A DNA stretch of 13,791 nt, from IMG/VR virus record IMGVR_UViG_2690316105_000002, positions 1 to 13,791 of that record. One strand, 5' to 3'. The notes under the pieces were generated by a model that had not been told where the DNA came from, did not search any database, and saw nothing but the letters and a program-made list of their open reading frames with translations. The DNA is from a virus (Duplodnaviria; Heunggongvirae; Uroviricota; Caudoviricetes). Both the position numbers and the translations under genes were made by a program. Below, one piece after another: positions 1 through 13,791 of the stretch. How positions within the stretch are numbered: the first letter of the stretch is position 1; the number at the start of each line of letters is the position of its first letter.

Positions 1-53
1 GGGAAAAATATCATCAGATGGCTGCTTAAAAAAAGAACAAATGGTAGTGTCCG

Positions 54-1643
54 CTATTGCCAGTACACCTCAGTTCGCTCCTCCGGTTCGCTGTTCTGGT
101 GCTGTTTATCTTCAGTCTGTCGCACTTTATTTTCCGTTTTTTTGACTTCATTTGAGGAGATATGATGACCGGGAATCCATTTCGAATCATTCGGGTCGCT
201 AATCCCTTCAACAAATTCTCCGCGAGAGGCAGCCAGTAATTTGTCTGCATCGACAGGATTTTTGGGCGGAATGTTTTTCCGGGCTTCATGGAGTTCTGTC
301 CGCAGTTTCTGATATTTCGCATCAACAGCATTTACCTGTGACTGAGCATCCAGCGGCTGCGTGTCCTGATGATGTTCAGTTGCATCCGGTTCCACTGTTT
401 CAGCCGTTGCCTGTTCATCTGCCATTGCGCAAGATGGTTGCGGTTTTTCTTCATCATCCTGTTTTCCTTCTTCTGTTACACGCTGCGGCATCGGGGCAGA
501 GGAGCGACCGCAGGCAATATCCACGATTTCCGGATCAGGGTTGGCATGATCGGTTTCAGTCAGTACCTTGTTCAGATATTCAGTGACGTGCGCGGGGATG
601 ACCTCGATCCCAATTGGTGCTTCTTTTACGGACGCAACCACGATGGCGCGGGAATAATCCAGCCCGCCAGGCATGGTGATGAATTTGTCGCGGAAAACAG
701 AAAAGGGCGGTTTATTTTCAGCGATAATTTCCTCAATGCGTTTAGCGTGTGCCGGATGAAGGTTATAGATGTCCAGATCCATTGAACGGGCCAGTACGCC
801 AGTGGCTACGTCGCGCGCCAGTGACGTCAGATCGTGTACGAAACCTTCGCCGCGATCGGTGAGGTTTCCGCCGCCAGCATTAGCACCGGAAGCCGTGCGA
901 GTGATGTGTGAAACACGATTACCCTTCATCCACTCTTTTGTCAGCAGTCCTCGATCGGTGTAGTCAGCGTTCAGGTATGCTTCGAAAAAAGCAGTTATCA
1001 GTCCCAGGCTTGAATTACCAGGATTAGGGAAAACTTTGTCAGTGTCACGAACCAGTTTGTGGAGATCGCGAATTTCCAGCGGGTCGAGCAGGCTGGTTTT
1101 GTGGGAAACAGCCAGGGCAGTAACAGCCGGTAGTTCTTCAGCCCGAGCAATGTGTAATGCCTGGAGTCCGTCGCGTGAAACGTGCGTTACCGGTTTTTCG
1201 CTGCCGTGTTGAGCAAGCCAGCGAATGGGCAGTTCCTGACCGGAAACTGGCAGGAGCATGTTCTCCTCAATTTCTGTCATGTCTTCGCCGTTGACGTTGG
1301 TATTGTCAGTGCTGGCTGGTTTGTCCTGAACAGAGGGAGAAGATGCGATAAATACCATTGTGATGCCATCTTCCCCGCCTTTTTCGTAACGGTTGCAGAA
1401 TTCCGTATCAAACACGCCTTCTGGTGGGAGGTCATCAACAACGGGCAAATTGACGCGAACAGGTTTTTTAAAGTCATCTTCATCGTAGCCAGCATCGTCA
1501 ATCGCAACAGCACCACGGGAGATGGCAATGGATAATTTTTTCGCTTCAGCCCAGTAAAAACCGCCTTTAATACCGAGGCGTTTTCTTACTTTGTCATTTT
1601 TTGCTTCGTAATACAGTGGGTAAACTTGTTTATCGGTGCTCAT
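54..1643 (-). CDS. hypothetical phage early-left-operon protein, 529 aa, with acidic low-complexity C-terminal tail; family not assignable by eye
   Basis: Longest ORF in the window; last of four tightly spaced minus-strand genes (23-nt gap to the upstream ORF); protein-like composition. No recognisable catalytic motif found. Confidence 0.6.
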
Positions 1644-1666
1644 TGTTTTTTAACCTCAACTCATAT

Positions 1667-1963
1667 TCAGATTGCATAAAAGAAACGAACTGATGATGCG
1701 ATATGAGAGAGTTCTTTCAGTCGTTGATAACTGATACCGTATTTCTTGTCAGCCTCTTCAATGCGAGCTGTGAGTAATGCAATTCCTTTAATGGCACATA
1801 CACAACAATCAAATGTTCCCAGAACGTAACCGTCATCAATAATTACCGTGACGTTTTCTTTTTGGGAAATCTGAATGAAACTATGTAATGTATTCCCACA
1901 TTTAAATTCGGCGAGAGAATCGTTAATAACATCAAGTTCAATTTCACATTCAATAATGCTCAT
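1667..1963 (-). CDS. hypothetical small protein, 98 aa, AT-rich gene
   Basis: ORF track 1667..2011; the internal ATG at 1963 is preceded by an AAGGAA Shine-Dalgarno on the minus strand, whereas the 2011 start has none. AT-rich relative to flanks. Confidence 0.5.
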   Translation of the reverse strand: MSIIECEIELDVINDSLAEFKCGNTLHSFIQISQKENVTVIIDDGYVLGTFDCCVCAIKGIALLTARIEEADKKYGISYQRLKELSHIASSVRFFYAI

Positions 1964-2037
1964 TGCTGTTTCCTTTTTTAAGGTTGAGTGAATCCCTGCC
2001 ATTGCTGGCATAAATTCAGATTCGAATATTCAGTTAA

Positions 2038-2319
2038 TTAAAGTTCGTGTGCCATCTTGTCTTTTTCGGCACAAGCTGCACTGCAATATTTTCGTTTCTT
2101 TCTGGCAATCATGTTTCCATGCATATAAATAAGCTCGCCAGTAAAAGCTTTTTCAGGTAAAAACTGTTTATTGCAGAGATGGTAATCACATTGTATTAAA
2201 TCCGGGTCACCTTTTTGCTGGAGAATTTTTCTGATTCTCCACAGCCATTTTTTAATCCCGGTATGACTGATGGTCTGCCTGAGGGCAGGTGTAAAACAAT
2301 AATCAAGCATGGGGTTCAT
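2038..2319 (-). CDS. hypothetical small Cys/His-containing protein, about 93 aa (alternative start 2325)
   Basis: ORF track 2038..2325; GGAG lies 8 nt upstream of the ATG at 2319 but only 2 nt from the ATG at 2325. Paired Cys spacings (C-x4-C and C-x3-C) suggest a possible zinc ribbon. AT-rich. Confidence 0.5.
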   Translation of the reverse strand: MNPMLDYCFTPALRQTISHTGIKKWLWRIRKILQQKGDPDLIQCDYHLCNKQFLPEKAFTGELIYMHGNMIARKKRKYCSAACAEKDKMAHEL

Positions 2320-2335
2320 ATCCATAGCTCCATTT

Positions 2336-2890
2336 TTATTTTAAGGAAAGCAACTGCTCTACGGTCATGTTTTTAATTGCGCCCCGGTTAACAAGAGTCC
2401 ATCCCTGTTTTTCCAGATAAAACCGGAAAGTCTCCAGGGTACAGACCAGTGCGCCATCAGGAACGGTTTCGGTGAATTCGACATTGCCGAATTTGTCGAA
2501 GTGAACAACCAGAGTGCGACCATCACCCGGAATCATCTTGTCAGCAGGTGGGGTGTTATTCTGGCGCAGTTCGGCCTCCATGCGGTCGAACTCAGCAATG
2601 TAGGCTTCCTTGAATGCGGCGGCTTTTTTGCCAGTGAAGCCCATCACCAGGAAAACGAAGCCGTTTTTGGTGATTTGGTACATGGGGAGTTTGCGTCCGG
2701 TTGAGTCGGTATATTCGCTCGACACAAAATTGTGCCCAGTGAATTTTGCTGAACAGTCCAGATTGCGAATTTTATCCAGCACTCGTTCATGGCGCTTGCC
2801 AAAGAACTCTGCGATTGCAACAGACGTAGTGACAGCGCGACCATTTTCGATGGTTACGTCAGGGTGAGAAAGGGCAGGGATAGTAGCCAT
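2336..2890 (-). CDS. rha: Rha-family phage regulatory protein
   Basis: N-terminal segment VTTSVAIAEFFGKRHERVLDKIRNL matches the conserved Rha-domain core as recalled; AAGGAGG Shine-Dalgarno 8 nt upstream of the ATG at 2890. Confidence 0.75.
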   Translation of the reverse strand: MATIPALSHPDVTIENGRAVTTSVAIAEFFGKRHERVLDKIRNLDCSAKFTGHNFVSSEYTDSTGRKLPMYQITKNGFVFLVMGFTGKKAAAFKEAYIAEFDRMEAELRQNNTPPADKMIPGDGRTLVVHFDKFGNVEFTETVPDGALVCTLETFRFYLEKQGWTLVNRGAIKNMTVEQLLSLK

Positions 2891-3155
2891 TTTAGTGGCC
2901 TCCTTAACTGTTTTAGTCTGCGATTACCAGTTAGTAGCTGGTGATCGGGTGTCAACTAGAGCCAGTTAAGAAGCTCCGGGCATATTCCCCTTACGGGTAT
3001 TGTATTACGCCTCTCCACCCGATCTTTGTACGGATGTGCCGTATTTCAGGCATAAAAAAGCCGCAAGGCTATCGGGTGCGGATGACCGCTTAACTGTTTC
3101 TAGTGCGATCATCTTGCAACAATGCAGGTTGCTTTGTCAATATCCCGGATATCAG

Positions 3156-3190
3156 AAAGCAAAAACCCCTGAACTGGTGGGGACAGGGGC
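3156..3190 (-). terminator. rho-independent terminator downstream of the toxin gene
   Basis: Minus-strand hairpin CAGGGG / CCCCTG (plus 3166..3171 and 3184..3189) followed by a T-tract (plus-strand A5 at 3161..3165), just 3' of the ORF ending at 3210. Confidence 0.6.
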
Positions 3191-3209
3191 GCTACTAAAT
3201 GTGTAATTG

Positions 3210-3530
3210 CTAAACTCTGATCAATCGTCTGAACAGTAACTGTTTAATATCCTGACGTTGGGAAAGAATCACGTGTGCAGTGATAATATCCTCCTCGACA
3301 GAGTACAGCACTCTGTAGCCTTCTGGTGTGTTGCACTCTCTGTATTTAGCCACGCCAAGCTTGAGCAACTCCGGGCATAACTGACATCCGGACGGGAATG
3401 CAGTAACTCTTGTTTCAAATCGCTCAAGAATTTCTGCTATTACAGGGCGTGGGTCAATGTCGTTACTCCGGAGATGGTCGGCAATTTGCTCAAGGCTTGT
3501 TCTGGCGGTAAGTGTGTATTCAACCTGCAT
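3210..3530 (-). CDS. parE: type II toxin, RelE/ParE superfamily (ParE-like), 106 aa
   Basis: Size and C-terminal pattern (GYRVLYSVEEDIITAHVILSQRQD) typical of ParE/RelE-fold toxins; starts 8 nt after the stop of a Phd/YefM-like ORF. Confidence 0.7.
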   Translation of the reverse strand: MQVEYTLTARTSLEQIADHLRSNDIDPRPVIAEILERFETRVTAFPSGCQLCPELLKLGVAKYRECNTPEGYRVLYSVEEDIITAHVILSQRQDIKQLLFRRLIRV

Positions 3531-3538
3531 AGTTAACC

Positions 3539-3772
3539 TTAGTTGTTAAAGCTATCCAGCAACTGTGCTTTTGAAAACACGCGACCTTCAGACTTGTCGT
3601 TTTCTGAAATAGTGAGAAGTTTCAGTAACGCAATAGCGTTCTCGCGTTCCTGTTGCTGCTCATAGGATTCAATTACGTATGCAGGAACACCATTCTGCGT
3701 GACAAGAATGGGTTCCGCCAGGTCCAGTGAGGCTGCGTTTTTCTTGATGTAGCTGATAGTTTCTATTTTCAT
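3539..3772 (-). CDS. phd: type II antitoxin, Phd/YefM family, 77 aa
   Basis: Small ORF directly upstream of the toxin; N-terminal region (ILVTQNGVPAYVIESYEQQQEREN) resembles Phd/YefM antitoxins; AAGGAA Shine-Dalgarno upstream of the ATG. Confidence 0.65.
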   Translation of the reverse strand: MKIETISYIKKNAASLDLAEPILVTQNGVPAYVIESYEQQQERENAIALLKLLTISENDKSEGRVFSKAQLLDSFNN

Positions 3773-3832
3773 ATGGGTGTTCCTTTTTTCATTGGGAGTT
3801 ATAATTTAGTCTGAATTTAGTTTTCTCGCAAG
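3773..3832 (-). promoter_or_regulatory. candidate promoter/operator of the phd-parE operon
   Basis: Minus strand reads TTGCGA-N17-TAAATT upstream of the phd ribosome-binding site, with tandem ACTAAATT direct repeats that could be the autoregulatory operator. Confidence 0.3.
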
Positions 3833-4173
3833 TGGCGGAAGCCGCCAGTTTGGTTTGTTCAAAAAGTCACATCCCGACCCTGCGTTCCGGTTCTGCGGAT
3901 ATATCAGGGCATTCGGCGGCACCCCGAATTGTGGTTTACGTGACAGCCCGGTTCATATTGTTAAAGAGCGGCGGATTTCAGGTGTGGAAATCCCCTGCAC
4001 GAATAACGGTTAATTCGCGCATAATTAATTAAATAAATTTTGTTGATGCGGTGCCTGGTGCCTCCAGGTGACGTTAACCAGTTAACAATTAACGCCGGAA
4101 TAAGGGATTTTCCTTACTGTTTTAACTGTTCCGCGTGCGCTCAGCCGCATTCACCGCATCACAAAATTCACTT

Positions 4174-4235
4174 TAAAAAGGGCGGCAGAGCAAAACTGAT
4201 GCCGCCAAAAGTTTCATCGCCAACAACTCAATCTG
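4174..4235 (-). ncRNA. dicF: candidate DicF-like small RNA (3' end defined by an intrinsic terminator)
   Basis: Minus strand ends ...UUUUGGCGGCAUCAGUUUUGCUCUGCCGCCCUUUUU: a GGCGGCA/TGCCGCC stem plus U-tract resembling the DicF 3' end as recalled. Sits downstream of the ydfABC-like ORFs, as DicF does in Qin. A 10-bp inverted repeat (4248..4257 with 4277..4286) lies just 5'. Confidence 0.4.
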
Positions 4236-4536
4236 GAGATGTTGTGGCGGGTTGTCACTTAATCGTATGGTCAACCTGACAACCCGGTGGACATTTGCGA
4301 GGAACGGAGAAACCCCGCCATACTTACCGCCGCGCCATTTCGCGGATTGCCACAACCGGAAGCGCACGGTCGGCGAAAATTTAACGACAGGCTATCTATG
4401 ACCAGCTACCTCGCCGTGCGCTTTCGTGTTGTGTGCCTGCTTTTAACCACGTCAGGCGAGGTGGTTCCTGTTATTCCCCAACAACAAGAAATTTGTATAA
4501 TCTGAATACCCCAACAATAAGAAGAGTGAGCAAGTG

Positions 4537-5004
4537 ATGTTTGATCTATCATTAGCGATGTCAGCTCTCAAAGAGACTGCATCAATGTTAAAATTATTCA
4601 ATGAAGCAAAAACTCAGGCTGAGGTTGATCGCGCTGTGTCTGAAATAAACTCTAAGTTGTCAAGCATTCAGCTTGAATATTTGTCTCTCATTGATGAGCT
4701 GACAATCTCTAAAAGCAATGAGGCTGCGCTCAAAGCAAAACTCACGGAGATAGAAAAGTTTAAGTTCCAAAGTGAAGACTGCGAACCTCGCCAATTGATT
4801 ACTGGAACGATTGTGTATGCCAGACAGTGCAATACTAGCTCTGGCAAGATTACCATGTATTTTTGTCCAGAATGTTTTGCGAAGAGAGCAATATCTATAT
4901 TGCAACCTTTCCCTATCGAGGAAGGCGATAAATATACGAAAACTCAATGTCCCTCCTGTAAAAATGAGTATCTCATGGACTACAATTTCAATAATGATTT
5001 TTGA
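4537..5004 (+). CDS. hypothetical coiled-coil protein with C-terminal four-Cys zinc-ribbon motif (CPEC...CPSC), 155 aa
   Basis: Clean ORF with GAG-containing ribosome-binding site and its own -10 (TATAAT at 4496..4501); strongly AT-rich versus flanks; opposite orientation to the surrounding left operon. Confidence 0.6.
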   Translation: MFDLSLAMSALKETASMLKLFNEAKTQAEVDRAVSEINSKLSSIQLEYLSLIDELTISKSNEAALKAKLTEIEKFKFQSEDCEPRQLITGTIVYARQCNTSSGKITMYFCPECFAKRAISILQPFPIEEGDKYTKTQCPSCKNEYLMDYNFNNDF

Positions 5005-5122
5005 GTCAAGGTATTCAGATTTTTAAAGAACATGCCGGATACTCACCCGTGTCCGGCGCACGCACTCCACCTCACCCGTGGAGAACTCCTTAATTACCAA
5101 CCTTGGCTTCGTTGGTTAGCCA

Positions 5123-5341
5123 TTAACGCTGGTATGTAATCATTCTGGCAATGCTTAATGCCGCTGCTTTTTCCAGCCTGGTGATATCCTGCTCCTGAGC
5201 GGACAGATTTTCGGCCTCCTTAGCCCGGGCTTCATTGGCCCACTTCAGGTCCTGCGCAGCCTGAATTTTCTGGTGCATCCACTCATAAAGTTCATCATCG
5301 GTATAGTCTGGCGCGATGATGACGGGGTCACGTTTCTGCAT
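5123..5341 (-). CDS. ydfC: small early-left-operon protein, 72 aa (YdfC-like by size and order)
   Basis: ORF track; GAGGA ribosome-binding site; third in a 51/42/72-aa series matching Qin ydfA-ydfB-ydfC lengths as recalled. Confidence 0.5.
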   Translation of the reverse strand: MQKRDPVIIAPDYTDDELYEWMHQKIQAAQDLKWANEARAKEAENLSAQEQDITRLEKAAALSIARMITYQR

Positions 5342-5370
5342 ACCGATTCCTCGCGGTGCTGTTTCGCTTA

Positions 5371-5499
5371 TCAGCCGTTAGATTTTGCCGAACTGGAAAG
5401 CGCCTGTTTAAACTCACTGAAGCTGAGAGCTTCTTCGCCTTCGGCAAGGCCTTCGAAGTATTCTTCGTAAGCCTTTTTCATGATTGTGTCGAAATCCAT
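5371..5499 (-). CDS. ydfB: small early protein, 42 aa (YdfB-like by size and order)
   Basis: Hand-translated (below the track cutoff): MDFDTIMKKAYEEYFEGLAEGEEALSFSEFKQALSSSAKSNG. GGTGAG Shine-Dalgarno; its ATG is 1 nt from the upstream gene's TAA (TAATATG). Confidence 0.45.
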   Translation of the reverse strand: MDFDTIMKKAYEEYFEGLAEGEEALSFSEFKQALSSSAKSNG

Positions 5500-5500
5500 A

Positions 5501-5656
5501 TTACTCACCTGAGTTTCTTTCCAGCCAGCGACGCGCGCCAGATTCGGTTTTAAACGTTTTGCTTTTGGTATACGTCATCGCGGTGAACGTGCCGTCCTGG
5601 TTGGGAAACACGCCACACACCAGGGATTCGTTGTTGCCAAGATCGATAGTATCCAT
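5501..5656 (-). CDS. ydfA: small early protein, 51 aa (YdfA-like by size and order)
   Basis: Hand-translated: MDTIDLGNNESLVCGVFPNQDGTFTAMTYTKSKTFKTESGARRWLERNSGE. Ribosome-binding site GGAAATGAGG; first gene after the PL-like promoter. Confidence 0.45.
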   Translation of the reverse strand: MDTIDLGNNESLVCGVFPNQDGTFTAMTYTKSKTFKTESGARRWLERNSGE

Positions 5657-5729
5657 GCTGACCTCATTTCCCCTTAACGCCGGGTGGCGGAACTAAAACC
5701 TGTCGCACCGTTGTGCTTTGATGGAATAC

Positions 5730-5758
5730 ATTGTTCTCTTTAAATGAACATATGTCAA
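5730..5758 (-). promoter_or_regulatory. early-left (PL-like) promoter with embedded 17-bp operator
   Basis: Minus strand TTGACA (5753..5758), 17-nt spacer, AACAAT (5730..5735). Operator GTTCTCTTTAAATGAAC (5733..5749) is a near copy of the operator at the PR-like promoter. Confidence 0.55.
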
Positions 5759-5778
5759 CATTATGAATTCATAAAAGG

Positions 5779-5810
5779 CAAAAAAAACCGCCTTTCGGCG
5801 GTATTGTTTT
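5779..5810 (-). terminator. rho-independent terminator after the repressor gene
   Basis: CCGCC-TTTC-GGCGG hairpin (5788..5801) flanked by an A-tract on one side and a T-tract on the other; minus strand reads hairpin then TTTTTTTT. Confidence 0.7.
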
Positions 5811-5823
5811 GTAAAATAAAGAA

Positions 5824-6213
5824 TTATTTTTGACGCGTTGCTGGGTCAACGTATTCTGAATAAAATTCAGTCAGTTTTTGAAGTCGCATTTGAAAAGCTG
5901 CAAGCATATTTCTGCGTTCTACAGGTGGCAGATTTCTGTAAACATCAAGCAGGGCTTTCTCATCATCATCAAGTGTCTCTCTATTGCTATCTTCTTTTCC
6001 TGTCAGCAACCAGGAAAGGGATACGTTTGTAGCTTCTGCAATTTTTGCCGCGGAATCTTTACTGATTGTTCCTCTTTTTTTCCATGCGTTAACTGACGAG
6101 CGACCTACACCAGCGATACGCGCTAAATCTGAACCGCTTAAGTGATGCTGTTGCGAGATCGTATCTAACCTTTCTGCCAGCGGGGTGTCGTATTGCTTTT
6201 TTCTCATGTCCAT
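5824..6213 (-). CDS. prophage repressor, HTH (XRE-type), DicA/CI-like, 129 aa, no peptidase domain
   Basis: Helix-turn-helix segment (SGSDLARIAGVGRSSVNAWKKRG); divergent from a Cro-like gene; followed by a terminator and the left-operon promoter. Too short for a LexA-like autocleavage domain. Confidence 0.8.
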   Translation of the reverse strand: MDMRKKQYDTPLAERLDTISQQHHLSGSDLARIAGVGRSSVNAWKKRGTISKDSAAKIAEATNVSLSWLLTGKEDSNRETLDDDEKALLDVYRNLPPVERRNMLAAFQMRLQKLTEFYSEYVDPATRQK

Positions 6214-6295
6214 TTGGCAATTATAACCGTTCAGTGAACACTAACAATTTCTCAGGGTGTTGACTTACGTTCTTTTTAAGTGAACAATTGTTGTG
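6214..6295. promoter_or_regulatory. divergent PRM-like / PR-like promoters with operators
   Basis: PR-like (plus): TTGACT 6260..6265, 17 nt, AACAAT 6283..6288, with operator GTTCTTTTTAAGTGAAC at 6269..6285. PRM-like (minus): TTGTTA, 16 nt, TATAAT (plus 6220..6225) ending 7 nt before the repressor ATG. Extra palindrome GTTCAGTGAAC at 6229..6239. Confidence 0.6.
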
Positions 6296-6317
6296 TTTGA
6301 TTGAAGTGGAGGATTGT

Positions 6318-6593
6318 ATGACTGCTTTGGATAAAGCAATAAAGATTGCTGGTGGTATTCGCCCGTTAGGGCGCGCAATAGGGGCCTGGCCGTCCCAAAT
6401 ACACAAATGGGTAAATGAATACCATGGTCGAGTGCCGACAGGAGAACGAGTTCGCCAAATTTACCTTGCAACTGGGGTTACTCCTCATGAGTTGCGGCCA
6501 GATTTGTACCCCAACCCAACCGACGGTTTACCTGTTGGATGTAAGGCTAGCACACAAAATTCACGGGGGATGATTCATGAAAATCAGGCATGA
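6318..6593 (+). CDS. Cro-like HTH regulator (YdaS-like), 91 aa
   Basis: GGAGGA Shine-Dalgarno 4 nt before the ATG at 6318 (the track's TTG start at 6288 is less likely); first gene of the right operon. Confidence 0.7.
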   Translation: MTALDKAIKIAGGIRPLGRAIGAWPSQIHKWVNEYHGRVPTGERVRQIYLATGVTPHELRPDLYPNPTDGLPVGCKASTQNSRGMIHENQA

Positions 6594-6999
6594 GCACATC
6601 GAATCAGTGTTGTTAGCCCTGGCAGCCGAAAAAGGGCAGGCGTGGGTTGCCAACGCACTGACTGAAGAATATCTGCGCCAGGGGGGAGGTGAATTGTCTC
6701 TGACACCAGGCAAGGACTGGAATAATCAGCAGAACATCTATCATCGTTGGTTAAAAGGTGAAACGAAAGCGCAAAGGGAAAAAATTCAGAAACTGATCCC
6801 TGCGGTTCTGGCAATTCTTCCGCGTGAGCTGCGTCACCGACTCTGTATCTTCGATACCCTGGAACGCCGTGCATTACTGGCGGCGCAGGAAGCGTTGAGT
6901 ACGGCAATTGATGCGCATGATGACGCAGTTCAGGCCGTTTACCGGAAAGCACATTTCAGCGGTGGTGGGTCGTCCGACGATTCTGTCGTTGTGCATTGA
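6577..6999 (+). CDS. CII-like / YdaT-like protein, 140 aa
   Basis: Overlaps the Cro-like gene by 17 nt; GGGGGA ribosome-binding site; size and position match YdaT-family proteins as recalled. Confidence 0.6.
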   Translation: MKIRHEHIESVLLALAAEKGQAWVANALTEEYLRQGGGELSLTPGKDWNNQQNIYHRWLKGETKAQREKIQKLIPAVLAILPRELRHRLCIFDTLERRALLAAQEALSTAIDAHDDAVQAVYRKAHFSGGGSSDDSVVVH

Positions 7000-7089
7000 T
7001 GTTTATGCCGAACCTCCTCTGGTTCTGTTGATTGGGGAATCACAGATTATATCCGGAGGAAGGTTCGGCACCAGACGAGGTTTCTATAT

Positions 7090-7845
7090 ATGAGCATGAA
7101 ACTAATGGCAAAAGCAATGGAAATTAAAGTGGGTAATCCATTGCGTAAGCTGGTTCTGATTAAGCTGGCTGATAATGCCAGCGATCAGGGCGAGTGCTGG
7201 CCCAGCTACCAGTATATCGCTGACCAGTGCGAGATTAGCAAGCGTTCTGTGATTAATCATATTGCGGCGCTTTGTGAGTCCGGGCTGGTAAAAAAAATCA
7301 CCCGGAAAGGTGAAAAAGGTAATACAAGTAATATCTATCTCCTTCATCTGGATGGTGCAGAAAATTTACCGGGGAATAGTGCAAATAATTCGCTACATTG
7401 TGCATCAGATGCATCGGGTAGCGCAGGAGTTGCACCTGTTGCCAGTGCAGGAGTTGCACCCAGAACCAGTCACTCTTTTGAACCAGTCAATGAACCTGAT
7501 GTTGGTGGATCTGCTGACGCAGATCCACAGGTCAGTCATCGCGCAAAAAACAAAATCGACTGGCAGAGGGTTCTGGACAGCTATCACGAAATCCTGCCTG
7601 AAATGCCATCAGTGAAAATTCTGACGGATACTAGGAAAAAAAATCTGCGGACGTTCTGGCAGAAATTCGGTTTTGACCAGCAGCGATGGGAGTCCTATCT
7701 GCGATACGTTGCTGAGAACTGTCGCTGGATGCTGGAAGATCGTCCCAATGGCAGCGGTGGGTTCTGGAAGCGTAAAAACCTGGATTACCTGATCACCGAA
7801 CGGTGCTATGTCGCTGTCAAAGAGGCGCGGGCAAATGACAGATAA
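7090..7845 (+). CDS. phage replication initiation protein (N-terminal winged-helix DNA-binding domain), 251 aa
   Basis: N-terminal motif GECWPSYQYIADQCEISKRSVINHIAALCESGLV typical of phage replication-initiator HTH domains; Gly/Ser/Ala/Pro-rich linker containing direct DNA repeats; immediately followed by the helicase gene. Confidence 0.7.
   Translation: MSMKLMAKAMEIKVGNPLRKLVLIKLADNASDQGECWPSYQYIADQCEISKRSVINHIAALCESGLVKKITRKGEKGNTSNIYLLHLDGAENLPGNSANNSLHCASDASGSAGVAPVASAGVAPRTSHSFEPVNEPDVGGSADADPQVSHRAKNKIDWQRVLDSYHEILPEMPSVKILTDTRKKNLRTFWQKFGFDQQRWESYLRYVAENCRWMLEDRPNGSGGFWKRKNLDYLITERCYVAVKEARANDR
7423..7489. repeat. iteron-like direct repeats inside the initiator gene (candidate origin)
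   Basis: GCAGGAGTTGCACC at 7423..7436 and 7447..7460; GAACCAGTCA at 7463..7472 and 7480..7489; A-rich tract downstream around 7543..7556. Confidence 0.45.
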
Positions 7846-9238
7846 CACCTTTCCGGTGCCATACCGGGTCGATGCCGAACAGGCAGTGCTGGGGTGCCTG
7901 ATGGTAAACACCGACACTGAGCGTGCGGGGCAGGTGTATTCGATGCTGAAACCGGAGTCGTTTTACGTTGCGGCGCACAGGGTTATTTTCCGTGAAATTC
8001 GCGGACTTTTCCGCGCCGGAAAGCCTACGGACCTGCTCAGCCTTGCGAACGTGATCGAGGCGAAAAAACTGGATGCTGAGACTGGTGGCTTTGCGTACCT
8101 TGCTGAAATCAGCAGGAGTGCCACGCTATCGGCGATGGTTCACTACGCCGGGATTGTGCGGGAAAAATCCATCCTGCGGTACGCGGTGGAAAAATTACAT
8201 GCGTGCATCGGGATCATGAATCAGCCGACAGACACGAGTGCGACAGAACGACTTGGCGCAGTTCAACAGGTCATTGGCACGATGGCAGAGTATGCCAGAA
8301 CAGGAAAAACAGGCGGTCTGCGCCCGGTAAGTGATGTGGTTAACGACTGGATTGATGATCTTGAGCGTCGCTTTTCCAGCCCGGAGAACGCAGCGGGTCT
8401 GACGCTGGGGATTAGCTCTCTGGATCGGCTTATGGCCCCCAAACATGTGCTACGTGGTTCGCTGGTAGTGATTGGTGCAAGGCCGAAAATGGGTAAAAGC
8501 GCCTCGCTGAACAGGATTGTGACGCATTTTGCTCTGAATCATCGTCTGCCCACACTGGTATTCACCCTGGAAATGACAGATCGCAGCCTGGTTGAGCGCA
8601 TGGTTGCGCAGGAGGCGAGGGTAAATTCTGAAATTTTTTATGTCGGTGCCAGTGATGACTCGGATATGGCGCGGGCGATGGCGAAAGCCGCAGAACTGGC
8701 AGAATCAAACCTGATGATTGACAGCACACCAGGGGTAACGCTGGCCCATGTGATCGCTGAATGCCGGAAGGTTAAGCGTCAGCGTGGTGTTGTCGGCCTT
8801 GTGGCGATCGATTACCTGACGCTGATGAAGGCGGAAGCCGCGGAGCGTCGTGATATTGCTTTCGGGGATATCACAACGGGCTTAAAAAATCTCGCTAAAG
8901 AGCTGGACTGCGTGGTTTTACTTCTGACGCAACTTAACCGAAAACTCGAGGACAGGGCAGATAAACGCCCCACACCAAGCGACAGTCGCGACACCGGGCA
9001 GATTGAACAGGATTGCGATGTGTGGATTGGGTTGTACCGGGATGCTGTCTACAACCGTAACGCAGACTCTCAGCTTATGGAGCTGATTCTCCGTCTGAAC
9101 AGGGAGGGAGCAACAGGAACAGCATACGCCCTGATGGATAACGGTTCAGTGACTGATGTCAGCGCAGAGGATGCTGCCAGACGTCTGAGACTTGGTGGTC
9201 CGGCACGTAAACCCTACGCACAGACGGAGGATTTCTGA
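7835..9238 (+). CDS. dnaB: replicative DNA helicase, DnaB family
   Basis: DnaB-like N-terminal domain and Walker A-like motif GARPKMGKS; the ATG at 7835 overlaps the initiator stop (ATGACAGATAA); the track's upstream start at 7808 is less likely. Confidence 0.85.
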   Translation: MTDNTFPVPYRVDAEQAVLGCLMVNTDTERAGQVYSMLKPESFYVAAHRVIFREIRGLFRAGKPTDLLSLANVIEAKKLDAETGGFAYLAEISRSATLSAMVHYAGIVREKSILRYAVEKLHACIGIMNQPTDTSATERLGAVQQVIGTMAEYARTGKTGGLRPVSDVVNDWIDDLERRFSSPENAAGLTLGISSLDRLMAPKHVLRGSLVVIGARPKMGKSASLNRIVTHFALNHRLPTLVFTLEMTDRSLVERMVAQEARVNSEIFYVGASDDSDMARAMAKAAELAESNLMIDSTPGVTLAHVIAECRKVKRQRGVVGLVAIDYLTLMKAEAAERRDIAFGDITTGLKNLAKELDCVVLLLTQLNRKLEDRADKRPTPSDSRDTGQIEQDCDVWIGLYRDAVYNRNADSQLMELILRLNREGATGTAYALMDNGSVTDVSAEDAARRLRLGGPARKPYAQTEDF

Positions 9239-9399
9239 TGCAGTCACTTTGTGATGTTCTGGAAAAAACGCTGCTTCAGTTCGGGCGGGGGGAAACGGCG
9301 GAGCAGAAAACACGAAACCAGAAGAATCTGGTTCATCTGAGAAAAATGATTGATGCAGCCAGGCTGGCTGAAAAGCTGGAAAAACAAAACCGGAGGTAA
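9238..9399 (+). CDS. hypothetical small protein, 53 aa
   Basis: Hand-translated ([23 protein letters not shown]...); its ATG shares one base with the helicase TGA (TGATG); the next gene's GGAGG lies in its 3' end. Confidence 0.4.
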
Positions 9400-9404
9400 T
9401 TTTA

Positions 9405-10166
9405 ATGGAAACTGTTTTTGACGCACTGAAAGCAATGGGAAAAGCCACATCCACAGAACTTGCTGCGCGACTTGATATCAGTCGTGAAGAAGTGCTGAAC
9501 GAACTATGGGAACTGAAAAAGGCTGGTTTTGTTGATAAAAGCGCGTACACCTGGCGTGTGGCTGATAACAACGTTCAGCAGGAACAGCCAGCGCAGGCAG
9601 AACTGCCGGAAGAAACCACCACAGCAACAGTAGCGAAAATCTCAGAGTGCGATTTAACCGCGACGATTGAACAACGCGGACCACAAACGGCTGATGAGCT
9701 GGCTACATTGTTTGGTACCACATCACGCAAAGTGGCTTCAACGCTGGCAATGGCAATCAGCAAAGGTCGTCTGATTCGCGTAAATCAGGGCGGTAAATTT
9801 CGTTACTGCATACCGGGCGATAATTTACCAGCAGAGCCGAAAGCAGCATCGGTAGCGGAAACTGATGGTAAGGCCTTTCCTCAGCCCGCAGGTGTTGCAT
9901 TACCAGTACAGGAGGCTGCAACACAGGAAGATATTAAAACAGAAACGGTGGCGGACATTGTGCAGTCGCTGCCATTGTTCACCGAAACGCGAGCGGATGA
10001 CCTGGTTTTACCATCGCTGCATATGGCAAACCGCGAACTGCGTCGGGCGAAAAGTCATGTCCAGAAGTGGGAGCGTGTCTGCGCCGCGCTGCGGGAGCTG
10101 AATAAACACCGGGACGTTGTCCGGCAGATTGTCGACTCTTCCCGCCGTGTTGCATCGGAAAAGTGA
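9405..10166 (+). CDS. hypothetical phage protein with two winged-helix-like segments, 253 aa
   Basis: ORF track; GGAGG 8 nt upstream; two HTH-like stretches (residues about 10-50 and 90-130). Confidence 0.6.
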
Positions 10167-10181
10167 TTGCCGGAGGCGCTT

Positions 10182-10607
10182 ATGGCAAAAGTATTTACAC
10201 AGGAAGAGCGGGAAAAATTAAAGGGGCGGGTTGTTGAACTTGTACGTCTTAGCGGTCGCGAGACGTTACGGCAACTGGAAGCGAAAACAGGTGCGACAAG
10301 ATATCTGTTGAGCGTTCTCGCCAGAGAGCTGGTTGCCAGTGGTGATGTATACAACTCTGACTACGGGTTATTTCCCTCTGAACAGGCTCGTAAGGACTGG
10401 CAAAACGCCCGCAAAAAACTATCAAGGGCAAAACTGAAGAAAAAAACATCTGTGGTTGATCCGGACCTTATCTGGTCGTTACCAGACGGCGAAATACGTC
10501 GCTACGACAGTCGCCTAAACATAATCTGTCGCGAGTGCCGGAAGAGCGAAGTTATGCAGCGCATATTGTCGTTTTATCAGGGTAATTTTCAGGAGGTGAT
10601 GGCGTGA
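10182..10607 (+). CDS. hypothetical phage protein, about 141 aa
   Basis: ORF track 10167..10607; the ATG at 10182 is preceded by GGAGG and is preferred over the TTG at 10167. Confidence 0.55.
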   Translation: MAKVFTQEEREKLKGRVVELVRLSGRETLRQLEAKTGATRYLLSVLARELVASGDVYNSDYGLFPSEQARKDWQNARKKLSRAKLKKKTSVVDPDLIWSLPDGEIRRYDSRLNIICRECRKSEVMQRILSFYQGNFQEVMA

Positions 10608-10909
10608 GGGTGAGAGTCTATATCGCCGGTCCAATGACCGGGTATAAAAATTTCAACCGTGAGGCGTTTCACAATGCGGAAGAGGAACTGAAACGGGAAG
10701 GGCATACCGTCTTAAACCCGGCAGTACTTCCGGACGGGCTGACACAGCCGCAGTACATGGATATCTGCATGGCGATGATTCGTTGTGTGGATGCGATTTA
10801 CATGCTGAAAGGCTGGCAGCGGTCAGCAGGCGCTAAGGCAGAACTGGCGCTGGCGGAGAAACTGGGGCATGCGGTGATTTTTCAGGAGACAGCCAGTGTG
10901 CAAGACTAA
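10604..10909 (+). CDS. DUF4406-like protein (nucleoside 2-deoxyribosyltransferase-like fold), 101 aa
   Basis: N-terminal YIAGPMTGYKNFNREAF matches the YxAGP motif of this family as recalled; GTG start overlapping the upstream stop (GTGA); AGGAGG 7 nt upstream. Confidence 0.5.
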   Translation: MRVRVYIAGPMTGYKNFNREAFHNAEEELKREGHTVLNPAVLPDGLTQPQYMDICMAMIRCVDAIYMLKGWQRSAGAKAELALAEKLGHAVIFQETASVQD

Positions 10910-11351
10910 TTACCAGGCATTACGTGAACGTTATTCACCAATTCAGGTGCCGGAATGTCCTGTTTGTGGCGATGAAATGTCGATACAGCGCATATTTTCC
11001 AGAACGCATATTGTGTATGCCTGCACAGGTGAGGGGGATGATGGATATTTTAAAACTGGTCGAACTTTTGCGGATGAGCATTACCTGAAATCGCGCGTAA
11101 CCGTCGTTGATGTTAGCGATCCTGACGTACTGGCTTTACTGAAAGAGCTGGAAGTTAAAGACAAACGCATTGCAGAATTGACAGATGCGCTTACACAAAT
11201 GATTAATGCGCACAAAACCACAATTCGTTTTGGTCATGAACGCATAACTGAATGTGGTGGTGATTGCGACTCGCCGGAAAAGATGATTTCAGAAAATCCG
11301 GATATCAGAATGGCAGAGGCTGTTTTGAGAGCAGGGATAAAAACTGAATAA
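10896..11351 (+). CDS. hypothetical phage protein with Cys pairs (CPVC, CGGDC), 151 aa
   Basis: ORF track; GTG start overlapping the upstream gene by 14 nt; GGAG 8 nt upstream. Confidence 0.5.
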   Translation: MCKTNYQALRERYSPIQVPECPVCGDEMSIQRIFSRTHIVYACTGEGDDGYFKTGRTFADEHYLKSRVTVVDVSDPDVLALLKELEVKDKRIAELTDALTQMINAHKTTIRFGHERITECGGDCDSPEKMISENPDIRMAEAVLRAGIKTE

Positions 11352-11446
11352 TTAAATTTAGCACAGCAAATAAAATTTAATCCTTAACCGGAGGGATTTC
11401 TGCACCCTCAGAACATCAGGAGGCCGCCTGAAAGGGCGGTAGTGAA

Positions 11447-11629
11447 ATGCGAAAGTTCAAAATAATTATTGAAACGGGAATAGCTGGTGGAGATTTTGAG
11501 GATGTATTCGAAGTGGACGATGACGCAACACCTGATGAAATTCATGATGAAGCAAAAGAAATTTTCTTTAACTACTGCAATTATTCATATCACGAAATAA
11601 AAGACGAAGAGGAAGAACAAAATGGCTGA
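11447..11629 (+). CDS. hypothetical small acidic protein, 60 aa
   Basis: ORF track; AGGAGG at 11418..11423 is separated from the ATG by a 16-nt hairpin plus 7 nt. Confidence 0.5.
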   Translation: MRKFKIIIETGIAGGDFEDVFEVDDDATPDEIHDEAKEIFFNYCNYSYHEIKDEEEEQNG

Positions 11630-11798
11630 TTTTGGTTCAACTAAATACAACGTCAGTTTTAAAGAATGGCATGAACTGTTAATGGCCTATGCAGAGTTAC
11701 GCGGTGGAAGTGCTGCTGATGCCGATGCATGGCGTGATGCTTATGAAGCAGGAAAAACACCGGTCGAAGCATATTGTGATGAGTGGGGCGATGAATGA
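11622..11798 (+). CDS. hypothetical small protein, 58 aa
   Basis: Hand-translated (MADFGSTKYNVSFKEWHELLMAYAELRGG...); GAGGAAG ribosome-binding site; overlaps both neighbours (8 nt upstream, ATGA downstream). Confidence 0.45.
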   Translation: MADFGSTKYNVSFKEWHELLMAYAELRGGSAADADAWRDAYEAGKTPVEAYCDEWGDE

Positions 11799-12310
11799 GC
11801 GAGATTAATTATCAGGAAGGGCATGAAACGGTAGGGCAGGCAAAACCAGTTGCATGGCGATATCGCTATGTGAAAAAAAGCGTTACGGACTTTCAGGAGA
11901 AGATGTGGGTTGGTGACTGGAAATATGTACCGACAAAAGAGGATTGCAACGACAGGCCGAGCTATGAGATTCAGGCCTTATTCACTGCCCCGCCAGTCCC
12001 GGTGACATCAGAAGGACTGGTTAAAGCCGTGCGCTTTTATGAACAGGTAAAGCGTGAAAATCCGCCAGCTGAAACAGGAGCATGGAAAGATGCTGTTGAT
12101 TGGGTACTCAAAGAGGCCTGCTGTGCTGCCATTCTGGGTAAAGCTGACAATCCACTAGCATCCAGTAATCAGGTTAGCGAATTAACAATGTGGGTTAAAC
12201 GACTGGTCAGTCAACTGAAAAAAGCTCAGCCGGACTGCAAATTACCGGAGAAGGCGATGGATTACCTGAAACGAAATGGACTGATAAGCGTGGAGGATGT
12301 TTTACGATGA
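11795..12310 (+). CDS. hypothetical phage protein, 171 aa
   Basis: ORF track; ATGA overlap with the upstream ORF. Confidence 0.6.
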   Translation: MSEINYQEGHETVGQAKPVAWRYRYVKKSVTDFQEKMWVGDWKYVPTKEDCNDRPSYEIQALFTAPPVPVTSEGLVKAVRFYEQVKRENPPAETGAWKDAVDWVLKEACCAAILGKADNPLASSNQVSELTMWVKRLVSQLKKAQPDCKLPEKAMDYLKRNGLISVEDVLR

Positions 12311-12390
12311 CCTGGTCTGAAGCATTCACAACGGTAGGAATCGCACTGGCGGTGGCGCTGGTGGTGTATTCGATTTGCCGCTGGGGATAA
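12307..12390 (+). CDS. possible small hydrophobic peptide, 27 aa (single predicted membrane helix)
   Basis: Hand-translated MTWSEAFTTVGIALAVALVVYSICRWG; ATGA overlap with the upstream stop. Short, so weakly supported. Confidence 0.3.
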   Translation: MTWSEAFTTVGIALAVALVVYSICRWG

Positions 12391-12397
12391 AAACGGT

Positions 12398-12425
12398 TTG
12401 CGGGAAAAGGAGAGTTAAGTAGAAT
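12398..12425 (+). promoter_or_regulatory. candidate promoter of the hok mRNA
   Basis: TTGCGG (12398..12403), 16-nt spacer, TAGAAT (12420..12425); predicts a roughly 420-nt transcript ending at the terminator at 12850. Confidence 0.4.
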
Positions 12426-12601
12426 TGCAGCGGGTGCTTGAGGCTATCTGTCTCAGGCATGAACACCAAAAGGCAGATAGAGAAAAGCCCCAGTTAACAT
12501 TACGCGTCCGGCAAGACGCTTAACATTAAGCTGAGGCTCAATCCATGCTGAACACATGTAGGTTAGCCTCTTACGTGCCGAAAGGCAAGGAGAAGCAGGC
12601 T

Positions 12602-12757
12602 ATGAAGCAGCAAAAGGCGATGTTAATCGCCCTGATCGTCATCTGTTTAACCGTCATAGCGACGGCACTGGTAACGAGGAAAGACCTCTGTGAGGTACGA
12701 ATCCGAACCGGCCAGACGGAGGTCGCTGTCTTCGTAGACTACGAATCTAGAGAGTAA
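12602..12757 (+). CDS. hok: Hok/Gef-family type I toxin, 51 aa
   Basis: MKQQKAMLIALIVICLTVIATALVTRKDLCEVRIRTGQTEVAVFVDYESRE: membrane helix followed by the conserved LVTRKDLCEV-RIRTGQTEVAVF core of Hok/Gef toxins as recalled; long structured leader and 3' UTR; in-frame upstream ATG at 12545. Confidence 0.85.
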   Translation: MKQQKAMLIALIVICLTVIATALVTRKDLCEVRIRTGQTEVAVFVDYESRE

Positions 12758-12828
12758 GAGTGACCAGGCGAGGGAGAAATCCCTCGCCACCTCTGATGTG
12801 TCAGGCATCCTCAACGCACCCGCACTTA

Positions 12829-12850
12829 ACCCGCTTCGGCGGGTTTTTTG
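12829..12850 (+). terminator. rho-independent terminator of the hok transcript
   Basis: CCCGC-TTCG-GCGGG hairpin with UUCG tetraloop followed by TTTTTT (12844..12849). Confidence 0.75.
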
Positions 12851-12979
12851 TTGCGATTTTCAACGCGTTTGAACTTTCAGAATGCGCAGGAATAGAATCA
12901 AAAACACTTAAGTAGCGCGCAGGGAGAAGAGGGATGGACCCCTTAAGGGGAAGTGTTAAAAGTTCACAGGCTTTTTGTT

Positions 12980-13147
12980 ATGAACGTTAAAGAATTGATT
13001 GTTGTGCTTTCTTTACCAGGTCACTACGAAGTGATAACGCTCGAAAATGGGGAGTTTATCGTAACGCCATTACCTCCTGATGCAATTCTAATCAGCAAAG
13101 AATCGCACGCAGATTCTGTAAGCCACTTCTGTATTAAAGAAGACTAA
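12980..13147 (+). CDS. hypothetical small protein, about 55 aa (alternative GTG start 12953)
   Basis: ORF track 12953..13147; the ATG at 12980 is overlapped by an 18-codon upstream ORF (12934..12990) that has a strong AGGGAGAAGAGGG ribosome-binding site. Confidence 0.45.
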   Translation: MNVKELIVVLSLPGHYEVITLENGEFIVTPLPPDAILISKESHADSVSHFCIKED

Positions 13148-13207
13148 ATTATACTGGCAACGCCAGTCTGAACACCTGGTACCTGTCGCACCATTACGAG
13201 GGTAGTA

Positions 13208-13791
13208 GTGGTGCATTTACAGTTAGTCAAACAAACTTCTTCTGGTTTACTTCTCCCGGCGACGCCGGAGAGTTGCGATTTTCTGCATCAAATCAAAACA
13301 GGTGAGTGGATACACGCTGATTTTAAGCGCGTTCGTAACTACGCATTCCACAAGCGTTTTTTCAAACTCCTGCAACTGGGGTTCGATTACTGGACTCCGG
13401 TCGGAGGGGCGATCACGCCTAGCGAACAAAAACTGGTTTCAGGCTTCGTTGAGTACCTGCGCGAATCAGTAGGTCGGGAACATACGCCAGCTCTGAGCGA
13501 AGCCGCAGAGCAATATCTGAATACCGTTGCGACACGCAGAACCCGGGATACAGCATTGCTAAAGTCGTTTGAGGCTTTCCGCGAGTGGGTAACCATTCAG
13601 GCCGGATTTTACACCGAGCATATTTATCCTGATGGTAGTCGTGGGCGCAGGGCAAAATCTATCGCATTTGCGAACATGGACGAAACCGAGTTTCAGCAGG
13701 TTTATAAATCTGTACTGAATGTGCTGTGGAACTGGATCCTGTTCCGTAAATTTTCCTCTCCGGAACAAGTCGAAAATGTGGCCGCGCAGCT
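13208..13791 (+). CDS. phage protein, 5' partial at window end (at least 194 aa), possibly DUF1367-like
   Basis: Hand-translated: open frame from GTG 13208 (GAGG 5 nt upstream) with no stop to the window end; absent from the track because it is incomplete. Family assignment is a weak recollection. Confidence 0.6.
   Translation, partial: MVHLQLVKQTSSGLLLPATPESCDFLHQIKTGEWIHADFKRVRNYAFHKRFFKLLQLGFDYWTPVGGAITPSEQKLVSGFVEYLRESVGREHTPALSEAAEQYLNTVATRRTRDTALLKSFEAFREWVTIQAGFYTEHIYPDGSRGRRAKSIAFANMDETEFQQVYKSVLNVLWNWILFRKFSSPEQVENVAAQ

Follow-up and report, generated by a model that had tools for sequence, protein, structure and literature searches.

An early-left segment of a Rac-like prophage with an IS600-truncated recE and a rha gene probably controlled by a c4-like leader RNA

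The early-left genes of the Rac prophage of Escherichia coli K-12 are arranged in the order kilR-ydaE-racC-recE-recT. The related segments are STM2630-STM2631-recE-recT in Gifsy-1 and gp37-gp36-RecE-RecT in HK225. Antirepressor operons under the control of a small RNA are described in P1/P7 immI (c4-icd-ant) and N15 immA (CA RNA-icd-antA/antB), and a related RNA is the CI RNA of P4. In P1 and N15, the annotated or Rfam-detected order is a1b1, hairpin, C4, a2b2, and then icd/ant; in N15, a "putative rho-independent terminator" is annotated between a1b1 and the C4 RNA. In the literature, the sRNA-Xcc1 family stands for a trans-acting sRNA that is carried by integrons and linked to virulence.

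The DNA analyzed here (the window) is 13,791 bp long and comprises the whole of contig CXET01000115.1, which derives from a prophage in an IS600-rich Escherichia/Shigella draft genome. Four consecutive minus-strand ORFs, reported in an earlier note on this sequence, were present at 54–2890: rha (2336–2890; 184 aa), a YdaE-family ORF (2038–2325; longest ORF 95 aa, 93 aa from the ATG at 2319), a phrog_2434 ORF (1667–2011; longest ORF 114 aa, 98 aa from the ATG at 1963), and recE' (54–1643; 529 aa). The intergenic gaps were 16, 74, and 23 nt with the starts supported by Shine-Dalgarno (SD) sequences; the gaps of 10 to 26 nt given earlier fit the longest-ORF starts, whereas the accompanying lengths of 93 and 98 aa fit the SD-supported ones. 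Mosaic junctions were located around the cluster at 73, ~2092, and 2890. At both the yebY and the ttcA site, RefSeq prophages of E. coli already carry these four genes as an annotated group; the cluster is a standard prophage segment, not a novel one. Very probably, a Rac/Qin-like lambdoid prophage is the source of 54–2890, which forms a mosaic part of its early-left operon, with a dead recE' and a rha gene that would be gated by its leader. Transcription would proceed from rha through the genes for the YdaE-family zinc protein and the phrog_2434 protein into the first ~1.57 kb of recE, the three genes downstream of rha probably being expressed by read-through from upstream.

The 529-aa protein, described earlier as unassignable to any family, was identified as residues 1 to ~524 of RecE, a routine phage recombination family. 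It matched PF06630 (the N-terminal region of Exonuc_VIII; E = 5.7e-38), phrog_607 (E = 1.9e-224; profile positions 1–485 of 883), and NF007259 (983 bits, below the cutoff of 1269; profile positions 1–524 of 877), and was 82% identical to residues 50–498 of K-12 RecE. It was also 98% identical to 591-aa RecE N-terminal ORFs of sibling prophages, which are flagged by PGAP as "missing C-terminus". Window positions 1–72 (plus strand) are the terminal 72 bp of IS600, an IS3-family element: over all 72 nt they match the end of the IS600 copy annotated in E. coli 2014C-3051 (100% identity), and the terminal TG lies at 72–71 on the minus strand; the contig thus ends 72 bp into IS600. RecE-derived sequence extends to position 73; beyond it, IS600 supplies six final codons and the stop codon. 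The minus-strand ORF at 54–1643 therefore encodes RecE residues 1 to ~523, that is, the non-catalytic N-terminal region and the acidic linker, followed by six IS600 codons. The "long acidic tail" noted earlier corresponds to a real acidic stretch (residues ~385–470), but the end of the ORF is IS600-derived and is no natural gene end. The C-terminal PD-(D/E)XK nuclease domain (K-12 RecE residues ~606–866) was absent, the NF007259 equivalog cutoff was missed, and a PDB search with the product did not recover the RecE nuclease domain; PDB sequence searches with all four proteins returned nothing useful. The protein lacks nuclease motifs because this domain is missing, and since recE was interrupted by IS600 and the domain is gone, the product cannot work as exonuclease VIII. 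These observations show that the copy of the recombination module carried here is dead.

Both small genes upstream of recE' were assigned to families with known neighbours. The 93-aa YdaE-family zinc-binding protein (2038–2319, minus strand; GGAG 9 nt before the ATG at 2319) was Cys/His-rich, as the earlier note had stated, and carried an N-terminal extension of ~43 aa. It matched NF041288 (YdaE_coli; 85.3 bits, cutoff 35, residues 44–95) and phrog_6751 (E = 1.2e-45), with 56% identity to K-12 YdaE and 46% to STM2630 of Gifsy-1. The 98-aa protein (1667–1963, minus strand) is of unknown function and holds the slot of racC in Rac; an SD sequence (AAGGA) was found 7 nt before its ATG at 1963, and none at the ATG at 2011. 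It matched phrog_2434 (E = 3.3e-40) and had homologues with 33–37% identity directly upstream of recE, STM2631 in Gifsy-1 and HK225_036; no similarity to K-12 RacC was detected by BLASTP (E = 7.8). The family is small, with 37 clusters among 1.84 billion representatives. The AF2 model of the protein (pLDDT 86) had five beta-strands and two helices, and comparison of this fold gave no significant match. The PGAP name "DNA breaking-rejoining protein" was set aside for lack of domain support, and a 2733-aa protein, P0018, matching the 98-aa profile through 25 weak repeats, was judged spurious. The GC content was 0.36–0.39 across the two small genes and ~0.50 in rha and recE, so the AT-richness reported earlier is real; however, the bias is not locus-specific, as K-12 racC (0.39) and ydaE (0.37) are alike upstream of a recE of 0.49. 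Judged from base composition, AT-richness is typical of the slot upstream of recE.

The 184-aa Rha protein, a DNA-binding regulator, contained a complete PF09669 (Phage_pRha) domain (E = 1.1e-30, 106.5 bits, profile positions 1–90 of 91), scored 107 bits against TIGR02681 (cutoff 46), and matched PHROG anti-repressor families (E = 8.5e-31 and 9e-20). It was 91% identical to residues 100–283 of a 283-aa protein of sibling prophages that combines Ash (PF10554) and Rha. A perfectly formed SD sequence, AAGGAGG, precedes the rha ATG by 8 nt. By its domain and leader, Rha, alone of the four, looks like a separately controlled gene of the antirepressor class, with a putative activity of that kind. 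The immunity repressor of the prophage was a 129-aa protein of the RacR/DicA type (5824–6213, minus strand), with YdaS-like and YdaT-like genes divergent from it at 6288–6999. It matched PF07022 (E = 1.4e-12) and HTH_3 and scored 38.9 bits, below cutoff, against the DicA subfamily. As noted earlier, it has no autocleavage domain: only the HTH/CI domain was found, and no Peptidase_S24 match. A scan for LexA boxes (CTGT-N8-ACAG, at most 1 mismatch) returned 7 sites against 4.7 expected; none of them was near rha, in 2891–3209, and Gifsy-type SOS control is therefore not indicated.

The leader of rha occupies ~250 bp at 2891–3140, outside the coordinates of the earlier note, and all of its elements lie on the minus strand. 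The conserved leader starts at a promoter-like site at 3111–3140 (TTGACA, 18 nt, CAAGAT); Stx phage P13374 has an antB leader whose homology to it also begins at TTGACA, the −10 hexamer there being CATACT. In a consensus promoter scan, the site at 3111–3140 fell below thresholds, with a weak −10 hexamer. A copy of the target, CACUAGAAACAGUUAAG, follows at 3089–3105; it is a direct repeat of the sequence before the SD, like a1/b1 of P1, and CAGTTAAG at 3096–3089 is repeated at 2910–2903. A hairpin with a U-run (CCGCA...UGCGG-CUUUUUU) was found at 3054–3081, with an alternative pairing to an upstream GCGG. Nearly all of the 66 leader clusters retain this hairpin, which may act as an attenuator; the long-loop hairpins of the leader were not called by the consensus scan. 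Positions 2935–3024 matched the Rfam family sRNA-Xcc1 (RF02221) over its full length (1–87 of 87) with 67.4 bits (gathering score 53, E = 3e-12), and the three-helix structure was reproduced by the minimum free energy fold. The P3 loop of this RNA, CUUAACUG, lies at 2970–2963, and the closing stem is followed by a 3' tail, ACCA. The second target site, at 2899–2910, comprises a2 (2910–2903), which overlaps the rha SD (AAGGAGG, 2905–2899). The loop faces CAGUUAAG at both 2910–2903 and 3096–3089, and a2 is a perfect 8-nt complement of it.

The same arrangement was followed across the family. In 61 sequences, 84% of the cells specified as paired were paired, compared with 30–53% when the structure was slid, and none of 500 shuffles reached the observed score; for this count the Xcc1 structure was specified by hand, as RNAalifold on a misaligned MAFFT alignment recovered only part of it. 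The longest complementary run between the variable loop and the 19 nt next to the SD of its own locus averaged 6.25 nt, against 3.84 nt between loci (p = 1e-26), and the run with its own upstream region was 6.84 against 4.88 (p = 3e-26). The loop/SD relation was kept and co-varied in 57 diverse leaders with 52 distinct pairing segments. A shuffle comparison with ViennaRNA duplexfold (3/500 and 0/500) lent weak support; the duplexes predicted on long segments were implausibly extended, and the contiguous-complementarity statistics were relied on instead. In ~100 phage records, the antB leader shared ~85% identity with that of rha, a similarity that did not extend into the coding sequence. In a viral-contig sample of at least 120 loci, chosen by an exact 23-nt core and with ORFs called heuristically, the sRNA-Xcc1 element stood before antirepressor-class genes ~90% of the time in 106 distinct contexts; among the 106 distinct ORFs directly downstream of the element core, Pfam domains were Bro-N (30), KilA-N (23), P22_AR_N (21), AntA (12), and Rha (8).

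By analogy with the P1 c4, N15 CA, and P4 CI RNAs, the RNA at 2935–3024 is probably a c4-like antisense RNA that gates rha. In order, the leader would consist of the promoter-like site, the a1/b1-like target copy, the hairpin with its U-run, the ~90-nt sRNA-Xcc1 RNA, and the second target over the rha SD. As in those phages, the RNA would be cut out of the transcript; with its closing stem and ACCA tail, it looks like a substrate of RNase P. Pairing of the variable loop with the SD-proximal site would block translation of rha, and pairing with the upstream site might favour premature termination, so that Rha would be kept off in the lysogen and the specificity of immunity would be defined. If Rha is an antirepressor acting on the non-cleavable 129-aa repressor, this would form a second, RNA-based layer of immunity control. 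An antirepressor-type role, proposed earlier for the entire cluster, is thus retained for rha, whose leader is common to antirepressor-class genes, but not for the other three genes.

On balance, we lean towards a wider reading, in which sRNA-Xcc1 belongs, as a branch not recognised so far, to the c4/CA/CI class of phage anti-immunity RNAs. Its members would be processed, co-transcribed antisense RNAs, each with a hypervariable loop that covers the ribosome binding site of the antirepressor-class gene directly downstream and recognises a duplicate site upstream; together they would provide dozens of immunity specificities. In the window, the RNA would gate rha as the induction/anti-immunity switch of a Rac-like prophage with a non-self-cleaving repressor. 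The downstream genes would be those for Bro-N, KilA-N, AntA, P22-Ant, Rha, and ORF6N proteins, and possibly symE in Xanthomonas. If this holds, the sRNA-Xcc1 matches in Xanthomonas, Xylella, APSE, and enterobacterial prophages are immunity switches of phages and mobile elements, not virulence sRNAs, and the loop/target pairs are a code from which the immunity specificity of many prophages with non-cleavable repressors could be read.

Other explanations were weighed against these readings. The four genes could be one acquired defence or induction module built around a novel 529-aa protein, with recently imported AT-rich small genes. Close packing on one strand, the low GC of the small genes, the repressor without a cleavage domain, and the several mosaic junctions (73, ~2092, 2890) would fit such a module. 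Yet the 529-aa protein is RecE, and homology to a routine phage function was the first of the two findings that the earlier note had named as refuting its reading. The small genes, previously taken for acquired cargo, encode YdaE-family and phrog_2434 proteins that are the usual neighbours upstream of recE in Rac, Gifsy-1, and HK225, where the AT bias is the same. Nor was an accessory defence role borne out: the PADLOC-DB component HMMs gave no match at E ≤ 0.01 for the four proteins or the neighbouring ones. Co-occurrence of the four genes, suggested as a check, was seen in RefSeq prophages, but the four do not assort as one unit: rha is swapped independently of the ydaE/small-gene/recE triad. 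The triad occurs in some prophages that lack Rha, and in others Rha is accompanied by DUF1482 and dicB. By these homologies the module is largely refuted already, and we regard it as scarcely credible; a false lead is removed, the "unassignable" protein being an IS-truncated RecE in a standard prophage segment. Less easily dismissed, although still unlikely, is that the N-terminal part of RecE, without the nuclease, serves this prophage lineage as a functional gene in its own right, working with a Gam and AAA_24 ATPase recombination module, IS600 having taken only a dispensable tail. About 10 complete E. coli genomes carry the 591-aa ORF intact and with 98% identity, at two attachment sites (yebY, ttcA) and always followed by Gam, AAA_24 ATPase, and DUF1187. 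The window ORF is open across 523 RecE codons; moreover, Zheng et al. 2025 (PMC12315714) describe nuclease-less "RecE-2" proteins of unknown role from lambdoid Rec modules. However, all 591-aa copies are marked partial ("missing C-terminus") by PGAP, their high identity could merely reflect a recent event, and strain VL40 keeps a separate 98-aa "exodeoxyribonuclease VIII" fragment beside Gam, which suggests a deletion or replacement scar. In the window, IS600 has removed another ~67 codons from the ORF, and any partners downstream would lie beyond the contig end.

A dead recE' being preferred, the remaining alternative concerns rha, which could be a decayed, N-terminally truncated remnant that lost Ash when a Phd/ParE cassette was inserted, with sRNA-Xcc1 an independent trans-acting sRNA or a passenger and not the regulator of rha. 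PGAP calls the identical arrangement in VL40 a Rha pseudogene ("missing N-terminus"), sibling prophages encode the 283-aa Ash+Rha protein, and the literature view of sRNA-Xcc1 as a trans-acting, virulence-linked sRNA agrees with it. Against this, the junction falls exactly at the ATG, the perfect AAGGAGG before it is part of the conserved leader, and the Pfam Rha domain is complete (1–90 of 91). The same leader stands before ~100 intact antirepressor-class genes at a fixed distance of ~45 nt, and its loop co-varies with the SD region of each gene, which a passenger sequence would not do. Decay of rha is accordingly considered very unlikely. The Phd/ParE cassette together with Xcc1 was also considered as an integron-type cassette, but the leader homology points instead to phage antirepressor loci.

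Compared with Rac, the segment lies in the same orientation to a repressor of the RacR type, from which ydaS/ydaT-like genes diverge, and has the same succession of a YdaE-family gene (56% identity), a small AT-rich gene, and recE (82%, residues 50–498). It differs in having rha in place of kilR, a 43-aa N-terminal extension on YdaE, phrog_2434 and not racC before recE, and a recE cut by IS600, with the contig ending before any recT position. Gifsy-1 and HK225 share with it the triad of a YdaE-like zinc protein, a phrog_2434 homologue, and recE; their proteins are only 33–46% identical to those of the window, their RecE is full-length with RecT present, and no rha lies directly upstream. Like RecE-2 (PMC12315714), the recE' product is RecE-related, lacks the nuclease domain, and is encoded in the early-left operon. 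RecE-2 proteins, however, are reported to be only distantly related to Rac RecE, whereas the recE' product is ~98–100% identical to it over long stretches, and truncation is the simpler reading because the recE' ORF ends in an IS.

The rha leader has the layout of the P1/P7, N15, and P4 modules: promoter, upstream target, hairpin, an RNA of ~80–90 nt, and a second target at the ribosome binding site of the antirepressor operon, the window hairpin being in a position equivalent to the annotated N15 terminator. Those RNAs have a closing stem, two hairpins, and a 3' ACC(A) tail, and the fold and the ACCA tail are present and co-varying in the window family; variable loops define specificity in those modules and would do so in this family. 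Among the differences, the middle hairpin of sRNA-Xcc1 has a strictly conserved core, AAUACAAUACCCGNAAGGGGAAUA, absent from C4, and the regulated protein has a Rha domain. No icd-like ORF lies between the RNA and rha, so that it is the regulator gene whose own SD is overlapped by the target. The Rfam models C4 (RF01695) and c4-a1b1 (RF03163) gave no match at E ≤ 10 in 2860–3130, while both were strong on P1 and N15, and sRNA-Xcc1 is placed outside the C4 clan in Rfam; the link to c4 is therefore one of architecture and not of shown homology. The closest relatives of the leader itself are the antB loci (AntA/AntB-domain antirepressor) near int/xis in the Stx phages P13374, TL-2011c, and phi191, where ~215–250 bp from the −35 box to the SD, including the Xcc1 element, are ~85% identical. 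The coding sequence behind that leader is unrelated (PF08346 AntA there, PF09669 Rha in the window), and the loop and target are different in sequence (CUUUGAAG in the Stx phages, CUUAACUG in the window).

The four consecutive minus-strand ORFs described in the earlier note were all recovered: rha (2336-2890, 184 aa), a YdaE-like ORF (2038-2325, 95 aa, or 93 aa with the ATG at 2319), a phrog_2434 ORF (1667-2011, 114 aa, or 98 aa with the ATG at 1963), and recE' (54-1643, 529 aa). For both small genes, the shorter form was favoured by a Shine-Dalgarno (SD) sequence (GGAG 9 nt 5' of ATG 2319 and AAGGA 7 nt 5' of ATG 1963), and no SD was found for the annotated 114-aa start, ATG 2011. The gaps of 10-26 nt reported earlier hold for the longest ORFs, but the lengths quoted with them, 93 and 98 aa, belong to the SD-supported starts, which leave gaps of 16, 74, and 23 nt. 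The ydaE-like gene, the phrog_2434 gene, and recE' lie close behind rha and are probably co-transcribed. The AT-richness of the small genes was confirmed (GC 0.36 for the 98-aa gene and 0.39 for the 93-aa gene, vs 0.49-0.51 for rha and the body of the 529-aa ORF). The same bias was seen in K-12 (racC 0.39, ydaE 0.37, adjacent recE 0.49), so this composition is typical of the slot and does not mark recently acquired cargo, as had been suggested. The cluster is already known and annotated in RefSeq genomes.

The 529-aa protein, which had been called unassignable, was identified as RecE. It matched PF06630 (Enterobacterial exodeoxyribonuclease VIII; Pfam, E = 5.7e-38), phrog_607 (PHROGs, E = 1.9e-224, profile positions 1-485 of 883), and NF007259 (NCBIfam exodeoxyribonuclease VIII equivalog, 983 bits, positions 1-524 of 877), in the last case below the full-length cutoff of 1269 bits. 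Residues 50-498 of K-12 RecE (866 aa) were 82% identical to it, and those from ~105 to ~480 essentially identical. Judged by these alignments, the protein is the N-terminal non-catalytic region of RecE with the acidic linker. What it lacks is the PD-(D/E)XK nuclease domain, which in K-12 takes up roughly the final 260 residues; hence no nuclease motifs had been noticed. Homology to E. coli recE ended at position 73 in all matches, and positions 1-72 matched the terminus of an annotated IS600 copy with 100% identity; thus, the final six codons (T-E-V-Y-W-Q) and the stop codon are IS-derived. The window is the entire contig CXET01000115.1 (13,791 bp, assembly GCA_001249235.1), the end of which falls inside IS600; draft assemblies usually break inside IS elements. 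The product cannot be exonuclease VIII, and the function of recE' is lost. In E. coli 2014C-3051 (comparison locus L005, 2873-5903), IS600 interrupts recE at another site, beyond which the PD-(D/E)XK part and recT are kept, so disruption of recE by IS600 has occurred more than once.

A RecE N-terminal region lacking the nuclease was also found in sibling prophages, i.e., related E. coli prophages integrated at yebY and ttcA, as a 591-aa ORF with 98% identity to the window copy (intact in E. coli FDAARGOS_943, L002 3357-5571, and CFSAN029787, L004 4357-6571). Downstream of it, in place of the recE 3' end and recT, come genes for Gam, an AAA_24 ATPase, and DUF1187, and then xis and int. The intact state of this ORF at two attachment sites would fit a functional, stand-alone variant consisting of RecE-N only, and nuclease-less "RecE-2" proteins, the role of which is unknown, are among the proteins of lambdoid Rec modules (Zheng et al. 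2025, PMC12315714). PGAP, however, flags the 591-aa ORF as "missing C-terminus" and calls it a pseudogene, and a functional variant is the less probable of the two readings.

The 93-aa Cys/His protein was assigned to the YdaE family (NF041288, 85 bits vs a cutoff of 35). It has 56% identity to K-12 YdaE, carries an N-terminal extension of ~43 aa, and is spanned over its full length by phrog_6751. The 98-aa protein is a member of phrog_2434 (function unknown), with no match in Pfam, NCBIfam, PADLOC, or PDB and no similarity to RacC. It comes from a small family, with 16 close relatives and, at E <= 1e-3, 37 clusters in a set of 1.84 billion representatives, and its AlphaFold2 model (pLDDT 86.3, confident) has five beta-strands followed by two helices. 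The PGAP/RefSeq name "DNA breaking-rejoining protein" (WP_249530514/WP_249530515; 98/114 aa) was not supported by domain, profile, or fold searches. P0018, a 2733-aa protein with ~25 near-identical repeats of ~90 aa, was matched 25 times by family profile positions 18-55 (E = 5e-17), and the match is most likely an artefact of many weak repeat scores being summed. Homologues of the 98-aa protein with 33-37% identity, Gifsy-1 STM2631 and HK225 gp36, lie immediately 5' of full-length recE-recT, each preceded by a ~52-aa protein; Gifsy-1 STM2630 is 46% identical to the YdaE-like protein of the window, and the HK225 annotators liken gp37 to STM2630. Taken together with the Rac order in K-12 (kilR-ydaE-racC-recE-recT), these gene orders indicate that a YdaE-like gene, a small gene, and recE form a conserved triad of RecET-type early-left operons.

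Co-occurrence of the four genes was checked in 5,426 complete E. coli genomes (megablast), ten of which cover >=80% of positions 1-3200. PGAP annotated these as RecE family exodeoxyribonuclease, Rha family, DNA breaking-rejoining or hypothetical protein, and YdaE family protein. The complete pair of small genes was found in only ten genomes, and the ydaE 3' end with the spacer downstream in ~455. The trio of recE, the small gene, and ydaE also occurs in other prophages that lack Rha, and in still others the window-type Rha adjoins DUF1482 and dicB. Rha therefore assorts as a module of its own, and the four genes do not make up a single functional unit.

A complete Rha domain (PF09669, TIGR02681) was detected in the 184-aa protein, which also matches PHROG "anti-repressor" families. 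It corresponds to residues 100-283 (91% identity) of a 283-aa protein of the siblings, which has an Ash domain at its N-terminus. Upstream of the Rha ATG, the window and VL40, a strain with the identical rha arrangement, differ from the siblings in having a 319-bp spacer and a toxin-antitoxin pair on the minus strand, a Phd/YefM antitoxin (3539-3772) and a ParE/RelE toxin (3210-3530). None of the other sibling prophages has the pair (3210-3772); along with the Xcc1-type leader described below, it stands in place of the Ash-domain 5' part of their Ash+Rha gene and the sequence upstream. No LexA box was found near rha.

Several features were observed elsewhere in the window. A 156-aa ORF (4534-5004, plus strand), opposite to the early-left genes, belongs to phrog_1244 (function unknown) and gave weak zinc-ribbon matches; it has the position and orientation of Rac sieB and is thus a candidate superinfection-exclusion or moron gene. 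The 760-bp stretch at 3773-4533, downstream of ydfB/ydfC-like genes, holds no convincing ORF. Rfam matches below the gathering score were obtained in its 4009-4216 area (minus strand) for STnc100 (38.9 vs 47 bits) and DicF (27.9 vs 48 bits), and the stretch probably represents a dicF region, now degraded, from a Qin/Rac-type operon. A strong match to the Rfam sok antitoxin (118.7 bits, 12432-12607, plus strand) overlaps a 70-aa membrane-like ORF (12545-12757), suggesting a type I toxin-antitoxin of the hok/sok type; 3' of these, on the same strand, there was a sub-threshold isrK match (31 bits, 12768-12849).

The RNA of the 319-bp spacer proved much more stably folded than shuffled controls (z = -4.7). 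Rfam sRNA-Xcc1 matches it over the full model length (2935-3024, minus strand, 67.4 bits vs a gathering score of 53), the match ending 45 nt 5' of the rha ATG. From TTGACA (3140) to the AAGGAGG SD, the rha leader (2891-3140, minus strand) is ~85% identical to the antB leader found in Stx phage P13374 and in ~100 other phage records. The antB product is an AntA/AntB antirepressor (PF08346), and the coding sequences that follow the common leader, antB and rha, are unrelated. Scanning of viral contigs for the invariant core AATACAATACCCGNAAGGGGAATA gave at least 120 loci (related loci including L009-L129), in which the first ORF usually begins 80-100 nt past the core. Among the matches listed, the 106 distinct downstream proteins had the Pfam domains Bro-N (30), KilA-N (23), P22_AR_N (21), AntA (12), and Rha (8), by which ~90% of them are antirepressor-class. 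In the literature, sRNA-Xcc1 is reported from APSE phages, where it lies 5' of an ORF6N gene, and from Xanthomonas integron cassettes, where it lies 5' of symE.

Alignment of 66 non-redundant leaders revealed a fixed order: a short variable sequence, a hairpin with a U-run, the Xcc1 RNA, an ACC(A/C) tail, the variable sequence again abutting GGAG, and the start codon. In the third helix, the variable loop complements the repeated variable sequence. This architecture was seen ahead of Bro-N, KilA-N, AntA, P22-Ant, and Rha genes in >100 viral contigs. In the window, the loop CUUAACUG (2970-2963) complements CAGUUAAG at 3096-3089 and at 2910-2903, the latter copy overlapping the rha SD AAGGAGG. 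Across 57 leaders, which hold 52 different pairing segments, the mean longest complementary run between the loop and the SD-proximal 19 nt was 6.25 nt within a locus and 3.84 nt against other loci (p = 1e-26); the values for the loop and the upstream region were 6.84 and 4.88 nt (p = 3e-26), and those for the direct repeat of the upstream and pre-ATG regions 7.44 and 5.76 nt (p = 2e-18). A second, less variable complementarity lies a few nt away (typically UUUCGAA vs UUCGAAA). The three-helix structure also co-varies: 84% of cells were paired vs 30-53% with the partners slid, 190 double-change cells were observed vs 74 in shuffles, and the observed score was reached by 0/500 shuffles. At the level of comparative sequence analysis, the leader is conserved, and the complementarity of its RNA loop to the rha SD region co-varies. 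This evidence, which comes from outside 54-2890, supports the antirepressor-type role proposed for the cluster in the case of rha, but not for the other three genes.

In the proposed mechanism, a promoter at 3140-3111 (TTGACA, 18 nt, CAAGAT) would drive the leader, and read-through from the early-left promoter region near 5758-5730 may add to its transcription; the 3140-3111 site was too weak for the thresholds of a consensus promoter scan. An RNA of ~90 nt would be excised, with RNase P as a candidate by analogy with c4; the closing stem and the ACCA tail are consistent with an RNase P substrate. By pairing with the SD-proximal site, the RNA loop would block translation of rha. Its pairing with the upstream copy, next to a GCGG able to pair with CCGC, would free CCGC for a CCGCA/UGCGG-U6 hairpin (3054-3081), at which transcription would terminate; CA and CI RNAs act by such upstream pairing and termination. 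Once made, Rha would counteract the 129-aa repressor (5824-6213, minus strand), which has only an HTH domain.

Even at E <= 10, the Rfam C4 and c4-a1b1 models did not match the leader in the window, and sRNA-Xcc1 stands outside their Rfam clan. Among the searchable papers naming sRNA-Xcc1, no link to c4 or antirepressor control was found, and those that also name "C4 antisense" appear to give the two just as separate annotation matches. The layout is like that of P1 immI, annotated as promoter, a1, b1, c4 RNA, a2, b2, icd, and ant, and the same as in N15, where c4-a1b1, an annotated terminator hairpin, and C4 precede the antirepressor operon. As in Xcc1, the Rfam C4 consensus has a closing stem, a small hairpin, a variable-loop hairpin, a junction, and a 3' ACC tail. 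The sRNA-Xcc1 elements may be c4-type gates, of many specificities, on antirepressor-class genes.

Follow-up and report, generated by a model that had tools for sequence, protein, structure and literature searches.

A probable dicBF-type prophage leader carrying a rare dicF-slot allele and a candidate BoxA antitermination RNA in place of dicB

In this work we describe a 760-bp gap between genes in a window of 13,791 nucleotides (the whole stretch of viral DNA that was analysed, record IMGVR_UViG_2690316105_000002). On one side the gap is bounded by a toxin-antitoxin pair of the Phd/YefM-RelE/ParE type (3539-3772 and 3210-3530; Pfam matches for both proteins), and on the other by an opposite-strand gene (4537-5004) that matches phrog_1244 and occupies the sieB place of Rac-like prophages. 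YdfA, YdfB and YdfC are matched in the window at 96%, 98% and 90% identity (tblastn with K-12 proteins), and the gene order agrees with that of VL40, RMDEC465 and K-12. Read on the minus strand, which an earlier note on this DNA had rightly singled out as the relevant one, the gap aligns collinearly with the ydfC-dicF-dicB leader of K-12 Qin, and the alignment to the Qin dicB operon that the note had proposed shows flanks matching almost base for base. Judged from sequence, this gap serves a Qin/Rac-type prophage as the untranslated leader of an early operon, and it is composed of several modules and not of one element. The hairpins that the note had listed separately are all present: a perfect 7-bp terminator stem GGCGGCA/TGCCGCC (4181-4187/4200-4206) with a 12-nt loop, followed on the minus strand by C and then UUUUU (4175-4179); a perfect 10-bp inverted repeat (4248-4257/4277-4286); a GGATTTC/GAAATCC stem (3973-3979/3988-3994); a tandem GGTGCCT (4050-4063); and a CGTTAAC...GTTAAC...TTAACG cluster (4072-4094). 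Each, however, belongs to a defined module, and together they do not form a loose collection.

The description of this stretch as structured and non-coding also stands. The minus-strand RNA 4445..4020 has a minimum free energy (MFE) of -158.1 kcal/mol, compared with -126.8 +/- 4.9 in 100 shuffles (z = -6.3; z = -4.4 for the plus strand of the same stretch), which exceeds chance, and no convincing ORF emerged from Pfam, PHROG or ORF conservation across copies. That the region hides a small protein gene, such as the 64-aa minus-strand ORF 4173-4367 or a plus-strand ORF, we regard as extremely improbable. ORFs of 48-79 aa do exist, the sole PHROG match among them (phrog_8854) covers 21 residues of ORF 4173-4367, and hypothetical proteins are annotated over homologous DNA in some phage records. 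However, Pfam returned no match for the seven ORFs of this size in the region, ORF 4173-4367 varies in length and frame among 93 homologous copies (31 or 36 aa in 76 of them, with frame shifts after ~20 codons), the alignment shows conservation at the nucleotide level with indels that are not multiples of three, and K-12 RefSeq has no CDS at the homologous place. Among known RNAs, sok and sRNA-Xcc1 were all that a scan at Rfam gathering thresholds returned, and neither lies in the region; ARAGORN detected neither a tRNA nor a tmRNA anywhere in the window.

The plus-strand segment 4441..4536 constitutes the 5' leader of the opposite-strand gene and probably contains its promoter, since an extended -10 sequence TGTATAAT (4494-4501) is flanked there by 18-nt direct repeats (4473-4490 and 4506-4523). 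This segment aligns to RM11911, which carries the same opposite-strand gene, and not to K-12. A sigma-70 consensus scan of 3600-4700, which requires matches at 9 of 12 positions, found no promoter, including a full -35/-10 pair for this gene or any in the vicinity of the BoxA described below, and promoters proposed in this region are therefore put forward as putative.

Adjoining this leader is the conserved ydfC-dicF spacer (4248..4440, minus strand), which represents the body of the DicF precursor and is nearly invariant in alignment across K-12, Tritos, RM11911 and A34. Its MFE structure contains a long irregular helix (~4433-4405 with 4380-4350); the scaffold also holds a CCGCG..CGCGG hairpin and a 10-bp stem-loop (4286-4248), and it is to this conserved 190-nt DicF precursor that the 10-bp inverted repeat belongs. 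In K-12, DicF is processed by RNase III as well as by RNase E (PMC10448788; PMC5069750), and a 190-nt species depends on RNase III (PMC10448788). The approximate 5' end of that species maps to window position 4362, in the 3' arm of the long helix, while the 3' end of the 72-nt K-12 DicF species (PMC5069750) maps to 4161, in the 5' arm of a second stem of ~22 bp (~4172-4150 with 4045-4022 in the MFE structure). Each of the two putative RNase III sites thus falls within a long helix, and the window conserves the sequence of both helices. By analogy with the K-12 scaffold, RNase III would cut the long helix, RNase E would cut beside the sRNA, and the ~22-bp stem would serve as the 3' RNase III site, corresponding to the second such site known from K-12. 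One further motif of the scaffold, GGCGGTAAGTATG, was considered as an RfaH ops site and rejected, as it does not fit the ops consensus, GGCGGTAGNNTG.

The ~22-bp stem closes a domain (4009..4174, minus strand) that is homologous to the K-12 dicF-dicB spacer and resembles STnc100, a prophage RNA that Salmonella and EHEC carry in multiple copies. The Rfam STnc100 model (RF02076) scores 38.9 bits at 4009-4178(-) and 34.4 bits on the K-12 spacer, both under its gathering score of 47 bits. The likeness consists in a multi-hairpin domain closed by GGUGAAU...CACC and in a hairpin, CCNGGAGGCACCNGG, common to both, and we regard the window domain as a diverged relative and, by Rfam, not a member of the family. 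CGUUAA..UUAACG and CCUGG..CCAGG hairpins lie inside it, and this same domain accounts for two of the listed features, the TTAAC cluster and the tandem GGTGCCT, both of which form hairpins in it.

Between the scaffold and this domain lies the dicF slot (4175..4247, minus strand), for which the earlier note had proposed a DicF-like sRNA. The covariance search that it suggested, with the Rfam DicF model (RF00039), yielded 27.9 bits at 4180-4216(-) (E = 0.0012 in a 1.3-kb search), against a gathering score of 48 bits and scores of 76.7 and 72.5 bits for K-12 dicF and Tritos. On the basis of this score the slot allele is, by sequence, a DicF-slot variant and not DicF. What survives of the proposal is a terminator homologous to the dicF 3' end in an orthologous slot; the characteristic loop and seed are missing. 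In an alignment with K-12 Qin, Tritos, RM11911 and A34 the flanks of the slot are nearly invariant and the slot itself is variable. Relative to K-12, 11 nt of the loop (ACUCCGUGACU) are deleted, and the DicF 5' seed UUUCUGGUGAC, which pairs with xylR, is replaced by an unrelated CCAGAUUGAGUUGUUGGCGAUGAAAC. Since DicF pairs with the ftsZ ribosome binding site through its 3' region (PMC5069750), the allele is, by alignment, one without the part that blocks cell division. It shares with DicF a rho-independent terminator (GGCGG...CCGCC and a U-run) and a dicBF-type operon position, after ydfABC and inside a predicted RNase III/E scaffold; it does not have dicB directly downstream, there being no DicB or YdfD homologue in the window. 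In the predicted fold a 5' stem-loop (GCCACAAC..GUUGUUGGC) is joined by the linker GAUGAAACUUUU, which stays single-stranded, to a terminator hairpin (GGCGGCA, 12-nt loop, UGCCGCC), after which comes UUUUU; the terminator scan did not pick up this hairpin because of the length of its loop.

Slot alleles of this kind belong to a wider polymorphism. The allele itself occurs in 2-3 of 5,426 complete E. coli genomes, and 2 of the 129 slots that were sampled hold it; it is 98.6% conserved in a second strain whose downstream cargo differs. Non-canonical alleles, of which we found no description in literature searches, occupy 40 of the 129 sampled slots and have the GGCGG...CCGCC stem base and U-run in common, and those that were folded each combine a hairpin at the 5' end with a linker and a terminator. 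The 5' part of the window allele is related to two of them, L108 and A8. The A34 slot is tRNA-like by Rfam and PGAP, and ARAGORN found no tRNA in it.

Two other explanations of the slot were weighed against a variant allele. A functional DicF, blocking division by pairing with ftsZ mRNA in a prophage that has merely lost dicB, would agree with the orthologous position and conserved flanks, with the partial model match (27.9 bits, E = 0.0012) and with an identical stem base (GGCGG.AUCAG...UCUGCCGCC). We nevertheless consider it very unlikely: the score is under the Rfam threshold of 48 where K-12 and Tritos reach 72-77, the 11 nt ACUCCGUGACU are deleted from the loop of a molecule whose 3' region pairs with the ftsZ RBS (PMC5069750), and the 5' seed UUUCUGGUGAC is replaced. 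Furthermore, the predicted duplex with the ftsZ start region (60-nt target; a crude measure) is -22.6 kcal/mol for the slot allele compared with -31.8 for K-12 DicF, ~9 kcal/mol weaker and within the range of the other non-DicF alleles; with full-length sRNAs and a 120-nt ftsZ leader as the target, RNAduplex could not tell DicF and shuffles apart.

More serious, although still on the unlikely side, is the view that the slot is a decayed dicF remnant with no role in trans, its terminator and flanks acting as an attenuator or processing site in a degrading prophage. The 11-nt deletion, the extreme rarity of the allele (2-3 of 5,426 genomes) and the pseudogenes of the near-identical VL40 prophage, which has a frameshifted integrase and truncated copies of recE and rha, all point in that direction. 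Decay, however, accounts poorly for a 5' part that is not degraded DicF but a different sequence related to the L108 and A8 alleles, for parts arranged as in an sRNA (a 5' hairpin, then a U-rich linker that is single-stranded, then a terminator), for the intact terminator and both intact predicted processing helices, or for 98.6% conservation in a second strain with other cargo. As a variant allele, the slot retains the rho-independent terminator and the U-rich stretches that typify the 3' ends of Hfq-type sRNAs, and by analogy with K-12 an RNA of ~55-75 nt ending at 4175-4180 would be released in the manner of DicF. Such an RNA would not be expected to repress ftsZ, and may either act on other targets through its linker GAUGAAACUUUU or serve as a terminator only.

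The absence of dicB, which the earlier note had deduced from the lack of a suitable ORF, is borne out, as tblastn of the whole window with K-12 DicB found no match; the same search with YdfD and a Rac-type Kil likewise found nothing. The place of dicB is taken by a 1,148-bp cassette that is not in the closest relative and comprises, in order, a hairpin, a BoxA, a three-way-junction RNA, the Phd/RelE toxin-antitoxin pair and, before rha, a C4-like RNA. The segment 3773..3865 (minus strand) is the putative 5' UTR of the toxin-antitoxin pair and may hold its promoter and operator. Upstream of the pair lie two direct repeats of ACUAAAUU (3803-3810 and 3814-3821, plus strand), a GGCGG-CUUC-CCGCC hairpin (3830-3850) is found within the leader, and hexamers picked by hand for the putative promoter match 8 of 12 consensus positions.

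Directly downstream of the GGATTTC stem is a BoxA-linked RNA element that the earlier note had not recognised. The stem itself forms the hairpin GGAUUUC-CACACCU-GAAAUCC (3973..3994, minus strand), an inverted repeat lying 4 nt upstream of an exact BoxA, GCUCUUUAACA (3969-3959(-)). The gamma-proteobacterial BoxA consensus is GYTCTTTAANA (PMC5725501), and GCTCTTTAACA at 3969-3959(-) meets it on the transcribed strand. The BoxA leads into a three-way-junction RNA (3866..3969, minus strand) composed of P1 (3944-3940 with 3870-3866, and a 2-bp extension 3934-3933 with 3876-3875), P2 (hairpin 3929-3911, with an invariant GGUGCCG loop), P3 (3910-3906 with 3881-3877) and P4 (3898-3896 with 3889-3887). 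A single-sequence MFE prediction reproduces this fold, whose stability does not exceed that of shuffled sequence (z = -0.41). Among 70 unique sequences carrying the loop motif, 65 have a BoxA at a fixed distance, and in an alignment of 60 homologues, all chosen for matching BoxA, the BoxA varies only at the degenerate positions of the consensus. Covariation among these 60 sequences supports the helices: 99.1% of cells are paired, with 26 double-change cells compared with 4.9 in shuffles, a count reached in none of 500 shuffles. Covarying positions are confined to P3 and to single pairs in each of P1 and P2, whereas the 2-bp helix and P4 are invariant. G-U pairs are numerous and assign the fold to the minus strand, and no Rfam family matches the element.

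The resemblance to ribosomal antitermination signals extends beyond the BoxA itself: the rrnH leader has an identical 11-mer, and the BoxA region of the rrnH spacer agrees with the element at 22 of 26 bases. In rrn leaders boxB precedes boxA, and the hairpin 3973..3994 stands before BoxA in the same order. Most copies in integrative and conjugative elements (ICEs) carry a different hairpin, GGACG-UUAAUU-CGUCC, ~12 nt upstream of BoxA. These ICE copies lie upstream of SLT/VirB2/VirB3-4 genes of type IV secretion operons and end ~35 nt short of the point where translation of the first operon gene starts. In three phage loci (L010, L012 and L014) the element is instead found ~200 nt downstream of a CI-type repressor gene, the nutL position, and in L012 and L014 it lies >700 nt upstream of the next same-strand gene. 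The window has a single copy. Its BoxA precedes the next start codon by ~190 nt and is ~1.7 kb away from the operon promoter; it sits downstream of an intrinsic terminator and not at the operon head. A blastn search of 50,697 GenBank phage records returned nothing and one of plasmids only four records, while a pattern search of genome contigs with 15 specified bases produced mostly chance matches, the real ones being L194 and L241 only. Literature searches found no such BoxA element described in ICE or T4SS leaders.

BoxA alone protects long untranslated RNAs from Rho (PMC7665894), and we propose the element as a candidate Nus-dependent antitermination leader. NusB/NusE would bind BoxA on the nascent RNA, and together with the junction RNA this would render RNA polymerase resistant to Rho, and possibly to terminators, allowing expression of the downstream genes of the operon. 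The opposite polarity has to be considered, since a BoxA in a 5' UTR can also repress, as established for suhB (PMC5725501): the element may be a repressive or translational leader at which BoxA-bound Nus factors block translation and promote Rho termination, keeping T4SS, toxin-antitoxin or early phage genes low. The position of the ICE copies, ending ~35 nt before the first start codon, would suit this mechanism. It is nonetheless unlikely, given a BoxA ~190 nt from the next start codon here and >700 nt in L012 and L014, a likeness to the rrn spacer antiterminator that goes beyond BoxA, and a nutL position, in phages with no visible N gene, that favours a positive role.

Taken as a whole, the locus is probably a dicBF-type early-left leader with a rare slot allele in a conserved scaffold and a BoxA antitermination cassette replacing dicB. 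Transcription would start from a promoter adjoining the DicA/CI-like repressor gene, pass through ydfA, ydfB and ydfC, run antisense through the opposite-strand gene and, by homology, enter the DicF-precursor scaffold, making the gap the untranslated middle of a minus-strand operon; read-through transcripts would reach the STnc100-like domain and then the cassette that stands for dicB and ydfD. More tentatively, and with rather less than even confidence, we suggest that the hairpin-BoxA-junction RNA (3866-3994, minus strand) defines an undescribed class of mobile-element antitermination leader and that the dicF slot is a site for swappable sRNA cassettes. As part of this suggestion, the rRNA spacer BoxA would have been copied to recruit the host NusB/E-SuhB complex, the junction RNA would act like put or as a platform for factors, and a fixed RNase III/E scaffold would carry non-DicF sRNAs in about a third of sampled prophages and a tRNA-like RNA in one. 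If true, the element would license long Rho-sensitive operons, including ICE type IV secretion genes and the early-left operons of phages that have no N, and in this prophage the cargo that replaced dicB. DicF is one of few prophage sRNAs with known host targets, and these findings show its position to be polymorphic, one conserved scaffold holding different small RNAs in different prophages, such that surveys of near-identical dicF miss about a third of the sampled slots. With both the division-inhibiting part of the sRNA and dicB gone, this prophage keeps the RNA framework without either toxic function. Found repeatedly where conjugation operons and early phage operons begin, the BoxA-linked RNA offers a testable candidate for mobile elements borrowing the host rRNA antitermination machinery with no N protein.

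Comparison with known systems places these modules more precisely. The window and the dicBF operon of K-12 Qin share the position after ydfA-ydfB-ydfC, a nearly identical precursor scaffold and downstream spacer, the terminator stem base and U-run, and helices at the mapped RNase III sites. The window differs in having no 11-nt ftsZ-pairing loop, a stem-loop and linker in place of the 5' seed, an opposite-strand gene between ydfC and the scaffold, and the BoxA RNA and toxin-antitoxin cassette for dicB and ydfD. Similarly, the element shares an exact BoxA with the rrn leader and 16S-23S spacer and with the N-independent BoxA of CRISPR arrays, as well as a hairpin just upstream of it with the rrn signals and a location, with both, in the kind of transcript, long and untranslated or foreign, that Rho would target; unlike them, it is carried by prophages and ICEs and has a ~90-nt three-way-junction RNA with an invariant GGUGCCG loop. 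With lambda nut and HK022 put it shares the nutL/putL position in L010, L012 and L014, and with put a structured nascent RNA in phages where ORF listings show no N-like ORF (the annotation of the homologous VL40 prophage has none, and neither do the L012 and L014 listings). Lambda nut differs in its 15-nt boxB, in place of which the element has a three-way junction. Covariance model R1, run with filters off over 22.0-34.5 kb of HK022, returned only noise (9.4 bits or less), so that by this model the element does not group with put. It further differs from put in having a BoxA, in forming three helices round a junction and not two stem-loops, and in its single copy in the window as against one per early promoter in HK022.

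Of greatest interest in the 760-bp gap (3773-4533) are a polymorphic small RNA slot set in a fixed scaffold and a BoxA-linked RNA. The gap belongs to a lambdoid prophage of the Rac/Qin type, and over its 761 bp it matches a prophage of E. coli VL40 (L001) with 100% identity; the VL40 prophage adjoins yebY, its integrase is frameshifted, and its recE and rha are truncated. Across 73-10293 identity to the VL40 prophage is ~98% overall, and the alignment is interrupted between 10293 and 11342, where VL40 has an annotated IS2; despite the perfect match at 3773-4533, these two features indicate that the window derives from a different, closely related strain. On the minus strand, a CI/DicA-like repressor gene (5824-6213) is followed by ydfA, ydfB and ydfC (5123-5656; 96%, 98% and 90% identical to K-12 by tblastn) and then, directly past the gap, by a Phd/YefM antitoxin (3539-3772) and a RelE/ParE toxin (3210-3530), with rha, ydaE and recE last in order. 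A gene on the opposite strand (4537-5004, +; phrog_1244, no Pfam match) lies between ydfC and the gap.

The earlier note had described this region as non-coding and dense in hairpins, and both points held. Pfam matched none of its ORFs, and the sole PHROG match covers 21 residues of ORF 4173-4367; since the frame and length of this ORF vary over 93 homologous copies, the match reflects nucleotide conservation rather than a gene. The repeats and hairpins listed were all recovered in place, and minus-strand RNA 4445..4020 folds far better than shuffles (z = -6.3), the plus strand being somewhat weaker (z = -4.4). These elements are not a loose set of hairpins: the 10-bp inverted repeat forms a stem-loop conserved in the DicF precursor, while the TTAAC cluster and tandem GGTGCCT form two hairpins of an STnc100-like domain.

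Alignment to the Qin dicB operon, a comparison already proposed, found the minus strand collinear with K-12 Qin (between the stop codons of ydfC and dicB), as well as with phage Tritos, RM11911 and E. coli A34, with two nearly invariant blocks surrounding a variable slot that lies exactly at the K-12 dicF position. The block upstream of the slot (4248-4440, -) is the counterpart of the body of DicF's 190-nt species. In K-12, RNase III makes the 5' end of this species, and RNase E makes that of the 53-nt form (PMC10448788). A long irregular helix, in which CACAACACGAAAGCGCACGG pairs with CCGUGCGCUUCCGGUUGUGG, is kept in the window, and the approximate 190-nt 5' end maps to 4362 in its 3' arm. 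The downstream block (4009-4174, -) corresponds to the K-12 dicF-dicB spacer and folds into a multi-hairpin domain with a closing stem of ~22 bp; its Rfam STnc100 score is 38.9 bits here and 34.4 in K-12, both under the gathering score of 47. The 72-nt DicF species has a 3' end ascribed to RNase III (PMC5069750), and this end maps to 4161 in the 5' arm of the closing stem.

In the slot itself (4175-4247) both the U-run and the stem base GGCGGCAUCAG...UCUGCCGCC are retained; 11 nt of the loop of DicF (ACUCCGUGACU) are missing, and the 5' part is unrelated to DicF. DicF uses its 3' region to pair with the ftsZ ribosome binding site and its 5' end to pair with xylR (PMC5069750), so both known pairing modules are missing here; a rough duplex prediction with ftsZ agrees, at -22.6 kcal/mol for the slot allele versus -31.8 kcal/mol for K-12 DicF. 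The covariance-model search suggested previously did return a DicF match, but at 27.9 bits, under the threshold of 48 (canonical copies score 72-77 bits). The proposal of a DicF-like sRNA without dicB was thus half right: dicB is absent (tblastn of DicB, YdfD and Kil against the whole window found no match), and the slot RNA is a dicF-slot variant, which fails DicF's defining tests. Homology shows that the processing scaffold and the terminator are present and that the DicF pairing modules are lost; we infer that an sRNA may be released from this allele and may have a target. The predicted fold begins with a 5' stem-loop and passes through the single-stranded linker GAUGAAACUUUU to the terminator. 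The allele is rare, being found by blastn among 5,426 complete E. coli genomes in VL40, RMDEC465 (98.6%) and, more distantly, A8.

Sampling slots in IMG/VR through the conserved right flank yielded 131 copies with 51 distinct alleles. Once the VL40 duplicate and truncated copies were left out, 129 slots could be classified, 89 with the canonical loop and 40 with other alleles; the latter keep a U-run and a similar GC-rich terminator stem, and those that were folded consist of a 5' hairpin, linker and terminator. At least six to eight non-canonical classes recur (L020-L139), for example ...GGCGGCAUCAGUUUUUUUCUUGAAGUUCGGCUGAUGUCCGCC and ...GGCGGGUAUCCGUUUUGUUUUCCCCGUGAUACCCGCC, and compensatory changes in the terminator stem were also seen (GGUGG/CCACC, GGCGGAA/UUCCGCC). 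In A34 the same conserved flanks enclose a tRNA-like RNA (L002 4434-4511, -, homologous to window 4175-4247), annotated by PGAP as 'tRNA-OTHER' and scoring 44.2 bits with Rfam tRNA; ARAGORN makes no call on it. The literature searched held no description of the non-canonical alleles; a published dicF survey took copies >99% identical. The cargo past the STnc100-like domain varies as well, with dicB in K-12 and RM11911, kil in A8, rha in RMDEC465 and a BoxA cassette here.

Homology with dicB-type loci stops just past the closing stem of the STnc100-like domain. RMDEC465 has the same sRNA allele and STnc100-like domain followed directly by an intact rha, and relative to it the window carries an insertion of 1,148 bp (2891-4038) with a hairpin-BoxA-junction RNA, the Phd/RelE pair and a C4-like RNA. 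The last is an sRNA-Xcc1 match (C4 antisense RNA clan; 2935-3024, -, 67.4 bits) just upstream of a Rha-like ORF (2336-2890), and A34 has C4 and isrK matches at the corresponding place. This arrangement is similar to the antirepressor control modules of P1 immI and Gifsy-1 isrK-anrP.

The first part of the insertion (3866-3994, -) contains the GGAUUUC hairpin and, four nucleotides past it, BoxA GCUCUUUAACA, an exact match to the gamma-proteobacterial consensus GYTCTTTAANA. The rrnH leader has the identical BoxA 11-mer, and the BoxA region of the rrnH 16S-23S spacer is identical to the family consensus (BoxA and 3' flank) at 22 of 26 positions; a weak StyR-44 match arises because that model begins with the same BoxA-like sequence. 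The ~90 nt 3' of BoxA are conserved in ~189 E. coli genomes, IMG/VR contigs, ~100 metagenome contigs and four plasmid records, and the BoxA consensus stands at a fixed distance in 65 of 70 unique sequences bearing the hairpin-loop motif, the other five looking like chance matches. A three-way junction (helices P1-P4) emerges from both RNAalifold and a structure checked by hand, with pairing in 99.1% of cells over 60 distinct sequences. Double-change cells number 26, versus 4.9 in shuffles (0 of 500 reach 26); compensatory changes occur at four of five P3 pairs, the search pattern's two free positions are only G-C or A-U, and no variation is seen in P4 or in most of P1 and P2. Because G-U pairs are frequent, the RNA is assigned to the minus strand. 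The single-sequence fold is the same structure yet no stabler than shuffles (z = -0.41), so the case for the junction RNA rests on conservation and covariation. No Rfam family matched the element, nor did GenBank phage records by blastn, and the literature searched held no description of it; a covariance model built from it finds one copy in the window and none in K-12 Qin, in Tritos or in the early region of HK022.

What these comparisons show is a perfectly conserved BoxA joined to a covarying structure, placed where long operons of mobile elements begin. In Rac-like prophages, including the present one, the element precedes the Phd/RelE pair. At two loci (L012, L014) it lies ~200 nt downstream of a same-strand CI-type (HTH and S24 peptidase) repressor gene, which is the nutL/putL position; no N-like ORF follows it at these loci, where the left operon goes on to read antisense across genes of the opposite strand. 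At L010 it follows, in the same relative position, a 226-aa ORF without a Pfam match, a putative repressor judging from its N-terminal sequence. ICE copies lie downstream of alpA, DUF2857 and traR genes and end ~35 nt short of the gene that opens an SLT/VirB2/VirB3-4 operon, most having a hairpin ahead of BoxA as well. In ICE copies (L006, L007 and most metagenome loci L261-L360), a conserved hairpin GGACG-UUAAUU-CGUCC and a GGGYCGGGTATT motif were observed upstream, and a conserved ~77-aa gene without a Pfam match comes next as the first of the T4SS operon.

In rRNA and CRISPR arrays BoxA makes RNA polymerase Rho-resistant (PMC7665894), and by analogy the element would recruit Nus factors and render RNA polymerase resistant to Rho, perhaps also to intrinsic terminators. 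Between the ydfC stop (5123) and the phd start (3772), ~1.35 kb of the left-operon transcript goes untranslated, which makes its Rho sensitivity plausible; however, BoxA stands at the end and not the beginning of this stretch. The main alternative to Nus-dependent Rho resistance is that the element plays a suhB-type repressive role (PMC5725501).

Some further features lie outside these RNAs. The opposite-strand gene 4537-5004 occupies the place of sieB in Rac-like prophages, and ahead of it is a putative extended -10, TGTATAAT (4494-4501, +), with 18-nt direct repeats ATTCCCCAACAACAAGAA and ATACCCCAACAATAAGAA on either side (within 4473-4523, +) that could be operator or translational control sites. 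Elsewhere, the window carries a full-length sok antitoxin RNA of the hok/sok type I toxin-antitoxin system (12432-12607, +; 118.7 bits).

Follow-up and report, generated by a model that had tools for sequence, protein, structure and literature searches.

The 13,791-nt stretch of viral DNA analysed here (the window) very likely contains the immunity switch of an E. coli prophage that is lambda-like and of the same type as Rac, Qin and CP-933P. In this switch, a small repressor would act on dyads in the early promoters PR and PL, and it would not undergo self-cleavage (Table 1). Both the repressor class and the type of switch have been described before; what is new is a DNA specificity within a known kind of phage switch, a finding that we regard as real, well supported and ordinary and that leaves the current understanding of phage switches unchanged.

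Table 1. Features of the putative immunity switch and its surroundings, in window coordinates.
Feature	Position	Strand	Remarks
ydfA-like gene (DUF1391), first gene of the PL operon	5501..5656	-	Pfam PF07151, E 1.5e-29; gene order as dicA-ydfA-ydfB-ydfC of K-12
5' leader of the PL transcript	5660..5722	-	conserved, probably structured; kept in heteroimmune relatives and Qin
PL-like promoter, TTGACA-N17-AACAAT	5730..5758	-	sigma-70 scan; serves early-left genes from ydfA-like onward; +1 predicted at about 5723
Left operator (putative), OL1-like, GTTCTCTTTAAATGAAC	5733..5749		PL spacer; overlaps -10 hexamer
Intrinsic terminator, ACCGCCGAAAGGCGGT then T8	5787..5802	-	terminator scan; past repressor gene, parts repressor from PL
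Immunity repressor gene, 129 aa	5824..6213	-	HTH of Cro/CI type at the N-terminus, two-helix hairpin at the C-terminus; peptidase domain absent
PRM-like promoter, TTGTTA-N16-TATAAT	6220..6247	-	sigma-70 scan, 10/12 matches; spacer contains 11-bp palindrome
Single half-site, CAGTGAACAC	6232..6241		within PRM spacer; partly overlapped by 11-bp palindrome 6229-6239
PR-like promoter, TTGACT-N17-AACAAT	6260..6288	+	sigma-70 scan; serves cro-like ydaS, then ydaT; +1 predicted at about 6295
Right operator (putative), OR1-like, GTTCTTTTTAAGTGAAC	6269..6285		PR spacer; overlaps first 3 nt of -10 hexamer
Weak operator-like 17-mer, GTTGTGTTTGATTGAAG	6290..6306		21 bp downstream of OR1, over predicted PR start; uncertain
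ydaS, Cro-like, 91 aa	6318..6593	+	Pfam PF15943, E 1.3e-10; phrog_35 transcriptional repressor; HTH covaries with operator class
Inverted repeat TGATT-N6-AATCA	6571..6586		ydaS/ydaT junction; candidate YdaT site
ydaT, CII-like, 140 aa	6577..6999	+	Pfam PF06254; full-length match to solved YdaT-family chain 8bt1 and 3c4r

At the centre of this switch are two 17-mers, GTTCTTTTTAAGTGAAC (6269-6285) and GTTCTCTTTAAATGAAC (5733-5749), which are identical at 15/17 positions when read on the + strand. The sequence-only reading had located both of them, as well as an 11-mer palindrome at 6229-6239, exactly where they occur, and it had also claimed that the 17-mers occupy the same place within the two early promoters. 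Indeed, each follows a -35 hexamer of the form TTGACN at a distance of 3 nt and runs into a -10 hexamer with the sequence AACAAT, and the two elements read TTGACT-TAC-(17-mer)-AAT (6260-6288, + strand) and TTGACA-TAT-(17-mer)-AAT (5758-5730, - strand) in identical register. The exact pattern GTTC-N9-GAAC has just these two matches in the 13.8-kb window, with ~0.2 expected (13791/4^8). The complete 29-nt promoter-plus-operator pattern is likewise found twice, compared with 0.12 expected matches, although this count is weak evidence, as the pattern was derived from the same two sites. When scored with a weight matrix made from 19 distinct operators, the window's own two among them, the sites at 6269-6285 and 5733-5749 reach 28.1 and 26.8 bits, respectively, whereas the maximum in 50 shuffles was 14.1 bits. 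A further match at 11635-11651 (15.3 bits) was set aside as a probable chance hit, lying within a coding region just past the start codon and barely above the shuffle maximum.

Comparison with about 90 related loci shows how these elements have been maintained. In the 29 loci that share the repressor helix [GS]RSSVNAW[KR]KRG, the dyad is present in the same register at both promoters. Among the 19 distinct 17-mers of this GTTC class, positions 1, 3-4 and 13-17 are invariant and position 2 shows a single exception, while variation is confined to positions 5-12 and is greatest at positions 6, 9 and 11. Heteroimmune relatives carry other 17-mers in the same register, namely GTTAG-N7-CTAAC, GTTG-N9-CAAC and TTAGCC-N3-AGCTCAA, and these classes track different repressor helices (SRSSVN.W[YHF]KRG, SRSAA.RW and SPTSVTNW). 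As in lambdoid modules, a seemingly immunity-specific dyad is thus common to PR and PL: the PR operators of the GTTC class are on average identical to the PL operators of their own class at 14.5/17 positions, as opposed to 8.8/17 for the PL operators of other classes, and none of 20000 permutations over 13 representative loci reached the observed within-locus PR/PL match. The match between the PL and PR 17-mers is poor in some loci of the GTTAG and GTTG classes (mean 9.9 and 10.2 of 17), which reflects either mosaic PL regions or a wrong register there.

Covariation as such cannot tell the repressor from YdaS as the binder, given the shared phylogeny of the loci and the inheritance of the module in one block. 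The recognition helix of YdaS follows the operator class as cleanly as that of the repressor (RPSSLNKW, SRSSVNRW and KPSSLSRW in the other classes versus WPSQIHKW in the window), and the YdaS protein of CP-933P footprints the same intergenic region (PMC8630535). Nevertheless, we consider it improbable that only the Cro-like YdaS uses the 17-mers as operators, with the 129-aa protein acting elsewhere or via other sequences. Both proteins share their operators in lambda, P22 and CP-933P (PMC8630535), the same dyad is found at PL, a promoter that has to be silent in the lysogen, where Cro is lacking, and the repressor homologue DicA recognises a dyad of similar form, GTTAG-N7-CTAAC (PMC3441716). 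An even simpler explanation, in which the 17-mers resemble each other merely as parts of duplicated or homologous promoters and form a spacer without a regulatory protein partner, could draw on the shared -35 and -10 hexamers and spacing of PR and PL, which make a common descent of the 29-nt element plausible. However, it appears barely credible, given that the spacer centre drifts within a class while the outer dyad bases are fixed, unlike in a neutral spacer, that the hexamers stay between classes while the dyad changes along with two HTH proteins, and that promoter function leaves the dyad symmetry unexplained. The position shared by nearly all relatives, the fixed outer half-sites and the covariation over four classes rather argue that the two 17-mers are very probably binding sites of the small repressor, in agreement with the earlier proposal of operators at both early promoters.

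The repressor itself matches Phage_CI_repr (PF07022; E 1.4e-12, 48.2 bits versus a cut-off of 22) and HTH_3 in Pfam, with no Peptidase_S24 match at E <= 0.01 and no space for such a domain beyond residue 72. An AlphaFold2 model (pLDDT 81.6), based on an alignment that left out DicA, comprises helices spanning residues 11-71 and 83-121, corresponding to an HTH domain followed by a two-helix hairpin, and its HTH domain superposes on the DNA-binding domains of 434 and P22 C2. The closest solved sequence is 186 CI (2fjr, E 0.003), whereas among solved structures SinR, complexed with its antagonist SinI, matches best (1b0n_A; E 4.6e-4, TM-score 0.41-0.50, 24% identity). Like the window repressor, this Bacillus subtilis protein combines a 434-like HTH with a two-helix oligomerisation hairpin, which is captured by the small antagonist; yet SinR is not a phage repressor, and the architectural analogy is evidence for neither homology nor an antagonist here. 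Sequence homologues include DicA (25% identity, E 9e-7, residues 30-122, which we count as full-length homology) and gp39 of mEp237 (37% identity over the full length, E 3e-29), for which the depositors annotate similarity to a regulator of S. Typhimurium 14028S. The C-terminal hairpin (LPP.ERRNMLAAFQMRL) is near-invariant over at least four heteroimmune classes with differing recognition helices and operators.

In its size and architecture (~125-155 aa, HTH, short helical C-terminus), the 129-aa protein falls within the class of short non-cleavable repressors formed by DicA, Gifsy GfoR-GtgR and PaaR2, an established type that the sequence-only reading had missed. Repressors of this short lambdoid class have been found to be uncleaved by experiment (PMC3121763, PMC10448788, PMC8630535), with DicA and the Gifsy repressors being released by antirepressors instead (PMC10448788; PMC3121763). 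Since the catalytic peptidase domain is absent, inactivation of the window repressor by RecA-stimulated self-cleavage is unlikely, and the corresponding suggestion of the sequence-only reading is borne out by the presence of HTH families alone in Pfam, the HTH-plus-hairpin model and the homology with DicA and gp39.

The promoters surrounding the repressor gene show a conserved layout. A 104-bp gap with back-to-back PRM and PR separates the repressor ATG at 6213 from the ydaS ATG at 6318, as it does in relatives, and in nearly all of them a constant 51-52 nt separates GTTGAC from the ATG of the repressor. Similarly, most of the related loci have the PL TTGAC/TTGAT hexamer 65-69 nt past the stop codon of the repressor gene, and relatives also possess an equivalent GC hairpin and T-run in place of the terminator. 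The TATAAT -10 hexamer of PRM ends only 6 nt ahead of the ATG, without a Shine-Dalgarno sequence, which predicts a leaderless repressor mRNA. The relatives compared show the same spacing (6-7 nt) and lack a Shine-Dalgarno sequence as well, and the paaR2 mRNA of CP-933P was shown to be leaderless by 5'RACE (PMC8630535). On the other side, 90.9% of cells are paired in the PL leader, compared with 30-46% when the partners are slid, although Rfam searches of the leader and the intergenic region gave no family, with chance-level matches only.

Each promoter side contains a single full dyad, rather than the three tandem operators (OR1-3, OL1-3) of a lambda-type switch, and the candidate auxiliary 17-mers are weak, scoring 5.0 and 2.9 bits with the weight matrix. 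The lower score belongs to the site at 6290-6306, which is nearer to the consensus in relatives (GTTGTGGTTAGTTGAAC; GAATTCAGTTAGTGAAC) and missing from the Salmonella lineage. The palindrome noted before in the PRM spacer, GTTCAGTGAAC, is present as described, but in its full form it is confined to the E. coli lineage. What stays unchanged across the lineages of E. coli, Lelliottia, Salmonella and Klebsiella is the half-site CAGTGAACAC alone, and GTTC at 6229-6232 is found just in E. coli. We also considered GTTCAGTGAACACTAAC (6229-6245, one mismatch) as a conserved OR2 and rejected it, as the lineages of Lelliottia, Salmonella and Klebsiella preserve neither outer half-site. A regular 23-bp phasing of the GTGAAC half-sites, by analogy with the four equally spaced repeats of CP-933P, was dismissed too, the actual offsets being 46 and 21 bp.

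In the switch that we propose, the near-consensus PRM would transcribe the repressor gene, probably as a leaderless mRNA, while PR would read divergently into ydaS and ydaT, the putative equivalents of cro and cII, and PL, beyond the repressor's terminator, leftward into the ydfA-like and further early-left genes. In PR as well as in PL, a repressor dimer would sit between the -35 and -10 hexamers on the 17-bp dyad GTTCT-N7-TGAAC, one HTH contacting each half-site, and would thereby cover the first three bases of the -10 hexamer and exclude RNA polymerase. The half-site in the PRM spacer, and possibly the weak site over the PR start, may serve as auxiliary sites that are filled cooperatively by repressor molecules oligomerising via their C-terminal helical hairpins, which would result in negative autoregulation. 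YdaS, in turn, could shut PRM through the same sites.

Derepression would most likely be brought about by an antirepressor protein or by stochastic switching. A search for LexA boxes (CTGT-N8-ACAG with <=1 mismatch; 20-mer consensus score) produced nothing convincing in the window, the related loci L001, L091 and L093 and nine further relatives, nor did tblastn detect a homologue of Rem, whether in the window itself, in a related complete prophage or in a relative from Salmonella; L094 was negative for both. The locus thus lends no support to the antirepressor part of the model. The earlier suggestion that Rha might act as the derepressor found no backing either, with the Rha-like gene (2336-2890) lying within the PL operon that the repressor itself would shut off. 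These negative results would suit a prophage that is not SOS-inducible and changes state with no antirepressor involved, by a stochastic flip or because the repressor loses its hold on DNA under stress. There is precedent for such behaviour in the spontaneous RecA- and Rem-independent switching of dicBp in Qin (PMC10448788) and in the bistability of CP-933P, which is unreactive to mitomycin C (PMC8630535). We regard this scenario as possible and hold it only tentatively, because the antirepressors of the Gifsy prophages work in trans from other prophages (PMC3121763), such that their absence in cis says little, and because a C-terminal hairpin that is near-invariant across heteroimmune classes fits a shared protein partner. 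It is tempting to speculate, even if the idea is rather unlikely to be correct, that the hairpin is where a trans-acting antirepressor, encoded elsewhere and not controlled by LexA, docks on repressors of different immunity, enabling the co-induction of heteroimmune prophages. If so, one signal outside the SOS response would co-induce prophages of differing immunities in Escherichia, Salmonella, Klebsiella and Enterobacter.

Among the known systems, CP-933P, a cryptic prophage of E. coli O157:H7 whose PaaR2/YdaS/YdaT module has been characterised experimentally, is similar to the window in layout and components. These include a divergently transcribed short CI-like repressor without a peptidase motif, the likeness of the repressors being one of architecture, and YdaS in the role of Cro and YdaT in that of CII (PMC8630535, PMC9986795). 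Its dyad operators, some of them with only one half conserved, similarly extend over PRM, PR and a separate PL (PMC8630535), and in both regions an inverted repeat of the YdaT type lies where ydaS and ydaT meet. The footprinted YdaT site of CP-933P, TTGATT-N6-AATCAA (PMC9986795), agrees in core and location with the repeat at 6571-6586, whose sequence has 2 exact matches in the window versus 0.04 expected. The two systems differ in their operator half-sites, with a GTTTAGTAA consensus in CP-933P and GTTC..GAAC in the window, and in the context of the repressor gene, which is co-transcribed with the paaA2-parE2 toxin-antitoxin genes in CP-933P, whereas in the window it ends in a terminator, with a ParE/Phd pair 2 kb away in the PL region.

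DicA, from the Qin prophage of K-12, resembles the window repressor in its HTH and its LL..LP..E C-terminal region, and Qin also has the downstream order ydfA-ydfB-ydfC. Like the window repressor, DicA has no cleavage site, and it is released by the antirepressor Rem (PMC10448788), for which the window has no detected homologue. Moreover, its operator Oc (TTGTTAGTCATAACTAACAA; PMC3441716) lies past the dicC -10 hexamer instead of within the spacer and differs in sequence from the operators of the window, and DicC shows no detectable similarity to the window YdaS. The GfoR, GfhR and GtgR proteins of the Salmonella Gifsy prophages are likewise small, non-cleaved lambdoid repressors, with the depositors' annotation of gp39 as the link to the window. 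These heteroimmune repressors share a conserved part, so that one antirepressor acts on several of them (PMC3121763). The Gifsy antirepressors are encoded in a LexA-controlled dinI operon ~1.3 kb to the right of the replication genes, whereas the corresponding region here contains neither a LexA box nor dinI. With lambda CI, P22 C2 and 434, finally, the window shares divergent PRM and PR promoters, a distant PL and 17-bp dyads overlapping the promoters, but its repressor lacks the S24 peptidase/dimerisation domain, and its PRM has a consensus -10 hexamer, whereas lambda-type PRM promoters need activation.

The operator GTTCT-N7-TGAAC and its heteroimmune variants could make prophage immunity groups predictable from sequence, and the change of the fourth half-site base with class offers a natural specificity-swap set for the study of HTH-DNA recognition. 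In addition, knowing the operator marks these prophages as probably lying outside the RecA-cleavage rule of lambda, which bears on the question of which antibiotics mobilise them. INPHARED contains no described phage above 60% repressor identity, and the operator strings did not occur in the literature searched. The module is nonetheless widespread, with the repressor cluster at 98% identity comprising at least 1000 contigs and a 751-bp region being present near full-length in 82 complete E. coli genomes, O157:H7 included. The best complete-genome match covers 85% of the window, the segment 2890-5277 being mosaic. In the O157:H7 relative, the same repressor type lies upstream of the dicB cell-division inhibitor operon.

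Both 17-mers and the shorter palindrome were confirmed at the positions given by the sequence-only reading, and a generic sigma-70 scan, which located the promoters independently, returned three promoter-like elements. In the PR and PL elements, the -35 hexamer is followed by 3 nt and then by the 17-mer, which shares its final three bases with the start of the -10 hexamer. Exact GTTC-N9-GAAC matches occur only at these two sites within the window, and a weight matrix trained on 19 distinct related operators assigns them 28.1 and 26.8 bits, compared with a maximum of 14.1 bits in 50 shuffles. Both counts speak for more than chance. The third-best match, GTTGTATTTAGTTGAAC at 11635-11651 (-), scores 15.3 bits against the same shuffle maximum; it lies within a coding region, 13 nt past a start codon, and is kept in the closest complete genome (L001). 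It is probably a chance match and could alternatively be a distal site.

Coordinates of the switch region and its surroundings
Feature	Position	Strand	Remark
Left 17-mer GTTCTCTTTAAATGAAC	5733-5749		sequence read
Right 17-mer (OR1) GTTCTTTTTAAGTGAAC	6269-6285	+	15/17 identical to left 17-mer on this strand
11-bp palindrome GTTCAGTGAAC	6229-6239		sequence read
PR, TTGACT-N17-AACAAT	6260-6288	+	promoter-like, sigma-70 scan
PL, TTGACA-N17-AACAAT	5758-5730	-	promoter-like, sigma-70 scan
PRM, TTGTTA-N16-TATAAT	6247-6220	-	promoter-like, sigma-70 scan
129-aa HTH protein (repressor)	5824-6213	-	Pfam Phage_CI_repr + HTH_3, no other family
YdaS-family Cro-like gene	6318-6593		divergent from repressor
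YdaT-family CII-like gene	6577-6999
Replication genes	7090-9238
Intrinsic terminator	5787-5802		left of repressor gene, ahead of PL
TGATT-N6-AATCA	6571-6586		ydaS/ydaT junction, YdaT's binding place in CP-933P
TGATT-N6-AATCA	9772-9787		inside DUF1627 gene
TTGATT-N4-AATCA, related repeat	7028-7042		directly after ydaT
Rha-like gene	2336-2890	-	Pfam Phage_pRha; within PL operon

For comparison, about 90 loci were fetched, with repressor homologues graded from 100% to ~54% identity in Escherichia, Salmonella, Klebsiella, Lelliottia, Enterobacter, Cronobacter and Raoultella. Their layout is constant, with 51-52 nt in the relatives from the PR -35 GTTGAC to the repressor ATG, 65-69 nt from the repressor stop codon to the PL -35 and 6-7 nt from the PRM -10 end to the repressor ATG. 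GTTC-N9-GAAC recurs at PR and PL, in the same register, in the 29 loci that share the repressor helix of the window's immunity class. The 19 distinct 17-mers of this class never differ at positions 1, 3-4 and 13-17 and show a single exception at position 2; the variation falls in the centre (positions 5-12), above all at 6, 9 and 11, as would be expected if a dyad is contacted at its two ends. Between classes, the promoter hexamers are kept and the 17-mer is altered.

Operators and recognition helices of the immunity classes
Operator	Repressor helix	YdaS helix
GTTC-N9-GAAC (window)	[GS]RSSVNAW[KR]KRG	WPSQIHKW
GTTAG-N7-CTAAC	SRSSVN.W[YHF]KRG	RPSSLNKW
GTTG-N9-CAAC	SRSAA.RWF.RG	SRSSVNRW
TTAGCC-N3-AGCTCAA	SPTSVTNWFKR.	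KPSSLSRW

PR and PL operators resemble each other far more within a class than across classes; for the GTTC class, they agree at 14.5/17 positions within the class versus 8.8/17 between classes. The within-locus PR/PL match in 13 representative loci was reached by none of 20000 permutations; agreement between the two 17-mers is poor in some loci of the GTTAG and GTTG classes. The covariation of operators and helices comes from loci related by descent, and it is silent on which HTH protein, repressor or YdaS, binds, because the module is passed on as one block. Overall, we consider it very likely that the window's 17-mers act as operators of the repressor switch, as had been proposed for both early promoters.

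The palindrome in the PRM spacer is invariant in the E. coli members; other lineages do not keep it in full. Lelliottia, Salmonella and Klebsiella lineages (repressor identity 78-81%) have other bases in place of the GTTC at 6229-6232 and retain only CAGTGAACAC (6232-6241), which agrees with the OR1 right half, AAGTGAACAA; one conserved half-site thus lies in the PRM spacer. By register, it corresponds to a fuller dyad in other classes, such as ATTAGCCGTTGGCTTAT in a Salmonella locus (L023). A second, weak 17-mer, GTTG-N9-GAAG (6290-6306), occurs 21 bp past OR1; several relatives have it in a form nearer to the consensus, and one lineage lacks it. Both elements may be auxiliary sites that are filled cooperatively.

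Pfam detected no S24 peptidase in the repressor, in line with the peptidase-free protein described earlier. In its AlphaFold model (pLDDT 81.6), a linker joins a five-helix HTH domain (11-71) to a helical hairpin (83-121); the best match among solved structures is SinR bound to its antagonist SinI, followed by the DNA-binding domains of 434 and P22 C2. Full-length alignments give 25% identity to DicA and 37% to mEp237 gp39. The motif LPP.ERRNMLAAFQMRL of the C-terminal hairpin (residues 83-121; window 5851-5967, -) is near-invariant in heteroimmune classes and in relatives down to 54% identity, exceeding the DNA-binding helices in conservation. This suggests that the hairpin is a constrained protein-protein interface, serving oligomerisation or binding of a shared antagonist. 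In phage mEp237 (L092 1014-1893), two paralogues of this family stand in tandem: gp39, annotated at 155 aa, and gp38, with 130 aa and 43% identity to the window protein. E. coli O157:H7 strain 7.1_Anguil (L094 18494-20558) has the same repressor type, at about 91% DNA identity, upstream of a dicB-containing PL operon, where it probably fills the role of Qin's DicA.

This kind of repressor, this module layout and the lack of self-cleavage were established before. Gifsy repressors are not cleaved and are released by small LexA-controlled antirepressors, and DicA and RacR were counted among this group (Lemire et al., PMC3121763). DicA, whose target dyad Oc is TTGTTAGTCATAACTAACAA (PMC3441716), is relieved by the antirepressor Rem, with RecA-independent spontaneous switching also seen (Ragunathan and Vanderpool, PMC10448788). 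The CP-933P switch has a leaderless PaaR2 without peptidase motif, YdaS as Cro and YdaT as CII, and its footprints cover PRM, PR and PL, some repeats keeping only one half (Jurenas et al., PMC8630535). The window therefore represents another immunity type of a known kind of switch. INPHARED has no phage with a repressor >60% identical to the window's, and none of the papers searched contains these operator strings; the GTTC-N9-GAAC specificity seems undescribed.

As to induction, no LexA box was found in the window, a complete related prophage, or Salmonella and other relatives, and tblastn found no Rem homologue in the window, L001, L091, L093 or L094. Rha, raised earlier as a possible derepressor, is unlikely to be the primary inducer: being encoded in the PL operon, it would appear only once repression has been lifted. 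Induction may run through a trans-acting antirepressor or through switching that is stochastic or stress-dependent, with low confidence in any one of these routes.

Exact TGATT-N6-AATCA repeats number two in the window, with 0.04 expected. The YdaT site of CP-933P, TTGATT-N6-AATCAA at the ydaS end (PMC9986795), lies at exactly the same ydaS/ydaT junction as one of them. The predicted PL transcript opens with ~60 nt (CATCAAAGCACAACGGTGCGACAGGTTTTAGTTCCGCCACCCGGCGTTAAGGGG, 5660-5722, -) that are conserved in heteroimmune relatives and in the dicA-ydfA gap of Qin (L002), occur once in the window and match no Rfam family. Short helices with some compensatory changes, and possibly a small pseudoknot, lie in this leader just ahead of the ydfA ribosome-binding site; the leader could act in processing, antitermination or translation.

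As a whole, the window is an E. coli prophage of the lambda-like type. Several complete genomes contain the 751 bp around the operators at 100% identity; the prophage of strain FDAARGOS_943 is inserted adjoining yebY. Reading from PL, a DUF1391/ydfA-like gene comes first, then ydfB and ydfC, the same order as downstream of dicA in Qin. Segment 2890-5277 is mosaic, missing from the closest complete genome, and contains a ParE-toxin/Phd-YefM-antitoxin pair (3210-3772, -) that recalls the paaA2-parE2 pair in the CP-933P immunity region. At its start, position 2890, homology of the Rha-family gene to L001 breaks (184 aa in the window versus 283 aa at L001 7567-8418). An sRNA-Xcc1 Rfam match (2935-3024, -; 67.4 bits, gathering score 53) lies between the Rha-like and ParE genes, and a hok/sok type I toxin-antitoxin locus (12432-12607, +; ORF 12545-12757; Rfam sok 118.7 bits) lies to the right of the replication genes.

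Follow-up and report, generated by a model that had tools for sequence, protein, structure and literature searches.

Toward the end of the window, by which we mean the whole 13,791-nt stretch of viral DNA analysed here, a small reading frame resembling the Hok toxins raises the questions of whether it belongs to a complete type I toxin–antitoxin locus, where the antisense RNA of such a locus would lie, and how an upstream start codon in frame with hok should be understood. The first-pass annotation, made from the sequence letters, had described the open reading frames, a 3′ hairpin, a terminator and a pair of minus-strand promoter hexamers, all of which were recovered in place. We assign a probability of about 0.9 to the reading that positions 12398–12852 are a complete, intact hok/mok/sok type I toxin–antitoxin cassette of the hokD/hokW subtype, situated in the early region of a Rac-like lambdoid prophage. 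Cassettes of this kind are already known, and the present one is an ordinary prophage copy of hok/mok/sok. Its protein-coding part consists of the following elements:

12602..12757, plus strand: hok toxin gene, 51 amino acids (MKQQKAMLIALIVICLTVIATALVTRKDLCEVRIRTGQTEVAVFVDYESRE), Pfam PF01848, with 48 of 51 residues the same as in HokW
12545..12757, plus strand: mok leader frame from the list of open reading frames, 70 codons, in frame with hok and ending at the common stop
12588..12592, plus strand: hok Shine-Dalgarno sequence AGGAG, 9 nt 5′ of the hok ATG, read from the sequence

The toxin matches the Pfam profile PF01848 (HOK_GEF) with 80.6 bits (cutoff 22) over the full length of 42 profile positions, and it has the hydrophobic stretch (residues 6–24) and the cysteine (Cys30) that characterize the Hok/Gef family. 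The mRNA leader at 12432–12607 on the plus strand matches the full Rfam model RF01794 (positions 1–157) with 118.7 bits, above the gathering score of 59, this being the kind of search for hok/sok RNA families that the first-pass annotation had proposed. Together with the 95% identity of the cassette to the annotated mokW/hokW/sokW genes of VT2-Sakai, these scores bear out its claim of a hok-type type I toxin locus. A match to an Rfam 'sok' model had been expected on the minus strand; this was ruled out, since RF01794 matched the plus strand only and gave no minus-strand match even at E ≤ 1. The model thus represents the sense strand of the hok leader, which confirms the locus and leaves Sok to be delimited by other means.

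Loci annotated as hokD or Hok/Gef share 94–96% DNA identity with the present one, and matches are present in 4,931 of 5,426 complete E. coli genomes, with a median of 2 and a maximum of 9 copies per genome. The neighbouring genes follow the order recE, a cI/cro-type pair, replication genes, DUF1627, DUF977, Hok, DUF1367, DUF1364 and DUF1133. This location in the early/nin-type region, upstream of rem/Q-type genes, and the near-identity to known members place the cassette within the hokD/hokW subtype. In RefSeq such copies are labelled 'Hok/Gef family protein' only, without mok or Sok, and the main use of the present analysis is annotation, as it supplies exact positions of the antitoxin RNA, the two promoters and the regulatory boxes.

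For the comparative analysis, the contig scan of genomes contributed 30 loci only, and the diversity set therefore comes mostly from viral contigs. Motif conservation was counted over 80 unique loci and covariation was assessed in an alignment of 29 loci; the frame statistics refer to unique sequences (80 loci) and not to independent lineages. Sequence and family identity, element positions, predicted folds, and the conservation and covariation of these folds are direct observations on the window and on this set. Some related loci in the set lack tac, fbi or the mok ATG.

The mok ATG at 12545 is preceded by its own Shine-Dalgarno sequence, GAGG at 12533–12536, and lies 57 nt (19 codons) upstream of the hok ATG in the same frame, with zero stop codons in between. 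The start codon is kept in 75 of the 80 unique loci and the surrounding TGAGGC in 70, while AAGGAGA, which contains the hok Shine-Dalgarno sequence, is kept in 74. The in-frame position of this upstream ATG had been called unusual in the first-pass annotation, a judgement that does not hold, as the same 57-nt in-frame spacing occurs in mokC/hokC, in mokW/hokW and in 64 out of 80 unique related loci distributed across Escherichia, Photorhabdus and Pantoea. An out-of-frame mok, with a spacing 1 nt longer, was found in nine of the 80 loci (e.g., in Rac MN652886 and in a P1-like phage), and mok is likewise out of frame in mokB/hokB of E. coli K-12. An in-frame mok is thus the rule for the hokC/hokD/hokW clade and the R1-type out-of-frame arrangement is a minority, which corrects a misjudgement that is likely to recur.

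The uninterrupted frame could also mean that there is no separate Mok, and that initiation at 12545 yields a 70-aa Hok with a basic N-terminal extension of 19 residues, Sok directly controlling this long isoform instead of acting through translational coupling only. The lack of a stop codon before the hok ATG and the retention of the in-frame state in 64/80 unique loci from three genera agree with such a product, but close relatives are out of frame by 1 nt (9/80), which speaks against strong selection on the frame. Moreover, the extension is hypervariable at codons 2–5, and the conservation of codons 6–19 is explained at the nucleotide level by their overlap with dcb, the Sok promoter and the hok Shine-Dalgarno sequence. 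In plasmid R1 it is the translation of mok that matters and not its product (PMC9841398). We consider a long Hok isoform improbable and continue to treat 12545..12757 as a mok leader frame.

The transcript that would carry both frames is delimited by the following elements:

12398..12403, plus strand: candidate −35 box TTGCGG of the hok mRNA, weak, with a 16-nt spacer to the −10 box
12420..12425, plus strand: −10 box TAGAAT of the hok mRNA, 6 nt upstream of the putative +1 at 12432 and aligned with TATAAT of K-12 hokC
12432..12852, plus strand: predicted full-length mok-hok mRNA of ~421 nt, its ends placed at the start of the Rfam model (12432) and at the T-run of the terminator
12767..12788, plus strand: 3′ UTR hairpin of 9 bp, GGCGAGGGA-GAAA-TCCCTCGCC, −19.7 kcal/mol, z = −4.5
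12828..12852, plus strand: intrinsic terminator of the hok mRNA from the terminator scan, stem 12828–12845 (AACCCGC-UUCG-GCGGGUU) followed by a U-run

TTGCGG is the commonest variant of the hok −35 box (24/80 unique loci), and the −10 box is kept as a TAnnAT-type hexamer, with TAGAAT in 44 loci, TAAGAT in 10, TATATT in 7, TAAAAT in 5, TATAAT in 4 and TACAAT in 3. The predicted full-length mRNA folds at −176.3 kcal/mol (z = −7.5), in agreement with the long structured leader noted earlier. The perfect 9-bp stem with a GAAA loop ahead of the terminator also stood up to comparison, being 96.4% paired across 29 loci with four compensatory pairs. In R1, toxicity is lost when mutations destabilize the last stem-loop of Tr-hok (PMC9841398); by analogy, the hairpin at 12767–12788 likely protects the 3′ end of the processed (active) mRNA and could stop its trimming. 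Sub-threshold matches of isrK and rsmX to the 3′ UTR were not accepted as family membership. The isrK alignment (31.2 bits at a gathering score of 50) rests on the hairpin with a GAAAUC-type loop and on the terminator.

The elements that would switch this mRNA between a closed and an active form are as follows:

12432..12443, plus strand: tac, the translational activator element (GGGUGCUUGAGG), with fbi, ucb and a local metastable partner as alternative partners
12450..12460, plus strand: candidate local partner of tac, predicted hairpin 12434–12444 :: 12450–12460 in the minimum free energy (MFE) fold of 3′-truncated RNAs
12485..12495, plus strand: ucb / anti-Shine-Dalgarno element (AAGCCCCAGUU), paired with the mok Shine-Dalgarno region in the full-length RNA or with tac in the truncated RNA
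12533..12570, plus strand: Sok-target hairpin of the active form, mok Shine-Dalgarno GAGG 12533–12536 :: dcb GCCUC 12566–12570, from the Rfam consensus structure
12809..12821, plus strand: fbi, the fold-back inhibitory element (CCUCAACGCACCC), paired with tac in the MFE fold

The tac–fbi helix comprises 12 bp in the MFE fold and is 94.3% paired across 29 loci with three compensatory pairs, the compensatory changes being UA↔CG in six loci, AU↔GC in two and GC↔AU in one. This covariation substantiates the suggestion that the mRNA is regulated by fold-back. The full-length structure as a whole is 88.8% paired across the 29 loci, versus 41–46% in slid controls, with 19 pairs changed on both sides. 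In the full-length MFE fold, ucb is engaged with the mok Shine-Dalgarno region through 12486–89 :: 12535–38 and 12491–95 :: 12529–33. The Rfam consensus structure pairs tac with 12485–12491 instead. The tac–ucb and SD–dcb helices are 99% and 100% paired, respectively, in the 29 loci and both are invariant; because they never vary, they provide no covariation evidence. Energetically, both helices are accessible. The upper stem of the Sok-target hairpin contains the mok AUG and closes a 7-nt loop, CUGAACA (12548–12554); six of its pairs are changed on both sides, but only 69% of the alignment cells are paired. The tac–ucb pairing is the MFE structure for the leader alone, and in constrained folds of the 361-nt truncated RNA it lies 2.4 kcal/mol above the MFE, the 3′-truncated RNA preferring the local 5′ hairpin. 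In R1, tac forms a metastable hairpin with the region just downstream (PMC9841398).

A Sok-like antisense RNA over the upstream start at 12545 had been expected in the first-pass annotation without a confident position, together with a candidate minus-strand promoter, TTGCCT and TAACCT separated by 17 nt. Transfer from sokW, sokC and sokB places the predicted RNA at 12553→12483, giving the following elements:

12583..12588, minus strand: Sok promoter −35 box TTGCCT, adjoining the complement of the hok Shine-Dalgarno sequence, read from the sequence
12560..12565, minus strand: Sok promoter −10 box TAACCT, 6 nt upstream of the transferred transcription start
12483..12553, minus strand: predicted Sok antisense RNA, 71 nt, transferred from sokW; its 3′ end may lie at 12477 by transfer from sokC/sokB

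The annotated 5′ ends of sokC and sokB from K-12 and of sokW from VT2-Sakai all transfer to 12553, the 71-nt VT2-Sakai sokW maps to 12553→12483, and the northern probe for sokW, YO-592, ends at the position equivalent to 12553. The predicted Sok fold (−29.9 to −32.6 kcal/mol, z = −5) has a free single-stranded 5′ tail of 14 nt, a long hairpin and a UUUU tail. The Sok −10 box matches the consensus at 3/6 positions only, and a consensus promoter scan missed the promoters of both hok and Sok, which are weak by hexamer score. Both promoter calls therefore rest on homology and conservation. By consensus alone the Sok promoter would not go beyond chance, and its reality rests on conservation, on the annotated Sok starts and on a published −10 mutant. 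On the plus strand, the −10 box reads AGGTTA or AGATTA in 69/80 unique loci, and the −35 box reads AGGCAA in 62/80 or AGGTCAA (TTGACC) in 12/80. The promoter region is that of the VT2-Sakai sokW, base for base. The −10 hexamer is the one mutated by Takada et al. 2021 (PMC8621323), where primers YO-421/422 replace TAGGTTA (equivalent to 12559–12565) and the resulting promoter-less sokW unmasks HokW toxicity. A chance antisense promoter without any Sok was considered and rejected, the identical sokW promoter having been mutated experimentally. By homology, we predict for this copy a cis-encoded Sok with its own promoter over the mok initiation region.

The transcripts, processing, toxicity and role of the present copy would follow those of its close relatives. 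Under this model, a weak constitutive promoter (−10 at 12420–12425) would produce a stable ~420-nt mRNA (12432–12852) that is closed by tac 12432–12443 :: fbi 12809–12821. In the closed form, the mok ribosome-binding site GAGG (12533–12536) would be held by the upstream box at 12485–12495, allowing neither translation nor Sok binding. Slow 3′ trimming toward the 9-bp hairpin at 12767–12788 would remove fbi, upon which tac would pair with the upstream box and the Sok-target hairpin (12533–12570) would form. Normally the unstable 71-nt Sok would then bind and the duplex would be destroyed. If Sok is absent, ribosomes would start at the mok AUG (12545) and open the hok start site, leading to synthesis of Hok, presumably a 51-aa inner-membrane toxin; hence, when Sok synthesis stops, the stable mRNA pool would yield Hok.

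The closest characterized relative is hokW–mokW–sokW of VT2-Sakai (Sakai prophage 5; AP000422), to which positions 12531–12659, covering the Sok promoter, the Sok 5′ tail, the mok start, the hok Shine-Dalgarno sequence and the hok start, are identical. Both copies have the 57-nt in-frame mok, the CUACGAA context of Tyr47 and a location in a lambdoid prophage. Over the Sok-encoding stretch (12483–12553), the single difference from sokW is at 12530, and Hok differs from HokW at 3/51 residues (V20A, E50R and K51E). V20A falls in the membrane helix and is absent from the other 79 unique loci. Relative to VT2-Sakai, the 12451–12471 hairpin of the leader carries three substitutions and a 1-nt indel, four differences in all, and the substitutions in the 3′ hairpin are compensatory. 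The Sakai sequence is divergent beyond fbi, where the present copy has a canonical intrinsic terminator at its end. The genome position differs as well; in the Rac-like phage analysed here, the cassette is flanked by the replication genes on one side and by the rem/Q region on the other.

In E. coli K-12, hokD (relF) of the Qin cryptic prophage encodes a toxin of the same clade, HokD differing mainly at the C-terminal end, and its 3′ UTR hairpin, fbi, terminator and downstream neighbour type (rem, then the Q region) are as in the present cassette. However, K-12 hokD has lost its entire leader to relBE sequence, and with it tac, ucb, mok and the Sok gene; the present copy is complete. The replacement made K-12 hokD useless as a reference for Sok, and sokC, sokB and sokW were taken instead. 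The K-12 hokC (gef)/mokC/sokC locus likewise has an in-frame mok 57 nt upstream and a common hok stop, sokC has its 5′ end at the homologous site, and tac, ucb, SD and dcb are kept in both, with Hok protein identity of ~76–78% for the hokC-type loci of the set. Unlike the present copy, K-12 sokC lacks an insertion of ~18 nt (a GC-rich hairpin tip, roughly 12502–12519), and hokC is chromosomal rather than prophage-borne, with its 3′ end cut off by IS186.

The hok/mok/sok system of plasmid R1 has the same architecture and a published mechanism, including tac/fbi closure, the ucb/dcb switch, 19 mok codons before hok, an antisense Sok over the mok start and a protective 3′ hairpin (PMC9841398). 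It differs in its out-of-frame mok, the mok ATG (116–118) and the hok ATG (174–176) being 58 nt apart (PMC9841398), and HokW is only 44% identical to R1 Hok (PMC8621323). The R1 system is plasmid-borne and acts in post-segregational killing.

The experiments on hokW–sokW suggest what such a cassette may do in a prophage. HokW is toxic and is neutralized by sokW expressed from its own promoter, the sokW −10 mutant loses protection, sokW is detected by northern blot, and RNase III and Hfq contribute partially (PMC8621323). RecA-dependent prophage induction removes sokW, HokW appears, and the phage yield is 2-fold higher with the locus (PMC8621323), a role in assisting lysis that is known from this one study of one phage only. 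By analogy, induction of the present prophage may lead to Hok synthesis, faster lysis and doubled phage release. We regard lysis timing or prophage maintenance as a plausible function of the cassette, as already documented for hokW–sokW.

A main role in host defence or prophage addiction, instead of in assisting lysis, is possible, if doubtful: infection with a lytic phage or curing of the prophage would then end Sok synthesis, and the stable hok mRNA would kill the cell through abortive infection or post-segregational killing. R1 hok/sok, as cited in PMC8621323, lowers the plating efficiency of T4 by 42% and plaque size by ~85%, the VT2-Sakai record annotates mokW and hokW with 'prophage maintenance', and hok genes are ~4-fold enriched in prophages (bioRxiv 10.1101/2025.08.07.668861). 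On the other hand, the latter study found hok not enriched near defence systems, and neither role is known for a prophage hokD/hokW-type locus. The molecular mechanism would be the same for all these roles, so sequence analysis cannot separate them.

It is unlikely, in our assessment, that the cassette, intact in sequence, is silent in its host as a passenger, anti-addiction or remnant module with no role in prophage biology. Such a copy would resemble the chromosomal hok loci of E. coli, which, in work cited by bioRxiv 10.1101/2025.08.07.668861, were reported to be incapable of post-segregational killing. Decay is common, since several related loci have lost tac, fbi or the mok ATG, and with a median of 2 copies per genome and a maximum of 9, redundancy or cross-talk is plausible. 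However, all regulatory elements are intact in this copy, hokW–sokW, a near-identical locus, functions at its native site in the prophage, and 42 of 45 diverse Hok peptides tested were toxic (bioRxiv 10.1101/2025.08.07.668861).

A further candidate element is located near the 3′ end of hok:

12739..12745, plus strand: candidate TadA-type editing motif CUACGAA, containing the Tyr47 codon TAC (12740–12742) with the editable A at 12741, Tyr→Cys

The heptamer is the same as that of the edited site in K-12 hokB and is predicted to form a 7-nt loop on a 4-bp stem (12735–38 :: 12746–49). The sequence features of TadA substrates described in PMC5630033 are all present, namely TACG (12740–12743), the predicted loop and a hard-coded Cys30, and the homologous tyrosine is reported to be edited in hokC/D/E (PMC5630033). 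Two more speculative proposals, which we rate as decidedly unlikely, are that a 70-aa Hok isoform has its own activity or topology, Sok controlling two isoforms, and, separately, that the tRNA-Arg-like CUACGAA loop is an efficient TadA substrate. If the latter were true, TadA editing of Tyr47 to Cys, with a disulfide to Cys30, would gate toxicity.

The hok-type toxin locus reported by the first-pass annotation, each of whose listed features was recovered where it had been placed, was recognized by both protein and RNA family models. The Hok product scores 80.6 bits against the Pfam family HOK_GEF (cutoff 22), and in the Rfam search that the annotation had suggested the 'sok' model (RF01794) matches 12432-12607 on the plus strand over its whole length, scoring 118.7 bits (gathering score 59). 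The minus strand has no RF01794 match, even at E ≤ 1, and the alignment runs from GGGUGCUUGAGG to the hok AUG. Because it is confined to the plus strand and ends at this AUG, RF01794 describes the hok mRNA leader, with the Sok complement inside, and not Sok itself. The main features of the cassette are as follows.

12602-12757, plus strand: Hok ORF, 51 aa
12583-12588 (TTGCCT) and 12560-12565 (TAACCT) in plus-strand positions, minus strand: predicted Sok promoter hexamers, 17 nt between them
12767-12788, plus strand: 3' UTR hairpin GGCGAGGGA-GAAA-UCCCUCGCC, 9 bp, -19.7 kcal/mol, z = -4.5
12828-12845 plus a T-run, plus strand: intrinsic terminator, from a terminator scan

The window as a whole represents the early part of a Rac-like lambdoid prophage, with the gene order recE, cI/cro-type pair, YdaT, replication genes, DUF1627, DUF977, Hok, DUF1367, DUF1364 and DUF1133/Q; prophages are known to be enriched in hok genes (bioRxiv 10.1101/2025.08.07.668861). 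Megablast matches to the 463-nt region of the locus were found in 4,931 of 5,426 complete E. coli genomes, at a median of 2 and up to 9 places per genome, the best of them (94-96% identity) being labelled 'Hok/Gef family protein' or 'hokD'. With the active-form pairings conserved but invariant, the cassette otherwise has every defining feature that can be checked in silico. It falls within the hokD/hokW subtype found in lambdoid prophages, whose annotation goes back to the Sakai genome and whose characterisation dates from 2021. The original finding is real and correctly identified, and the cassette is an ordinary one that was known already. It may serve in lysis assistance, in addiction or in phage exclusion. 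Near-identical Hok loci also occur on very short contigs, one of 275 nt labelled Acinetobacter idrijaensis and one of 431 nt labelled Xanthomonas pisi, as well as in PP818812.1 ('Actinobacillus phage vB_Apl-pPE4'), which has 92-94% identity to the E. coli Rac-like region studied here; these copies look like contamination or mislabelled hosts and not true host range.

A locus with 95% identity, annotated with mokW, hokW and 'SokW antisense RNA', is found in phage VT2-Sakai (AP000422). The two are identical over 12531-12659, which comprises the Sok promoter, the Sok 5' tail and the mok and hok starts. Sok differs from sokW by a single base (12530), Hok differs from HokW by three residues (V20A, which is absent from the other 79 unique loci, E50R and K51E), and the leader shows four differences at 12451-12471 (three substitutions and one 1-nt indel). 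The 3' hairpin differs from that of hokW by compensatory changes, and the window copy, unlike hokW, has a canonical terminator after fbi, the 3' partner (12809-12821) of the mRNA 5' end. The K-12 hokD locus is incomplete, whereas the window copy is complete.

The proposed minus-strand promoter matches the consensus weakly and was missed by a simple promoter scan, and therefore its hexamers alone are not beyond chance. It is on homology and published experiments that the predicted promoter is considered real: the sokW promoter is identical, and the sokC, sokB and sokW starts all transfer to 12553, 6 nt downstream of the -10 hexamer. The annotated 3' ends of K-12 sokC and sokB both align to 12477, and VT2-Sakai sokW (71 nt) corresponds to 12553->12483 in a pairwise alignment. 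The predicted Sok-like RNA, previously expected but not placed, can now be assigned with confidence to the latter interval on the minus strand. The 71-nt RNA is predicted to contain a 14-nt single-stranded 5' tail, a single long hairpin and a UUUU tail (-29.9 kcal/mol), and folding of its 77-nt version gives z = -5. Relative to sokC and sokB, both strands have an insertion of ~18 nt (12502-12519) that adds a GC-rich tip, GCGUC-loop-GACGC, to the leader hairpin and hence also to the Sok terminator hairpin; hokD/hokW-type loci share this insertion, which hokC-type and Photorhabdus loci lack.

Experiments on hokW-sokW (Takada et al. 2021, PMC8621323) demonstrated that HokW is toxic and is neutralised by sokW expressed from its own promoter, and that a mutation of the sokW -10 element unmasks toxicity, with growth partly restored by sokW in trans. 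Both RNAs were detected by northern blots, and RNase III and Hfq contribute partially. Upon RecA-dependent prophage induction sokW is removed, HokW appears in the inner membrane ~1 h ahead of endolysin, and ~2-fold more phage is produced when the locus is present. As inferred from primer sequences and the pairwise VT2-Sakai alignment, the mutagenic primers YO-421/422 replace TAGGTTA at window positions 12559-12565, changing minus-strand TAACCT to GAGCCG, and probe YO-592, used for sokW, ends at the position corresponding to 12553. On this reading, the -10 proposed in the first-pass annotation is the very element mutated in that study.

Exactly 57 nt (19 codons) separate the hok ATG from the upstream ATG at 12545, which opens a 70-codon mok frame that shares the hok stop. 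This in-frame arrangement had been called unusual, a view that does not hold, as K-12 mokC/hokC and VT2-Sakai mokW/hokW have the same spacing and common stop, and so do 64 of 80 unique related loci, including Photorhabdus, Pantoea and E. albertii. The remaining loci have an out-of-frame spacing of 58 nt (9/80), a 72-nt in-frame start (1/80) or no ATG (6/80). Plasmid R1, the archetype, is of the out-of-frame type (mok ATG 116-118, hok ATG 174-176; PMC9841398), as are K-12 mokB/hokB, phage Rac MN652886 and a P1-like phage. Seven of the nine 58-nt loci have a one-base-longer Sok -35 (plus AGGTCAA or GGGTCAA, minus TTGACC, versus AGGCAA/TTGCCT), a variant also found in four 57-nt loci. Codons 2-5 of the mok extension are hypervariable, and codons 6-19 overlap dcb (12566-12570), the Sok promoter and the hok SD, which accounts for conservation of the extension at the nucleotide level. 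This agrees with the R1 result that translation of mok matters and its product does not (PMC9841398). Among related loci, codons 2-5 (12548-12558) form the most variable stretch of an otherwise conserved leader, with Mok residues LNTC, SHKC, LYTR, LDTC, HSNI and others. It is also where the Sok 5' tail and target-loop recognition region lie, and it may provide copy-specific Sok-hok pairing in multi-cassette E. coli genomes (median 2, up to 9 copies).

The structured leader and fold-back mRNA expected earlier are borne out by the predicted full-length RNA (12432-12852; -176.3 kcal/mol, z = -7.5). In its MFE structure tac, the mRNA 5' end (12432-12443), pairs with fbi, the mok SD region with 12486-12495, and the mok start region with 12796-12808. 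An alignment of 29 non-redundant loci (Escherichia, Kluyvera, Photorhabdus, Pantoea and viral contigs) shows 88.8% pairing for this structure versus 41-46% in slid controls, the former percentage being inflated by the structure's derivation from the window itself, which does not affect compensatory changes; both sides change at 19 pairs. Pairing in the tac-fbi helix reaches 94.3%, with three compensatory pairs, including tac 12435 U->C matched by fbi A->G in six loci. For the active form, the Rfam consensus gives the pairings tac-ucb (12432-12439 :: 12485-12491) and mok SD-dcb (12533-12537 :: 12566-12570), which are 99-100% paired and invariant, and thus carry no covariation evidence. Position 12435 is the sole variable tac base and is bulged in tac-ucb, a pattern consistent with tac having to satisfy two partners. 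When the leader is folded by itself tac-ucb is the MFE; in a 361-nt truncated RNA, which favours a local 5' hairpin (12434-12444 :: 12450-12460), it is 2.4 kcal/mol less stable than the MFE. A similar metastable tac hairpin is known in R1 (PMC9841398).

The 9-bp GAAA-loop stem, present as originally described, shows 96.4% pairing and four compensatory pairs in the 29 loci. It occupies the position of the last stem-loop of the truncated R1 mRNA, whose destabilising mutations abolish toxicity (PMC9841398), and by analogy it is probably protective. The 3' UTR (12768-12849, plus strand) also has a sub-threshold full-length match to Rfam isrK, the sRNA from the Salmonella Gifsy-1 prophage that binds Hfq (31.2 bits, gathering 50; E = 6e-5 in a 551-nt search); it spans the 9-bp hairpin, fbi and terminator, with the two hairpins accounting for the alignment.

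Tyr47 is encoded by TAC within CUACGAA (12739-12745, A = 12741), a predicted 7-nt loop on a 4-bp stem (12735-38 :: 12746-49). The same 7-mer occurs at the TadA-edited site of K-12 hokB, which is reported to match the tRNA-Arg loop (Bar-Yaacov et al. 2017), whereas K-12 hokD has UUACGAA. The tabulated 7-mer window 12738-12744 (ACTACGA) is common to 34 of the 80 unique loci, including hokW. Editing of A12741 would convert Tyr47 to Cys, opposite the hard-coded Cys30.

Elsewhere in the window, Rfam sRNA-Xcc1 (RF02221) matches 2935-3024 on the minus strand (67.4 bits, gathering 53; E = 1e-10). Judging by an alignment with the closest E. coli genome, this match is close to a Rha-family regulator gene in the leftward early region. 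A 27-codon hydrophobic ORF (MTWSEAFTTVGIALAVALVVYSICRWG; 12307-12390, plus strand), with no Pfam match and unannotated in the related records examined, overlaps the stop of an upstream 171-aa ORF by ATGA and ends 8 nt short of the hok -35; primer YO-432, upstream of hokW, contains a near-identical start (ATGACCTGGCCTGAAGC; PMC8621323). Just past the hok terminator lies the only sigma-70-like site given by the scan, TTGAAC-18-TAGAAT (12869-12898, plus strand), which precedes a small ORF at 12953-13147 (or from ATG 12981), where relatives carry rem.
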